Source: Candidatus Latescibacterota bacterium
GTDB taxonomy: Bacteria; Latescibacterota; UBA2968; GCA-2709665
DNA length: 64,000 nucleotides
Assembly: GCA_965222075.1 (NCBI GenBank)
Contig: OZ244937.1
Span: 1,728,001-1,792,000 of the forward strand
Reading direction: 5' to 3'
Part shown: one piece after another, positions 1-64,000 of the stretch
How the letters are laid out: every line of letters begins with the position of its first letter
Numbering within the stretch: position 1 is the first letter of the stretch
The notes under the pieces: model-generated
What the model was told of the DNA's origin: nothing
The model's input: only the letters and a program-made list of their open reading frames with translations
Database searches by the model: none
Position numbers and translations under genes: made by a program

Positions 1-505
1 AGACGAGCGGCAGTTGTCCACCGACCTGCACGATGAGTAAGGGCGCCAGACCCTTGCTCAGAAGAAACGCCCCCACGCCAAAGCCCATCACCACAATGCC
101 GATGGCCAATCCTTTATGGTCGGGAAACCACTTCGCCACCGTTGCGACCGGCGTCACATAACCCAGCCCGATTCCCGCCCCGCCGATCACACCGTAACCC
201 AGATAGAAGAGCGGTATGGAATCCAGATGAAGCGCCGCGCCCGAAATCAGGTACCCGCTTGAGAACATGATGCTGCCGGCCACCGCAAGCCGCCTCGGAC
301 CCAACCGGGGCAGCATGTTTCCCGCCCAGGCCGCCGATACGCCAAGCGAGAAAATCGCGATACTGAAGGCCCAGGCCGTCTCGGTATGGGTCCAGCCGAC
401 CTGCCTTACCAGCATCGTCTGGAAGAAACTCCACGCGTATACCGTGCCAAAGCAGATCTGCAGCACCGTGCAGAAGAGTGCGATGGCGCTTCGCGGAATG
501 CGCAT
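1..505 (-). CDS. OFA-family (oxalate/formate antiporter-like) MFS transporter, runs off the window edge
   Basis: Manual translation from ATG at 505 (GGAGG RBS upstream): MRIPRSAIALFCTVLQICFGTVYAWSFF...GIGLGYVTPVATVAKWFPDHKGLAIGIVVMGFG, typical OFA motifs; not in the ORF track because it has no stop in the window. Confidence 0.85.
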   Translation of the reverse strand, partial: MRIPRSAIALFCTVLQICFGTVYAWSFFQTMLVRQVGWTHTETAWAFSIAIFSLGVSAAWAGNMLPRLGPRRLAVAGSIMFSSGYLISGAALHLDSIPLFYLGYGVIGGAGIGLGYVTPVATVAKWFPDHKGLAIGIVVMGFGVGAFLLSKGLAPLLIVQVGGQLPLV

Positions 506-520
506 CTGTTGATCCTCCCT

Positions 521-1264
521 CTACCGAGCGCTCCCCGGCGGCGCCCCGGACCTCTCCGAACCGGACGAATGTCCGGAAACGTAACGGAAGAGGCGAGCCA
601 GATCCCCTACTTCATCGTCGCGGGCCAGGAGCTCGTCGTCCGGCGTCTTGTCCTTCCCCTGGTCATCGGCCAACTCCACGGCGTAGGCAAGAAGTCCTCC
701 CAGCGGTTTTGCGGCCAGGTTGACCAGCCAGATCGAAGCCAGGACGCCAACGACGAGAAAGATGCAGATGAGGATGACTTGCTGGCCGATGGCTCGCTGA
801 ATCTTGAGCGCGACGATGTCCATATCCATGCCCACGTGTACCGTACCGGCGACGCCGGCCAGGATCGGGCTGCCGACTTCTATGAAATCGCCCATGCCCG
901 GGATGCTTCGTTCGACCGGCTCGGTGCTGGACGGATCGCTTGCGAGGATCTCCTCGGGTATGCCGGGTACGAAGGTATGAGCCAGATACTCGCCTTTCTC
1001 ACTGGTGATGTAGATGTAGCGGATGCCCTGAATCTCGACGAACTGGTCGATCAGCGACTGCAGCGTCGCCAGGTTCCTGTTCAGAAGGATGTCCACGCTG
1101 GAATCGGCAATGCTCTTCGCGATGTTCCTGCTGTTGGTCTCGTACTCCGCCGACAACTGAGTGTCAACGGTGTAGATACACAGAACGGACGTTGACAGGA
1201 CGATCATCCCGAAGAGCGCGAAGATGCCGAACCGGGTTTTCTGAAAGAGCTTCTGGATTTTCAT
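521..1264 (-). CDS. Membrane sensor-like protein (2 TM, periplasmic domain, C-terminal HAMP-like segment, no output domain)
   Basis: 247 aa ORF, two hydrophobic helices, ends with RDDEVGDLARLF HAMP-like motif; tightly coupled to neighbours. Confidence 0.7.
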   Translation of the reverse strand: MKIQKLFQKTRFGIFALFGMIVLSTSVLCIYTVDTQLSAEYETNSRNIAKSIADSSVDILLNRNLATLQSLIDQFVEIQGIRYIYITSEKGEYLAHTFVPGIPEEILASDPSSTEPVERSIPGMGDFIEVGSPILAGVAGTVHVGMDMDIVALKIQRAIGQQVILICIFLVVGVLASIWLVNLAAKPLGGLLAYAVELADDQGKDKTPDDELLARDDEVGDLARLFRYVSGHSSGSERSGAPPGSAR

Positions 1265-1265
1265 T

Positions 1266-2636
1266 TCACGAGAGCCAGTTTTGCCAGTCGTCCAGGGTCA
1301 CGAAGCGGCCGTCCTGAACGACGGTATAGTAGACGGTCTGGAGCCCCTGTCGACGGTCTGGCCCGAAAGAGACCTTTTCACCGATCCCAAGGTCGAAGTC
1401 CCGCACCGAGAAGACCGCTTCCTCCAGCCCGACCCTGTCGGGCTCTCCTCCCAGGCGCCGCAGAATCTCGGTCATCAGCTTGGCGTCGAGAAAGCCCTCC
1501 AGGCTGACGAAGCTCTGCGGAAATGGGCTGTAGGGCTCCTTGACAAGCTCCCCGGGGACTTCGGGATCGTAGCGCGCCATCAGATCACGATACTCCCGCA
1601 CCGCCGGAATGGAAGTGTCCTCATAGCTGGGAACGACCTGGGAGTTGACCAGCAGCCGCGTATAGGGCTCGGCGTCGTCCCGACCCTCGGTTAGGAGTTG
1701 GAGGAGGTTCTCGCTTCCCACGAAGGAAAGATTGGCCATCGGGACCCGAAGGCCCAGGTCAACGGCGTCGCGCGCGAAGGCGGCGCACGCGGCGTACGAC
1801 CCGATGCAGATCACGGCGTCGGGCGAAGCAGCCTGCAGGATTTCGACCTGCCGCCTCATGCTGCCGGTGAACCTCTGTCCGCGGCGGTAGGTGGCCTCAC
1901 CGACAAGTTGCTCGCCGTGCGCCTCCAGGGCCGCCCTTACACCCGCCCATCCACTCCGGCCGTACGCGTCGGCCTGATAGAACACAGCGATGCGCTTTCT
2001 TCCAACCCGAATGAAGTTGTCGACGAGGCCGGCGGTCTCCTGACGGTAGGACGCCCGGAGGTTGAAGGCGAAGTCACCGTACGGAGGCTCCCTTTGGGGC
2101 TGAGCACCGGTAAAGGGGAAGAACAGGTAGACCCGCTCGTCCTGGAACTTCTTCAACAGGGGCAGCGCGCGGGTCACGGTCGGCGTCCCCACGTAGCCGA
2201 ACAGCAGGAACACGCGGTCCTCCAGCATGAGCTTCATGGTGTTCCGAACGCACGGATCCGGCTGGTATCCATCGTCGTAAAGCTTGAAGACGATCTTGCG
2301 CCCGCCGACGCCACCGTTGTCGTTGACGTGGCTGAAGTAGGCTTTGGCGCCGCGATAGAGCTCGCTGCCCAACCCCCGTGAAGGGCCGGAAAACGCGGCG
2401 GACATACCCAGGACGATCTCATCGTCAACCGGGCCTTCCGGCCCTGCTCCACGCCTTTGGTCCTCTGCTAAAACCCTGTCCAATCCCCCTATTTCGGCTC
2501 CGGCGTTCCTCCAACTCCCCCAGGAAATCGCCAGCAACCCGGCAAGGCCGCGACGGAGCAGCGACCTCCGCGTCAAGACCGGCGCTCGGTCCTCCCGCGC
2601 GTCGCCGTCTCCTCCGGCACCATCACGAATATTCAT
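1266..2636 (-). CDS. Type 1 periplasmic-binding (LivJ-like) substrate-binding protein with Tat-like signal
   Basis: TRRSLL twin-Arg motif; LGMSAAFSGP, YDDGYQP, GYVGTPT, FNLRASY motifs. Confidence 0.85.
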   Translation of the reverse strand: MNIRDGAGGDGDAREDRAPVLTRRSLLRRGLAGLLAISWGSWRNAGAEIGGLDRVLAEDQRRGAGPEGPVDDEIVLGMSAAFSGPSRGLGSELYRGAKAYFSHVNDNGGVGGRKIVFKLYDDGYQPDPCVRNTMKLMLEDRVFLLFGYVGTPTVTRALPLLKKFQDERVYLFFPFTGAQPQREPPYGDFAFNLRASYRQETAGLVDNFIRVGRKRIAVFYQADAYGRSGWAGVRAALEAHGEQLVGEATYRRGQRFTGSMRRQVEILQAASPDAVICIGSYAACAAFARDAVDLGLRVPMANLSFVGSENLLQLLTEGRDDAEPYTRLLVNSQVVPSYEDTSIPAVREYRDLMARYDPEVPGELVKEPYSPFPQSFVSLEGFLDAKLMTEILRRLGGEPDRVGLEEAVFSVRDFDLGIGEKVSFGPDRRQGLQTVYYTVVQDGRFVTLDDWQNWLS

Positions 2637-2690
2637 TCCGTTCCTCGTCTCCTGGAGAATCCTCCAGGCTCGGGGCGACAGCTCAACTGC

Positions 2691-3807
2691 TCAGAAATTG
2701 TAGGTAAAGTGGATATCCACCCGGTTGGCGATCCCGTCGTCCAGTTCCTTGTACCCGGTCGTCCAGTGCAAATACTCGACCGCCACCTGGAATTTCTTCC
2801 AGGGCCGGTAGCGGCCCACCGCGTAAACGGCCTGATTCCTGATGCGTCCCCCGCTGGGCACGGCCTCCTCATCTGGCACCTCTATGGTCGCCCCGGCGTA
2901 CAGCTTCCACCGGTCGTTCGGCTTGATCACGACCTGGGCCCAACCCCCGGTGGAGGCGGTCTCCTCACCGGTCTCCCGGTTGATCCCCTGGCCGATGCCG
3001 CCGCGTATATCGGTGAGATTGCTGCCGGTCCAGCCTTCTCCTTCGATAGCCAGTTTATCAGTCAGGGATACCGAGGCGTCCAGGCCCACCACCACCGAGG
3101 TGAAACGGGTCTCGCCACCCACCGGGGTGGCTGTCTCCTCCATCGCCCAATGGGCCCACGCGCCGGCCTTGAATTTTTTCTGCGCCAGCCCCAGCCGCGC
3201 CTGCAAAAAGGGCAGCGCTGCGTCCCAGCCATCCAGAATGCCGTTTCCGTCCAGGTCTTTCTTGTCCACCGCCCCGGTCTGGCCTGCCGCCACCGCCAGG
3301 GAAAACCCGCCCTCAGGGCTTGTACGTGAGCCTCGCCTGGGGATGCCGGTCACCCAGGTTGCCCGCGTGCCACATCAGGCCGTCGTTGTTGGCTATCGGG
3401 AACAGCGGCGAAATCACGTCCCAGGTCTGGCCGGCCAAAAAGTGCCAATTCCCTCTCTGCAGATTGAAATAGGCCTGCCGAAGGCGCAGAATCTGGCGCG
3501 ACTCGCTGCCGCCATTCTGAAAATCGACCTCAACGAGGCCCTTTATGCTGGTATCCTTGTCCAATTCCACGGGCGTGAATCTGGCCCCTATCCGGGTGAG
3601 ACGCGGGTACATGGTCAAATTGCCGTCGTCTTCGGCGCCAGGCGCTTCCGGCTTTACCCAGAAGCCGAATTGGTGGCTTTGCATCCTTGAATCGTCGATA
3701 ACGGCGTCGAAGCGGACAAAACCGTAGATCGTGAATTCTCCGGCAAAGGCCCGATCCATCCGGCCCAGCAGACAGCCCAATATAGCTGCAGCAATTGCCT
3801 TTTTCAC
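2691..3807 (-). pseudogene. DcaP-like outer-membrane porin split by a 1-bp frameshift
   Basis: GTG start at 3807 with AAGGAG RBS; YGFVRFD, VEVDF, LRLRQAY, AGQTWD motifs; removing one C near 3316-3318 joins ...TYKP to EGGFS... and ends in C-terminal Phe (FTYNF). Confidence 0.75.
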
Positions 3808-3954
3808 GAATCGCTCCTTTGCAAATGAAGTTCCAGAGTCGGCACCTTGCCCAGGTGGTAGAGCACGCCCATCAGGGCGGAAAAGAAGATACAGGCTGAT
3901 TAACCGTTCCATCTGTACCCGCTTTCTCTAAAGAAGGAACGGAACCCGATTCTG

Positions 3955-4689
3955 TCAGGGCAAGACCCCCTGTTTCCCGATCCTCGCAAATCCCTCTGCA
4001 TACCGGCAGTCCGTCATCCCCGCCACATGCAGCGACTCGATCGCCCGGTAGCGCCCCAGAACCTCGTAGACCTCCGGCAGCGCGGGCTGCGCGGCCAGCC
4101 TCTTCAGCGCCTCCATCTTCCGGTCAAACACCGGGGTGATATCCACATAAAGATCGGGCACGAACCCCGACACCGGCACGGTCCCCATCGTCGTCTCGTA
4201 GCAGACCAGCGACGGCCGGGAACACGGCTCGTGCGCCGTCTCGATCCCTCCGGCATTGCAATAGGAGCAGGCCCACAGCGCCGCCTGCGTCGTCTCCACG
4301 TGGTCGGGATGCATCAGGTCGTTGATCCAGTGGCTCAGCACCAGATCGGGCCGGAACGCCCGGACTGCATCCAGCACCTGAAGCCTCCGCTCCGGTCCCA
4401 GAACCAGCGGGCTGTCTCCAAAATCAAAACAATCGATCGACGCCCCCAGGATGCTCGCGGCCGCCGCCATCTCCTCCTTCCGGATCGCCTTCACCTCCTC
4501 GATCGTGGGCCTCGGATTCCGCGCCCACAGCGCCGGCGACTCGCACCGCTCCCCGTACGTCAAATCGTAGACCTGCACCGTTCCCCCCGCCTCCACAAAC
4601 CGGATAATCGCCCCCCCCGCCCGCGAACAGAAATCCGCTGCGTGGGCGCTGAACACCAGCACCCGCATCCCGTCTTGAATCATCGTCAC
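3955..4689 (-). CDS. PIG-L/LmbE family protein, GalB (4-oxalomesaconate hydratase)-like
   Basis: SAHAADFCSRAGG, YGERCES and HPDH motifs resemble the GalB subgroup. Confidence 0.75.
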   Translation of the reverse strand: MTMIQDGMRVLVFSAHAADFCSRAGGAIIRFVEAGGTVQVYDLTYGERCESPALWARNPRPTIEEVKAIRKEEMAAAASILGASIDCFDFGDSPLVLGPERRLQVLDAVRAFRPDLVLSHWINDLMHPDHVETTQAALWACSYCNAGGIETAHEPCSRPSLVCYETTMGTVPVSGFVPDLYVDITPVFDRKMEALKRLAAQPALPEVYEVLGRYRAIESLHVAGMTDCRYAEGFARIGKQGVLP

Positions 4690-4734
4690 CTCCTGATCGA
4701 ATCGTCAGACCCCGGTAGCGAGGGGAGAAATGCC

Positions 4735-5523
4735 TCACTCCTTCTGCTTATACTTTGCCCGGAACGCCTGCGACGACCCCTCATCCTGCGGCTCATACCC
4801 CAGCAATTCCCTGGCGTTGGACAGGTCCCACTTCTTCTCGCTCCCCCCTGATACTCCGTAGAAAATGCCGAACTTCACCTCTTCCCTCTCGATGCACCGC
4901 CAGACCATATCCGCCAGGTCCCGGCGACTCAACCACCGGGACAGACCGGGCTCATAATACCTTCCGGGGGCGTCTTCCCCATTGAAATTTGCGATCCGAA
5001 GACAAAGCACCCGGATGCCGTACCGATCCGAGTAGAACCGGCCCAGAGCCTCGCCGAAGGCCTTCCCTGTGCCGTAGATGCTGTCCGGCCGCACCGGCGT
5101 ATCCGGACGGGTGTAAATCCCCTCCTTCTCGTACATCCCGGTCACGTGATTGGTACTGGCAAAAATCACCGCCGGCACCTTGTTGATCCGGGCCGCCTCA
5201 TACATATTGTAGACCCCCGGCATATCCACCTCAAGCGTCGCCGCGGCAACCTCCTCCGGCGACATCCCGCCCCACCGCCGGATCGCCAGGTGAACAATCA
5301 CATCCACCCCGGCTGCGGCCTCCACCATCGCGTCATAATCGGACACATCCCCCCCCACCACCTCGTCCTCTTCGTAGAGATCGTCCGGAACGGTGGAACG
5401 GAGCACCAGCCGAAAATCGTAATGGTCCCGCAGATGCGTCCAGATGGTCCTCCCGATCTTCCCCGCCGCCCCGGTAATCAACAGTTTTTTACGTCCCGCC
5501 ATCCCTTTCATGACGGCGCCCAT
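4735..5523 (-). CDS. NAD-dependent epimerase/dehydratase (uronate dehydrogenase-like)
   Basis: ITGAAGKIG Rossmann motif, FASTNH, YGTGK (YxxxK), WLSRRDL. Confidence 0.85.
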   Translation of the reverse strand: MGAVMKGMAGRKKLLITGAAGKIGRTIWTHLRDHYDFRLVLRSTVPDDLYEEDEVVGGDVSDYDAMVEAAAGVDVIVHLAIRRWGGMSPEEVAAATLEVDMPGVYNMYEAARINKVPAVIFASTNHVTGMYEKEGIYTRPDTPVRPDSIYGTGKAFGEALGRFYSDRYGIRVLCLRIANFNGEDAPGRYYEPGLSRWLSRRDLADMVWRCIEREEVKFGIFYGVSGGSEKKWDLSNARELLGYEPQDEGSSQAFRAKYKQKE

Positions 5524-5552
5524 AAATCCCCCCCCGGGAAAAATCTACCGCG

Positions 5553-6308
5553 CTATGAGATTCCGTAAATCCTCGCCAGATTCTCTCCGAAGATCAGGGC
5601 CTCGGCCGCCTCGCCCAGATTCAGCCTCTGAATCGCCCGCTTCACCTGGATCGGCCGGTACTCCGGCAGGTTCGACCCGAACACCACCCGCTCCGGCCCC
5701 AGCTCCGCCGCGGCCCGCGCCACATCCACGGGCACCGTCTCCTCCGGATTGTCCGCCCACCGCTTGTGGAACCGCAGGATCGTCGTCCCCATATACACGT
5801 TTTTGTGCTCCCGGCAGACCGCCAGCGCCTCCTCAAAGTGGTCCGGAAACCCCATGTGGTCCATAACGATCGGTGCCTCCGGAATAAGCCGGGCGACCGC
5901 CCCGACCCGGTCGGCGCTGCAGTTTCCCACACCCGTGTGGATCGACACCACGATCCCCAGGTCCCGGGCTGCCTCGACGAAGGGAAACACCATCGGATCG
6001 TCCACCTCAAACTTGTGAATCACCCCCATCAGCTTCATCCCCTTCGCCCCCCGGTCCACGTACCCCTTCAACGCGGCGACCCCCTCCTCGCCCCGGTGGG
6101 GATCCATCATCACGCAGGGCAGCAGATTCGGAAACTCCGCCGTCTTCTCCAGCAGCCCGCCGTTGTCCGGGTCCACCTTTGGCTGCGGCATCACCACCGC
6201 CATATCAAATCCCGCCTCCGCCTCGCATTCCAAAAGCGCCGCCACCGTCATCGGATGCCCATACCAGTCATCTGCCAGGTAGGCCTCAAAATCCGCCGTC
6301 ACGGCCAT
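5553..6308 (-). CDS. Amidohydrolase family protein
   Basis: KGMKL, SIHTG, MDHMG, VVFGSN motifs of Amidohydro_2-type proteins. Confidence 0.8.
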   Translation of the reverse strand: MAVTADFEAYLADDWYGHPMTVAALLECEAEAGFDMAVVMPQPKVDPDNGGLLEKTAEFPNLLPCVMMDPHRGEEGVAALKGYVDRGAKGMKLMGVIHKFEVDDPMVFPFVEAARDLGIVVSIHTGVGNCSADRVGAVARLIPEAPIVMDHMGFPDHFEEALAVCREHKNVYMGTTILRFHKRWADNPEETVPVDVARAAAELGPERVVFGSNLPEYRPIQVKRAIQRLNLGEAAEALIFGENLARIYGIS

Positions 6309-6334
6309 ATTCTACATCCTCCATTTACGATGTC

Positions 6335-7132
6335 TTACCCCAGCTGAAGCGCCCGCCACCGGTCGTAAGCGGGGCGCATGGCCTCCGGCAAATACCCTCG
6401 CACGTTGTCGGCCAGCATCCACTTGAGCCGCTTGTCCGTCTCTTCCAGCTCCTCGCCCTCCTGGTGCTTTGCCCAGCTTCCGGCTAAGGTCAGGCGCTCC
6501 GGATGCACCTTATAGATGCCCCGGTGAATGGTATTGCCGGCCCAGAAGATCGTCTGCCCCGCCTTCAGCACCATCACTTTCTGGGTGGAGATATCCCCGT
6601 GGCGTGTGTTCAGCAGACACTCCCGCTCCTCATCCGTCCGGTACCGCCTGTGGCTGCCCGGCACGAGCTGGAGGCAGGAATCGTCCACCAGCGCCAGGTG
6701 CCACTTCAGCCGGTTCAGGGGCCGGTTCAGAATCTCCATCTCCACCTCGTACGAGCCATCCCGCTCGTTCCCCCCGAAATCCCGGTGCCACCCGCCGCTC
6801 CAGTCGGCCGCGTGCGGGGTGGTGAAAATCACCACCCCGCCCAGCCGCAGTTCGCTGCCCAGGAAAAGCTCCACATATTTCATCACCGGATCGGACATCA
6901 GGTAGTCCGCAAAGACCGGCTCCTCGAACTCCGGCGCGAACAGCCCCCGGATCGCCCAGGCGTCCCCCTCCAGGGTACGGTGCGTAAAGACATCCACCTC
7001 CCCCGATCGGACCTTCTGCTTCACCCGCCGGGTCGCCTGCAGAAGGGACTCCAGCATATCGGGCGCCACCGCGTCTTCCACGACAAAATACCCCTGGGTC
7101 TCATACTGTTCCACCATCTCTTTCAAAGCCAT
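6335..7132 (-). CDS. Phytanoyl-CoA dioxygenase (PhyH) family protein
   Basis: GYFVVEDA, WHRD, VPGSH, IHRG motifs. Confidence 0.85.
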   Translation of the reverse strand: MALKEMVEQYETQGYFVVEDAVAPDMLESLLQATRRVKQKVRSGEVDVFTHRTLEGDAWAIRGLFAPEFEEPVFADYLMSDPVMKYVELFLGSELRLGGVVIFTTPHAADWSGGWHRDFGGNERDGSYEVEMEILNRPLNRLKWHLALVDDSCLQLVPGSHRRYRTDEERECLLNTRHGDISTQKVMVLKAGQTIFWAGNTIHRGIYKVHPERLTLAGSWAKHQEGEELEETDKRLKWMLADNVRGYLPEAMRPAYDRWRALQLG

Positions 7133-7301
7133 ACGCCAGATCCTCCATATTGGGATACGAGGTTCATCAGGGTGGCTTGCACGGCAGGCAGAGAGCCTGT
7201 TTCATGATAGCTCCAGAATCGATAGATGTCAATCACGTTCTTTGCAAAAAAATAGCGTGGGGACCAACCCCACGCTACGGAAACAGCGATTTCCTCTCGA
7301 T

Positions 7302-7913
7302 TTACTTGCCGCCCGGATTCTCGGCCGTCTTCATCCCGGCGGCCTCGATATTCAGAGAAACCTTGATCTCATCTCCCAACATGCCAGCCTTATCCACCCA
7401 GTTATTCACCCCGAAATCCGACCGTTTAACCGTCAATTCGGCGGCAAACCCTGCCACGGGGGCCTTCGACATGGGATGGGTGCCTACCCCCAGGACTTCA
7501 ATGGGCAGGACCGCACGCCTGGTGACCCCGTGCATGGTCAGGTCGCCGGTAACCATCAGCTTCTCGTCCTGCTTCTTCGCCCCAGTACTCTTGAAGGTGA
7601 TCTGGGGATACTTCTCCGCATCGAAAAAATCGGCGCTCCTGAGGTGGTTGTCCCGTCTCTCATTGTTGGTATTGATGCTTGCAACCTTGATGGTCGCCTC
7701 AACCGAAGACGTCTCAGGATGATTCGGATCGTACATAATGGTGCCGGAAAAATCCGTGAACGACCCACCAACACGACTGAAGATGTGGCGAATGGTAAAC
7801 CCGACCGAGGAATGCACCGTATCGATACTGTAGGTATCGGCAGCGCCCGTACCTGCCAGAAGGAAAACGGCCAGAACCCCGATACCCAGCGAACGCATAT
7901 ATCTTGCAAACAT
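7302..7913 (-). CDS. yceI: YceI family periplasmic lipid/polyisoprenoid-binding protein
   Basis: Signal peptide; IDTVHSSVGF, RDNHLRSADFFD, GDLTMHGVT. Confidence 0.9.
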   Translation of the reverse strand: MFARYMRSLGIGVLAVFLLAGTGAADTYSIDTVHSSVGFTIRHIFSRVGGSFTDFSGTIMYDPNHPETSSVEATIKVASINTNNERRDNHLRSADFFDAEKYPQITFKSTGAKKQDEKLMVTGDLTMHGVTRRAVLPIEVLGVGTHPMSKAPVAGFAAELTVKRSDFGVNNWVDKAGMLGDEIKVSLNIEAAGMKTAENPGGK

Positions 7914-8085
7914 ACTGCTTCCCCCCTATGTTGGTTAGACAGAGTGCCCGTATGCTCTGCCGGTGTGAATTTGAAGCGGGCGTCCACGCAATATATACCC
8001 CTGAACTCGTGAGATCAACACATATCTATCCGTGGGCGTATCAAGACGCAATCCGCTTCACCACAACTGACGACTCCCTGATTTT

Positions 8086-11000
8086 TCACCATTCCATCTT
8101 CCAGAAAAGCCCCAGGGACTTCCGGTCCCGTTCCTGCTCGTTCCCCACCCTCTGCTGCGCCTCCAGCGTAACCTGCGGCAGCAGCTCGTACTCCACGATC
8201 ACCTCCTGTCCCCTTGCCGAGGAAATATCCTGCGCATAGCTGATGAAGAACCTGGACCCGAAATACTTTCCCACCCGCACCCGGGTAGCCGAGTTCTCCC
8301 GGCCCAGGTCGATCTCCACAACGTCCAAGTTCAACCGCCGGCCGATCGTCCGCTTGAGCTGGTTCGCAGCCACACCCAGCACAAGGCCTGCGGCCTGCCC
8401 TTCCAGGCTGCGCCCGCCGCCGCCTTCCCCGCGCAAAAATCCCGACATTTCTTCGGCCGGCCTTCCGACGATCAGATAAGAGAGCAGGTCCGCTTCGGAC
8501 AGAGGAGGGGTGGTATCGCTCTCCAGGGTAATCTGGGGATTCAGCAGCGTTCCGCCCACGATCACGCTGATCACCGCAGGCTCGTTGGAAACCAGTATCA
8601 CCCTGTGTGTACCCAAAATGTAGAGATCGGGGTTGATATCCGCATTTCCCTGGAACTGGAGTTCTCCACGGTCGATGTTAAAACTCGTATTCTGAAACTC
8701 GTAGCGTCCCTGCCGGCTGTCCAGAGCCCCGTAAATCCGAACCCCCTCCCGGTCTTTGACCAGATCCACATCCCCGGAAATCTCAATATTGAGATCCCTG
8801 TCCCGGATCCAGACATTTCGAGAGGCCGACACCCGAATATTGCAACCCAGATTCTGGATAAAACGAGACGTCACCCAGAAATCGTGGGTCGGCGTCTCGA
8901 TAAAATCCGACAGCCTGAGCACCGCGCGGGTCAACCCTGCCTTGCCTTCCACCCGGGACGCCTCCGGATTCCCCCTCAGGTGGAGGTCGGCCCGCAGGGT
9001 CGCGTTGAGTTCAGGCAGGTTGATCGCCTCAAAATCCTCTGCCTGCAGCGCAATATCAAAATCCTGAACACCAAAACCCTCAACAGCGTGCTGGTCCAGC
9101 CTCACCTCACCGCTGAATGCCAGCCTGCCCTTCCCTTCCCTGGCCTCAAGCTGCTCCAGGACGATCCGGTCCTCAGCAAAGCTCAGCTTTGCCTGAACCT
9201 TCCGGAAGGTCTTGTTCAGGGGCACAATCCGGACGACCCCATCCTGAAGGCGTATCCATCCGCCCTCCTGCAGACGCAAACGCCGGGGGGTGCCTTCCAC
9301 GCTCAGGTCCATCGCCAGCATTCCCCCTGTGTCCCGGACCTCCGAAAACACGGCCTGGAGAAAGCCAGGGTCGATGCCGTCCGCCCTGAGCAACACGCTC
9401 ACGGGCCCTTCGGGAAACAGGTCTTCCCTTCCACCGGGCGACAGATTCAGCGGGAAATACCCCTGCAACACGGCCTCTCGGCCGGGCGACTGCACCAGCT
9501 TCAAATCCACCGCTGCGCGACGATTCCCATAGGCCAGGGTGCCTGAAAAATCCTGAAACCGGACGCCGGCGACAGCGCCGTTCTTCAGTTCCACCTGCGC
9601 CCCGATCTGAGGATCGTCCGGCGTGCCGGACAGGGTGATCTCTCCGGTCAGCACCCCGCTCATCTCACCCCTCAGCCCCAGCAGAAAAGGCCACGTCCGC
9701 AGGTCCACATCCTGCAGCCACACCACCACAGCGCCCGGTTGCCCGGAATGGTCCCGTGCCTCTATCCCGCCGCCGGCCCCGGCCAGCCGGAACTGCTCCA
9801 CATGCACCCCCTCCTGGGGGCTATACCTTACCCGACAGGGGCCGTCGTTAAACAGGGCCATCCGGTCCACCTGAACCGCAAGAGAGTCCAGCTCAAGATA
9901 ATATCCACCCTCCCAGGGCCCGGCCCGGCCCCAGAGATAGACGCGATCGATGTCTTCCGAACTATTCCCCAGCAGAAAGGATATCCCGTCTCCATCCAGG
10001 CCCACATCCAGGAACAGGTCGTGGACCACCCGTCCGCCCCACACAAGAGACCCCACCCGGACGGAAAGGCCTCCCGGCAGGAGAGCAGGCCACCTCATCT
10101 GAAAGGTCACCCTCTGCATCGGGATGCCCTGGTAATTCAGGCTGTCCGCCAACAAATCCACCGCAGCCAGGGGCTTCTCCCAGCTCCCACCGACCCGGAC
10201 AACAAAGGGCGCCGGCGTACCGGAGAGTCCCAACCCCAGCAGGTTGCTCAGCGCCTCGAAATCGTGAACCTGCCCGGTCACGTGGATGTCCAGGCTGTCG
10301 CCCGGCGTCGCCCACCCACGGCCGTCAAAGCGCATCAACGCGCCCGCCAGCATCAGCCGGTCCAGGATCACCCGGCGGCCCTGCAGCACCAGGCTCGCCC
10401 TGGCGCTGTCCAGCTCCCCTCCCAAAAAATCGGGCGCCTCCACCACCAGATCCGCCCGGGCCTGCATCGAATCCGGGTGAAACCCCGCGCCGGCAAGCGA
10501 AATCTGAAACGAAACGTCTCCCCCCAGCCTGGCGTCGCCCGTCAGGCGTTCCAGCGCCAGCCCCTCCAGTTGCAACCCCATCTGATACGTCGGCTGTTTT
10601 CCGCCGGGTCTCCAGAACTGGCCCAGATCCATACGTCCCTTCCCCCGAACCACCCCGTACCCATCCGGCAGTCTCACCCCCAGGCTGTCCAGCCGCACCC
10701 GGCCCCCCCGGGAAGACCCCCGAAGCACGAGTCCGGTTGCCGGGGGCAACCCCTGGATATTCAGGGCGTCAAATCTGGCCTCGCCCTGCCACATACCGGC
10801 CCCCGTCCGCCGCAGCCGGACTTCCCCGGTCAGGTCGGTAACCCTTCCGGACGCTCCTGAAACCCGGGAGAGGTCCAGGTTTGCCAGACGCGCCCTCAGC
10901 GCATAGACCGGAGCCGCCCCCCTCAGGTCAACCTCCAGATTTGCGGCCAGCCCGCCCGCCTCCCCTTCCGCCCTCAGATCCATCACCACCTGTCCACCGT

Positions 11001-12120
11001 TTAACGCCGCCACCAGATTCGCCGTATCCACAGCAGTGCCGAAGAGATACGCACGGGCCATCCCCGCGCTCACCGTCCCCTCGGCGGTCAGTGCATCCAG
11101 GCCCCGTCCCTGCAGCCGAATCACCGTGTCAAACCGGGCGTCCAGGCTCCACTGCGGCCCGATCTGCGCCAGATCCACCCCCCGGCCTTCCGCCTGTACA
11201 TCGTAAACAACGCCCTCCCCGGTAAAATCCACCCGTCCGGACACCGCACAGGTGGTTGACCCGTAGTTGAACCTGAAGTCTCCCCTCATCCCGGAGGCGT
11301 CCCCCCACGCCCGACCCTCAACCGCCACGCTCCCCCGGGGGTAGGTCCCCGGAAAGATCCGGGCCATCTCACCAAACGCCAGGGAATCCGCACGCAGGGC
11401 AAAATCGTACTCCGGCCGGGACAGCCCCGTCATCGTACCATCTATCTGCAGATGGGACCCCGGCGTATGCAGGCGTAGCCCCTTAAGCACCAGTTGTCCG
11501 TCCCGCAGCAGGGTCAGCCCGGCCAGATTCCGAATAACCAGTGGGGGGTCAAAGAGCAGAGACCGGAAACGGCGCAGCGCCAGCTCATACCCCTTCGGAC
11601 CGGCCTGAAATCCCACGACCACATTCAGGCTGTCCACCCGGCCTTCGGTGCCCCACAGGTAACCTCCATCCACAACCTCTGCGTGGCCAATATGGATCTT
11701 CCACTCCGGACCCCCTGTCCACCGGTCAGGATCGGCCGCGGCCAAAACCCCTGCGGCCCAATCTGCCCCACCCGTCGCTTCCCGGAAGCGCACCCTGGGG
11801 GCACGAAAACGGAGCGTATCCACAATCACGGCTCCCCACAGCAACCCCAGCAGCCGGTACTGGACATCCAGAGCATCCAGAACCAGCAGCGGTTCCGGCC
11901 CCTCGCCAAGGCGCACCCGGTCCATTCGCAACCCTGCCAGGGGGTTGCCCTGCAGGCTGCCGATCTCCACGGCCATGCCCAGGCGCCGGGAAAGCCGCCC
12001 CTCCGCATAGTCCCGCAGATAGGGGTTCACCCACCCCGATCCCAGCACCAGCAGCCCGATCCCGCCTCCCACGGCCCCCACGGCCAGGAGGAGGACAAGT
12101 ATTTTAACAACAGGTCTCAT
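8086..12120 (-). CDS. tamB: Translocation/assembly module TamB-like protein
   Basis: 1344 aa, N-terminal TM anchor, beta-rich body, C-terminal DUF490-like segment (VGKYF...VEYEL); directly downstream of TamA-like gene. Confidence 0.85.
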   Translation of the reverse strand: MRPVVKILVLLLAVGAVGGGIGLLVLGSGWVNPYLRDYAEGRLSRRLGMAVEIGSLQGNPLAGLRMDRVRLGEGPEPLLVLDALDVQYRLLGLLWGAVIVDTLRFRAPRVRFREATGGADWAAGVLAAADPDRWTGGPEWKIHIGHAEVVDGGYLWGTEGRVDSLNVVVGFQAGPKGYELALRRFRSLLFDPPLVIRNLAGLTLLRDGQLVLKGLRLHTPGSHLQIDGTMTGLSRPEYDFALRADSLAFGEMARIFPGTYPRGSVAVEGRAWGDASGMRGDFRFNYGSTTCAVSGRVDFTGEGVVYDVQAEGRGVDLAQIGPQWSLDARFDTVIRLQGRGLDALTAEGTVSAGMARAYLFGTAVDTANLVAALNGGQVVMDLRAEGEAGGLAANLEVDLRGAAPVYALRARLANLDLSRVSGASGRVTDLTGEVRLRRTGAGMWQGEARFDALNIQGLPPATGLVLRGSSRGGRVRLDSLGVRLPDGYGVVRGKGRMDLGQFWRPGGKQPTYQMGLQLEGLALERLTGDARLGGDVSFQISLAGAGFHPDSMQARADLVVEAPDFLGGELDSARASLVLQGRRVILDRLMLAGALMRFDGRGWATPGDSLDIHVTGQVHDFEALSNLLGLGLSGTPAPFVVRVGGSWEKPLAAVDLLADSLNYQGIPMQRVTFQMRWPALLPGGLSVRVGSLVWGGRVVHDLFLDVGLDGDGISFLLGNSSEDIDRVYLWGRAGPWEGGYYLELDSLAVQVDRMALFNDGPCRVRYSPQEGVHVEQFRLAGAGGGIEARDHSGQPGAVVVWLQDVDLRTWPFLLGLRGEMSGVLTGEITLSGTPDDPQIGAQVELKNGAVAGVRFQDFSGTLAYGNRRAAVDLKLVQSPGREAVLQGYFPLNLSPGGREDLFPEGPVSVLLRADGIDPGFLQAVFSEVRDTGGMLAMDLSVEGTPRRLRLQEGGWIRLQDGVVRIVPLNKTFRKVQAKLSFAEDRIVLEQLEAREGKGRLAFSGEVRLDQHAVEGFGVQDFDIALQAEDFEAINLPELNATLRADLHLRGNPEASRVEGKAGLTRAVLRLSDFIETPTHDFWVTSRFIQNLGCNIRVSASRNVWIRDRDLNIEISGDVDLVKDREGVRIYGALDSRQGRYEFQNTSFNIDRGELQFQGNADINPDLYILGTHRVILVSNEPAVISVIVGGTLLNPQITLESDTTPPLSEADLLSYLIVGRPAEEMSGFLRGEGGGGRSLEGQAAGLVLGVAANQLKRTIGRRLNLDVVEIDLGRENSATRVRVGKYFGSRFFISYAQDISSARGQEVIVEYELLPQVTLEAQQRVGNEQERDRKSLGLFWKMEW

Positions 12121-12159
12121 AAGGAAATGCGATCCAACCCCAAAGCCACCCGCTATGCT

Positions 12160-13986
12160 TCAAAACGCCTGTCCCAGGCTGAAATAAATCCGCCTGTGGG
12201 GCACGAACCGGTCTTCGGAGAGCCGGTATGCAACATCGATCCGCAGGGGGCTGATGGGGCTCAAATAGCGCACCCCGGCGCCTGCGGCCAGCTGCAACTC
12301 GCCCGGTTTGAAGGCCCCGAACCGATCCGATCCGACATTGCCCGCATCCAGGAACACGGCCATCCCCAACACGGGCAGCAGCCGGGTGCGCAGCTCGATG
12401 CTTCCCTCCAGCAGGCTCCGCCCGCCCACCGGATTGCCGGATGCGTCCCGGGGGCTCAGCTGGTTCAGGCGCCATCCCCGCACGCTGTTCGCCCCACCCG
12501 CGAAAAACCGCTCGAAATTGGGGATCGCCTTCGCCGTCCCCAGGCTCAGGATCATCCCTCCCGAAACCCTGAAGGCCAGCACGTTTTTCCGGAATACCTT
12601 CCGGTACCAGCGCCCTTCACCCGTCAGCTTGAGGAAATCCCCAACCCCCGACGCCTTCATCGCAAGCGAAGCCAGCAGTCCCCGCTGGGGATCGAAGAAA
12701 TCGTCCCGGGTATCTTCCATGTAGTCGATCAAAAAATTGGTGCGGGTGCTGTCAACCTTGAAGTCAACCAGTTCGGTCCGCACCTGAAAAACAATTCTGC
12801 CCGTGGCCCTGAACGTCCGTTCCAAAGACACGCTACCCCCTGCCCGCTTCACCCGGATCTCCTCAGGACGTTCCTGCTCTACAAACCCCACCACGTCCAG
12901 CCAGGTCTTGCTCCCAAAAATGTAGGGCTGCCGCAGGCCGATCTTCCCATGGGCTTCCAGGGCCGACGCTTCGGACTCGATGGTCAGCTGCCGTGCGCCC
13001 CCCCCCAGGAAATTCCGGTGCCGCCAGGCCAGCAACCCGCGCACCTGCTCCTCCGTATCGTATCCCGCCCCCAGCTTCAGGCTCCGGGGCGGGCGCTCGC
13101 GCACCAGAACGGCCACGTCCACAGGGCTTGTCTGAGCGGCGGTGTCCGGCAGACTCAGTGAAACCGACCGAAACACCCCCGACCGGTAGAGCTGACGCCG
13201 GCTGTTTAAGAGGTCCCGCTTCCGGTAGGCCTCCCCCTCCCGAAAGGTCAGGCCCCGCCGGATCAGCCCTTTGGAAACCTTCCGGTTGCCCTCGACCCGC
13301 ACCTGTCCGAACCGGCATTTTGGCCCTGGCCTGGCCCGAAACGTCACGTCTGCCCGGCGGGCCTGCCGGGTTACGGGGGCCGCAACCTCGGCAAAGGCGT
13401 AGCCGCTGTCCTGAAGCCGGCCGGCAATGAGGTTCAGATCCGCCTCCCGGCCGACCCGGGTCAGTGGCCGACCCGGTTTGGTGCTCAGCGCCTCCCGGAG
13501 GTGCAGGCTGTCCAACGCGGCACCTGCCGGCAGGTCGGCAGGCAGGCCTTCCAGCCGGACGCTGAAAACCAGCACAGGCTCTCCCTCTTCAATGCGGATC
13601 CGGATGCGCACAAACCCGGGGCGGTACCGGTTGATCACCGTATCTACAACCGCGTCAAAATAGCCCAGGTCTTTGTAACGCGCAACAACCCGCGCAACAT
13701 CGGATCGAAACACGGCCGGATCGAACCGCCGGGGCTTTACACCCGGAAATATCGTGTACCACCGGCTCACCCGGGTATGCATCAGCAGCTTGAGATCTCC
13801 CCTGGAAAGGACACGATTTCCTTCAATCGTAATCGCTTCAACAACAGGAGGCTCGGCCTCCTGCCTGCCTGCCGAGTCGCCTGCCTGCGCCGAGTTCTGC
13901 TCGGCAGGCAGGGCGCAGGCAGGTCCAAAAAGGGTAAAGGGAATACCCAGGAAGACCATGGGAACGAAAATTCTGAGCAGAATCAA
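12160..13986 (-). CDS. tamA: Omp85 family TamA/BamA-like protein
   Basis: POTRA repeats, RFFAGGANSVRGW, C-terminal FSLGQAF. Confidence 0.88.
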   Translation of the reverse strand: MILLRIFVPMVFLGIPFTLFGPACALPAEQNSAQAGDSAGRQEAEPPVVEAITIEGNRVLSRGDLKLLMHTRVSRWYTIFPGVKPRRFDPAVFRSDVARVVARYKDLGYFDAVVDTVINRYRPGFVRIRIRIEEGEPVLVFSVRLEGLPADLPAGAALDSLHLREALSTKPGRPLTRVGREADLNLIAGRLQDSGYAFAEVAAPVTRQARRADVTFRARPGPKCRFGQVRVEGNRKVSKGLIRRGLTFREGEAYRKRDLLNSRRQLYRSGVFRSVSLSLPDTAAQTSPVDVAVLVRERPPRSLKLGAGYDTEEQVRGLLAWRHRNFLGGGARQLTIESEASALEAHGKIGLRQPYIFGSKTWLDVVGFVEQERPEEIRVKRAGGSVSLERTFRATGRIVFQVRTELVDFKVDSTRTNFLIDYMEDTRDDFFDPQRGLLASLAMKASGVGDFLKLTGEGRWYRKVFRKNVLAFRVSGGMILSLGTAKAIPNFERFFAGGANSVRGWRLNQLSPRDASGNPVGGRSLLEGSIELRTRLLPVLGMAVFLDAGNVGSDRFGAFKPGELQLAAGAGVRYLSPISPLRIDVAYRLSEDRFVPHRRIYFSLGQAF

Positions 13987-14202
13987 TGTGCTCCATCCTA
14001 TTCCACCATTTGCAGATCCCGCCCTGCCTGCGTCCCCCGGGTTTGGTGCGAGGGGAAGGGGCTATCTACCGAAAGGTTATTTTCCAAGCATCTTCTCAAA
14101 AAAAAGATACGCTTCTGGCCGGAACGCACAAGGAGTTTTTGTAAAGGTCAAAGATCAAGGGCCCTTTGCCTTTAAAAAAATGCCCCCTTTGCCGAGGTCG
14201 AA

Positions 14203-14425
14203 ATGAACGAATACTTCTCGCCGGATGCGGTTGAGGTGGAAAACGGGATCGCCAAGCTTCCTGACCTTCCCTCTCAAGTCTTCTACTATGTCCGGGACCC
14301 CGAACTGATCATCTTCGAGAGCGAGACACAGACCGCCGGACCGGGTGGTGTTGCGCTGATGACCCGGATGCTGGACTTCGCCCAGCAGCTGAAGGTCGGC
14401 ACCATCTTTACCGGAGCGGCGTTCG
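14203..14425 (+). pseudogene. Internal fragment of a PAC2 (proteasome assembly chaperone-like) family gene
   Basis: EYFSPDAVEVENG...LIIFESETQ...LDFAQQLKVGTIFTGAAF resembles the PAC2 central region; both ends missing. Confidence 0.5.
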
Positions 14426-14494
14426 AGAGGACCAGGAGGGCAGTGTGTAAAACGAGTCCATACGTGATCGGTTTAGGGCCAACTGGCCGTGCCC

Positions 14495-16411
<1,917 letters not shown>

Positions 16412-16506
16412 TGCTGTTCTCCTCTCTTTAATTGCAATCCAAAACCGGTTAAGAGGCTGAGGACAATCCCCCAGCCTCTTTCTCCCGGCGTTTCTGTAAG
16501 GGATGT

Positions 16507-16947
16507 TTATACCGCCTTAATCTCGATCTCCTTCGGCCTGGCCTCTTCCGTCTTGGGCAGGGTCAGCGTTAGCACCCCATCCGTGTAAGCCGCCGAAATC
16601 TTCTCGGCGTCCACAGCCGAAGGCAGCGTAAACGACCGCTTGAAGCTCCCGTAGGTCCGCTCCGTCCAGTGGAAACGCTTCTCATCCTCCTCGGACTCGT
16701 GCCGCTTCTCGCCGTGGACCGTCAGCACGTTCTTGTCCACGTTCACCTTGATCTCTTCCCGACTCAGGCCCGGCAGATCGACCTGGACAACGACTGCCTG
16801 CTCGGTCTCCGACACGTCCATCGACGGGCGCCAGGCGACCGGTCTGCTGTCGCCATTCCCCCACGCGTTTCTGAACCCTTCGAAAAACCGATTAAAATCG
16901 TTGTGAAAACCGAAGAGCGCCTGCGGCTGCCATCTGACCAGTGTCAT
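16507..16947 (-). CDS. Hsp20/alpha-crystallin small heat shock protein
   Basis: [28 protein letters not shown]. Confidence 0.95.
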
Positions 16948-17043
16948 CGTTCTTCACCTCCGTTAAGATTTTTGAACTGTTGATCTCTGAGATTTCCCGC
17001 AAGAACTGCCAGCCGATTTCTTGCGTCCTCTCCCGATTGATTC

Positions 17044-17060
17044 AGCAAGGCTCGTGCCAA
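17044..17060 (-). promoter_or_regulatory. Sigma54 (-24/-12) promoter of hsp20-dnaK
   Basis: Minus strand reads TTGGCACGAGCCTTGCT, matching TGGCAC-N5-TTGC. Confidence 0.8.
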
Positions 17061-17162
17061 TCTACGGGAGCGGGTGTATATTTTATACATATCCAATTGA
17101 TATAATTACACTTAACAAATATACGGAATCTTATGTTTCCCTGGAATTTTTGAAACAGGTGA

Positions 17163-17215
17163 TGCCATTATGACACGTTACAGCCATTTATGGAAATCTA
17201 ATTGCCATATTGTCA
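17163..17215. promoter_or_regulatory. Three GCCATWWTG-like direct repeats, candidate enhancer (UAS) sites
   Basis: TGCCATTATGACA, AGCCATTTATGGA and TGCCATATTGTCA spaced about 20 bp apart, 100-155 bp upstream of the sigma54 motif. Confidence 0.5.
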
Positions 17216-17253
17216 TAATCCCGGACATAAAAAACAGCACAGGTGCGATGACG

Positions 17254-18060
17254 CTAATACCCGCTCCCCCTCAAATACGCGCACGTACGCCTGCTCCGCG
17301 CCGCCTCACTTAACGGGTCCTCCGCGCCGGGCACAGGCTGTCCGGGGCAGCTGGTGACCCAGCGTGCAAACCCGATCTCCTCCAGCGCCTTCCCGATGCC
17401 CGGAAAATCGATGTCTGTCCCTTCGCCCACGCCGCACCACACGGGCAGGTACTGGCCGTCTTCGTCCCGTGAGGTGGACGTGTAGTCCTGCAGGTGGATA
17501 TAGTTCAGCTGCTCCCGGAAATCCCGGATTGACGCCACCGGGTCGTACCCCCACAGCCGGGCGTGCGAAACGTCGATACACAGTTTAGCCCTGTCGAGCT
17601 GGTCCATATAAAAACGCCAGTCCTCGATCGAGTCAACCAGCGTATTGGTATGGATGTGGTAGCTGATCTCCAGGTCGTACTGCGCCGCATACTCCGCCCA
17701 GGCCTCCGCGCCTTCGGCCGCGGCCTTCAGGTCGTCCTCATTCACCGGCCGGCCCTCCGGCTTGCGCCCGCTCATAAACATAAAGCAGTCCACCTCCATC
17801 TCGGCCGCGTAATCCATCCGCCGCTTATTGCGCTCCACGTGTTCCCAGTCCCGGCTGTCGGGAGAGCCGCTGGCGGTGAACACCACCAGCGGCATGCCCG
17901 TATTCTCGCAAATCCGGCGCAACCGTGCGGGCGGGCCCAGCCAGTCCAAAGGCAGGCGCCCTTCCCAGCCCTCCCAGCCGGCCGCCTTCAGCGCTTCCAG
18001 CGCAGGCTCTAAGTCCGGATGCTTCCACCTCAGGGTACTGTATCCCAGCTTAAAAGCCAT
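17254..18060 (-). CDS. Sugar phosphate isomerase/epimerase (IolE/xylose-isomerase-like TIM barrel)
   Basis: YHIHTNT, CIDVSH, YIHLQD, GEGTDIDF motifs. Confidence 0.85.
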   Translation of the reverse strand: MAFKLGYSTLRWKHPDLEPALEALKAAGWEGWEGRLPLDWLGPPARLRRICENTGMPLVVFTASGSPDSRDWEHVERNKRRMDYAAEMEVDCFMFMSGRKPEGRPVNEDDLKAAAEGAEAWAEYAAQYDLEISYHIHTNTLVDSIEDWRFYMDQLDRAKLCIDVSHARLWGYDPVASIRDFREQLNYIHLQDYTSTSRDEDGQYLPVWCGVGEGTDIDFPGIGKALEEIGFARWVTSCPGQPVPGAEDPLSEAARSRRTCAYLRGSGY

Positions 18061-18171
18061 ATCTTCCTCCTTACTCACGAGCAATACTGTGGGCTTGAAA
18101 ACAGTAAATCGTTAAAATCCAATGATGGCTCAGAGACAGCCGGATGTCAAGGACGATCAGAACCGGCAATC

Positions 18172-18206
18172 AAAAAAGGCCCGGAGAAAATCCCCGGGGC
18201 CTTTTC
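18172..18206. terminator. Intrinsic terminator-like hairpin
   Basis: AAAAAAGGCCCGG...CCGGGGCCTTTT inverted repeat with A/T tracts on both sides. Confidence 0.6.
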
Positions 18207-18229
18207 ATATCTTCACACTGAATCGATCC

Positions 18230-18470
18230 TCATCCTGTCCGCAGATTTCTGTACGCCTCGGTCGCCGACTGGGGGCGCTCGTAGTCGGCCTTCCACTCAC
18301 GTTCTTCAACCGGCATCTTGCCAACCGCGCGGGCCATCTGGCGGATGTGCGCACCCTCGCATCCGCAGCAGCCCCCGATGAAATTCACCCCGAGGTCCAG
18401 CGCCCGCCTGGCAAAGTCGCCCATTTCATAGCGGGTAATCCGGTAGGGATCCAGCTTGTCCGGAAAGCAC
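18230..18470 (-). pseudogene. C-terminal remnant of a homocysteine S-methyltransferase family gene
   Basis: TRYEMGDFARRALDLGVNFIGGCCG..AHIRQMA (GGCC Zn motif); N-terminal part absent. Confidence 0.7.
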
Positions 18471-18550
18471 ACCATCAAATATTACCGTCGATTCCCATAA
18501 AAGTCAATCAAAAATCGACCGTCTCCTTCCTGGTGCGGACCAGAGGCTAT

Positions 18551-18585
18551 TTGCAATATATCTCAAATTGCGATATATTATATAG
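18551..18585 (+). promoter_or_regulatory. higBA promoter with overlapping palindromic operator
   Basis: TTGCAA-17bp-TATATT; inverted repeat AATATATC...GATATATT; ATG 6 nt after the -10 box and no RBS, so possibly leaderless. Confidence 0.6.
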
Positions 18586-18873
18586 ATGCACGTAATCTCA
18601 CGCAAAGCCCTCCGGGTGTTTTGGGCACAGCATCCTGACAGCGAGGAGCCTCTGAGTCGCTGGTTCAAGATCATGCGGCAGACTCAGTTTGGCAATTTCG
18701 CGGCATTGCGCCGCACCTTTCCTTCGGCAGACAAAGTCGGAGAATTCGTCGTGTTCAACATCGCCGGCAACAAGTATCGCCTGATTGTCTCTATTCACCT
18801 CAATCGGGGCAAAGTATATATCCGTCACGTGCTTACCCACCAGGCCTACGACCGTGGAGGATGGACGACATGA
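18586..18873 (+). CDS. higB: Type II toxin HigB
   Basis: MHVISRKAL..FW, FPSADKVG..VFNIAGNKYRLI, VLTHQAYD. Confidence 0.92.
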   Translation: MHVISRKALRVFWAQHPDSEEPLSRWFKIMRQTQFGNFAALRRTFPSADKVGEFVVFNIAGNKYRLIVSIHLNRGKVYIRHVLTHQAYDRGGWTT

Positions 18874-19268
18874 GTATCATTACCCCACAGCTTCAGCGGT
18901 CCTGGACGCAAGTGAGCGCCTTACTCAAGATTCAGGACGAGCAGGAATATGATTTGGCACTAAAGCGTCTCAACAGCCTGATAGATGAAGTGGGCACTGA
19001 TGAGCGGCATCCGCTCTATTCTCTGCTCGATACGCTGGGCACCGTTGTCTATGCTTGGGAGGAACAACATCATCCCATGCGCAAGTTGGAGGGTAGGGAT
19101 TCACTTCGATTCCTCATGGAGGAGCATGAATTGACTCAGTCGGACTTGCCGGAGGTGGGTTCGCAAGGGGTGGTTTCGGAGATTCTGGGTGGGCAACGGG
19201 AGCTGAACATCCGGCAGATACGTGCTTTGTCCAAACGATTCGGCGTCTCACCCTCAGTATTTGTATAG
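18870..19268 (+). CDS. higA: Type II antitoxin HigA (HTH)
   Basis: ATGA overlap with higB; LMEEHELTQSDLPEVGSQGVVSEILGGQRELN HTH. Confidence 0.92.
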   Translation: MSIITPQLQRSWTQVSALLKIQDEQEYDLALKRLNSLIDEVGTDERHPLYSLLDTLGTVVYAWEEQHHPMRKLEGRDSLRFLMEEHELTQSDLPEVGSQGVVSEILGGQRELNIRQIRALSKRFGVSPSVFV

Positions 19269-19293
19269 GCTCAATCTCCGTCGAATGCCCTTT

Positions 19294-19376
19294 GTCTAAC
19301 ACCGTGCCCCCGGCTACGGGCCATGCGGCCCTTCGCCCAACCGCTGCGCGGTTCGGGGACACGGTAAACGCTATAT
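19294..19376 (+). repeat. attC-like integron cassette recombination site 1
   Basis: GTCTAAC (RYYYAAC) start, imperfect stem ACCGTGCCCC/GGGGACACGGT, ends AAAC-GCTATAT (degenerate GTTRRRY). Confidence 0.65.
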
Positions 19377-19394
19377 GGATCAATTGGTGATCGT

Positions 19395-21212
19395 ATGAGT
19401 CGGCTATCTACCGTTGTAAGTCTACTGCCGCGTTTGCTGGCATTTGTTTGGCGAACCAGTCCGTTCCTCACCTCTGTTTCCGTGCTGCTGGCGATCGGTA
19501 ATGCTGCAGTCGTCCCTTCCCAGATTTGGATTACTAAGGTAATAATCGACCAGATAGCCGAAAATGTATCTTCAGCTGCCGAAGACAGCTATTCGCCAAC
19601 CAGCTTTGTTCTACCAGTCGCTGGCGTATTTGGTGTTTGGGTACTCGGCGTAATTGCTCAATCTCTTGCTGTGCATATACGGATGCTTCTTGGCCAACAG
19701 AGTAGCCACCGGGCACGAATGCAGGTGTTTGCCAGGATGGCGGCGTTAGACCCGTCGCTCCTTGAAACTCCCGCTGTTCATGACTCATTCAACAATGCAC
19801 TGGAGGAAACCGGGCGGGCTCACGACACGGCGTACTTTGCGTTCGGTTGGATTTCTGATCTTCTGTCCCTGGTTGCAATCATCGGACTTCTCGCACACAT
19901 ACATCTTGGGGCGGTCGTGGTGCTCATCCTTACTTCTGCCCCTGGAGCAATTGCACAGGCTCGCCTTGCTGCCCATCACTACAACATATTTCGCGGACGA
20001 TCTGAACTACGTCGCCGGATCGAGTACCTTGGAGACCTCTTGTCGAATGCACCAGGGCTCCGTGAACTAAGGCTCTTCGGGCTAATAAAATACCTGTTGG
20101 ATCAGTATCACCGATTATGGAAAGTACAACATGCTGATGCCCGAAACCATCGACTTCGCCTGGCTCGGACCGATTTGCTTTATGGTTTCTTGTCTGTTGT
20201 CGGCACTCTGGCAATTTGGTGTTACGCAATCTTCCGTGGTCTCATAGGCATGATCACCATCGGCGACGTAAGCTTGGCCTTCCAGGCTGCTGAGCAAGGA
20301 CGTTCCCGTTTCAGCAGTGCTTTTCGCAGCGGCGCCCAGGGTTTTGAGCGCCTATTATATGCGTCAAATCTTTTCGAGTTCCTGGATCGGGAATGGGAAG
20401 ATGCTGAAGGAAAACTTCAGTCCCCGGGCACAAAAGGTGTTTCTATTCCGAAGCCCATCCAAAAAGGGATCGAATTTCGTGCCGTATCGTTCCGATATCC
20501 AGGGTCCAATGAGTACGCGCTCCGCAATATCTCCTACCATCTTCCCGCCGGGCATACGACGGCCATCGTCGGTCCTAATGGAGCTGGGAAGACGACACTA
20601 ATCAAGCTATTGGTTCGACTATACGACCCGACCGAGGGAGCGATTCTGGTGGATGGAACAGACCTTCGTGAGGTCGAACCCGAGTCATGGTGGCGCCATG
20701 TGAGTGTCATCTTCCAAGACTTCCAACGGTACAATCTATCTGCACGGGAAAATATCGGATTTGGCGAATTGGAGCGCTTGCATGACGACGACAACCTTAT
20801 GCAAGCAGCACGCCTTGCTGGAGCTGAGACGCTGATACAACAGTTACCGAGGGGACTTGACACGATGTTTGGTCGTATGTTCTCCGACGGTATCGAAATT
20901 TCCGGCGGGGAGTGGCAGCGCATCGCCCTTAGCAGGGCGTTTATTCGGGACGCACAAGTAATTGTATTGGACGAGCCGACGGCATCGCTCGATGCCTTCA
21001 CCGAGCAGGCAATATACGAAGGATTCGCGCGAGCGACTGTCGGCAAAACGGGGTTGCTGATCTCTCACCGATTTTCCACTGTTCGCATGGCGGACAGTAT
21101 TCTCGTTCTGGAGGAGGGACAACTCGTTGAACATGGGAGGCACGAACAACTCGTTTCGGCAAACGGCCTCTATGCCAAGATGTTTACAACTCAAGCAAGT
21201 CAATACAGATAG
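19395..21212 (+). CDS. ABC transporter, fused permease/ATP-binding exporter
   Basis: TM N-terminus, GPNGAGKT, ISGGEWQR, LDEPT, ISHR. Confidence 0.92.
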   Translation: MSRLSTVVSLLPRLLAFVWRTSPFLTSVSVLLAIGNAAVVPSQIWITKVIIDQIAENVSSAAEDSYSPTSFVLPVAGVFGVWVLGVIAQSLAVHIRMLLGQQSSHRARMQVFARMAALDPSLLETPAVHDSFNNALEETGRAHDTAYFAFGWISDLLSLVAIIGLLAHIHLGAVVVLILTSAPGAIAQARLAAHHYNIFRGRSELRRRIEYLGDLLSNAPGLRELRLFGLIKYLLDQYHRLWKVQHADARNHRLRLARTDLLYGFLSVVGTLAIWCYAIFRGLIGMITIGDVSLAFQAAEQGRSRFSSAFRSGAQGFERLLYASNLFEFLDREWEDAEGKLQSPGTKGVSIPKPIQKGIEFRAVSFRYPGSNEYALRNISYHLPAGHTTAIVGPNGAGKTTLIKLLVRLYDPTEGAILVDGTDLREVEPESWWRHVSVIFQDFQRYNLSARENIGFGELERLHDDDNLMQAARLAGAETLIQQLPRGLDTMFGRMFSDGIEISGGEWQRIALSRAFIRDAQVIVLDEPTASLDAFTEQAIYEGFARATVGKTGLLISHRFSTVRMADSILVLEEGQLVEHGRHEQLVSANGLYAKMFTTQASQYR

Positions 21213-21266
21213 CAGGGATTCATCGATCAATTTCGATGTAATCGCAAAGGCAATTTGTCCCCCGTC

Positions 21267-21337
21267 GTTTAACATTGCCTACCCGCTCGGCCCTTTGGGA
21301 TCTGCTGAGCAGGTGGGGTAGCCAAGAGACGTTACCT
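21267..21337 (+). repeat. attC-like site 2
   Basis: GTTTAAC start, stems CTACCC/GGGTAG and GCTCGGC/GCTGAGC, ends GAC-GTTACCT. Confidence 0.55.
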
Positions 21338-21613
21338 GATGGCGCTTGGTTGCCCAAGGTCGGGCATCAGTTCGGGGGAGCCATTTCTTTTTGGACCGAA
21401 GCCGGACTAAATCGCTATTTTGAGTCGGGGTTGTTGCGTTGGCATGCCTCAGTCGTCCGGGAGACACCGACTGTTTTAGGTGCTTCAATCCACGGGCCGG
21501 TTCTGTATTCGGACCCCTACCAAGTAATTTGCCATCCAGACGCGGCCTATATCACGTCAGAAACGGACTGGGCAGTTTTCTTCCAGCAGCGAAGTGAGGA
21601 GCACAACGTCTAA
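21338..21613 (+). pseudogene. Small or truncated cassette ORF of unknown function
   Basis: Open frame whose TAA lies inside the GTCTAAC box of the next attC-like site, as is typical of gene cassettes; no clear start after attC 2. Confidence 0.4.
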
Positions 21614-21629
21614 CGTGGAAACGTTATAC
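21608..21629 (+). repeat. Internally deleted attC-like site 3
   Basis: GTCTAAC-gtggaaac-GTTATAC: both core boxes retained, central stem missing. Confidence 0.55.
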
Positions 21630-21717
21630 GCCAACAGCCGGAGAATCGACAAACACACACAAACCCTTCATCCCGAACCTAATAGATCCTGCAGGTTCGT
21701 GCAATCGTGAGGATGTC

Positions 21718-22059
21718 ATGCTTACGTGGTACCATGGCTCTCAGCAAGAGCTGACAAAACTTCGGGTCGGAAGTTCGATCACACAGAACAGAAAAGTGGC
21801 CGTGTACGTTGGCCATACGCTTGGACGGGCCGAACCGAGAGATCTTCCAGCCATAGTGAAGATGGAACCCGATCTCTTCTACGATCTTGGCACACGACCT
21901 CTCGCTATTGAGGAGGTAGAGCAGCGAGGAGGTATTCTGCAAGAGCGGCAAAGGATTCCGCGCTCTGCTCGATTGACGCCGGTAGGAACGGCCAGCAGGC
22001 TTCTGGAGTTACGGCGACTGCATCCTGAGTTACTCCAGGGCATTGTGGGTGAGTTCTGA
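21718..22059 (+). CDS. Hypothetical cassette protein with N-terminal YHGS motif
   Basis: 113 aa ORF with GAGGA RBS between two attC-like sites. Confidence 0.55.
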   Translation: MLTWYHGSQQELTKLRVGSSITQNRKVAVYVGHTLGRAEPRDLPAIVKMEPDLFYDLGTRPLAIEEVEQRGGILQERQRIPRSARLTPVGTASRLLELRRLHPELLQGIVGEF

Positions 22060-22091
22060 CGGCGCGGCTACCGCCCGCTTGCCGCACAAGC

Positions 22092-22173
22092 ACTTAACAC
22101 CGTGCCCCCCGCTTCGGGCTTGCGCCCTTCGCCCAGCCGGCTGCGCCGGTTGGGGGGCACTGAAACATTAGCC
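22092..22173 (+). repeat. attC-like site 4
   Basis: ACTTAAC-ACCGTGCCCCCC...GGGGGGCAC-TGAAAC-ATTAGCC; clearly similar to site 1. Confidence 0.65.
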
Positions 22174-22197
22174 AGCATTTGCGGAGGAGATTCCGGA

Positions 22198-22938
22198 GTG
22201 GCCCGCTACGATGCCTATGACCCCTTTTCTCGCATCTACGATCAGCATTGGGGTTCCTTCGCGGCGAAAGTGTACCCGATCCTCGACCATTTGGTGTTGG
22301 GGGATCTCCCGCCTGGCTGCGCCATCCTGGATCTGTGTTGTGGGACGGGGCAGCTTGCCGCTAAGCTTTCGGAGGAGGGATACATTACAACGGGCCTGGA
22401 TGGATCGGAGGGGATGATTGAGATGGCGAGGAGAAATGCACCGGACGTGGAATTCCTCGTCCAGGACGCCCGGAACATCTCTCTGAACCGCAGGTTTTCG
22501 GCAGTTTTCTCGACCTTCGACAGCCTCAATCACGTGATGAGCCTGGACGAGTTGGAGCAGGTGTTTCAGAGCGTTCACTCCGTCCTGGAAGAGGGTGGCT
22601 ACTTCGAGTTTGACCTTAATATGGAAGAGGCCTACCTGTCGAGATGGTGTGGCACGTTCGGATATGTAGAGGACAATCACGTGTGCGTGGTTCGGTCATC
22701 GAACGATGAGAAAGAGAAGATCGGAAAAATGGACCTGACTTTGTTTGAGTTGAACGGTACGAACTGGAAGCGGACCGACTTCTCCCTGTTGCAGCGCTGG
22801 TATCAGGAAAGTGACATCAGAGAACGACTTCGAAGGGCTGGATTTGGAAGGCTCCTCACGTTCGATGGGAAGGACCCAATCGTGGAGGGGGCACCGAAGT
22901 ACGCAGGCCGGATGTTTTTCGTCGCAAGAAAACCATAG
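22198..22938 (+). CDS. Class I SAM-dependent methyltransferase
   Basis: GTG start after GGAGGAG; ILDLCCGTG, FDSLNH. Confidence 0.88.
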   Translation: MARYDAYDPFSRIYDQHWGSFAAKVYPILDHLVLGDLPPGCAILDLCCGTGQLAAKLSEEGYITTGLDGSEGMIEMARRNAPDVEFLVQDARNISLNRRFSAVFSTFDSLNHVMSLDELEQVFQSVHSVLEEGGYFEFDLNMEEAYLSRWCGTFGYVEDNHVCVVRSSNDEKEKIGKMDLTLFELNGTNWKRTDFSLLQRWYQESDIRERLRRAGFGRLLTFDGKDPIVEGAPKYAGRMFFVARKP

Positions 22939-22949
22939 AAGCAAACGCC

Positions 22950-22980
22950 GGCTAACATCGTGTTCCCGGCTACGGCGGCT
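22950..22980 (+). repeat. Left half of attC-like site 5
   Basis: GGCTAAC-ATCGTGTTCCCGGCTACGG resembles site 1 (GTCTAAC-ACCGTGCCCCCGGCTACGG); right arm not found. Confidence 0.5.
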
Positions 22981-23045
22981 GTGTCGGATCCGGCCATCGA
23001 GTTCGCTTAGATGAGATGAACGCGTAAAGGAAAAGAGAGGAAGAA

Positions 23046-24410
23046 ATGAAGCGCGAACACATTTTTGCCCATTACGAAAAGGACGCACCCCGGTACTGGA
23101 AGCTGAGAGAAGGCGGCTATGCCAGCCCGATAAGTGTGTATCAGGGAGATGAGATAACGTTCCATATATCGAATTCCAGATCGTACTACGATGTATTTGT
23201 GTTCCACGAAGGGGCAAAACGGCGTCTGGTAAAGGAGATAAACGACCTGCGTGGCGGGCTTCCCCCGGTCCCCGAGTTTGGATATCGGGATGGATTCGCC
23301 TGGCCCGCGACGGTCGCGTTCCGGGTGCCTCGCGACTGGCAGAGCGGTGTCTACATCGCCAGTTTTCCCACTGCACAGGGGATCCGGGAAATCCTGTTCG
23401 TCGTTCGCCCGCGTGTTCCCAGCGCGCCGATTCTCCTGACAATCGAGACCAATACGTATGCCGCGTATAACCCTGTGGGTGGTAAAAGTCTCTTCCATTA
23501 CCTGTCTACGGACCGCACGCACAGCGACCTGGTGACCTTTGAGCGCCCCCTGCAGCCGGACATCATGGGCGGATTCTATGCCTGGGATCAGTTCATCACC
23601 TCATGGCTGGACGCCGAGGGTTACCAGGTAGACTACTGCGTCAACGCCGACCACGATCAGCAGCCGGATCTCCTGGATGACTACCCTGCACACCTCAGGA
23701 TCGGTCATGGCGAGTACTCCAGCCGCGAAGAATGCGAGCAGCTTCAGCGGTTCGTAGCACGTGGCGGCAACCTGATGGTGCTCGCCGGTAACTCTTTCTC
23801 GCACCTGGTCGAGACCAGGGCCGACGGACGCCAGCTCTACTGTGCCAAGACCCGGTACAAAAAGCATCCGCTCGGCACGCCGGAAGCCCCCCATACATCC
23901 TTTCTCCGCGCAATCGATAATCTGCGTCAGCGCACCATTGGCGTTTCCTATACGGCTGCTGTCAACGCGAAGAGCAAGGTTCCCGGCGAGATTATTGCAC
24001 CCACAACCGGAGAATACGGATTCTTCCGCGTGACCCGGCCCGACCACTGGGCATTCGAAGGAACCGGGTTGGAGGAAGGGGATGAATTTGGCCGGGAGGA
24101 TTCGATCGTTGGGGTCGAATGCGACGGCGGCGACATCGAATTCAAGGATGGGAAACCACGGTTTACAGGCCGCGACGGAATCAGCCCGCATTACCGGATC
24201 ATCGCGATCGGAGACGCAGAAGACCACGGTTTCAACGCGGACATGGGGATCCACCAGGACCGGTTCTACGCCACCGTCGCGGTCAATGAAACGGAGTTCA
24301 AGGGGACTGTCTTCACGGCGGCAACCATGGAGTGGGCGCACGGTCTTTACCGGAACAGCGGTCCGGTGGCACAGATCACACGCAATGTCCTGGACCGCCT
24401 GGGCAGGTAG
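23046..24410 (+). CDS. N,N-dimethylformamidase beta-subunit-like protein
   Basis: GYASPISV, DWQSGVY, TNTYAAYN, GHGEYSS, GGNLMVLAGN, VGVECDG, VFTAATMEW motifs. Confidence 0.75.
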   Translation: MKREHIFAHYEKDAPRYWKLREGGYASPISVYQGDEITFHISNSRSYYDVFVFHEGAKRRLVKEINDLRGGLPPVPEFGYRDGFAWPATVAFRVPRDWQSGVYIASFPTAQGIREILFVVRPRVPSAPILLTIETNTYAAYNPVGGKSLFHYLSTDRTHSDLVTFERPLQPDIMGGFYAWDQFITSWLDAEGYQVDYCVNADHDQQPDLLDDYPAHLRIGHGEYSSREECEQLQRFVARGGNLMVLAGNSFSHLVETRADGRQLYCAKTRYKKHPLGTPEAPHTSFLRAIDNLRQRTIGVSYTAAVNAKSKVPGEIIAPTTGEYGFFRVTRPDHWAFEGTGLEEGDEFGREDSIVGVECDGGDIEFKDGKPRFTGRDGISPHYRIIAIGDAEDHGFNADMGIHQDRFYATVAVNETEFKGTVFTAATMEWAHGLYRNSGPVAQITRNVLDRLGR

Positions 24411-24472
24411 ATGATATTTCGCAAGAGCAGCGGTCCCGGGGACCGTACCGTAGTCCAAAAAGTGAAAACCAC

Positions 24473-24500
24473 TTGACATTTTTCCAGTCTTTATTAGATT
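24473..24500 (+). promoter_or_regulatory. Sigma70-like promoter of tRNA-Glu
   Basis: TTGACA-16bp-TAGATT about 20 nt before the tRNA. Confidence 0.6.
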
Positions 24501-24519
24501 TTCTTGAATTCCATAAGGT

Positions 24520-24595
24520 GACCCCGTCGTTCAGTGGCCCAGGACACCAGACTCTCACTCTGGAGACGGGGGTTCGACTCCCCTCGGGGTCACCA
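24520..24595 (+). tRNA. tRNA-Glu (anticodon CTC)
   Basis: Cloverleaf: acceptor GACCCCG/CGGGGTC, anticodon arm CCAGA-CTCTCAC-TCTGG, T loop TTCGACT, encoded CCA; 76 nt. Confidence 0.96.
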
Positions 24596-24697
24596 ATTTT
24601 ATGATACATAGAATAAGCAGCCCTTCTGACCATGGGATCAGGAGGGCGTTGCCTTTAAGGGGTATAAGGTTAAGGACCAGCTGGCTCCTCGCATCTT

Positions 24698-25021
24698 GTG
24701 GGTCAATCGGGGGAGTTCAGAAAAGCGTTTGCGGCCGCCACCGTACACGATTTTTTCAATATTCTGAGCATCCTGGTATTCCTGCCGTTGGAATTCGCGT
24801 TCGGTTTTCTTGAAAAACTGAGCGGTGTGATGACCCATATCATCGAGAACATCGGGTCTGTTGATGCAGGGGGAAAGGGCATAGTGAAGGTCGTCGTCGG
24901 TTTCGGTACCCGGCTTGTAGTCCCCGCTCCCCGACGTGTGGGCGGGTTTGGTTCTGATCGTCGCAGGAATCGCGCTCATTTGTGCATTTTTCGGCATTCC
25001 GGGAGCGCTCGTGTTTGTTAG
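24698..25021 (+). pseudogene. Internal fragment of a Na/Pi cotransporter (NptA-like)
   Basis: EFRKAFAAATVHDFFNILS..LPLE motif of the NaPi-II family; no full gene. Confidence 0.7.
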
Positions 25022-25118
25022 TGCATGGCTGTCCTGAGCGCTGTATGCAAGAGAGGGATGTTGACAGGCAGCGGGGCGGTTGCTGAAGGTGATGTGCCTA
25101 TTATAGTTGAAATTTAGA

Positions 25119-25227
25119 GGGCTCCAGACTTACGTTTGGGTATGTGAGTTGTAAAACAGCGTACCCGTAAGAAAGGAGCCCGAAGTTTTCGCGTGGGTGT
25201 CCTGTGGGGCGGGACCACGGGCGAAAA
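25119..25227. ncRNA. Candidate structured RNA (two tandem hairpins)
   Basis: GGGCTCC/GGAGCCC, CTTAC/GTAAG and GGGTATG/CGTACCC nested stems, then a TTTTCGC/GCGAAAA-closed hairpin. Confidence 0.35.
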
Positions 25228-25253
25228 GGTTTTTGGGTAGATGTCTTGTCAAT

Positions 25254-25421
25254 CGCTTAGAAAACAGGATCTTGGCACACGCAGCGGTATTTTCCTGCGG
25301 TCAAAGCGATGAAAGACCTGGTCAACCGCGGCGATCTGGGGTCGGTGATCATGGCCTACGACGTGTGGCACAAGCCCTATGGCCCGTACAACCGTCCGGA
25401 ATGGATGCTGGACCGCGGCGG
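25254..25421 (+). repeat. Deleted duplicate of the 5' region and an internal part of the Gfo/Idh/MocA gene at 34057
   Basis: CGCTTAGAAAACAGGATCTTG matches 34032-34052; the following ~145 bp closely match 34419-34571. Confidence 0.85.
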
Positions 25422-25442
25422 ACATCCCGGAGAGATTCAGTC

Positions 25443-26885
25443 ATGACGCAAACCGACTTCAATGATGTCGAATGGACCCAGCGCCTGGCGCTGGCTCTCG
25501 CCAGACTGGCGGAAAAGCAAAGGCCTTACGTGGAGGAGTTGGCCGAAGGCCGTCGACGAAACACAGGTGTGGAGAGGGATGACCTGTTCTCCATTCGTCT
25601 CCCTCATCCGTCGGACGACCTACTTCCCCTCTATGCCAAGACGTCTTTCAGCGAAGGACGATACTTCGAGAGGCATTACCGATCTCTCCGGTTTGCATTG
25701 GATGAGGTGCGGAATGTTCTTGGAGAGCATCCCGTGTTCCAGAGGGTACTGGATCCTTCCGACGAGAGGCAGAAATTCTGGGTTCAAGTCGCGAACCACG
25801 GCGGACGTATAGGCCTGCTGGCGATAGTTGGCGGCCTGATGGGGCGCGCAATAGAAGTGCCGGAAGACGGCTTCAGGGTGGCGTCTTCCGAACTGAACGC
25901 ACAGCTCAATTTGAGCCGGGACGAGCCAGCGATGCTTCCTGGCGTTCAAAACACAGGTTACCACGTCGCACTCTTCCACGGTTTGCGATTCAACGAGAAG
26001 ATGAAGATCACGAACGAAATGACTGTCGTGCCCTTTGACCAGACACGCGCTTTCGTAAACGTCAACGTATTCCGGGATATCGCGCCTGATATAATCAAGT
26101 ATAACAACACGAAATCCGTAGGAGCGGTCCTGAAACCCTTTCGATGGAAACCGGAGTTTCTCTCATCAGGCAAGCAATGGGAACCCGAATTGGATTGGGC
26201 CGAGTCGTTTTCCGGCGATGCGCAGGCCTTCGTTGAATTGCTTGCTGTATCCCACGGGGCACCGGTCGTTTACCTGATGGAGATTCCGCACTGCATAGAT
26301 CGATCGACATCCTATCTACTGGGCGAACCGCACTATCATAGCAGCATTAGCTGGGGCCGTTCCGCAAATTCATTCGATAGGTTTCTAAGAACTCAAGACT
26401 TGCGCATGGACGCGTTCGAGGAAGCCAAACGGGTTTTCCAGGAGCGGAACAGCAGCCAGTTTCAAAAATACGCGCCCGTCATATCGAGGCTTGCCGAATC
26501 GCTTGCGCGAAGCGGTCGGTTCAAGTCGGAAGACAGGATACTCGATGTCGCGATTGCCCTGGAGCGGATGTACGGCCTGGACAGCGGAGAAATCACCTTC
26601 AAATTGAAAACGAGAGCGGCCTGTTTTTTGGAACACGATACAAAAGGCCGGATGCAGGTTTTCAAGGATGTCAAAGACTTCTACGATGCGCGGTCGGATA
26701 TCGTTCACGACCGGCAGAAAAAGGCATTGGTCAAGCAGAATATTGAGGCATTCGACAAGGGATTCGAGGTGGCGCGACGGTCGCTATTCAAACTTCTGCA
26801 CAACGGCCCGCCCTCAGACTGGAACGAAATGGTAATCGCGGCGGGAGATCGGGCGACCCGACCGGATCCAGTTGCCGAAGATTGA
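25443..26885 (+). CDS. ApeA-like HEPN domain protein
   Basis: C-terminal LDVAIALERMY...FKLKTRAACFL...FYDARSDIVH (RxxxxH HEPN motif); start at 25443 after GGAGAG. Confidence 0.75.
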   Translation: MTQTDFNDVEWTQRLALALARLAEKQRPYVEELAEGRRRNTGVERDDLFSIRLPHPSDDLLPLYAKTSFSEGRYFERHYRSLRFALDEVRNVLGEHPVFQRVLDPSDERQKFWVQVANHGGRIGLLAIVGGLMGRAIEVPEDGFRVASSELNAQLNLSRDEPAMLPGVQNTGYHVALFHGLRFNEKMKITNEMTVVPFDQTRAFVNVNVFRDIAPDIIKYNNTKSVGAVLKPFRWKPEFLSSGKQWEPELDWAESFSGDAQAFVELLAVSHGAPVVYLMEIPHCIDRSTSYLLGEPHYHSSISWGRSANSFDRFLRTQDLRMDAFEEAKRVFQERNSSQFQKYAPVISRLAESLARSGRFKSEDRILDVAIALERMYGLDSGEITFKLKTRAACFLEHDTKGRMQVFKDVKDFYDARSDIVHDRQKKALVKQNIEAFDKGFEVARRSLFKLLHNGPPSDWNEMVIAAGDRATRPDPVAED

Positions 26886-26967
26886 GCTAATGGCCGGCAG
26901 CAAGCGTAGACCTGCGGCCCGATGACCACTGGGCGCGAATATTTGAACAAATCAAACGGACAGGACA

Positions 26968-27325
26968 GTGGCGAAGCCTGAAGCACACTACCACGGGCAT
27001 CGGAAGCGTCTTCGCGAACGTTTCCAACAGAGTGGCCTGGCGGGATTCGCAGAGCACGAGGTCATTGAGTTGCTGTTGACCCTGGCCATTCCGCGCCTGG
27101 ACGTGAAGCAGCCCGCCAAGGCACTGCTCAAGCAATTCGGTAGCCTGCAAGGAGTCCTGGATGCTCCGCTAACCGAACTGCAGTCGGTGAAGGGCATCGG
27201 CAAGGTCGCTGCGATCTCCCTGAAAGTCATCCGCGAAGCGGCGACGCTCTACCTGCTGGAGACATCCGAGGAATCACAAGTGCTGCGCGACCCGGAGCGG
27301 CTCAGTGACTTCTGGCGGATTCGGT
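26968..27325 (+). pseudogene. radC: RadC-like protein, N-terminal half only (JAB domain missing)
   Basis: GHRKRLRERF..GL..FAEHEVIELLL..AIPRLDVK..AKALLKQFGSL, HhH VKGIG; truncated by the IS remnant. Confidence 0.8.
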
Positions 27326-27580
27326 CGGGGACTGTTTTGACAACGCGATGTGTGAGAGCTTCTTCGCCACCGTAGAATGCGAACTCCTCGACCGCTACTG
27401 CTTTCGCACTTTCCAGGAGGCGCAACGGATCCTCTTCGAGTATATCTCGAGGGGTGGTACAATCCACATCGCAGACATTCAGCTTTGGGGTACCACTCAC
27501 CCACAACCTACGAGGAAAACCATCAAACATGGGCTTGACACCCAAGCCTAAAACCGTCCACGAAACCGGGGTAACCCTAA
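27326..27580 (+). mobile_element. IS3-family remnant (transposase C-terminus and right end)
   Basis: DNAMCESFFAT.ECELL, frameshifted EGWYNPHRRHSALGYHSP, followed by CCGTCCACGAAACCGGGGTAACCC, an IS3-type terminal repeat. Confidence 0.8.
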
Positions 27581-27615
27581 CTTTACCTTGACTTGTGAGG
27601 AGGAGAAAACAGGCC

Positions 27616-29313
27616 ATGATTAACATCCAACCTCAGTACATCACACTTGCACAATTGTCTCAGAATCGCCTATTTAGAATCCCGCAGTATCAACGGTCAT
27701 ACAGTTGGCACAGTAAGCAACGACAAGATTTGTTCGCGGACATCCAAAAGATATACGACCACGGAAAGGGTCGCTCACATTTCATGGCGACTGTAGTGGG
27801 ACTCAGACGCAAAGCAAAAACAATTGGAACTACAGAGCATCAATTCATAGACATTGTTGATGGACAACAGCGAATCACAACACTCATCCTGTTGCTCAAG
27901 GCTATCGCCGTGGTATGCGACCATTCGGATATAACTGATGCAAAAATCCGTGACGAAATCAACAATTCGTTGATCAAAGACGACAATGCTACCCTTCTGT
28001 TGCTGCAAACCAATCACGACAGCAGCGACTACTTCGCAAATTACCTCAGACGCGGAAGGCATCCGTCTTCAGAGGACGCCAAAACCATCGCCGATTATGA
28101 GCTTCTGGCTGCTATCGAGGAGTGTGAGCAGTTCGTAACTGATTGGCAGAGTGCCAACAATCTTCTTGTCGACCTAGTGACTCTGCTGAAGAATAGGCTG
28201 ACCTTTATTTTGCACGAAATCAGCGACGAATCGCTTGTGTATACCGTGTTCGAGGTCCTTAACAGCCGAGGCCTTGATGTATCATGGTTCGACCGCCTTA
28301 AGAGCATGCTGATGGCCATCGTGTTTGATCGTGCGGGGAATAAGTCTGAGATCATTGACATGGTCCACTCGCTTTGGACGCAAATATACCGCTGTGTAGG
28401 GCTCCGATTGGGTCTGAGTACGGAATCCCTACGTTTTGCCGCTACGCTTCGTCATCTGGTATGCCCAAATCGCCCATTGGGTGAAGAAGAGGCCGCGCTT
28501 ATGCTTTACAATCAGTCCAAAGATGGCGCAAAACAGGTAATTGAGACAACTCAATGGCTAAAAGATGTAACCGTAGCGGTGGATCAATTAGCAGCCAAAC
28601 GTCCGAGGGATGCAGTTACTAGAATTGTGCAAGCTAGAATGGTAGCGACGGCGGTGCATTTGCGTCAAGATTTTACCAAAGATGAAAGAAGCAGGATACT
28701 CCACAGATGGGAAAAAGTAACCTTCCGCATATATGGAATGTTTAGAAAGGACGCACGCTGGGCTGTCGGTGATTACGTACGGCTCGCTTGGAGTATTATG
28801 AACGAGCAGTTATCTTGCGATGAGACACTCAAAAGGTTGGCTGAGATTGGCAGGAAATTTCCAGTTGCTGAAGCAGTAGAGAATCTGCGTGATGCGAATT
28901 GCTACGATTACTGGAGAGAAGAGCTACGTTACTTCCTGCACAAGTACGAGGAACACCTGTCGAAGAAGGCTGGACAGAACTTTGACAACGAGCAATGGCG
29001 TCGCATCTGGGCAAGCAGCTCTGCAAAGTCTATCGAGCACATACGCCCGAAGAATTGGTGGATCTCGCGAGGCAAGGAGTCCGAGGAGGGCAGAATGCAC
29101 GGCCTTGGCAATTTACTCTTACTTCCGCCAGGGCTAAACTCCAAATTGCAAGACAGACCCACACGCAAAAAGGCAGAGGCTTATACTAAGACAGGGCTCC
29201 TAATTACACAAGAGGTTGCCGACCTTGTGTCCACATCTGGCTGGACACTTAAGACAATGAAAGAGCGTGAGAGTCATCTGCTGGAGTGGGCAATCCAAGA
29301 ATGGTCAGACTAG
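27616..29313 (+). CDS. DUF262-DUF1524 (GmrSD-like) modification-dependent restriction protein
   Basis: IPQYQRSYSW, VDGQQRITT, FEVLNSRG..L, C-terminal SIEHIRP...LGNLLLL...N HNH-like motif; lower GC. Confidence 0.88.
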   Translation: MINIQPQYITLAQLSQNRLFRIPQYQRSYSWHSKQRQDLFADIQKIYDHGKGRSHFMATVVGLRRKAKTIGTTEHQFIDIVDGQQRITTLILLLKAIAVVCDHSDITDAKIRDEINNSLIKDDNATLLLLQTNHDSSDYFANYLRRGRHPSSEDAKTIADYELLAAIEECEQFVTDWQSANNLLVDLVTLLKNRLTFILHEISDESLVYTVFEVLNSRGLDVSWFDRLKSMLMAIVFDRAGNKSEIIDMVHSLWTQIYRCVGLRLGLSTESLRFAATLRHLVCPNRPLGEEEAALMLYNQSKDGAKQVIETTQWLKDVTVAVDQLAAKRPRDAVTRIVQARMVATAVHLRQDFTKDERSRILHRWEKVTFRIYGMFRKDARWAVGDYVRLAWSIMNEQLSCDETLKRLAEIGRKFPVAEAVENLRDANCYDYWREELRYFLHKYEEHLSKKAGQNFDNEQWRRIWASSSAKSIEHIRPKNWWISRGKESEEGRMHGLGNLLLLPPGLNSKLQDRPTRKKAEAYTKTGLLITQEVADLVSTSGWTLKTMKERESHLLEWAIQEWSD

Positions 29314-29968
29314 CAGGTTGCTCAAGAGCGGACCACGGTATACTGAAACCAGAACAGTGTTTTCCGTCGGCGTGACCCAATACAGGGGCCTGTGGCGGTC
29401 GCCTGAGGGTCCTCACAGCCCTGACCGATTCGGCCTCGATCCGACGCTATCTGTAGGGGGTAGGGTTGCCGGCGGTGCCCTCAACGAGGGCCCTGCCTCA
29501 GCCGTAGTTCGATTTCGCCACCTGACTTGCCTTGTCGACCGCCTCCCTGCGCCAGAACCGCACGAGTTGGTGGGCCCTGAAGGGTTTCCCCGCGAACGGG
29601 GTTGATCCCGATAGGTGCGGCCCGGCAACCCAACCGCACCGGGAGCCCTGCCGAAGGATCTGCAATCGATCTTCAGGGAGCTTTGCCCGACCCGTGCGTG
29701 CGTCGCCTTGACAGAGGCCCCAAAAGGTGCCTTATTTTACCTATACTCAGTGGATGAATTTCTATACCAAAGTTTTGACCCGCTTACAGAGCTAGGGCTG
29801 AAACTGTAGGTCAGTTTTGAGGCACCCACAGAAGAAGAACAGGCACAGAATGCTGTGGACGAAATCAAAAGTGACTTGTGCGATCTTGGACTTGATGAGG
29901 ACGCATCTGCCAGTTAAAAGCGTTAGGATCTGACAAGATGTATATCTCTCCAAGAAGGAAAACTTCCG

Positions 29969-30736
29969 ATGGGACATGAAAGATCAGGAACACTTCCCCG
30001 TTCGCAGCAATGGCGAAGTGTTGTCGCTCAAATAGCCGAATTTCCAGAAGAAGGCAAAGTTTCAGACGTTGCTAAAGCAACGATCTCTAACGTTCGGAAG
30101 CAGTTCCTTCAGATTCATAGAGATGAAGGTGTAATAGCAGCATTTGGTTTCCTTATAGCGCTTTCGCGCTCTTCCATCTCAGATCAATCTGAACGCCCCT
30201 ATGTAGACCTCTCATCAAATCCCTCGCCTCTCCGAATCTCTGTGAACCTGTCCAAATGGGTCAAAGCTCACACCAATTCTTTTGAATATGCAGATATTGC
30301 ACAGAAAGCGGCCACAGATGCTGTCGGCAAATGGACCCGGCAACAACAGCAGCAACAGACCATCTTCCCTGAATATAGCGATGCTGCTGAAGTGTGGCGC
30401 AAAGCAGGTGACGGTAGAGGGTTTTGTGAAGTGGCACGACTGTTCTTTGCCAAATTTACACAGAGATATCTCAACTATTTTCTTGAGCGAGAAGCTTCGG
30501 CGGTTTTGCCAGGCCTGCAGGAACGTGATGAATTCTCCGATATTTTGGAAGAGCATATCGACACTGTTTCTGATCATGCGTTTGAAACTGCCAGAATTGC
30601 GCAGTCGTTTGCTGCTGGGTGGTACAACAATCACGCTCGTGAGGAAATGCCATCAAATGAAGAAATAGAGCGATTTTTAGAGTTGGCGTTTGGCAAAATC
30701 CGTGAGGAATTGATGCGGGAGAGTGTTCAGATATGA
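29969..30736 (+). CDS. Hypothetical helical protein, putative QueC partner (QatB-like role)
   Basis: 255 aa starting MGHERSGTLP; AAGGA RBS; ATGA overlap with the QueC-like gene. Confidence 0.75.
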   Translation: MGHERSGTLPRSQQWRSVVAQIAEFPEEGKVSDVAKATISNVRKQFLQIHRDEGVIAAFGFLIALSRSSISDQSERPYVDLSSNPSPLRISVNLSKWVKAHTNSFEYADIAQKAATDAVGKWTRQQQQQQTIFPEYSDAAEVWRKAGDGRGFCEVARLFFAKFTQRYLNYFLEREASAVLPGLQERDEFSDILEEHIDTVSDHAFETARIAQSFAAGWYNNHAREEMPSNEEIERFLELAFGKIREELMRESVQI

Positions 30737-32824
30737 CGAAAGACTCTCCCTACATTGTTCTGTGCAATAATGCTGAACGGGATGGCAGTAAGTCTGGAAA
30801 ATCCGTGAAGCAGCTTAACTATCTGGAGGAAGCTACCAAGAACGTCAAGCTCCTGCTTCCTGATTTTGTCAGAGGGGTTTATCATTTACCTGATCGACTA
30901 TTAGATCTTCTTGAGATAGCATCATATGTTTACTGCGCCGACCGAATGACTTCTCGAGGTTCCCGAGATGCAGTAGAATATCACAGTTGGTCACGGACGT
31001 TTGAGTTTGTTATTCGGGTTCGTGATGAAGCTTTTTGGAATAAATCTGAGGTTAAGCAGGCTCTGTCGGATGCGTTGAAATTTGTAACCGGTGATCGAGA
31101 GTATCGGTTCGATTTCCAATCAGGTCATTCAACTTTACCCACCAGTCTTTTTGACAGTGAAGAGTTCAGTGTTGCCGGCGAAAATGATGTTTCTGTCATA
31201 CTTTTCTCAGGGGGGCTTGATTCATTAGCCGGAGCGCTGGAACGGCTGGTAAACACTGACGAACAAGTGTGTTTGGTTAGCCACCAGTCATTTCAGCCGA
31301 GTATCATCAGAACTCAGAAAAGTCTTGCCAATGCTCTCAAATCACTCTTCCCTGATCGAGTACACCACTATCGCTTCAAGTGCAGTTTGAAAGGTATTCG
31401 TCCGCCAGAGGAAACTCAACGGAGCAGATCATTTCTCTACACGAGTGTCGCTTTTGCATTGGCCTATGCATATGAACAGAGGCAGTTCTATGTGTACGAA
31501 AACGGCTTCACCAGCATCAATTTCGCTCGGCGGGAAGATCTTGCTAATGCACGGGCAAGTAGAACAACACATCCTCAAACGATAGGTCTACTTCAAAAGT
31601 TCTTCTCACTATTTGTGGATGAATCCTTCAGTATTGAGATTCCTTTTCTCTGGAAAACCAAAACGGAAGTATTTGAGTCCATCAATGCCAGTGGACATCC
31701 CAAGCTAATTTCCAGCGCTGTATCGTGCAATAAAACTTTTCAAAATTTAGAACAGGCCACCCATTGTGGCCAATGTTTCCAGTGTGTTGACCGTCGGATA
31801 GCAGCATATGCGTCTGAATCTGAAGACTTTGACGATTCAGGGATATATGCTGCTAATTTTATATCGGAAACTATGGTCTGCGGAGAGACAAAAACTACGG
31901 TTGTTGACTATTTGCGCCAATCTCGAAATTTCGCAAAGTGGAATGTTGATTATTTCTACAAAAAGATGATGAACGGTCTTCGGGAGCTGATAGACTGGAT
32001 ACCTGACTGCAGAGATGATACCCAAATTGTTGAGAAAGTTTGGAGTTTATGCAATAGACATGGTAACCAGGTATTTGATGCAATTAAGCGTATGAGAGAT
32101 ATCCATGACAATTTATACCAACCGATAGAGGAAGGTTCGTTACTCAAGTTGATCTCCGAACGCGAATATTTGAAAGAGCCAATCGAACGGTTGGTTTCAT
32201 CTATACGAGAGAAGGTCTCAGACGCTATCCCTGCTATGTTTCGTCAGAATAAGCCTACAAATGAAAATGATCTGAACACAAAAGTTCATGCACTGCTTAA
32301 GACACACTGGCAGGATTTAAGGAGTGAACATCCTGAAGTTTCCTTTGCAGTGGCTCAGGTAGTTCCTGACCACAAAATCGGCACTGATCTACTTATAGAA
32401 TCAAAAGAGTGTGTAGGATTTTACGGGCGAAATAACAGTCTGTAAAAAAATCACTTACGAAATTTGTTATCGTGAATTTTCTTGCTTTTCAGGCCAAACA
32501 TTTAAAGTATCCTCGATGTTTGGTCTCAATGAGCAGCCTCAGGGGCCAAAATGGGATTTGGGAAATGTCGAGCAGGCATTTATGCTGTCTGAAAGCCCTT
32601 TCAAAGCGCCCGCGATTTCCTACACACTCGAATCAAAATACATTCGAGACAGTACAACCCCCAGCGTAGCAACAGATGGAATCGCGGCTGATCTTACGAA
32701 ATATCCTGTGGATTTACACATTTTGTTTCTCGTTTATGATCCCACGCACAGGATTGCTGATGATCAAGAATTCATTAAAGACATCGAAGCAAAAGGCCGC
32801 TGCACTGTCTGTATACTCCGTTGA
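30733..32824 (+). pseudogene. QatC/QueC-like PP-loop enzyme fused to a PD-(D/E)xK nuclease, interrupted by a MITE
   Basis: LDLLEIASYVYCADR..R...W.R, FSGGLDS, QRSRSFLY, SRTTHP, SC..HCGQCFQCVDRR; removing the insert restores PDH...LLIESKYIR...DLTKY..LFLVYDP (619 aa). Confidence 0.85.
32407..32629. mobile_element. Non-autonomous MITE, 223 bp
   Basis: Terminal inverted repeats GAGTGTGTAGGA/TCCTACACACTC (imperfect to 23 bp); 9-bp target duplication GAATCAAAA at 32398-32406 and 32630-32638; no transposase. Confidence 0.92.
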
Positions 32825-32846
32825 GGAGATTAGCCAGGGTAAAGTT

Positions 32847-33023
32847 ATGAATTTGCGAGATCGTTATCGTAGTGTCTTTCTGGGACTTGCCACAGGGGAC
32901 GTGCTGGGAACGACGCTGGAGTTTGCGCATTCAGGACAATTTGAGCCGATTGAAGATATGATTCGTGGTGGTCCATTTGGACTGGAACCCGGTCAATGTA
33001 CAGATGACACCGGGATTGCCTAA
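32847..33023 (+). pseudogene. N-terminal remnant of an ADP-ribosylglycohydrolase
   Basis: DRYRSVFLGLATGDVLG..LEF...GGPFGLEPGQCTDDT, then stop. Confidence 0.8.
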
Positions 33024-33172
33024 CGCTCGTTGTCTCTCAACTTCAGGTGCCTTCCAATACTTCAGAGACACCGGCCGTAGCGTGACAAACGGTCGATCGA
33101 AAGCTAAGCGTTTCACCGCTGACCGGATGAGCCATCCGCTCGGCAGATTGAGTCGTTCGATTGCCGCCTCAA

Positions 33173-33901
33173 TCACGTCTCGCTTCCGTAAGTCGCCATA
33201 TAGCGCCGCTCGACCCGGCCTGAGACCAGCATAGCACCGATTATGATCAACCACAGAAAAAATGCAGTCCCGATCGCAGGGTGAATCATCGTAGCGGCGT
33301 CAAACCAGATGAACTGCATCGCGACGCCCAAGACCGCCGACACCGGCGCTATCTTGCGCAGCGTACCGCCCACCCGCCACTGATACGGGGAGGCGACTAT
33401 CAGCGCGACCCCGGCCGCGGCGAAGCCCGCTTTGCCGGTAATCCACCTGATGCTGGACATCCAATTCAATACGGTGAGGTCGGTCATTGGAGAATCCCCG
33501 GCGGTTGAAACGGGATCCAGCGCCATATGAACCGCTATCAGGATGGCGCATGCACCCGACGCGGCCGTGAAGCCACCCGACACAACGAACAGGTACGGGA
33601 CGAGCGGTGTTGCCCGGCGCCCACGGATGATCCATGTTTGCAGCAATAACCAGCCTGCCGCGAGAAACGACATGCCGGACAGCAGGCGGGCAATTCCCGA
33701 GGTGACGTACATAAGGGGATATTCTGAGACAGCTTGAAGAGACTGCCGCAGCGTTGGCTGGTCGGCGTCGGCAGCCACCCTGGTGTAAACCATTACTACT
33801 GTGAACATCGCAGCAAGCAGCAACAGAACACCTGCCCTACGAGCCGCCCGGTCCGGTGACTGTACCGGCGCGGATGCTGGCGAACTGGTCGCATCGGACA
33901 T
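33173..33901 (-). CDS. Multi-pass membrane protein of unknown function
   Basis: 242 aa, about 6 hydrophobic helices, GGAGG RBS. Confidence 0.7.
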   Translation of the reverse strand: MSDATSSPASAPVQSPDRAARRAGVLLLLAAMFTVVMVYTRVAADADQPTLRQSLQAVSEYPLMYVTSGIARLLSGMSFLAAGWLLLQTWIIRGRRATPLVPYLFVVSGGFTAASGACAILIAVHMALDPVSTAGDSPMTDLTVLNWMSSIRWITGKAGFAAAGVALIVASPYQWRVGGTLRKIAPVSAVLGVAMQFIWFDAATMIHPAIGTAFFLWLIIIGAMLVSGRVERRYMATYGSET

Positions 33902-34056
33902 TTCTGTAACCTCCCTCCGGTCGGCCTGGTACAGGACCTGATCCGGATTGAATCGGAAGCCGCCACAGGGTTGATTCCAGGCTATTTTCTCAGTTCTGAG
34001 GCCAACGGAGCCGCTTGGAGGATATCTCGTACGCTTAGAAAACAGGATCTTGCCCT

Positions 34057-35085
34057 ATGGCTTTTGGAGTCGCGGTGCTCGGCACCGGCCGCATCGGCGG
34101 CAGATACATCGAGGTGGTGAAGAAGACGCCCGGCGCCGACATCGTGGTCGTTGCCGAGCCCAGGGAGGATGCCGCCGCGTCCTGGCGGGACCGACATCCC
34201 GACGTCGATTTCGTCGCCGACTACCGGGAAACCCTCGAACGGGACGACGTGGATGTCATCATCGGAACCCTGCCGCACTGGCTCCACTACCAGGCCGCGC
34301 TCGACGCCGCGGCGGCTGGCAAGCACATCTACATGGAGAAACCGACCGCGGTCTGGGCTTCGCAGGCGGAGGAGATGCTGGACGCGGCCCGCGAAAACGG
34401 CGTCAAGCTCATGACCGCGCACACGCAGCGGTATTTTCCCGCCGTCAAAGCGATGAAGGGCGTCGTCGACCGCGGCGACCTGGGGTCGGTGATCATGGCC
34501 TACGACGTGTGGCACAAGCCCTACGGCCCGTACAACCGTCCGGAATGGATGCTGGACCGCGACCGCGGCGGCGGGATGGGTCAAATGGACGGCACGCACC
34601 AGATCGACCGTCTGCTCTGGATCATCGGTTACGACATCGCTACCGTTTCGGCGCAGCAGGGGCAGTTCACCTACCCGAAATCGGAGCATCCCGCGATCAA
34701 CTGCGACGACACCGGCATGTACTTCATCCGATGGAAGAGCGGTATCGTGGCGACAATCAGCCGCATCGCATGGGAGCGCGGCGCGACAGAGTACGGCGGC
34801 GACTGGTTCTTCACCAACGGAATGGCACGCTTCCGCCTGTCCTATGGCGGTGGTGGCTCTCCGGGGTTATTCATCGCCGACACGGGCGCCGGCACGTGGC
34901 GACGCGAAGCCGTGCCAATTCGCGACAGCCTGCTGGACGAATTCACCGAGTTCATCGAGTCGCTTGAACGAGGTGACGAAGATACACCCATACCTCAGGT
35001 TCACGGCCTGAACGTACTTAAAGTGCTCGAAGCAACCGAAGAATCTGCGCGCACCGGGCGCGAAGTGGTGCTAAGTCTGGAATAA
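34057..35085 (+). CDS. Gfo/Idh/MocA family oxidoreductase
   Basis: VLGTGRIG, GKHIYMEKP, GGG..MDGTHQID. Confidence 0.9.
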   Translation: MAFGVAVLGTGRIGGRYIEVVKKTPGADIVVVAEPREDAAASWRDRHPDVDFVADYRETLERDDVDVIIGTLPHWLHYQAALDAAAAGKHIYMEKPTAVWASQAEEMLDAARENGVKLMTAHTQRYFPAVKAMKGVVDRGDLGSVIMAYDVWHKPYGPYNRPEWMLDRDRGGGMGQMDGTHQIDRLLWIIGYDIATVSAQQGQFTYPKSEHPAINCDDTGMYFIRWKSGIVATISRIAWERGATEYGGDWFFTNGMARFRLSYGGGGSPGLFIADTGAGTWRREAVPIRDSLLDEFTEFIESLERGDEDTPIPQVHGLNVLKVLEATEESARTGREVVLSLE

Positions 35086-35184
35086 AAATGAGAGGGTAAC
35101 AGGTGTTCGAGGAGCATATCGATGGGACTCTCGGCGAGCTTGAACGCCGGCAGACAGGGAACGCACGTAAGGAGAGATACGCAA

Positions 35185-35970
35185 ATGAACAAAATACGCA
35201 CACTTTTCGAGGAGAACGGCTACTACCTGGCCAAAGGCGTCTTTTCGCCAGACGAAGTGGGCCGGCTTGAAAACGAATTTGATCGAATCGTACAACAACT
35301 CAACGAACACGACGACAGCGGCACCTTGAACAATAACGGTGTCATCGACACACGCAATGTGCAGCAGTATTCGGGGCTATGGATGGCGGCCCTGCTTCAC
35401 GAAAAGTTCCTCGACATTGTTGAACAGTTCATCGGTCCCGACATCGTTCTCAACCATACCACACTCTTTGAGAAGCGGATGACAACTGCTCCAACGCCCT
35501 TCCGGATGCACCAGGACTGGAGCTATCTGCCAACCCGGATAAACACCATGATTGCAGGAATGATCCATGTCAGCGAAGCCACGGAGGAAATGGGCTGCCT
35601 CAGAGTCTATCCCGGCTCGCACAGACACGGCCGGGTGGAAGGCTCTACTGCCGTTCATGCCGCGTTCCACAAACAGTTCCCATTTGAAGGCGCCACGGCG
35701 ATTGAAGCCCAGCCGGGTGACGTCATCTTCTTCGATTACTTCATTGTACACGGTTCGACGTCCAACCGCTCTGAAACGCCAAGGAAGGTGGTGATTGCGC
35801 GGATGTTTTCCGGCAGGGACCAAAAGGAGGACATCTACCAGTTCAGTGAAAATCTGGTGTTGCGCGGATGGAACTACCATACGACCTCCGCCACGGCCAG
35901 GAAAGCAGTTTTGAGGCCCGCAAAGAACACCGGAGAACCCGCTGACACAGAGAACGCACAGAAAAGCTGA
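35185..35970 (+). CDS. Phytanoyl-CoA dioxygenase (PhyH) family protein
   Basis: ENGYY, HQD, GCLRVYPGSH, GDVIFF..VHGS..N.S..R. Confidence 0.88.
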   Translation: MNKIRTLFEENGYYLAKGVFSPDEVGRLENEFDRIVQQLNEHDDSGTLNNNGVIDTRNVQQYSGLWMAALLHEKFLDIVEQFIGPDIVLNHTTLFEKRMTTAPTPFRMHQDWSYLPTRINTMIAGMIHVSEATEEMGCLRVYPGSHRHGRVEGSTAVHAAFHKQFPFEGATAIEAQPGDVIFFDYFIVHGSTSNRSETPRKVVIARMFSGRDQKEDIYQFSENLVLRGWNYHTTSATARKAVLRPAKNTGEPADTENAQKS

Positions 35971-36126
35971 CATCATTTTACCGCTCAAACGGAGCAACCG
36001 GCACGTGGGCGTGGACGAGGCCGACGACGAGATCGTCGACTCTCTTGATGTCCGAAGGGGAAGTGATCTCGCAATGACACCACGCCCAGCAAGAATGTGG
36101 ACAATTGGAACGAAAGGCAGTATCGC

Positions 36127-37449
36127 ATGATTACGAAAATTGAGATCGGAGGCTACCGGCTCCTCGACGAGTTTGAGGCAGACTTCAAGCCGCTGACAGT
36201 GGTGATCGGCGCAAATGCCGTCGGCAAAAGTACGCTGATCGATTGTCTGCAACTGATTGCCGAGTGTTGCGAGGTTCCCCTGAATACCGCGATTGGGTTG
36301 CATTATGGGGCAGCGTCCCTTCTTACGTCAGGGAACGGGAATGGGCAATTGACCTGGAACATCACTTTTCATGAGCCCACCACGTGGGATGCTTTGCCAT
36401 TGGAACACGAAGAGCCTCTGGTGTATGAGGTCGTTCTTCAGGCCGACCCACAGGGCCAGATGCACCCGCAATACGAGGTTCTCAGGACTCAAGAGCCAAG
36501 ACAGGGATACAGCAACCCCCTCAAGTTTCTGGAGGTGACCCCGTATCGACGGCATATATTCGACAGAACAAAGCACCGATTGATACCGTTTGATGAAACG
36601 CAATCCGCACCTGATGTTGTCCGCGATGCCGATTCAGCGGCAGCCCCGCCGAGGAGCGGAGGAACAGGCCTGCCTGCAGCGCAGGGCACTGCGCAGGCAG
36701 GCGCACAACAGGAGGCCGCGCTGCTGCTATCACAAATCCGATTCTTCAACGAGTTTCCCGTTCCTTCCTGGGTACGCGTTCTATTGGCGAATATGGCGTT
36801 CTATCCGGGTTTCGATGTGACACGGTCTTCCACGCTTCGCACCAGGGCCGCCGATATCAAACCAATTACAAGATTATCGGCTAACGGCGACAACCTGGGT
36901 ACCGTGCTGCACGAAATCCTGACCCGATACGATTACCGGTCAGCAGCAGAGGAGTTGCGCGATTTTCTGCGCGTAGCCTATCCCGCATTTGAGGACATCC
37001 ATTGCGATACCACCTATGGAACGCCGCCGCAAGTGCTCGCTGTGGTGCGCGAGAAAGGCATGTCCCGCTCCATGAATCTGTGGGATCTTTCGGACGGCAT
37101 GCTGCGATTCCTTTGCCTGGCGACAGCTCTGTTGAATCCGCAACCTCTGCCACTGGTAGCGATTGACGAACCGGAATTGGGTTTGCATCCCGGTCTGTTG
37201 CCGATTGTGGCGGAAATGATCAAGACAGCGGCGGAGCGCACCCAGGTGCTCGTGACGACACACAGCCCGGATTTGCTCAACTGCTTTGACATAGCCGATG
37301 TTGCCGTGATGGCGCGGAATGCAGACGACGCAAAGGTCGCGTGGCATCGTCCCGCGAACCGTAAGACGCTTGTGCAAATGCTCGAAAACGTTACTGATGA
37401 AACCCTTGGCGACCTGCACCGCTCCGGCGAACTGGAGGCGGTTGTATGA
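36127..37449 (+). CDS. ABC/AAA_21-type ATPase (OLD/AbiEii-like)
   Basis: GANAVGKS, LSDGMLR, IDEPELGLHP, VTTHSP. Confidence 0.85.
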   Translation: MITKIEIGGYRLLDEFEADFKPLTVVIGANAVGKSTLIDCLQLIAECCEVPLNTAIGLHYGAASLLTSGNGNGQLTWNITFHEPTTWDALPLEHEEPLVYEVVLQADPQGQMHPQYEVLRTQEPRQGYSNPLKFLEVTPYRRHIFDRTKHRLIPFDETQSAPDVVRDADSAAAPPRSGGTGLPAAQGTAQAGAQQEAALLLSQIRFFNEFPVPSWVRVLLANMAFYPGFDVTRSSTLRTRAADIKPITRLSANGDNLGTVLHEILTRYDYRSAAEELRDFLRVAYPAFEDIHCDTTYGTPPQVLAVVREKGMSRSMNLWDLSDGMLRFLCLATALLNPQPLPLVAIDEPELGLHPGLLPIVAEMIKTAAERTQVLVTTHSPDLLNCFDIADVAVMARNADDAKVAWHRPANRKTLVQMLENVTDETLGDLHRSGELEAVV

Positions 37450-37535
37450 AACGGTGGAATTCACCTAAGCAACGCAGATCCCACCAGTATACCGGCAAAA
37501 CTCATCGCATATAGGCAAGAAGAGGAAGCACAATT

Positions 37536-38393
37536 ATGGATCATCGCATAGAAATCAATCGAAGGAACTGGAACGAGCGCACCCCTGTTCATGCCGCCTC
37601 TGAATTCTACGATGTGGCGGGATTCCGCAATGGTCAGATAACGCTGAACGACATAGAAAGAACTGAAGTGGGCTCCGTTGAAGGCAAGTCCCTTCTGCAC
37701 CTCCAGTGTCATTTTGGCATGGACACTATGTCGTGGGCCCGCTTGGGCGCGCAGGCGACAGGGGTTGACATCTCAGACGCCGCGATCGATTTAGCGCAGG
37801 CACTGAATGATGAACTTCAATTGAATACTCGGTTTATCCGTTCCAATGTCTACGACCTGCCCGATGTGCTGGATGAAGAGTTCGACATCGTATACATGGT
37901 TATGGGCGTGCTCTGCTGGTTGCCAGATTTGTCTGAATGGGCGCATATCATCGCCAGATTTCTCAAGCCCAACGGTATTTTCTACATCTTGGATGGCCAC
38001 CCGTTCTCGCACGTATTTGAATCTGAAGAGAACCAGGCTGGAGTTCAAGAACTACGAGTGCGATACCCATACTTCAAAAAAACCGAAGGTGAGTTCTACG
38101 AAGGTGGTAACCACAGTTATGCGGGTTCGGGCATAATAGAAGCTGGGTGTTACGAGTGGCAGCACAGCGTTGGTGAGATACTGAATGCCATCCTGGATGC
38201 TGGATTGCGGATCCAGTTCTTCCACGAGTTTGCACACAGTGGCTATAAAGCTTTTTCGTGCATGGAAAAAGGCAGGGATGGCTGGTGGCGGCTTACATCG
38301 CACAACGACTCAGTCCCACAATTATTCTCGCTGAAGGCGACTAATGGTCGATTTCGCAAATACACATGCAGAAGTGGCGAAAAAGGTGGGTAG
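37536..38393 (+). CDS. Class I SAM-dependent methyltransferase
   Basis: NRRNWNER..VH..S.FYD, LLHLQCHFGMDT, GVLCWLPD. Confidence 0.88.
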   Translation: MDHRIEINRRNWNERTPVHAASEFYDVAGFRNGQITLNDIERTEVGSVEGKSLLHLQCHFGMDTMSWARLGAQATGVDISDAAIDLAQALNDELQLNTRFIRSNVYDLPDVLDEEFDIVYMVMGVLCWLPDLSEWAHIIARFLKPNGIFYILDGHPFSHVFESEENQAGVQELRVRYPYFKKTEGEFYEGGNHSYAGSGIIEAGCYEWQHSVGEILNAILDAGLRIQFFHEFAHSGYKAFSCMEKGRDGWWRLTSHNDSVPQLFSLKATNGRFRKYTCRSGEKGG

Positions 38394-38454
38394 AAGAAGG
38401 CTTCACTTTGGATGATCTTCCCCGCAGTGGGCGATGCCGTCTGCGCCAAAGCGG

Positions 38455-38570
38455 CTCCCATTACTCCCCCCTTGAGGGGGAGTCGGCAAGGCAGGGGCAC
38501 CAGCCCGCAGCGGTCGATACCTGGCGGGAATTCACGGCCCCCCCTCATTACTCCCCCCCCAGGGGGGAAT
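38455..38570. repeat. REP-like palindromic repeats (ATTACTCCCCCC..GGGGG family), two units
   Basis: CATTACTCCCCCCTTGAGGGGGAGTCG and CATTACTCCCCCCCCAGGGGGGA; inverted relative at 41798-41828. Confidence 0.65.
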
Positions 38571-38665
38571 GGAAAAACCGCGGGCTTCGACCCGCATCTC
38601 CCCACTTGCTGCTTTAGCCGCATGACAGGCATTTCGGCAACAGCATCCTAAACGGGGGAACTCCA

Positions 38666-39523
38666 ATGCATCCGATTGAGCATTTGTTGTATTTTAGCTG
38701 TACTTTGATTCACTGGGTGGTGCCATCCCATCCGGTTCACAGGTTGATGAATGCACAACATGCGGTGTTTACGCCGGCGCAGGGGCATGTGGGGGTCATT
38801 GTTCTTATCACCTGTCTGACGATTACATCCTGTACCTCCACGCAGGGTGCAGCCGAGGCTGAGTTCAGCTTCACTTTTCAAAGTGATGCCGAAGGCTGGA
38901 CGGCCGGATTTGCCGACCTTCCCGCCGACTTCGAGCCATCGATCTACGAACTCGACTCCGGTTATCGCCCTCTTCCACCAGGTCTCGAAGGCAATGGTCT
39001 CTACATCCAGGGACATAATCGCAGCGACGACCTCTTTATGTTTTTCAAGAGGCGGATTGACGGGCTTAGGGCAGATGCGACCTACGCGGTATTCGCGTCC
39101 CTCGACCTGGCGACCAGCGTTCCGTCCAACTCCTTTGGCATCGGTGGCTCTCCCGGCGAGAGCGTGTACGTAAAAGCGGGAGCGTCCACCGTTGAACCCG
39201 TAGCAGTGGGGGAAAACCTCAGAATGAACATCAACAAGGGAAACCAATCCAACGGCGGCGAGTCAATGGTCGTTCTGGGAAACGTCGCTCATCCCGAGGT
39301 TAGCGGCGAAGAGTTCCGGCTCAAATCTCTTGACAACGCCGACAATCCAGTGAATGTCACCACTGACAGCAAGGGCGGGCTCTGGCTGATCGTCGGTACC
39401 GACTCTGGCTTTGAGGGACTGAGCACTTTCTACTACGCCCGCATTTCCTACACACTCAAAATAGTGGAATCCCCCAACCCGGGGGCTTCACTTCTCGGGC
39501 CGAATAACCGGAGTTTGGATTAG
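38666..39523 (+). CDS. Secreted/lipoprotein of unknown function preceded in frame by a sterol-desaturase-like fragment
   Basis: First ~41 aa (MHPIEHLLYFS...GH) resemble a sterol desaturase segment; followed by a hydrophobic stretch, ITSC and a beta-rich domain (GW.AGFAD.P, GTDSGFEG). Confidence 0.6.
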   Translation: MHPIEHLLYFSCTLIHWVVPSHPVHRLMNAQHAVFTPAQGHVGVIVLITCLTITSCTSTQGAAEAEFSFTFQSDAEGWTAGFADLPADFEPSIYELDSGYRPLPPGLEGNGLYIQGHNRSDDLFMFFKRRIDGLRADATYAVFASLDLATSVPSNSFGIGGSPGESVYVKAGASTVEPVAVGENLRMNINKGNQSNGGESMVVLGNVAHPEVSGEEFRLKSLDNADNPVNVTTDSKGGLWLIVGTDSGFEGLSTFYYARISYTLKIVESPNPGASLLGPNNRSLD

Positions 39524-39713
39524 GTTTGCGCGGGCACTCAATCCCCAGGTTCACCTATACTCAAGCCCCTTGGCTGGAAACACCCGAGTTTTTCGACGAA
39601 CATCGATCTGGCGTCCTCCCGCTTCACCCGGATCAGGAGTTGCCCTGTTGGTTCAATAACCGCGCACGCCACAGGAGGGGACAATGCAAAATGAGACACG
39701 CTCCTTCAGTGGC

Positions 39714-40712
39714 CTATATCCGCAGGACCGCCGCTCCGTTGAGCTGTCCATTTTTCATTCGCCTTAAGGCGGTGTTCGCGTGCGCAAGTGGGTATGCTTC
39801 GGTCTGAGTATGGAGCGGTATGCTGTGTGCCAGGTGGAGCAACGCCTGCCCGTCCTGGCGCGTGTTGGCCGTGACACTGCGGAGGGTGCGCTCATAGAAG
39901 AGAGCGTCGGCATAATCGAGCGGCGGAATCCGGGTCATGTGGACTCCGGCCAGGGCCAGGGTTCCGCCCCGGTCCAGCGCTGCCAGGGCAGGAGGGACCA
40001 GGTCTCCTGCCGGAGCAAAAATAATCGCCGCATGGAGTTTCTCCGGCAGGGGATCGGTGATCTCCCCTACCCAGGTGGCGCCTAACCGGGTGGCGAGATC
40101 GCGGTGTGTCTGGCCCCGCGTCACCACATAGACTTCGCAGTCCCAATGCCGGGCAATCTGGATGACAATATGGGCCGAACCCCCAAAGCCATACAAGCCC
40201 AGGCGTTGTTTGGGTTGGACGCCACACCGCTGTAAGGCGCGGTAGCCGATAATCCCGGCACACAGAAACGGGGCGGCTTCCACTGAGGAGAGCGCAGCAG
40301 GCAGGGGGTACACAAATGCCTCTGGAGCGACAACATATTCGGCGTAGCCACCGTGTTTGGTATAGCCGGTAAATTGAGGCTGCTGGCACAGATTTTCATC
40401 CCCGCGCCGGCAATAGATGCACTGCGTACAGGCAGCGTAGAGCCAGGCAACGCCGACCCGGTCGCCTTCCTTGAGGTGCTGTACACCTGCTCCGCTGCGT
40501 ATTACGCTGCCGACGATTTCATGGCCGGGGATGAGGGGACTGCGCTGGGCCGGCAGGTCGCCTTCGGCAATATGCAGGTCGGTCCGACACACCCCGCACA
40601 CCTCGACACGAATGAGGACTTCGCCCTGGGCCGGCCGGGGAGTCGGGAGGTCCAGCGAGTGGAGAGGATGGGTCTCGATCGGTCCGGGAGAGACAACGGC
40701 CATCGCTTGCAT
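39714..40712 (-). CDS. Zinc-dependent alcohol dehydrogenase family protein
   Basis: CGVCRTDLH, PGHEIVG, CxxCxxC..C, GFGGSAH. Confidence 0.92.
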   Translation of the reverse strand: MQAMAVVSPGPIETHPLHSLDLPTPRPAQGEVLIRVEVCGVCRTDLHIAEGDLPAQRSPLIPGHEIVGSVIRSGAGVQHLKEGDRVGVAWLYAACTQCIYCRRGDENLCQQPQFTGYTKHGGYAEYVVAPEAFVYPLPAALSSVEAAPFLCAGIIGYRALQRCGVQPKQRLGLYGFGGSAHIVIQIARHWDCEVYVVTRGQTHRDLATRLGATWVGEITDPLPEKLHAAIIFAPAGDLVPPALAALDRGGTLALAGVHMTRIPPLDYADALFYERTLRSVTANTRQDGQALLHLAHSIPLHTQTEAYPLAHANTALRRMKNGQLNGAAVLRI

Positions 40713-40750
40713 CGGGTTCCCCTGAGGTGAGACTTGTGCGCCCCCTGCTG

Positions 40751-41536
40751 CTATTTCGCCACCCCGGCGTTTACGCCCAGCTCCCGGCGATACGCTTCCA
40801 GGGTCATCAGATCACCGGGAGCGACATTGCCCAGGTTGACCTGGAAACCGTAACGGTCAATCAGTTCACGCCTCATCCGATGGACGTCGTGCAGGTTCAC
40901 ACCGGCAATCCACGGACCGGGCAGTTCGAACATCACCCGCTCCAGTCCTACCGCCTCCACCACCTCCTCCACCTCTTTTGCCGTATCCGCATCCTCGCTG
41001 ACCAGTTCAGCGGCCTCCAAAAGGACGATACGGGAGCCGGCATCCAGGCAGGCCAGTGCATCGTCGACCATCCGGACCGCAGCTTGCAGCCCTTCTTTCT
41101 GCCCCACCTCTCCCATGACCGACAGACCGTACTCTTCCACAGCCTTCCGGATCATTCGCACCTTCCATTCAAGCGAAACCGATGCCAGGTTGTCGGAGAC
41201 CTCAACCCAACAGTACCCGGCCTGGACAGCCGCAGGAAAGTAGAGGTCTGATTTGCCATATACCTCGGCGTATTCCAGGTACTGTCCCCCGGGAAAAGCC
41301 TCGATCTCGTGCGCCTGATACTGCTTCAACTTGGCTGTTAGCAGGTCGTTGGAAAGCAACCGGGAAATCCCCACCGCAACCTTGGCAAAGTCAAAATAAG
41401 ACGCCGTGGTTGCAAGCAGGTCTTCCTGCGCGTTCAGGCCCAGTCCCCAGTCCACCACCATGGTCAGCCCCTCGTCCCTCGGCTTTCCCGGTCGATCCTT
41501 CCCGTCCAGTCCTTCAAAGAAGTGTGTGCCTTCCAA
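40751..41536 (-). CDS. comA: Phosphosulfolactate synthase (ComA family)
   Basis: RPGKPRDEGLTMVVDWG, FPGG...E, VEVSD, GEVGQK, FELP, VNLGNV, LEAYRRELG. Confidence 0.85.
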   Translation of the reverse strand: MEGTHFFEGLDGKDRPGKPRDEGLTMVVDWGLGLNAQEDLLATTASYFDFAKVAVGISRLLSNDLLTAKLKQYQAHEIEAFPGGQYLEYAEVYGKSDLYFPAAVQAGYCWVEVSDNLASVSLEWKVRMIRKAVEEYGLSVMGEVGQKEGLQAAVRMVDDALACLDAGSRIVLLEAAELVSEDADTAKEVEEVVEAVGLERVMFELPGPWIAGVNLHDVHRMRRELIDRYGFQVNLGNVAPGDLMTLEAYRRELGVNAGVAK

Positions 41537-41744
41537 TGCGTACCTCCATTTCCAATTAAAGTGACGCGTTCAAAGTTCAAGGTTCAGCCCAGGCACGGTT
41601 TTCGCTCGCGCTCGGGAACTCACCAGGAATTTTAAAACAGTTGTCATGCGCCCCTCTGGGGCACCCATTATGATGAAAATGGTTGCGCAACAGACTTGTG
41701 TGGTAACCGTACACGCCCGCGCACACATTTCGCCTCTGCGATCC

Positions 41745-41830
41745 GATCCCCCACCGCATCAGCCGTCCCGACTCATGCTCAGGCCCTCGCGCTTCTGCGA
41801 CTCCCCCTCAATCGGGGGGAGTAATGGAGG
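41745..41830. repeat. REP-like repeat, inverted relative to 38455
   Basis: CGACTCCCCCTCAATCGGGGGGAGTAATG. Confidence 0.6.
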
Positions 41831-41864
41831 GCCGCTTTGCATGGGTGTGAAGTCCCCCTGGCGT

Positions 41865-42075
41865 CGGATGTTCGGGCACAATTCCCATCCCGAGTTGGTC
41901 ACAAAAACAACCGTGACCGTTCGGCCGAAACGTCCAGGAGTTCGCCGCACCTCGCTTCGACCTCATCCTCGTGAACCTGACGTCCCTCCTGTTGGGCCTC
42001 GTACATCAGATTGTTGATCCACAGCGTGAGGCAGTCGACCAGGAGCACCTCTTTTTCGGCCTTTTTCCTGGGCGG
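41865..42075 (-). pseudogene. cobU: CobU/CobP (adenosylcobinamide kinase/guanylyltransferase) fragment
   Basis: VLLVDCLTLWINNLM, then frameshifted VVFVTN/LGMGIVPE. Confidence 0.75.
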
Positions 42076-42112
42076 GCAACGAACGTCAACTTGCCGCTTC
42101 ACCTCCTCCGCC

Positions 42113-42156
42113 TTTCTCCCCCTTTCCTCTCAGGAAAGGGGGCCGGGGGGATAGGT
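42113..42156. repeat. REP-like palindrome
   Basis: CCCCTTTCCTCTCAGGAAAGGGG followed by GCCGGGGGGATAGG. Confidence 0.55.
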
Positions 42157-42265
42157 CACTATACCGCAACACATCCACCGGGTTCGCCCGCTCCGAATGG
42201 ACCACTTAAACACAATAAACACAATAAATTACGTTACAATCTGAAAGGTTATTTTCTAAGCAGCC

Positions 42266-42880
42266 TTAAAACTCGATCCCCTCTCGTGCCGGCGTCCCCC
42301 TGGCGTAATAATGCTTCACCTTCCGCATCTCGGTCACCAGGTCCACGCGCGCCACCAGCGCGTCCCACACCTTGTGGCCCGACAGCACCAGCTCACACCG
42401 CCGCTTTGCATCATAGAGGTCCAGCAGCCGCATCACATCCTCCCGTGCCAGCAGGTCGTAGACCACGCCCGCCAGGATTTCATCCAGAACCAGCAGGTCC
42501 TGCTCCCCCTCCCGGATCAACCGCTCGGCGATCTCCAGCCCCCGCCTGGCCTCCTTCACATCCTCCTCCTCCGCCCCAAACCGGAACGACCCGTCGGGCA
42601 TCATCCGCTCACAGCCCGTCGGATAGAGGTCAATCCCGTCCAGTTTCCGGAGGACATGCCGCTCGGAATAGTGCTCGTGCACGCCGTCGTAGCCCTTATC
42701 GAACTGGACCAGGGCCACCTTGTGGCCAGCCCCCAGCGCACGCACGGCTAAGCCCACACAGCAGGTCGTTTTCCCCTTCCCATACCCATAGTAGGCGTGG
42801 ACCTGATGGACCTTTTCTCCACCCTTTGCAGGCGGAATCACGCGGGGGCCGGTCGCCCTCCTCGGTCGATCTTCTGTCAT
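42266..42880 (-). CDS. btuR: Cob(I)alamin adenosyltransferase (CobO/BtuR family)
   Basis: YYGYGKGKTT, VQFDKG, LVLDEI, DLVTEMRKVKHYY..G..AREGIEF. Confidence 0.9.
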   Translation of the reverse strand: MTEDRPRRATGPRVIPPAKGGEKVHQVHAYYGYGKGKTTCCVGLAVRALGAGHKVALVQFDKGYDGVHEHYSERHVLRKLDGIDLYPTGCERMMPDGSFRFGAEEEDVKEARRGLEIAERLIREGEQDLLVLDEILAGVVYDLLAREDVMRLLDLYDAKRRCELVLSGHKVWDALVARVDLVTEMRKVKHYYARGTPAREGIEF

Positions 42881-42937
42881 AGCCCCACCTCCAGTCGTTG
42901 CCTGCCTGCCGAGCCGAGCTCGGCGCAGGCAGGCGCA

Positions 42938-44218
42938 TCAGCCGCTGTGGCCGAAAAGCCTCGCAAATATAACAAAATCTCCGAAATTCACCCGTCCGTC
43001 GCCGTCCAGATCGAACTTCGGAGCCCAGTCAGGCGATTCCGGCCCGGTGCCGAAGGCCCGGGCAAACGCCGCAAAATCCCCGAAATCCACATCCCCATCT
43101 CCGTCGAAATCGGCGACCGTCGCATCCTCCAGGAAGGCGATAAAATTGGGCGGCAGCCCCGTTGAAATCGGCCCGGCTACCAGCGTATCGGCCGATGTGT
43201 CATAAACCCGGAGCCCCACCGTCTCCGGACTCTCGGGTCTACCCTGGTCCAAAACATAGAGCCGCCCCTTCAGTGCCCCAATCGCCGGTGTAAACCCGCC
43301 CGAAGTCCCCGGCAGCGGTGCCGACACCGATCCCGCCGCCAGGTTAAACCCCCTCACGCTGTTCACGAACGAGGCGTCGTCGGCCACCACCACATAGCCC
43401 CGGTCCTGCGACACCATCGCAAAGGCGCCAGCATCCCCACCCAGGTCAACTTCGCTCAGCAGAACCCCCTCCGATCGGTTGTTCTGAAGGTCCAGCACCT
43501 CGATGCCTCCATCCAGCGCGCCGCGCCTCCCCAAGCACGACAGATAGAGCTTTGCGCCCACCCGCACCTGTCCGCCGAAGGGGTTGCTGGCCTGAAGCAC
43601 AATCCCCTGAGTCCCGTCCCGCGTCGAATCCAGGTCGATCACGGTATCCGTATTCACATCCACGACCACCACCTCGCTTCGGTCGGTTGGCGGCCAAAAT
43701 GGCTCGTCCCGATCCAGCCGCTGGCAGGTCACGTAGAGGCGCCCGTCGAAAATCGTCAGGAATGTTGCCTCGGGCAACCCGTCCGCGTCGGCCACAAAAG
43801 AAAGGTCAACACCCCCCAGCGAATCCCCCGTCGCCGGGTTCACCACCAGCACCCGTTCCGATTTCAACCGCGACACATAGGCCTTCGTCTCACTTGCAAA
43901 AGCGATATGCTGAGGGTTGGAACCGTTTCCCACGGAAAACTGGAGCACCGGTGTGGTCAGATCGTCCGGATCGAGCACCAGGATATTATCCTGTCCCAGA
44001 CGATTGACCACATAAATCTTACCTCGATAGGTTTGAACCGATGCATCGCTGTGGATATTGAGCAGGTTTACCGTCGCCTGGTGGGTCTCCAGGTTCACGA
44101 CTGCAAAACTCCCGCTGCTGAAATCCGTCGTCGTCAAGATGGCTCGATCCCCTGCCCATGCACCCACAGCATTCAATCCCATCACGACAAAACCGATAAA
44201 CAGCCCCCAAAACTTCAT
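42938..44218 (-). CDS. Secreted beta-propeller (YncE/BtuG-like) protein with C-terminal dockerin/EF-hand-like repeats
   Basis: Signal peptide, SNPQHIAF..KAYVS repeats, ADFDGDGDVDFGDF and DLDGDGRVNFGDF; in B12-riboswitch operon. Confidence 0.7.
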   Translation of the reverse strand: MKFWGLFIGFVVMGLNAVGAWAGDRAILTTTDFSSGSFAVVNLETHQATVNLLNIHSDASVQTYRGKIYVVNRLGQDNILVLDPDDLTTPVLQFSVGNGSNPQHIAFASETKAYVSRLKSERVLVVNPATGDSLGGVDLSFVADADGLPEATFLTIFDGRLYVTCQRLDRDEPFWPPTDRSEVVVVDVNTDTVIDLDSTRDGTQGIVLQASNPFGGQVRVGAKLYLSCLGRRGALDGGIEVLDLQNNRSEGVLLSEVDLGGDAGAFAMVSQDRGYVVVADDASFVNSVRGFNLAAGSVSAPLPGTSGGFTPAIGALKGRLYVLDQGRPESPETVGLRVYDTSADTLVAGPISTGLPPNFIAFLEDATVADFDGDGDVDFGDFAAFARAFGTGPESPDWAPKFDLDGDGRVNFGDFVIFARLFGHSG

Positions 44219-44256
44219 ATCTTCCCTCCACAATAACTGTTGATGGGTCAACTCGT

Positions 44257-46479
44257 CTAAAAACTCTCCCGCACCGTCACAAAAAACGACCGCCCCGGAA
44301 GGGGATATCCCCACAGGTCGGCTACCTGATTGTCCAGCAGGTTCTTCGCCTCAAGCGTCACCTCCACGTGCCGGTACAGCATATACCGCATCCCAACATG
44401 GTGAATGTGTCGCGCCCGCACCGGGCGCAGATTGGCCCGATCCAGAAAATTGCCGTCCTGGAATATATAGTCGTAAAACCCCCTCCAGCGCCCCAGGGTC
44501 AGGCCCGTATGCGCATGGGCCTCATGCTGGGGACGATTGGGCAGCACCCTGCCCCTGCGGTGGGGCACCCGCGACGCATCGACTGCCCGTTGATAGGTAT
44601 AATTTCCCGACAGCATCCACCGGCCGAACGGCCTCCCCCTCAGCATAGCCTCCATCCCCCGCACACGCGCCTTCCCGATATTCCGAGCCCGGCCCATCCC
44701 CTGGGAAAACTGGACAACCTGGATCAGATCGGTATAACGGTGATCAAAATAGGCCGCTTCCAGAACCGCGCCTCTCCCCTCCAATTGGGCATGGAAGCCC
44801 ACATCCCAGGTCAGCCCCCGCTCCGGCTTCAGCCCCGTATTTCCGATCACCCCGCCCCGATCGCCGAAAAACTCATAAAAGCTCGGCGCCCGGTGGCTCC
44901 GCCCCACATTCGCCTTCAGCCAGAACCCGGGCCTCAGGTCAAAGCGCCCGCCCGCCCGAACGCTCACCAGCGTCTGCCCTGTCGTGGAATCGGGAGCCAG
45001 AGGTGAAAACCGATAGGGGTTTTCCTCAAACACGCGGCTGTCCTGGTACTCCACGCGTGCAGATGCCGAAAATACCCCCCGGCGCTTCGGGAGCGCCCAG
45101 TCCGTCCCGACCTGTCCGGAGGCCGTCCACCGGCTGCTCTCAAAAAGCCGATCGGCCCGGTTCAGCCGTTCCTCGGGCAGGAAGGCCTCTCGCCGGACCG
45201 AAACGCCCAGCGCTGCCGCATGCTGTTTCCCGAAAACGGTCCGGACCTTGCCGCGCCAGCCATAGCTCCTTGTGCGGTAGCGGTTGTCCTGCCGGCCCAC
45301 GCCCACCTCGCCGAACCGGTCTACAAACCCCTCACGCCTGTGGCTGAAAAAGAGCGTCTGCCGCACCGAAAAACGGTCCAGCCAGTCCGGGATCAGAACG
45401 CCGAGCTTCGTCAGGCTCCGAAAGGTGTTCATCCGGGCGTGCTTCGACTGGTTGTTGCTGATGCCCGGAATGCCCTGGCGCTTCCAGTAGAGGTTCTCCT
45501 GCACGTAGAGCCGGCGGTGGCCGTTGAACCGATAGCTCCACTTCCCCAGCAGGTCCGACGAGAAAAAGTCGCTGTTCCGGCGGCTGGTCAGGACATCATC
45601 GGCCAGATTGTATTCGGTTCCATTATCGTCCAGAAAGCGGAAATCATTGTCGCTTGACGTGTAGTCGGCCACCACCAAATAGGTGGTCTTCCGCCGCTTC
45701 TCAGATACCATCGCATTGAGACTCCGGGTATCGAACGAGCCCCAGGACCCGCTTCCCCCCTGTTTCCATCCCTTGCCGGGCGTCCGGGTCCGAATATGCA
45801 CGGTTCCCCCCATCCCCCCATCTCCCACAGCCGCACCCCGATAAACCTCAATGTGCGACACATGCGCCAGGGACAAATTGCTCAGATTCACCCCACCCCC
45901 AAGCGCCGAATTGAGCAGGATGCCGTCTAAGTAAACCTCCACCTGTTCCGCAGAGGACCCCCGGATGGAAATCGCGCCGAAACTCCCCAGCCCTCCCAGG
46001 CGCACCACCTGCACACCGATTGATGTCGAAAGCACCTCCCGCACCGACGTCGCCTGTCCTTCAAAGGCCTCGCCGCGCTTCAGCACCGTCACAAACACGG
46101 GCATCCGATGAATTTCCGCTGCGCCCACCGGTTCGGCCGCCACTTCCATCTCACCCAGCGCGATCACCCTGGGCATCAGAACCAGCCGCACCTCAACACG
46201 TCCTGTCTCCGAAACACCCACCTCCCGCTGCACCCCATCCCAAAAGCCCACGTGCGATGCTCGCACCACATAAACGCCCGGAGGCACCTGACGAATCTCA
46301 AACCTGCCCTGAGTGTCGCTCTCATCCCCAAGGCCGGGTCCCACCCCCACAGAAGCCCCCTCCAGAGGCGCGCCTGTCCGGGCATCCTCCACGATCCCGA
46401 CGATGGTCCCGGCATCGACACCAGAGGCACATCCTGCCAGCGTGAAAACGGTGAGAAACTGACAAACCAATCGTCTCAT
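44257..46479 (-). CDS. TonB-dependent receptor, probable cobalamin transporter
   Basis: ISIRGS..QV.VYLDG, IEVYRG plug motifs, KNLLD..YPLPGRSF..F C-terminus; downstream of a cobalamin riboswitch. Confidence 0.88.
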   Translation of the reverse strand: MRRLVCQFLTVFTLAGCASGVDAGTIVGIVEDARTGAPLEGASVGVGPGLGDESDTQGRFEIRQVPPGVYVVRASHVGFWDGVQREVGVSETGRVEVRLVLMPRVIALGEMEVAAEPVGAAEIHRMPVFVTVLKRGEAFEGQATSVREVLSTSIGVQVVRLGGLGSFGAISIRGSSAEQVEVYLDGILLNSALGGGVNLSNLSLAHVSHIEVYRGAAVGDGGMGGTVHIRTRTPGKGWKQGGSGSWGSFDTRSLNAMVSEKRRKTTYLVVADYTSSDNDFRFLDDNGTEYNLADDVLTSRRNSDFFSSDLLGKWSYRFNGHRRLYVQENLYWKRQGIPGISNNQSKHARMNTFRSLTKLGVLIPDWLDRFSVRQTLFFSHRREGFVDRFGEVGVGRQDNRYRTRSYGWRGKVRTVFGKQHAAALGVSVRREAFLPEERLNRADRLFESSRWTASGQVGTDWALPKRRGVFSASARVEYQDSRVFEENPYRFSPLAPDSTTGQTLVSVRAGGRFDLRPGFWLKANVGRSHRAPSFYEFFGDRGGVIGNTGLKPERGLTWDVGFHAQLEGRGAVLEAAYFDHRYTDLIQVVQFSQGMGRARNIGKARVRGMEAMLRGRPFGRWMLSGNYTYQRAVDASRVPHRRGRVLPNRPQHEAHAHTGLTLGRWRGFYDYIFQDGNFLDRANLRPVRARHIHHVGMRYMLYRHVEVTLEAKNLLDNQVADLWGYPLPGRSFFVTVRESF

Positions 46480-46539
46480 GAAATCTCCATCCCAACCCGC
46501 ATCACGAAACCCCGGAAGTCCATTACAATTCTCCCACAA

Positions 46540-46576
46540 ACAAAAATCCCCAGCCTCGCAACCGAGGCCGGGGATA
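46540..46576 (-). terminator. Riboswitch-associated intrinsic terminator
   Basis: Minus strand TCCCGGCCTCGGTTGCGAGGCTGGGGA-TTTTTG. Confidence 0.65.
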
Positions 46577-46643
46577 CAGGTAGGACACACATCACCACCT
46601 TGGCTTCCCGGTCCACGAGGAAGATCAACAAAGGTACTCAAGC

Positions 46644-46815
46644 TCAGGCAGGTCTTCTGGCTTCCGGATCATCTGCCTTCTCACACCTTCCCAGCCGGTC
46701 ATTTCGGCCAGTGGTCTGTTGTGGAAGGCATCCCCGGTCACAGCGGCGGGCCCGCGACGGAATTTCACCGTCTTCCCTCTTCGGCCCCCAAAGGGGGACA
46801 ACCTGAACTACCGAA
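46644..46815 (-). ncRNA. Cobalamin riboswitch
   Basis: Minus strand AGGGAAGACGGTGAAATTCCG...CCGCCGCTGTGA...CCACTGG...GGGAAGG...AGCCAGAAGACCTGCC (B12 box). Confidence 0.95.
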
Positions 46816-46997
46816 TGGCAATATCAAAGATCGAACGTGTTCAAATATACGGCCCAGGAGACCGATCGTCAAGAGCAAAATGCCGCTTCTCTCTCCCTTG
46901 CCTCTGGGGTTCAAAAAAAGGTGGCGTCTCAACATCTGTTGTTTTATCTTCTCACCACGCATATATCAATAAAAGACAAGACCTTCTCGACAACGCC

Positions 46998-47912
46998 ATG
47001 ACCCAGACGCTCGCGCCGGCCATCCCCGTCTCGCTCGGGGATGCCTTCGCCTACTGCGAGGCCCTCACAAAGGCCCACTACGAAAACTTTCCCGTCGGCT
47101 CCCGCCTGGTCCCCAAAGCCCTCCGCCCGCACGTTTGCAGCATCTACGCCTTTGCTCGAACCGCCGACGACTTTGCCGACGAACCCGGTCTGGAAACAGA
47201 CGAACGCCTCCAGCGGCTCGACGAATGGGGAGAACGCCTCCAGACCTGTCTCAATACCCCCCAAGGTCCCATTTTTACCGCCCTGGCCGAAACCATTCGC
47301 TGCCACCAGGTCCCCCACGACCTCCTGCACGACCTCCTGCGGGCCTTCCGGATGGACGTGACCACCCCACGCCACCGCACCTTCGACGACCTCCTGGCCT
47401 ACTGCCGCTATTCGGCCATGCCCGTCGGCCGCCTCATCCTCCACCTCTTCGGCTACCACAACACACAGCGGCACCGTCTGTCCGACGCCATCTGCACCGC
47501 CCTGCAGCTGGCCAACTTCTGGCAGGACATCGCCGTCGACTTCTCCCGCGGCCGCATCTACCTCCCACAGAAGGACATGAAACAGTTCGGCGTCACCGAA
47601 GACGACCTGGCAAACCAGCGGGTCACGCAACCCTTCCGCTCGCTGCTGAACCACGAAATCGACCGCACCCGGGCCATCTTTCAGCAGGGCCGCCCGCTCC
47701 CCGACCAGGTCAGCGGCCGACTGAAATTCGAACTGCGGCTCACCTACCTGGGGGGCATGGAAATACTCAACAAAATCCGGCGTAACGGATACGACATCTA
47801 CCAAAAACGCCCGCAGATCACCGGCCGAGACAGCGTACGCCTGCTGTTCCACACGTTCTTTTTCTGGAAAAACACCGGGCGACCGGCCGGTCGCCCCTGC
47901 ACCGATCCCTGA
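46998..47912 (+). CDS. hpnC: Squalene synthase HpnC
   Basis: HYENFPVGS, YAFARTADDFADE, ALQLANFWQD. Confidence 0.93.
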   Translation: MTQTLAPAIPVSLGDAFAYCEALTKAHYENFPVGSRLVPKALRPHVCSIYAFARTADDFADEPGLETDERLQRLDEWGERLQTCLNTPQGPIFTALAETIRCHQVPHDLLHDLLRAFRMDVTTPRHRTFDDLLAYCRYSAMPVGRLILHLFGYHNTQRHRLSDAICTALQLANFWQDIAVDFSRGRIYLPQKDMKQFGVTEDDLANQRVTQPFRSLLNHEIDRTRAIFQQGRPLPDQVSGRLKFELRLTYLGGMEILNKIRRNGYDIYQKRPQITGRDSVRLLFHTFFFWKNTGRPAGRPCTDP

Positions 47913-47923
47913 CCCCTGCTTCT

Positions 47924-48778
47924 ATGAACCTGAATTCCCACATCGCCGCCCTCGTCCGGAAGGCCCGCACCAATTTCTACTACGCCTTCGTCTTCCTGCC
48001 CAAACCCAAGCGGGAGGCCATCTTTGCCGCCTATGCCTTCAGCCGGCATGCGGACGACCTGGTAGACGATGCCGACTCTCCGGAAGCCGCCGCGCAAAAC
48101 CTCGCGGCCTGGCGGGACGAACTCCACGCCTGTTACAACGGCCACCCAACCCAGCCCATCACTCGCAACCTGCAGCAAACCCTCCAGCGCTTCCCCATCC
48201 CCAAAGCGCACTTCCTCCACCTCATCGACGGCGTGGAAATGGACCTCCGCAAACGTCGGTACGCCACCTTCGAAGACCTCTATGCCTACTGCTACAGGGT
48301 CGCCTCCGTCATCGGTTTAATCTGCATCGAAATCTTCGGCTACCGCAATCCCGCCACCCGGGATTACGCGGTCAACCTGGGCGTCGCCCTCCAGCTTACC
48401 AACATCCTCCGGGACATCGGGCCCGATGCCCTGCAGAACCGCATCTACCTGCCCGCCGAAGACCTCCATCGCTTTGGGTACTCCCAGGAGGACCTCCTTG
48501 CCTGCACCTACAACCCGGCCTTTACCGACCTGATGGCCTTTCAGTGCAAACGCGCCTGGGACTATTACGCGCAAGCCCGGAGCTATCTCACCCAAGAAGA
48601 CCGCCCGGGCCTCTTCTCCGCCGAAATTATGGGCCGCATCTACGCCAGCCTTCTCCGCCGAATCGAAACCGTTGGGTATAACGTATTCGATCACCCCATC
48701 CGCTTGAGCAACTTGAGGAAACTCGGCATCGCGCTCACCATCTGGCTCCAAAGCCTCCCCCACCGGTCCGCACCATGA
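47924..48778 (+). CDS. hpnD: Presqualene diphosphate synthase HpnD
   Basis: NFYYAF, DDLVD, YCYRVAS, ALQLTNILRD. Confidence 0.92.
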   Translation: MNLNSHIAALVRKARTNFYYAFVFLPKPKREAIFAAYAFSRHADDLVDDADSPEAAAQNLAAWRDELHACYNGHPTQPITRNLQQTLQRFPIPKAHFLHLIDGVEMDLRKRRYATFEDLYAYCYRVASVIGLICIEIFGYRNPATRDYAVNLGVALQLTNILRDIGPDALQNRIYLPAEDLHRFGYSQEDLLACTYNPAFTDLMAFQCKRAWDYYAQARSYLTQEDRPGLFSAEIMGRIYASLLRRIETVGYNVFDHPIRLSNLRKLGIALTIWLQSLPHRSAP

Positions 48779-50100
48779 GCCGCGTAGCCATCATCGGAGG
48801 CGGCTTTGCCGGGCTCTCTGCCGCGGTGGCCCTCTCTGCGCAGAACGTCAACGTTTTCCTCATTGAACGGCGCAGACACCTGGGGGGCCGGGCTTACTCC
48901 TTTACGGACCAAACCACAGGAGACACCGTAGACAACGGCCAGCACCTCCTGATGAAGTGCTTCCGCCACACCCGGGATTTTCTGACCCGGGTCGGCACGG
49001 CCGACCACCTCCACTTTCAGGACCATTTCCGGATCGACTTTCGCCATCCCCGCGCAGGACAGGCGACCCTCTCCTTTTCCCGCCTGCTTCCTCCCCCGCT
49101 CCATTTGCTCGTCGGGTTCCTCCGATTTGGCCAGATCGGATTCGGAGATGCCCTCCGGCTCGGCCGCATCGCCAATGCCATGAAATCTCTGCAGGAGACC
49201 GACCTGACGGTAAATGCCTGGCTCAATCGATGTGGGCAGTCCCCCCGCATCCGCCAATCGTTTTGGGACCCCCTCTGCACCTCCGCCCTGAACCAATCCC
49301 CTGCCTCGGCCCCCGCCAGCCACCTGATGGCGGTCCTGCACGAAGCCTTCTTCAGCGGTCCGGAAGGCAGTTGCCTCGGCTATGCCAATGTGGGCCTCAG
49401 CGCCCTTTATACCCACGCAGCTCACCGCACCATCGAAGACCGGGGAGGCAGTGTGCGCCTCCGGGCGGCCGCCATCGCCGTGAAAGGCACGCCAGGCGGC
49501 ATCTCAATCCAGCTCCAGTCGGGCGAATGCCTCACTGCGGACGCCTGCATCTGTGCTGTCCCTCCACCCGCCCTCGCGCGGGTCCTCCCCGATGCCCTCG
49601 CCCATCTCAGAAACGACCTCGCGGCATTCCGTCCCTCCCCCATCCTCTCCGTCAATCTCTGGTTCGACCGCCCCGTCATCGAGGCCAAATTCATCGGCAT
49701 GCTGGGAACGCGCCTGGACTGGATCTTCAACAAACCGGCCCTCTACGAAAACCGCGACCGCGCCTCCGCAGGTCACATCGCCTTAGTCGCCAGCGCCGCC
49801 GACACCCTCGTCGGTCGCTCCGACGATGAGCTTGTCGCCATCGCTTTGGAAGACCTCCGCGCACTTGTGCCCAGCGCCGAAAGGGCCCGTCTCCAGCACC
49901 ACCGCGTCGTCCGGGAGCGCCACGCCACCTTTGCCCTCCCCCCCGGCCACCCCCATCCTTCTACCCGCACCGACCTGCCGGTCCTCTTCCTGGCCGGTGA
50001 CTGGACCGACACCGGCCTTCCTGCCACCATCGAAAGCGCCGTGACCAGCGGCTACCGCGCAGCCGAAGGTGTCCTCCAATTTCTGAAGGTCAACCCCTGA
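48775..50100 (+). CDS. hpnE: Hydroxysqualene dehydroxylase HpnE
   Basis: GGGFAGLSAA, GGRAYSF, VDNGQH, AGDWTDTGLPATIESAV.SG. Confidence 0.92.
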   Translation: MSRVAIIGGGFAGLSAAVALSAQNVNVFLIERRRHLGGRAYSFTDQTTGDTVDNGQHLLMKCFRHTRDFLTRVGTADHLHFQDHFRIDFRHPRAGQATLSFSRLLPPPLHLLVGFLRFGQIGFGDALRLGRIANAMKSLQETDLTVNAWLNRCGQSPRIRQSFWDPLCTSALNQSPASAPASHLMAVLHEAFFSGPEGSCLGYANVGLSALYTHAAHRTIEDRGGSVRLRAAAIAVKGTPGGISIQLQSGECLTADACICAVPPPALARVLPDALAHLRNDLAAFRPSPILSVNLWFDRPVIEAKFIGMLGTRLDWIFNKPALYENRDRASAGHIALVASAADTLVGRSDDELVAIALEDLRALVPSAERARLQHHRVVRERHATFALPPGHPHPSTRTDLPVLFLAGDWTDTGLPATIESAVTSGYRAAEGVLQFLKVNP

Positions 50101-50134
50101 AAAAAAAGGGGCACAGCCGCCTGCTGTGCCCCTC
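50101..50134 (-). terminator. Intrinsic terminator
   Basis: GGGGCACAGC/GCTGTGCCCC stem with poly-T on the minus strand, between convergent genes. Confidence 0.75.
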
Positions 50135-50161
50135 AACAAAACTGCCAGAACGCCTTTTCGG

Positions 50162-50551
50162 CTACCCCACCCGAAAGTTGGCCATCCCCTCATCGATAAA
50201 TGTCCGCGTCTCCAAGTCCAGGGCCGTAATCCGGGCGATATAAAGCTTCCCCTCGTTGTCCTCTTCAACCAGCGGCAGCCCGTCGATCTGATAGAAGTCC
50301 GCCCCGTCCGTGGCCTGAGCCTGCAGCTCCGGCCCGCCGCCCTTCTGCGCGCTGAACCGGTCGAAAAAATCGTCCGGCGCGATCGCGTACAGGTTGGCGC
50401 CCGTGCCCACCCATTCCTTCGTCTCCGGGTGTTCCTCAAACCCCGTCCCATCCAGAAATGCACGGTGCTCCGCCACCTCCCCTATCACCACCACCACATC
50501 CTCCCGTTCCAGGATGAAACTCTTGTATTTCCCAATCTCCTGTTTGATCAT
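50162..50551 (-). CDS. Hypothetical protein
   Basis: 129 aa acidic ORF with GGGAG RBS, downstream of thrC and upstream of a terminator. Confidence 0.65.
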
Positions 50552-50612
50552 TGCCGCATCACTCCCGTTTGAAATACCCCCAGGTCCTGCACGCCGCCTC
50601 CATCCCGCACGG

Positions 50613-51794
50613 CTATGCCTCCGGTTCTATGACATCGATGTACTTCAGACCCGATCCCGTATTGAACAACACCACCCGCTCATCCGGAGACACCAGCCCC
50701 TGTTTCACAAGCCCCTTGAGCCCGGCCAGGTTGGCGGCCCCTTCCGGCGCCGGGAAAATACCCGTGGCCGAGGCCATCTCCCACACGCAGGCCATCAGTT
50801 CCTCATCGGACACCGCAACAGCGCACCCCCCGCTCTCCCGAATCGCCCGCAGCATCAGAAAATCCCCCACGGCCCGGGGCACCCGCAGCCCGGCTGCTGC
50901 CGTCTCTGCCCCCTCCCAGGGCTCGGCCGACGCCGCTCCGGCCTCAAATGCACGCACAATCGGCGCACACCCCGCCGCCTGGACCGAAACCATCTTGGGG
51001 CGCTTCGGCCCGATCCACCCCATCTGTTCCATCTCGTCAAACGCCTTCCACATCCCGATCAACCCGGTGCCGCCCCCCGTGGGGTAGATCACGACCTCCG
51101 GCAGATCCCAATCGAACTGCTCGGCCAACTCGTAGCCCATCGTCTTCTTCCCCTCCACCCGGTAAGGTTCCTTCAGCGTTGACACATCGAACCAGCCCTC
51201 CTGGTCCTTTCGGTCGGCCACAATCCGCCCGCAATCCGTAATCAACCCGTCCACCAGCGCAACGTGCGCCCCCAGGACCTCGCACTCCACCTGGTTGGCC
51301 CGGGGCACATCCCGGGGCATAAAAATGTGGGCCGGCATGCCTGCGCGGGCGGCATAGGCCGCCGTGGCCCCCCCCGCGTTTCCCGCCGACGGGATGGCCA
51401 CCGCCCGTGCGCCCAGCTCACACGCGCGGGAAACCGCAACCGACAGCCCCCGCGCCTTGAACGAGCCGGTCGGATTATTCCCTTCATCCTTCACATAGAG
51501 CTTCGGCACCCCCAGTTTCTGTCCCAGCGACGTGGCCTGCAGCAAGGGCGTGAATCCCTCTCCCAGACTTACCCGGTAGTCCTCCCGTTCAACCGGCAGC
51601 ACCTCGGCATAGCGCCACATCGTGGGCATCCGTTCTGCAAGGCGCTCCCGCTTCAAATCCTCCATGGCCCCTTCCAGATCGTAGCGAGCAAACAGGGGCG
51701 CCTCACAGCACGGACTCAAATTCCAGAGCCGATCCTTCGGATAGGCCCGACTACACCGGGTACAGGTCAAATCCGTAAGAAACCCCATCTCCAC
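50613..51794 (-). CDS. thrC: Threonine synthase (PLP fold II)
   Basis: [49 protein letters not shown]. Confidence 0.88.
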
Positions 51795-52037
51795 CTCCTC
51801 CGGAACGGCGATCGGTTTTCATCGTGTACGACTGCTCTAATTATGCATCAGACCACATCATAAGTCAAGACAGAACAGGGTATGTTACGCCCGTCCCTGT
51901 TGCGTCGCTCGCCGGACGCAGGGCATCTTTTATCGTCCATGCCATGCGCTAACACTTGACAAAAACCCCACCCATGTCATATTTTTACTTATAGAGGATT
52001 TGACACACGATCCCAGGACGAGATCGGGCCGAAGCTC

Positions 52038-52355
52038 TTGAGTCAAATAACGGCCCCGGAGGTGGTACCTCTGGGGCCGTTACCAAAGGAGCCCCCGGCA
52101 GAGGAGGGGCTGCTGGATCACATCGGGATCGGTGTGCGCGCTCACGCAATGTGGACCTGGTGCCAGGACCGCGGAGTCAACATTCGGCACCTGGCCATGC
52201 AGTTCTGTCTGGCGGCTCCGATCAACGGCATCGTCATGCCGGGACCTGCGAACAAACAGCAGGTCGAAGAGGCCTATGAGGCCGCTACCGTTGACGTCCC
52301 CTCGGATGTCTGGGCGGATTTCAAGGCGGCGTTCGGAGTCGGCCTCGAGGTCTGA
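52038..52355 (+). pseudogene. C-terminal remnant of an aldo/keto reductase
   Basis: WCQDRGVNIRHLAMQFCL...VMPGPANKQQVEE resembles an AKR C-terminus; N-terminus absent. Confidence 0.55.
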
Positions 52356-52356
52356 C

Positions 52357-53736
52357 TTACCCTCCTCCGATATGATCGGTCGCCTCCAGACGCGCTCCCT
52401 CCGCATTCACCAGCCCATAATAGCGCATCTTGCGCCGCAGTGTCGGCCGCGTAATGCCCAGGAGCTGACACGCCCGACCCCGGTTCCAGCCCGTGATATG
52501 CAGCACCCGCGCAATATGGTCTCGCTCCATCTCCGCCAGCGTGGGGACCTGCTCCAATCCCTCCGGCTCCGCTTCGGATCTCAACCCGCACAGGTGGACG
52601 GGCAGAATGGTCTCTCCCCGGCAGAGCATCGCGGCCCGGGTGATCACATTCTGAAGCTCCCTCACATTCCCGGGCCAGTGATAGGACATCAGCCGCTCTA
52701 AAGCATCTTCGGATACCCCCCAAACCTTCCGGTGTAACCTCTGATTAATCCCCACCAGCGTCCTGCGAACCAGGGGCGGGATATCCGATCGTCGCTCCCG
52801 TAGCGGCGGCAGGTGAATGGCGATCTCACAGAGCCGATAAAACAGATCGCCTCGAAAGCGTCCCGATGCCACCAGATCGTCCAGATCGCTATTGGTGGCA
52901 GCCACCACCCGCACATCCGGATGGATCAGTTCCTGTCCGCCGACCCGATAGAACTCCCCCCGGTCCAGCACCCGCAAAAGCTTGGCCTGGAATGCCGGCG
53001 GGGCGTCGCCGATCTCATCTAAGAAAAGCGTTCCCCCATCCGCCTGCTCAAAACACCCCGGACGCCGTTCTACGGCCCCGGTGAAGGCGCCCCGCTCGTG
53101 CCCAAAAAGCTCACTCTCCGTCAACGTCTCCACCACGGCCGCGCAATTGACGGCTACAAACGGGCCCGGCCGCACCGATGCCTGGTGGATCGCCCGTGCA
53201 AAAAGCTCCTTTCCCGTGCCGCTCTCTCCCTTCAACAGAACCGTTGCGTCGGTGTCCGCAACCGCCCCCGCCGTCTTGAGGGCCTGGATCATCGCCCCAC
53301 AGCGCCCCACCACCATCTCATCCTGCGCGCCCGCAAGGGGCGTGTCTCTATCTGTCCTGCAGCGGAGCGAAGGACGGCCCTCCCCCTGCAGACGGCCAAG
53401 CAGGTCATCCAGCGCCGGGTCGTCAACCGGCTTGGGAAGACAATCGTAGGCCCCTCGGGAGATCGCAGAAAAAACCAATTCGGGCGAGAATGTCTCGCTC
53501 ACCACGACCACCGGGGTATACCCCTCCTGCCCCTGTGCGGCCTCCAGCAGAGGAAACCCATCTCCATCGGGAAGCACAGCCTCGGTAAGCACCAGCTTTG
53601 GGGCCCGCTTTTGAACCATCCGAAGCCCTTCCAATGCCGTCCCCGCCTGAGACACCAGAAACCCGCGCCGGGTCAAACGCTCTGCCATATCCCGACAGAA
53701 CCCCTCGTCGCCATCCACCAGGAGAACCTGATCCAT
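52357..53736 (-). CDS. Sigma54-dependent response regulator (NtrC-like REC-AAA-Fis)
   Basis: REC domain, GESGTGKE, GAFTGA, WPGNVREL, Fis HTH; likely start MDQVLLVD after GGGGAGG. Confidence 0.93.
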   Translation of the reverse strand: MDQVLLVDGDEGFCRDMAERLTRRGFLVSQAGTALEGLRMVQKRAPKLVLTEAVLPDGDGFPLLEAAQGQEGYTPVVVVSETFSPELVFSAISRGAYDCLPKPVDDPALDDLLGRLQGEGRPSLRCRTDRDTPLAGAQDEMVVGRCGAMIQALKTAGAVADTDATVLLKGESGTGKELFARAIHQASVRPGPFVAVNCAAVVETLTESELFGHERGAFTGAVERRPGCFEQADGGTLFLDEIGDAPPAFQAKLLRVLDRGEFYRVGGQELIHPDVRVVAATNSDLDDLVASGRFRGDLFYRLCEIAIHLPPLRERRSDIPPLVRRTLVGINQRLHRKVWGVSEDALERLMSYHWPGNVRELQNVITRAAMLCRGETILPVHLCGLRSEAEPEGLEQVPTLAEMERDHIARVLHITGWNRGRACQLLGITRPTLRRKMRYYGLVNAEGARLEATDHIGGG

Positions 53737-53794
53737 AACCACCTCCCCATAAAAAGGTCCGCAAAGCGTTGCCTCAATACGAGAGAACCTGCAC

Positions 53795-53811
53795 AGCAGA
53801 CCCTGTGCCAA
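53795..53811 (-). promoter_or_regulatory. Sigma54-like promoter upstream of the NtrC-like gene
   Basis: Minus strand TTGGCACAGGGTCTGCT. Confidence 0.6.
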
Positions 53812-53958
53812 CCGGCAGAAGGAGGAGGTATCTACGTAGACAAGCCTACATATTTCAATAAATTAATCAAAATTGGCCTTAGCTTCTCCACCCGTCCAAT
53901 TGCCCTGTCTTTAAGGACAGATTCCACACCGGCTGTCGCAGCACACATGGCAATTGCT

Positions 53959-53995
53959 AAAAAAACCGGCGCTCCCCAAAGGGTGCGCCGGTTTC
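53959..53995 (-). terminator. Intrinsic terminator after the FN3 gene
   Basis: AAACCGGCGC/GCGCCGGTTT stem with poly-T on the minus strand. Confidence 0.7.
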
Positions 53996-54014
53996 AAGCC
54001 CGTTTGTCCGTCGG

Positions 54015-56588
54015 CTACTCTTCTATTGCAGGCAGCGAGACCCCCACAGCTGTTGAGGCCTCACTGAGCACACCCTTCAGATTGGTCAGCACCCGATAGA
54101 GGTAGGATTTACCGGGTTCTACGCCCGAATCTTCAAAGGTGGTCTCCGTCTGTGCCAGCGAGACCGTCTTGAAGTCGCTCCCCGATGAGGTGCCCACGGT
54201 CTGGCGCTCCACCCGGAAATTCGTGAATTCCGCCGGTGCCGTCCAGGTCACCCGGACCAGCGTATCGGCGCCTGCGATCACCAAATTTGCCCGGACATTG
54301 GTCGGAGGCATAGCCGAACTGGTCGTCAGCGTAATCGAATTGGACAATACGCTCTCGTTTCCATGGCCGTCCAGGGCACTGATCCGGTAGGCGTAGGTCG
54401 TTGCCATCTCCAGACCCCGGTCACGATAAATGCGCAGCGTCGAATCCACCTGCGTGAACAGATAGAAGCCCGCGCCTCCGGTCCCCACGGCCCGGTAGAG
54501 CCGGAACCTGGAGAGTCCGGTCAGCTCGCTCCCCCCCGTGTCGGTTTTGGGTGCGGCCCAGGTCAGTTCGATCGCATCGCTGCTCACCAAACGCCCCGAA
54601 AACACTCCCGGCGTCGCCGGCGCCCGGTTGTCTGCGGGCACCTCCTCCGAGACAAACTGCGACAACTCGCCCTCCAGCAGGCCGCCAGCACCAACGGCTT
54701 GCACCCGGTAGACATACGTCTGGCCCGCAACCAGCGGAGAATCTACGTAGGCCGTCCGAACCGTGTTGAACGTCGCCTCGGGCGCCGTCTGGGACGGGTC
54801 GGTGTAGCGCAGCACCCGGTAACCCGTTAGCTCCAACTCCGTATTGGCTGCCCAGCTGATCGTAATCTGGTTGACATCTCCCGTGGCCGTAACATTCCCG
54901 GGCGCGGCCATTCTCCGGGTCGTGCCCGTTACAAACGCAGACGTATCGCTCTGAACACCGTTTCTGCCCACCGCGATCAGGCGGTAGAAGAATACCTGAT
55001 CCGCCACCAGCGAGGAATCCACGTAAGCGGTCTGTGCTGTGGTAAACGCCTCGCTCTCCTCTCCCTGAAGAAAAGTGAAAGGACCGCCGGACCGATCCGA
55101 CCGGAGCACCTTATAACCGATCAAGTCCGACTCGGTGTTGGCCGACCAGACCAATACCAACCATCCGATCCCGGGGGTGGCGTGCAGACCCTTTGGAACC
55201 GCCAGCCCTCCGGTTGTGATCGGCACAGTGGTCGATCGAGCACTGACGTTATCGTTGTCATCAACCGCGCTGACGGTATAGAAATACTGGGTGAGCAGCT
55301 CCGTATTCCGGTCCTCATAGCTGGTCTGATCCCCAGGGACTTCTGCCAGCAGCGCAAAAGACGTATTATTTCCTTCCGAACGGAAAATCCGGTAGGTCTC
55401 CAAACCGGTCAAATCCCCACCGTTGCTGTCCTTAAGTGGGGCCGACCAGTTGAGTTGCACCGTTCTGACATCGGTCCCACCCAGGCTGACAATCAGGTCC
55501 GAAGGCGCCGCCGGGGGGATCTGGTCGATGGTGGCTTTCCCATCTACAAAAGGTGATTCCGTACTTCGAACAACGCCCCGGGAGGGGTCCTGAATCACGG
55601 CCTGCACCCGGTAAAAGTAGACCCTGTCCGGCTCCACATCGGTATCGATATATTCCGTTTGTGCGGTCGTAAAGAGAGTATCCGCCGTTACCGACTGGAA
55701 CACCTCCTGTGTGGAGGCAGACCGGAGCACCAGGTAGCCGATCAGGTTGGGATCGGTTACAGCAGTCCACGTGACCACAATCTGTCCAATGGTTCCTATA
55801 ACCCTCAACCCGCCCGGCACATCCACCCCCGAATCGGTGGTGGTAACAGAAGCCGAGGCCGAACGCCCACTTTCATTCTCTGCGCCGTCCAGGGCGCTCA
55901 CGCTGTAGAAGTACCGCGTGTCCACCTCCAGATCGGAGGTGTCCTTATATGTGGCCTGCCCGGCGGGCGCCGTGCCGATCTGAACAAAGGCATCCTGGGT
56001 ATCTTTTGCTCTGAAGATCCGGTAGGCATCCAGACCGGTCAGTTCCTGGTTGTTCACATCGGTCTGAGGCGCCGTCCATGTCAGGGTCACATGCCCGGTC
56101 TCTACATCGGTTACCACAGAGAGAGCGGCCGGCGGACCAGGTGGACGGTTATCCTCTAAGGCCTCGGCACTCACAAGGACCGACAGCTCGCTGGAGCGCT
56201 TCTGGTTATCGACCGTATTGACCTTATAGAAATAAATTTTCGCAACCTTCAGATCCAGCGTGGTATCCACAAATGTGATGCGCGCCGTGGTAATCAGAGA
56301 ATCGGCCACTTCCCCCGACAAACGCACATAAGTGCCCGTGGCCGATGTGGACCGCCACACGCCGTAACCGGCCAGACTGGTACTGGTAACAGGGTTCCAG
56401 GTGAGAATGATCCGTCCGATATCTCCGGCCGCCCTCAGGTTACCGGGGGTGCTCAACCCCTCGTTCCCCGGGAAATTTGGATCAATGGGATTGACGCGTT
56501 CTCGACCACACCCCCATACCCCCAGAAGGGCAACAGCCAGCACTCCCCAAAACCCGATGTGCAATCGAGCCGATCTCCTGCACCTCAT
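54015..56588 (-). CDS. Lipoprotein with tandem fibronectin type III repeats
   Basis: Lipobox VWGC, repeated L.W...GY.V.R...Y.D....Y.Y.V.A units. Confidence 0.85.
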   Translation of the reverse strand: MRCRRSARLHIGFWGVLAVALLGVWGCGRERVNPIDPNFPGNEGLSTPGNLRAAGDIGRIILTWNPVTSTSLAGYGVWRSTSATGTYVRLSGEVADSLITTARITFVDTTLDLKVAKIYFYKVNTVDNQKRSSELSVLVSAEALEDNRPPGPPAALSVVTDVETGHVTLTWTAPQTDVNNQELTGLDAYRIFRAKDTQDAFVQIGTAPAGQATYKDTSDLEVDTRYFYSVSALDGAENESGRSASASVTTTDSGVDVPGGLRVIGTIGQIVVTWTAVTDPNLIGYLVLRSASTQEVFQSVTADTLFTTAQTEYIDTDVEPDRVYFYRVQAVIQDPSRGVVRSTESPFVDGKATIDQIPPAAPSDLIVSLGGTDVRTVQLNWSAPLKDSNGGDLTGLETYRIFRSEGNNTSFALLAEVPGDQTSYEDRNTELLTQYFYTVSAVDDNDNVSARSTTVPITTGGLAVPKGLHATPGIGWLVLVWSANTESDLIGYKVLRSDRSGGPFTFLQGEESEAFTTAQTAYVDSSLVADQVFFYRLIAVGRNGVQSDTSAFVTGTTRRMAAPGNVTATGDVNQITISWAANTELELTGYRVLRYTDPSQTAPEATFNTVRTAYVDSPLVAGQTYVYRVQAVGAGGLLEGELSQFVSEEVPADNRAPATPGVFSGRLVSSDAIELTWAAPKTDTGGSELTGLSRFRLYRAVGTGGAGFYLFTQVDSTLRIYRDRGLEMATTYAYRISALDGHGNESVLSNSITLTTSSAMPPTNVRANLVIAGADTLVRVTWTAPAEFTNFRVERQTVGTSSGSDFKTVSLAQTETTFEDSGVEPGKSYLYRVLTNLKGVLSEASTAVGVSLPAIEE

Positions 56589-56667
56589 AACGCTCTCCTT
56601 CGTCCATACGAGTAGGGGAAGGCATGCCTTGCCCCTTGAATACCCGTTCATCTGTAGTTGCTTCTGC

Positions 56668-57111
56668 CTAAAAACGCCTCTTAATTTCAACCCGCACGGC
56701 CTGAGACCGGGCGTCCCCTTTCAAATCCAGCGTCAGCCTGCGATCCACTTTGGGGATATTGTCATCCACACTGCTGGACAACAGCAGCCGCAGGCCGCTT
56801 ACCAGCATCACCACCGACAGGCCGATGCTCATCTGGCTCTTCGTATCCTGATCGCTGGAGCGCTCAAACAATCGATCTGCCTCCTGCGCCGTCTGAGCCT
56901 GTCTGTATGCATCGTAGATTCGGTTGGCATCCCGTCGGAAATCGATGGCCTTCTTGGCCATAAACGTGCTCCCCCCCAGGAAGAGAACACCGAACGTCCG
57001 ACGCGGCGTAAAAAAAGACTTGGCCTCTGCAGAAGAAGCCACCCCTCCGGTAAACAGCGCCAACACCGGGAGGCAACAGAGAAATTGAACGGTTCGCCTG
57101 CCCATAAGCAC
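56668..57111 (-). CDS. Hypothetical membrane protein
   Basis: 147 aa, signal peptide plus TM segments, AAGGAGG RBS. Confidence 0.65.
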   Translation of the reverse strand: MLMGRRTVQFLCCLPVLALFTGGVASSAEAKSFFTPRRTFGVLFLGGSTFMAKKAIDFRRDANRIYDAYRQAQTAQEADRLFERSSDQDTKSQMSIGLSVVMLVSGLRLLLSSSVDDNIPKVDRRLTLDLKGDARSQAVRVEIKRRF

Positions 57112-57204
57112 CCTCCTTGCCTGGTAGATCTGTCGGTAAGATTAGACGGTATAGGGCCTGGAAAGGTTTCATCGGAAACTACAAAACGGCCTCTGCCGGT
57201 CAGA

Positions 57205-57978
57205 TCAATCGTAGATTCGGATATCCGCCGGTTTCTCCCAGGAGCGGAGCGTGCGGGCAACGCGGGTGCCGGACAGCTTATCGTGAAGAGCCTGCTTCTG
57301 GCGGTCCCGGATCATCCACAGGCCGCTCACGCCCACCGTAAGCCCAAAAAGGACGTACTGCCCCAAAAACCTGACCAGCGCCTGTTTGGCAGATGGCGGC
57401 CCCCCACCGACCGATTCGAGTCTGACGCCCGCCTCCCGCATCCCCGGTGTCATCCCCGACCGGAGCCAGGCCGTCAGCGTCAAAACCGCCTTAAAGGCCA
57501 GGATGCCCAGCAAAACCTTCCATTTCAAGAGGGCCAGCCCGCCCAGGTAAAAGAGCAACGCGCCAACCTCCCTGGCGCTCAGCACATCCATAAATTGTTC
57601 AAGAACCGGTGTCTCGCTGGCCGGGGGGGCAACCCGGGCGGCCTCTTCGGCCCCAAAGCCCTGGATCAGGCCCACGGCCGCCTCCACGACCAGGAAGAGC
57701 AACCCCAGGATCAGCGCAAAGATAAACAGGTCCACCAGGCCCGCCCAGAGGCGCCGGAAGAACCCCGCCCCCCCCATCGCCTCATCCCCCGGCATCTTTC
57801 CTTTTGCGTCGAGCGTCCGCAGGCGGTCCTCAAGCTCCTGGTGCACCATCTCAAACCGCTGGGGGTAGACAATGCGGTCCAGGTGTGCATAAATATCTTC
57901 CAGCTCCGACAGGGTGTTGTTCCGAATCTGCTCGCGATAGGCCTCATCCGCCGCCTGCTGCCACTCGGCCTGATTCAT
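57205..57978 (-). CDS. RDD family protein
   Basis: AGFFRRLWAGLVD, GMTPGM, QALHDKLSGTRV. Confidence 0.85.
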   Translation of the reverse strand: MNQAEWQQAADEAYREQIRNNTLSELEDIYAHLDRIVYPQRFEMVHQELEDRLRTLDAKGKMPGDEAMGGAGFFRRLWAGLVDLFIFALILGLLFLVVEAAVGLIQGFGAEEAARVAPPASETPVLEQFMDVLSAREVGALLFYLGGLALLKWKVLLGILAFKAVLTLTAWLRSGMTPGMREAGVRLESVGGGPPSAKQALVRFLGQYVLFGLTVGVSGLWMIRDRQKQALHDKLSGTRVARTLRSWEKPADIRIYD

Positions 57979-57981
57979 CCG

Positions 57982-60900
57982 CTACTCCTTCCGGTCGACC
58001 AGCGAATAGATCGTCGGGATGAGCACCAGGGTCACTAAGGTCGAAAAGACGAGCCCGCCGATGACGGTAATGGCCATCGGCGCCCGAATTTCCGCGCCCT
58101 GTCCCACCGGAAACATGATATTTAGCCCTCCCATCACAAAGGCCATCATGCCGGAAGGCAGGAGGCTGCTCAGGGCCGAATCCAGGGCCCCTGCCAGGGG
58201 TCGGAAATCGAAAATACCCAGCGCCATCGGCAGCAGCCCCAGCACCGTGGTGGAAGTGGTCATCAGAATCGGCCGGAGCCGCACCTCTCCGGCCCGTACA
58301 ATCGCATCGAATTTGGCCATACCCTGTTCGCGCCTGAGCGTATTGATATAATCGATCAGCACAATGGCATTGTTCACCACAATCCCCGCCAGCATAATCA
58401 AACCGATCAGCACCACCACGCTTACCGTCTGTCCGGTCAACAACAACACCAGGATCACACCCACCAGCGCGAAGGGAATGGAGAACATAATCACAAAGGG
58501 GTGGACCAGCGATTCAAACTGAGAACCCATCACCAGATAGACTAAGAAAATGGCCAGCCCGATGGCCAGTTGCATGCTCTCAAACGACCGCTTGCGTTCC
58601 TCGTTTTGACCGCCGACCTTGATGCTGAAATCCGGCGGATACTGCATCTGGCGGATCTCCCCCTCAATATCCGTTACCACGTCGCTCAGGCTGCGGCCTT
58701 CTAAGTTGGCCGAAACCAGCGCAACCCGTTCCTGCCTCAGCCGGCGGATCTCCGCTGGCCCCATCTCCACAGAGAGATCGGCAACCACCGCAAGCGGAAT
58801 GGCCGCCGACGCGTTTGGCGGGCTTACAACCAGGCGCTTCAGGTCCTCCACCGTGCTGCGGTGCTCCTCGCTCGCCCGCACCCGGATATCCACCTTGCGG
58901 TCCCCCTGGGTAAATTCGGTGGCCACCTCCCCCTGCACCTGATTTCGGATAATCTCCCCGATGGCGCTGATGGTGGTACCCATCTGAGAAACCCATTTCC
59001 GGTTGAAGCGGATCTGCACCTCCGGATTCCCCCCCTCCGCGCTCGTCTTCACATCCGTAAGCCCCTCGATATGGGACATCCGCTCCACCATCTCGTTTGC
59101 CAGCAGCCGCAGGGTGCCCAGGTTGTATCCGGAGATCTCCACCTCCACCGGTGTCTTGGAGGTAAAAAACGACGGTCGGGCAAACTTGTACTCCACAGAG
59201 GGAATATTTCGAAGTGCGCTGCGCAGGCGGTCCATCACCGCCTCTTCCCGATCGCGGATAATGCCCTCCGCCAGCGCCACCTGAATCTGCCCCACGTTCT
59301 CGCGCTCTTCCCCCACCGAACCGCCGGATGCCCCGCTTGATCCGATAATGCTGTAGACCAGCGCCACCTCCGGCTGTTCCCGAACCACCTGCTCCATGGC
59401 CCGAACCGTCTGTTCCGTAGCGGCCAGCGGGGTGCCCACCGGCATCTCCACGTTAATCACGAACTCGCCCTGACTCATCTCGGGAATGAGTTCGCTTCCC
59501 AAGAACTGCCCCAAAAACAGTGTCCCGCACAGAACCCCCAGCGCCGCCAGAATCACCAGCCCCCGGTGGCGCAATGCGAAGCGGATTACCTGTGGATAGA
59601 CCGCATACGCCCTGCCGGTAATTTGATCGAAGACCCAGAACAGGGGTGACAGGAGGCACAGAATACCCCTGCCAATCTTCTGCACCCACCCCCAGAACAG
59701 CCCCAGGAATTTCGCCGGCCCCTGCGCAGACCCCCGTCCCAGCGCCAGGCGGCGGCGTTCCACCTGAGCCACCTCCCCCATCCACTCAAATTCCAAAGAG
59801 GCCAGCATCGGAATCAGCGTGAGCGCCACAAACAGCGAGGCGACTAAGGAATAGGTCACCGTCAGCGCCTGATCCCTGAAAAGCTGTCCCGCAATCCCCT
59901 CCACAAACACAATGGGCACAAACACGCAGATGGTTGTGATCGTAGAGGCCACCACCGCCTTGCCCACCTCACTGGCACCCCTGTTGGCGGCCTCCCGCGC
60001 AGGCACCCCCTCGTCCCGGTAGCGCTGAACGCTCTCTAACACCACAATCGAGTTGTCCACCAGCATCCCAATGCCCAGGGCCAGCCCGCCCAGAGACATA
60101 ATGTTCAGGCTGACATCCGAGACGAACATGAAGAAAAACGTGGCCACCACCGAGATCGGGATAGAAAGGCTGATAATGCCGGTGCTCTTGGGGCTGCCCA
60201 GGAAGAGATAGAGAACGATCACTGCTAAGATTCCGCCCATAATCGCCGTATTGCGCACCTCAGTGACCGATTCCCGGATGAAGGTGGACTGGTCGAACAC
60301 GACCTCCATTCGGAAGTCTCCCACCAGCTCCCCCGCCTCTTTTGCAAATGCCTCAAGCTTTTCCTTGACCTGCACGGCGACCGTAACCGTGTTCGCGTCC
60401 CCCTCCTTATAAACCGCCAACTCCACGCTCTCTTGACCGTTGATCCGGGTAATCACCTTGCGCTCTTTGTGCCCCCGCCGCACCGTGCCCACATCAGCTA
60501 AGGTAATCACGGCGTCCCCCCGCTCTCCCACCACAATATCCTGGATCTCGTCCACGGCCTGAAACTCGTTCAGCGTGCGCACCAGGTACTCTGCTTCGCC
60601 GTCCTTAAGCTGACCGCCGGTCAGGTTGACATTTTCCTGGGAAAGGCGGTTCACGATCTGAGAAAGGGAAAGCCGCAACGCCGCCAGCCTCGGCTCGTCG
60701 ATCTCAACGTGGATCTCCTCCTCCAGCCCCCCATTGACCCGCACGGCCGCAACCCCCTCCAGGCTTTCCAGTTCCGGCCTGATCTGTTCTTCCCCCAGGA
60801 GGCGCATGGCAATCAGGCTCTCCCGGCCGTACAGACCGATGCGCACAATCGGGTCCAGCGAAGGGTCGAACCGCAGCAGCACCGGCTTTTCCACGCCCTG

Positions 60901-61260
60901 GGGCAGCTGCAGCCGGTCCAGTCTTTCCCGGATATCCAAAGACGCAAAATCCATATCGGTGCCCCAGCGAAACTCCACCACCACCTCAGACACCCCGGGC
61001 CGGGAGGTCGAACTCACCCGGATCACATTGGTCACAACCCCAACCGCCCCCTCGATGGGCTCCGTAATCAGACGCTCCATCTCCGAGGGCGCCGTACCCT
61101 CGTAGTCTGTACGAACGGTCAACGTCGGGTATGTAATATCGGGCAGCAGGTTCATGGCGATGAACTGATACCATAACGGCACCAGACCAAAAATCACGGC
61201 CGCCGCCATCAGCATCGTCACCGTCACCCGGCGCCGCGTTGAAAATTCAATCAGTTTCAT
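57982..61260 (-). CDS. RND efflux permease (AcrB/AcrD/AcrF family)
   Basis: 1092 aa, GMLVDNSIVVLE, GIVVNNAIVLID, RLRPILMT. Confidence 0.95.
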   Translation of the reverse strand: MKLIEFSTRRRVTVTMLMAAAVIFGLVPLWYQFIAMNLLPDITYPTLTVRTDYEGTAPSEMERLITEPIEGAVGVVTNVIRVSSTSRPGVSEVVVEFRWGTDMDFASLDIRERLDRLQLPQGVEKPVLLRFDPSLDPIVRIGLYGRESLIAMRLLGEEQIRPELESLEGVAAVRVNGGLEEEIHVEIDEPRLAALRLSLSQIVNRLSQENVNLTGGQLKDGEAEYLVRTLNEFQAVDEIQDIVVGERGDAVITLADVGTVRRGHKERKVITRINGQESVELAVYKEGDANTVTVAVQVKEKLEAFAKEAGELVGDFRMEVVFDQSTFIRESVTEVRNTAIMGGILAVIVLYLFLGSPKSTGIISLSIPISVVATFFFMFVSDVSLNIMSLGGLALGIGMLVDNSIVVLESVQRYRDEGVPAREAANRGASEVGKAVVASTITTICVFVPIVFVEGIAGQLFRDQALTVTYSLVASLFVALTLIPMLASLEFEWMGEVAQVERRRLALGRGSAQGPAKFLGLFWGWVQKIGRGILCLLSPLFWVFDQITGRAYAVYPQVIRFALRHRGLVILAALGVLCGTLFLGQFLGSELIPEMSQGEFVINVEMPVGTPLAATEQTVRAMEQVVREQPEVALVYSIIGSSGASGGSVGEERENVGQIQVALAEGIIRDREEAVMDRLRSALRNIPSVEYKFARPSFFTSKTPVEVEISGYNLGTLRLLANEMVERMSHIEGLTDVKTSAEGGNPEVQIRFNRKWVSQMGTTISAIGEIIRNQVQGEVATEFTQGDRKVDIRVRASEEHRSTVEDLKRLVVSPPNASAAIPLAVVADLSVEMGPAEIRRLRQERVALVSANLEGRSLSDVVTDIEGEIRQMQYPPDFSIKVGGQNEERKRSFESMQLAIGLAIFLVYLVMGSQFESLVHPFVIMFSIPFALVGVILVLLLTGQTVSVVVLIGLIMLAGIVVNNAIVLIDYINTLRREQGMAKFDAIVRAGEVRLRPILMTTSTTVLGLLPMALGIFDFRPLAGALDSALSSLLPSGMMAFVMGGLNIMFPVGQGAEIRAPMAITVIGGLVFSTLVTLVLIPTIYSLVDRKE

Positions 61261-61305
61261 AGAACTGGAAAACCCCTCCCCCCTCGCAAGAAATAGGGAG
61301 TCAAG

Positions 61306-62739
61306 TCAATTCCCCCCCCCTCTTCCACCCCCGCCCCGCCCACCAAACGACACCACCCCCTTCTCCCGCATCTCCCCGATGAACGCCCGCCACTTATCGG
61401 CGTTCGTCGCCAGCTCCGGATCTTTCTTCACCCGCTTTTCGAACTCTGCCTTCAGGTCCGGAAACCGCCCAAACATCCGCTCCTGCATCATCTTCAACCG
61501 CTCCGGGGACATCTCTCCCCCGCCGAATCCACCTTGACCGGACCCGCCTCCCCCGCGCCTCCCGCCACCCTCTCCCCCCGGCCGACCGGCCGGTGTCTCC
61601 TCCCTGGACGCCGAAGCCACCACCGCTTCACCCACCAGCCGCACCCCCGTTCCGGGACGCAGCCCGTCCTGGCCGACGGTAATCACCTGTTCCCCTTCCG
61701 ACAGTCCCGACAATACCTCCAACCGCTCATTGTCGGTAAAACCGATCTTTACCTTCTTACGCGCCGCACGCCCCATCCCTGTCTCTTCGTCCTTTTCGTA
61801 GACGAAAATCTGGTTGCCCTCTCCCCCTAAGACCAGCGCCTTTTTGGGAATCACCAGGGCATTTCCGTGCGTCTCTGTAATAATATAGACCGAAACGAAC
61901 ATCCCGGGCCGTAAGATCCCGGTCTTCTCCTCGGGGATCTCAATCGTCACCTTGATTGTTCCACTCTCCGGGTTGACCACCGGACTGATCATCTTCACCC
62001 GGCCGGAAAATGTCTTGCCGGGCGAGGATTCCACGGTAATTCTGGCCCCCTGGCCTACAGCGATTTTTCCGATATTCTTTTCCGGAATACGAATGCGGGC
62101 CAGAAGAGGGTCAAAATCAGCCACCGAACAGACAACCTGATTGTTGGTCACCATATTCCCGACCTCGACGCTCCGGATGGTGACCACCCCTTTGACCGGC
62201 GATGCGATCGTCGTATAGCTCAAATTGAGTTTTGCCTGATCAAGCTGAGCGCGAGTCCGGTCGACGTGCGTATTGGAATTCTCGTACCGCTCGTCGCTCA
62301 CCAGCTTTCGCTGGTACATCTTCTCGTCACGCTGGAAGACCCGGCGCGCTTCCTCATAGGCCACCTCCATCTGGGTGACCTGAAGCCGGGCCTCCTCCGC
62401 GTCCAGGCGCGCAATCACACTCCCCACCACCACCCGGTCCCCCTCCTCTTTCAAAATCTCCACCACCTGTCCCGACGTCCTGGACCGCACGTCCACCCAC
62501 TGGAACGCCTCAAGGGTGGTATTCGCTAAGATATGCTCTGAAATATTCTGGCGGGTAACCGCTTCGACCTTGACCGGCACCGCCGCAGCGCTCTGCTGGC
62601 CCCCAAAACGCCCCCTCCTTCCGGACGACTGCCCTTCCCCATCACCACCCGACCCACACGCAGCAAGCGCCAGAAGCGCAACAGCCCCCATCAGCATGCC
62701 TCTCCGACGCGACAAAACCATCGGCCCTCCTCCGGACAT
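61306..62739 (-). CDS. RND periplasmic adaptor (membrane fusion protein)
   Basis: Lipobox LAAC, SGQVVEILKEEGDRV, TIASPVKG, LRPGMFV. Confidence 0.92.
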   Translation of the reverse strand: MSGGGPMVLSRRRGMLMGAVALLALAACGSGGDGEGQSSGRRGRFGGQQSAAAVPVKVEAVTRQNISEHILANTTLEAFQWVDVRSRTSGQVVEILKEEGDRVVVGSVIARLDAEEARLQVTQMEVAYEEARRVFQRDEKMYQRKLVSDERYENSNTHVDRTRAQLDQAKLNLSYTTIASPVKGVVTIRSVEVGNMVTNNQVVCSVADFDPLLARIRIPEKNIGKIAVGQGARITVESSPGKTFSGRVKMISPVVNPESGTIKVTIEIPEEKTGILRPGMFVSVYIITETHGNALVIPKKALVLGGEGNQIFVYEKDEETGMGRAARKKVKIGFTDNERLEVLSGLSEGEQVITVGQDGLRPGTGVRLVGEAVVASASREETPAGRPGGEGGGRRGGGGSGQGGFGGGEMSPERLKMMQERMFGRFPDLKAEFEKRVKKDPELATNADKWRAFIGEMREKGVVSFGGRGGGGRGGGN

Positions 62740-62814
62740 CGATCCAGAAGTAAATAATCACTTACAAAACAAAAAAAGACCTTATTTTTCCCCAGGGGTG
62801 GGCCGCCCATCTAC

Positions 62815-63237
62815 TCAACCGCTTGGCTCCTGCCCCTGCCTGGAGTGGCGTCCCTGGCGGCGATCTGACCTTTTGCGCCTCTGGTCATCCCATTCCTGCG
62901 TCATCTTGTTGAACCGTTCAGCCTGTTCGGCAGAGAGAATCGCCCGGATCTGCTCCCGGGTTTCGAGCTTGATCTGCCGGTACTTCGGCTTCATCGAACG
63001 GCTCAACGCCATGATACGTTCCCGGCTCTCTTCCAAAATCCGTCCCAGGCGCTCTTTCTGCTCCGGCGCCAGATCCAGTTCCCGGGAAAGTTTAACCACC
63101 ATCCCGCGGGAGGAATGTCCCCTCCTTTTTCCAACGCGTGAATCAAGCGCAACACGATGGTAGACTACGGTACTAACAGCCCCAAGCAGGAAACTCACCA
63201 GGAGCAAGCTGATAAGGCGCGTTCGGCTGATCAGCAT
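62815..63237 (-). CDS. Spy/CpxP-like periplasmic helical protein
   Basis: TM anchor, LDLAPEQ and ILSAEQ (LTxxQ-like) motifs. Confidence 0.65.
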   Translation of the reverse strand: MLISRTRLISLLLVSFLLGAVSTVVYHRVALDSRVGKRRGHSSRGMVVKLSRELDLAPEQKERLGRILEESRERIMALSRSMKPKYRQIKLETREQIRAILSAEQAERFNKMTQEWDDQRRKRSDRRQGRHSRQGQEPSG

Positions 63238-63252
63238 GGCAAACCTCCCTCC

Positions 63253-63711
63253 TTATCGGCCCTCACTGGCAATCACAAGGTCCAGCACCCGGTCCTTGGA
63301 CAGCCCGGACTCGGTCAGGGTTGCGATCTCCAGCACTTCCCGGTCCAACGAGCGATTCAGATAACTCTCAACGGTCATAGGCTCCGGCCCCACCGCCAGC
63401 TGATCGGCCAGAAACAGTAAGGCGCCGATCGAAACCACGGCCAGGGTAGCGGGAACAAGCCGCGCCCACTTTCTCCAGGCCCGGCGTTGGGCCGCACCGT
63501 TCAACTGCCGGTTCAAACGCGCCTCGAAAAAGGGCCTGGGGGGTGGAGGCGCCCACCCCTCGAACAGGCCCTGAACCCGCTGCAGCGCCGCCAGTTCCTC
63601 CCGGCAGTGGCCACAAACCTCGAGATGGCGCGCCAGGGCCTCCCGCTCTGGTGCGGGAAGCTCACGGTCCAGATAAGCAGAAAGGACCTTCGGATTGCAC
63701 CGATGTCGCAT
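63253..63711 (-). CDS. Zinc-finger (zf-HC2) anti-sigma factor
   Basis: LSAYLDREL...HLEVCGHC motif plus one TM helix. Confidence 0.88.
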   Translation of the reverse strand: MRHRCNPKVLSAYLDRELPAPEREALARHLEVCGHCREELAALQRVQGLFEGWAPPPPRPFFEARLNRQLNGAAQRRAWRKWARLVPATLAVVSIGALLFLADQLAVGPEPMTVESYLNRSLDREVLEIATLTESGLSKDRVLDLVIASEGR

Positions 63712-63734
63712 ACTCAGCCACCTCTTTTCTAAAG

Positions 63735-64000
63735 TTATGTCCCGTACCACTCCCTGTAATCCTTCTCCAGCACCTCGCGAAGCTGTGCTCTTGACCGGAA
63801 CAGCCGGGACTTCACGGTTCCGACCGAACAGCCCAGCGCATAAGCGATTTCATCGTAGGCAAGCCCGTCGATCTCCCGCAAAACCAGCGTCGCCCGATAT
63901 TCGACCGGCAGGGTCTCCATCGCCTGTTCTAAGATCGCCTGAAGCTCCTTGCGCAACACCCCCGCATCGGACGCCTGCGGATGGCGAAATACCCCATCCA
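63735..64000 (-). CDS. ECF RNA polymerase sigma factor, C-terminal part
   Basis: Region 4: LVLREIDGLAYDEIA..LGCSVGTVKSRLFRSR; 5' part outside the window. Confidence 0.9.
   Translation of the reverse strand, partial: DGVFRHPQASDAGVLRKELQAILEQAMETLPVEYRATLVLREIDGLAYDEIAYALGCSVGTVKSRLFRSRAQLREVLEKDYREWYGT

What the first reader, a model, noticed from the sequence alone, without database searches (positions are those of the whole stretch)
29969..32824. Two-gene QueC-nuclease module: candidate undescribed deazaguanylation-type anti-phage system
Seen: a 255-aa protein beginning Met-Gly (MGHERSG) is translationally coupled (ATGA) to a QueC-family enzyme. The enzyme has a QatC-like N-terminal extension, a PP-loop (SGGLDS) and a Zn site (C...CxxCxxC). 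Once the MITE is removed, it continues into a PD-(D/E)xK restriction-like domain (NEND...PDH...IESK...LVYDP), 619 aa in total. No QatA ATPase, QatD TatD, CD-NTase, TGT or queD/queE genes are nearby. Known: defence-associated QueC enzymes (QatC of QatABCD, Cap9 of type IV CBASS) are reported to attach a 7-deazaguanine base to the N-terminal Gly of their partner protein. Inference: a minimal system in which the MG partner is the modified substrate or sensor and the fused nuclease is the effector. I do not recognise this architecture as a named system.
Basis: partly seen in the sequence, partly recalled or inferred. Interest (0 to 1): 0.9.

Follow-up and report, generated by a model that had tools for sequence, protein, structure and literature searches.

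The report
Broken QatBC-like enzyme-nuclease defence pair
Two coupled genes encode a compact, apparently undescribed relative of the Qat anti-phage system, in which the QueC-like enzyme carries its own nuclease and its helical partner has a near-invariant Met-Gly-His start; in this genome a small mobile element has split the nuclease.

Summary
ORF 29969-30736 (255 aa, MGHERSG) overlaps by ATGA a QatC-type QueC enzyme (30733 onward). A 223-bp MITE (32407-32629, 23-nt inverted ends, 9-bp duplication GAATCAAAA) splits that gene after Lys558. Removing it in silico gives a 619-aa frame, 87-88.5% identical to intact homologues.

The enzyme matches QatC (PADLOC 1.4e-44; PDB QatC 6e-34) but falls below NCBI's QatC equivalog cut-off. 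Its C-terminus is a REase_DpnII-MboI domain with conserved D...ExK.

In 79 of 80 other genomes the partner lies directly upstream, and 76 of 76 complete N-termini read (M)GHxR. No third gene is conserved. The fused end domain varies: nuclease 66, TIR 9, others 2, none or cut off 3.

QatA, QatD, TGT and CD-NTase are absent from the window.

I read this as a two-gene QatBC-like defence system with the effector fused to the enzyme. It is a new variant of a known kind. I did not find it described in the papers searched. It is inactivated here. No function was tested.

The parts
29969..30736 (+). Partner gene, 255 aa. It is a QatB-fold helical protein with an MGHERSG N-terminus and a predicted disordered tail (residues 1-8).
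30733..32406 (+). QatC-like enzyme gene, 5' part (residues 1-558). It comprises an N-terminal extension, the PP-loop/Zn QueC core, a helical linker, and the first half of the REase_DpnII-MboI domain up to E556-S-K558.
   Evidence: The start overlaps the partner's stop by 4 bp.
32398..32406 (.). Left copy of the 9-bp target-site duplication, GAATCAAAA. It encodes Glu-Ser-Lys of the nuclease ExK motif.
32407..32629 (.). 223-bp MITE with 23-nt terminal inverted repeats. It ends the enzyme's frame after 12 foreign codons (stop at 32443-32445).
   Evidence: The parent IS with a DDE_5 transposase lies elsewhere in the genome.
32630..32638 (.). Right copy of the target-site duplication.
32639..32824 (+). 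Enzyme gene, 3' part (residues 559-619 and the stop). This is the rest of the nuclease domain, including the conserved R561, D576 and Y591-D592.
27595..29313 (+). Neighbouring GmrSD-type (type IV restriction, HEC-06-like) gene. It is a separate defence gene on the same low-GC islet.
   Evidence: Pfam GmrSD_N 2.2e-28 and GmrSD_C 4.8e-18; PADLOC HEC-06 2.5e-49. GC profile.
26968..27551 (+). Left edge of the islet, with mobile-element scars: a RadC-like N-terminal fragment and an rve_2 integrase fragment.
32847..33023 (+). Right edge of the islet: a 58-aa N-terminal stub of an ADP-ribosylglycohydrolase gene. GC rises from about 0.46 to 0.58 here.

Best explanation
The two genes are a compact relative of the QatB-QatC core of the QatABCD anti-phage system. 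The partner is a QatB-fold helical protein. After removal of Met1 it exposes Gly2 on a flexible, near-invariant tail (GHxRxGxLP). The tail is threaded into the active site of the QatC-type PP-loop/Zn enzyme.

By analogy with Cap9 and QatC, the enzyme would use ATP to activate a carboxylate, most likely 7-carboxy-7-deazaguanine from the host queuosine pathway. It would then join that carboxylate to the Gly2 amine.

The enzyme carries its own effector at the C-terminus in place of separate QatA and QatD proteins. Here that effector is a PD-(D/E)xK nuclease of the REase_DpnII-MboI type. In relatives it is a TIR domain or other domains. The QatBC-like core would therefore act as the sensor or switch, and the fused domain as the killing or DNA-cutting arm.

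In this genome a MITE has cut the nuclease domain directly after its ExK motif. The effector is therefore very probably dead. The partner and the enzyme core are still intact.

Shown here by computation: the homologies, the conserved pairing, the conserved N-terminus, the swapping of effector domains, the predicted complex and the MITE. Inferred: the chemistry, the trigger, the link between modification and effector, and the anti-phage role.
For: Enzyme is QatC-type.
- PADLOC QatC 1.4e-44.
- A profile of 14 homologues hits the solved QatC structures 9vlk (6e-34) and 9zee (6.6e-30).
- It is 27% identical (E 3e-18) to a canonical QatC of the same phylum.
- Residues invariant across 21 family members, the window included, cover D58, SGGxDS 159-164, R230/R232, ENG 256-258, RT 277-278 with HP 280-281 (Thr279 of the RTTHP motif is only nearly invariant), P304...TK310, and C332/C345/C348/C351 followed by DRR.
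- These match the QatC-cluster motifs listed in section 7 of PMC13329287 and the Thr pair noted in PMC13639016.

Partner.
- The N-terminus is disordered in the model.

Predicted complex.
- ipSAE was 0.87, 0.87 and 0.82 in three runs; the best of 3 controls was 0.00.
- The runs agree in at least 77% of contacts, and partner pLDDT is at least 82.
- The pass mark was reached by 58 of 80 solved complexes and 2 of 110 mismatched pairs.
- Partner residues 2-11 touch enzyme residues 78-84, 120-123, 228, 263, 267-276 and 349-350.

Conservation.
- The partner lies directly upstream in 79 of 80 loci.
- 76 of 76 complete N-termini read (M/V/L)GHxR.
- Of 73 loci with a callable enzyme ORF, 51 overlap the partner by 4 bp and 9 by 8 bp.
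- The best third gene cluster occurs in only 7 of 80 loci.

Effector swap. Among the 80 loci: REase 66, TIR 9, PDC-M36A-like 1, unassigned 1, none or cut off 3.

Defence context.
- A GmrSD gene lies next door on a low-GC islet.
- Of 20 nearest neighbours in 10 other loci, 8 carry defence-type domains: DUF499 twice, Eco57I methylase twice, OLD-like ATPase-TOPRIM twice, cNMP-binding plus Pycsar-type TIR once, AbiEi once.
- Distribution is patchy: 5 of 168 genomes of the phylum, yet the pair occurs in many phyla.

Literature. QatBC alone gives some defence, and Gly2 of QatB is essential (passages of PMC13279940). An NDG-modified QatB N-terminal peptide was detected by LC-MS/MS (PMC13639016).
Against: - No experiment bears on this family.
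- The partner shows no sequence similarity to QatB. NCBIfam and PADLOC give no hit. The partner profile finds no PDB chain at E up to 10. hhalign against 4 canonical QatB sequences gives 0.8% probability, although that QatB profile is shallow.
- QatBC complexes are already solved, so the co-fold pass may partly reflect memory of them.
- The enzyme misses NCBI's QatC equivalog cut-off (178 against 280 bits).
- Even for QatC the reaction is unsettled. Intact-mass analysis saw no modification, and two of the studies read here (PMC13279940 and PMC13639016) report failing to reconstitute the reaction in vitro.
- No QueD (PTPS) gene was found in this 97.6%-complete genome, so the supply of the presumed substrate is not shown.
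- The copy here is disrupted, and 7 of the 80 relatives also look degraded, though MAG assembly errors may contribute.
Confidence: 0.7

Rival explanations
1. The partner is not a substrate. It is an inhibitor or antitoxin whose N-terminal tail plugs the enzyme and, through it, holds the fused nuclease or TIR in check. The pair would work as a toxin-antitoxin-like abortive module, released when the partner is degraded or displaced. No nucleobase would be attached.
For: The co-fold shows a large interface (145-154 contacts) beyond the tail. Failures to reconstitute QatC chemistry are reported in passages of PMC13279940 and PMC13639016. Tight translational coupling is typical of toxin-antitoxin pairs. 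Degraded copies are frequent, which would fit a toxic effector.
Against: The full ATP-binding PP-loop, the Zn site and the QatC-type catalytic residues are invariant across the family. That is hard to explain if no reaction is catalysed. Gly2-His3 is conserved far more strictly than a plug would need. An NDG-modified peptide was detected for QatB.
Confidence: 0.15
2. The enzyme makes or installs a 7-deazaguanine-type mark on nucleic acid or a small molecule, and the fused restriction-like domain cuts unmarked DNA. That would be a restriction-modification-like system, not a protein-tagging one.
For: QueC-family chemistry feeds 7-deazaguanine DNA modification systems (recalled, and cited in the reference lists seen). 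The C-terminal domain belongs to a restriction-endonuclease family.
Against: No TGT/DpdA-type transglycosylase is in the window or conserved beside the pair. The active site carries the QatC motifs, not the canonical QueC ones: TIGR00364 scores 22.6 bits against a cut-off of 150.3 (motifs). Relatives replace the nuclease with TIR, which does not fit a restriction logic.
Confidence: 0.05
3. The module is selfish cargo of mobile elements, such as an addiction or inter-element competition device, with no role against phages. In this genome it is only a decaying relic.
For: It sits on a low-GC islet with integrase and RadC-like scars. It is hit by a MITE. Its distribution is patchy and suggests horizontal transfer.
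Against: The same features describe most proven defence systems. Its neighbours in other genomes are defence genes, not conjugation or replication genes. Its nearest characterised relative is a proven anti-phage system.
Confidence: 0.1

Closest known systems
QatB-QatC core of the QatABCD anti-phage system (structures 9y01/9y02, 9vlk/9vll, 9zee/9zef)
   Same: The enzyme is a QueC-fold protein with N- and C-terminal extensions and the QatC-type motif set. A partner gene of about 255-260 aa lies directly upstream. The partner has the QatB fold. It has a flexible N-terminal tail beginning Met-Gly that is predicted to enter the active site.
   Different: There is no QatA (KAP NTPase) or QatD (TatD) gene. 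The enzyme is about 160 aa longer and ends in a nuclease, or in TIR in relatives. The partner's tail reads MGHER..., not MGTS (PMC13279940). No sequence similarity to QatB is detectable. The enzyme is only 27% identical to a canonical QatC and falls below the equivalog cut-off.
Cap9-CdnD of type IV CBASS (N-terminal deazaguanylation, NDG)
   Same: A QueC-family enzyme acts on the N-terminal Gly of a partner protein encoded beside it (passages of 10.1101/2025.04.06.647259 and PMC13279940).
   Different: Cap9 is a minimal enzyme of about 185 aa that keeps the canonical QueC active site (section 7 of PMC13329287). Its partner is a CD-NTase, and a TGT-like Cap10 reads the mark. Here there is no CD-NTase anywhere in the genome and no TGT nearby.
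[quoted passage not shown]
   Same: It shares the PP-loop SGGxDS and the Cys-rich Zn site. Pfam QueC matches at 2.3e-7.
   Different: TIGR00364 scores 22.6 bits against a cut-off of 150.3. The genome has two separate canonical QueC genes, at 209.5 and 195.9 bits.
REase_DpnII-MboI (PF18742) effector domains of conflict systems
   Same: The C-terminal 110 residues match the family: 36.1 bits in intact P0006 against a cut-off of 27. E511/E532, D546, E556 and K558 are conserved.
   Different: Here the domain is fused to a QatC-type enzyme. I did not find this combination in the papers searched.

Membership tests
QatABCD system | QatC: a QueC-fold enzyme of the QatC family | tested here: met
   PADLOC QatC 1.4e-44 over residues 50-381. 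PDB QatC 6e-34. The QatC motif set is invariant.
QatABCD system | QatC at equivalog level (NCBIfam NF041925, cut-off 280 bits) | tested here: not met
   178.1 bits. 27% identity to a canonical QatC of the same phylum.
QatABCD system | QatB: sequence family NF041924, with the N-terminal MGTS motif | tested here: not met
   No NCBIfam or PADLOC hit. hhalign probability 0.8% against 4 QatB sequences. The N-terminus is MGHER, whereas canonical QatB of the same phylum start MGTS.
QatABCD system | QatB fold and its placement against QatC | tested here: met
QatABCD system | QatA (KAP-family NTPase) in the operon | tested here: not met
   KAP_NTPase matches lie only at 494 kb, 1372 kb and 2745 kb of the genome. 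The window spans 1728-1792 kb. No conserved third gene in 80 loci.
QatABCD system | QatD (TatD nuclease) in the operon | tested here: not met
   TatD matches lie at 2665 kb and 128 kb only. No conserved third gene.
Type IV CBASS | A CD-NTase partner and a TGT-like Cap10 | tested here: not met
   No SMODS match in the genome. TGT matches lie at 3885 kb and 2606 kb only. The partner is all-helical with no Pfam family.
Canonical QueC | TIGR00364 equivalog score | tested here: not met
   22.6 bits against a cut-off of 150.3.
PD-(D/E)xK nuclease, REase_DpnII-MboI (PF18742) | Pfam gathering score and a conserved D...(D/E)xK | tested here: met
   Intact homologue P0006 scores 36.1 bits against a cut-off of 27. 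The window's 3' fragment alone scores 26.8. D546, E556 and K558 are invariant.
PD-(D/E)xK nuclease, REase_DpnII-MboI (PF18742) | Restriction-endonuclease-like fold of the predicted domain | tested here: inconclusive
MITE (non-autonomous DDE transposon derivative) | Terminal inverted repeats, target-site duplication, no coding capacity, further copies, and an autonomous relative | tested here: met
   23-nt inverted ends and a 9-bp duplication. A second copy at 99% identity, plus a copy whose ends flank a 470-aa DDE_5 transposase ORF.

The most novel reading that the evidence does not exclude
The QatB-QatC pair is a portable sensor or switch. Nucleobase tagging of the partner's Gly2, or its reversal on infection, licenses whichever effector is attached to the enzyme: nuclease, TIR or others. 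If so, this fused family exposes the effector logic still missing for QatABCD. It would also extend protein deazaguanylation, or a related N-terminal conjugation with its own MGH acceptor motif, to a third and widespread class of immune systems.
Probability: 0.4. Interest if true: 0.8.

Novelty: new variant of a known kind. Interest (0 to 1): 0.6.

Why it matters
The passages I read of four 2026 papers describe the QatBC structure and report that QatBC alone can protect. In them the reaction is unsettled and it is unclear what does the killing.

A natural family in which the same core is welded to an explicit effector offers a simpler handle. That effector can be a PD-(D/E)xK nuclease, a TIR domain or another domain. 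The output can be assayed directly as DNA cleavage or NAD+ loss. The partner's invariant GHxRxGxLP tail gives a defined acceptor peptide for mass spectrometry.

The family is not rare. There are 215 loci among one-genome-per-species contigs. The partner family holds 867 clusters at 50% identity with E <= 0.001.

For this genome the practical message is smaller. The copy is a recently disabled defence gene on a small islet next to a GmrSD restriction gene.

Tried and rejected
**Sequence link between the partner and QatB. None was found.**
- NCBIfam and PADLOC scans of the partner gave nothing.
- The partner profile found no PDB chain at E up to 10.
- hhalign against 4 canonical QatB sequences of the same phylum gave nothing.
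- Plain Foldseek ranked QatB only 14th (E 0.73, TM 0.49/0.56). The match became clear only in the VIA-align second look.

**Fold confirmation of the nuclease domain. Inconclusive.**
- Foldseek and VIA-align wide gave no clear answer.

**A conserved third gene.**
- All-against-all clustering of 984 neighbour ORFs from 80 loci gave at best 7 of 80.

**Promoter and terminator scan of 29300-33200.**
- It found no more than the shuffles did.

**Literature.**
- The searches 'QueC + REase + TIR', 'QueC-like + nuclease + defense + fused' and 'QatC-like' returned 0 papers.
- 'QueC + TIR domain + anti-phage' returned 3 papers. I opened one of them, PMC10952713; its single QueC passage names only qatABCD and type IV CBASS.
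- Term searches inside PMC13279940, PMC13376578, PMC13639016, PMC13434339, PMC13329287 and 10.1101/2025.04.06.647259 found no QatC-nuclease or QatC-TIR fusion.
- The one 'deazaguanylation' hit in 10.64898/2025.12.03.692087 is only a reference-list entry.
Supplementary Table S2 of PMC13329287 (neighbourhoods of the QatC cluster, only about 34% of which sit with qatA or qatD) and Fig. S1 of PMC13434339 could mention such forms, and I could not see them.
- DefenseFinder and PADLOC's system rules could not be run. Only PADLOC-DB 2.0.0 HMMs were used.

**Earlier notes of this scan.**
- Nothing for this genome or this partner sequence.
- A word search found the same family noted in other genomes.
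Full report
**1. What is in the sequence**

Between 29969 and 32824 on the + strand lie two translationally coupled genes.

The first gene (29969-30736) encodes 255 aa beginning MGHERSG. It starts at the first start codon after an in-frame stop.

Its TGA overlaps the ATG of the second gene, as ATGA at 30733-30736. The second frame runs for 570 codons to a stop at 32443-32445.

The last 12 of those codons are foreign. A 223-bp element occupies 32407-32629. It has 23-nt inverted ends that are 83% complementary. It is flanked by a perfect 9-bp direct repeat, GAATCAAAA, at 32398-32406 and 32630-32638.

The genome holds a second full copy at 99% identity. It also holds a copy whose two ends flank a 470-aa ORF with a DDE_5 transposase domain (92.7 bits). 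That copy is the likely autonomous parent, so the element is a MITE.

Leaving out the MITE and one repeat in a script restores a 619-codon frame with no internal stop. The product is 86.8-88.5% identical, end to end, to four intact database homologues.

**2. The enzyme**

Family scans:
- Pfam sees only the C-terminal half of a QueC domain (2.3e-7).
- PADLOC's QatC model matches residues 50-381 at 1.4e-44.
- NCBIfam's QatC model gives 178 bits, well below its equivalog cut-off of 280.
- Canonical QueC (TIGR00364) gives 22.6 bits against a cut-off of 150.3.

A profile of 14 intact homologues finds the solved QatC chains 9vlk (6e-34) and 9zee (6.6e-30), with canonical QueC only at 0.0093. Against a canonical QatC from a qatABC locus of the same phylum, identity is 27% (E 3e-18).

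Residues invariant across 21 family members, the window's copy included, are:
- D58
- SGGxDS 159-164
- R230 and R232
- E256-N-G258
- R277-T278 and H280-P281 (Thr279 is nearly invariant)
- P304...T309-K310
- C332, C345, C348 and C351, followed by DRR

These correspond to the QatC-cluster signature described in section 7 of PMC13329287. They also include the Thr pair that replaces the CDG-binding Tyr/Asp of Cap9 (passage of PMC13639016).

The enzyme is thus a distant member of the QatC branch, not a QueC and not a Cap9.

**3. The fused end domain**

Intact homologues carry Pfam REase_DpnII-MboI at residues 509-609 (36.1 bits, cut-off 27). The window's downstream fragment alone scores 26.8.

E511, E532, P545-D546, E556, K558, R561, D576 and Y591-D592 are invariant or nearly so. 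This is the pattern of a PD-(D/E)xK nuclease.

An AF2 model of the domain (pLDDT 84.8) has the order alpha-alpha-beta-beta-alpha-beta-alpha-beta. The ExK motif sits on the second strand.

The MITE sits exactly after the Lys558 codon. The broken product keeps the catalytic motif but loses the last 61 residues, which hold two strands, two helices and four conserved residues. By inference the nuclease cannot fold.

**4. The partner**

No Pfam, PADLOC or NCBIfam family matches it. Its profile finds no PDB sequence at E up to 10.

It nevertheless has a large family. There are 885 proteins at E <= 0.001 in the word-indexed search. In the exhaustive search there are 867 clusters at 50% identity with E <= 0.001, of which 139 are at <= 1e-30.

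An AF2 model (pLDDT 79.3, pTM 0.80) is all-helical, with residues 1-8 below pLDDT 50. Foldseek ranked QatB (9y01_A) only 14th by E-value, but with by far the best TM-score (0.49/0.56).

Four canonical QatB sequences were taken from qatABC loci of the same phylum. All begin MGTS. They show no profile-profile similarity to the partner (probability 0.8%). The relationship is therefore visible in fold and context only.

**5. The N-terminus**

| Set examined | N-terminus result |
|---|---|
| 120 best database homologues | 116 start M/V-G-H; at least one of the other 4 (P0130) is a miscalled start with MGHER just inside |
| 80 genomic loci, of which 76 have a complete N-terminus | all 76 read (M/V/L)GHxR (66 GHER, 10 with I, L, K, V or Q at position 4) |
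| 99 full-length representatives among the best 150 of the exhaustive search | 92 start MGH, including the most divergent listed; at least two of the other 7 (P0252, P0257) carry MGHER at the aligned position |
| 20 aligned members | M1 G2 H3 E4 R5 G7 L9 P10 W15 invariant |

This is stricter than the MGTS of QatB or the MGGS of CdnD reported in PMC13279940.

**6. Do the two proteins fit together?**

I ran a co-fold of the window's enzyme (residues 1-500, with a 21-row alignment) and partner (20-row alignment).

- ipSAE was 0.87, 0.87 and 0.82 in three runs. The best of 3 controls was 0.00.
- The runs agree in at least 77% of contacts, and partner pLDDT is at least 82.
- The pass mark was reached by 58 of 80 solved complexes and by 2 of 110 mismatched pairs.

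Partner residues 2-11 touch enzyme residues 78-84, 120-123, 228, 263, 267-276 and 349-350. Those are the WxR region, the segment running into the RTTHP loop, and the Zn motif. The helical body of the partner packs on the enzyme's helical extension, residues 384-433.

QatBC complexes are solved, so part of this confidence may be recall of that likeness. It supports binding but does not show it.

**7. Conservation and context**

Scanning one genome per species gave 215 loci, of which 80 were kept. They come from Chloroflexota, Latescibacterota, Poribacteria, Planctomycetota, Verrucomicrobiota, Acidobacteriota, Bacteroidota, Bacillota, Actinomycetota and other bacterial phyla, plus one MAG labelled as an uncultured archaeon.

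*Pairing.* The partner lies directly upstream on the same strand in 79 of 80 loci. The exception, L063, is cut by a contig end. Of 73 loci with a callable enzyme ORF, 51 overlap the partner by 4 bp, 9 by 8 bp and 2 by 1 bp.

*No third gene.* Clustering 984 neighbour ORFs found no third conserved gene. The best cluster occurs in 7 of 80 loci.

*The end domain varies.*
- REase in 66 loci.
- TIR in 9. Pfam TIR_2 scored 1e-12 to 7e-16 in the 5 tested; PADLOC ThsB scored 9e-59 for L053; the other 4 were assigned by similarity to L053.
- A PDC-M36A-like domain in 1.
- An unassigned domain in 1.
- None or cut off in 3.

*Degraded copies.* Seven loci look degraded by frameshifts or insertions: L054, L065, L073, L078, L081, L082 and L084. 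MAG errors may contribute.

*Distribution within the phylum.* The partner occurs in 5 of 168 genomes, this one included.

*Neighbours.* Of 20 nearest neighbours in 10 loci:
- 8 carry defence-type domains: DUF499 twice, Eco57I-type methylase twice, OLD-like ATPase-TOPRIM twice, cNMP-binding plus Pycsar-type TIR once, AbiEi once. That DUF499 is defence-linked is recalled, not tested.
- 2 are ambiguous (an SF1 helicase and a DprA/SLOG protein).
- 3 look like housekeeping genes.
- 7 have no Pfam hit.

*In the window.* The pair sits on a low-GC stretch from about 27.5 to 33 kb (GC 0.40-0.47 against 0.55-0.65 around it). The same stretch carries a GmrSD/HEC-06-type restriction gene. It is bounded by RadC-like and integrase fragments on the left and a 58-aa ADP-ribosylglycohydrolase stub on the right.

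*Absent Qat and CBASS genes.* KAP NTPase, TatD and TGT genes lie elsewhere in the genome, and no SMODS CD-NTase was found.

**8. How it most likely works**

Shown here: the homologies, the pairing, the motif, the predicted interface, the modular effector and the disruption.

Inferred steps:
1. Met1 is removed.
2. The Gly2 tail lies in the QatC-type pocket.
3. The PP-loop enzyme adenylates a carboxylate. By analogy with Cap9 this is 7-carboxy-7-deazaguanine.
4. The enzyme transfers it to the Gly2 amine.
5. This state, or its change on infection, controls the fused effector, which cuts DNA (or consumes NAD+ in the TIR forms).

The exchange of effectors on a constant core is the strongest argument that the core is the sensing or regulating part.

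On substrate supply, the genome has two canonical QueC genes, a tRNA-guanine transglycosylase and a QueE-like gene. No QueD-type PTPS was found in a 97.6%-complete assembly. The supply is plausible but not shown.

[quoted passage not shown] That study and PMC13279940 both report failing to reconstitute the reaction. The chemistry should therefore be held loosely, and the invariant His3 may hint at a difference.

I put the overall reading at 0.7. The rivals are a plug/antitoxin model (0.15), selfish cargo without an anti-phage role (0.10) and a restriction-modification-like model (0.05).

**9. Novelty**

The pair fails several defining features of QatABCD: no QatA, no QatD, a partner outside the QatB sequence family, and an enzyme below the equivalog cut-off. 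It shares the QatBC core. I therefore call it a new variant of a known kind, not a member and not a new category.

I did not find it described.
- Three literature searches returned nothing. A fourth returned three papers; I opened one of them, and its QueC passage names only qatABCD and type IV CBASS.
- Term searches in six Qat, QueC or CBASS papers found no nuclease or TIR fusion.
- PMC13329287 states that only about 34% of its QatC cluster sits with qatA or qatD. That leaves room for forms like this one in data I could not see, because supplements are closed.
- PMC13434339 surveyed 631 qat clusters and lists only rearrangements of the four canonical genes.

Earlier notes of this scan describe the same fused family in three other genomes. 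They agree with this report, but they are AI notes and not independent evidence.

**10. Verdict**

The family deserves an experiment on an intact member. The copy in this window is a recently inactivated one.

Noticed in passing
own genome G000:C1:5235833-5238005 (loci L003, L004): This copy of the element that broke the gene has two ends flanking a 470-aa ORF with a DDE_5 transposase domain (92.7 bits). It is probably the autonomous IS from which the 223-bp MITE derives. The two end pieces overlap by 16 bases of the MITE sequence (positions 85-100).
   Followed up: partly
window 29622-29748 (inside the 650-bp spacer between the GmrSD gene and the partner gene): A stretch of about 110-125 bp recurs at three other places in the genome with 75-82% identity. 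It is a short dispersed repeat of unknown kind.
   Followed up: no
own genome G000:C1:2606226-2607948: A second TGT-family gene (297.7 bits; the main tRNA-guanine transglycosylase scores 526.6) lies directly beside the QueE-like radical-SAM gene. This may be a 7-deazaguanine nucleic-acid modification cluster. No QueD-type PTPS gene was found anywhere in the genome.
   Followed up: no
window 32847-33023: A 58-aa N-terminal stub of an ADP-ribosylglycohydrolase gene (8.3e-8) ends where GC content jumps. It marks the right edge of the inserted islet.
   Followed up: partly
window 25197-26885: A 562-aa ORF just left of the islet has no Pfam or PADLOC family at E <= 0.001.
   Followed up: no
It is either a truncated or a divergent QatB.
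   Followed up: no
L082 and L065 (Dehalococcoidia and Terriglobia MAGs): The enzyme gene of the same family is split by insertions of about 1.2 kb (two of them) in L082 and about 2.1 kb in L065. These are independent mobile-element hits on this gene family.
   Followed up: no
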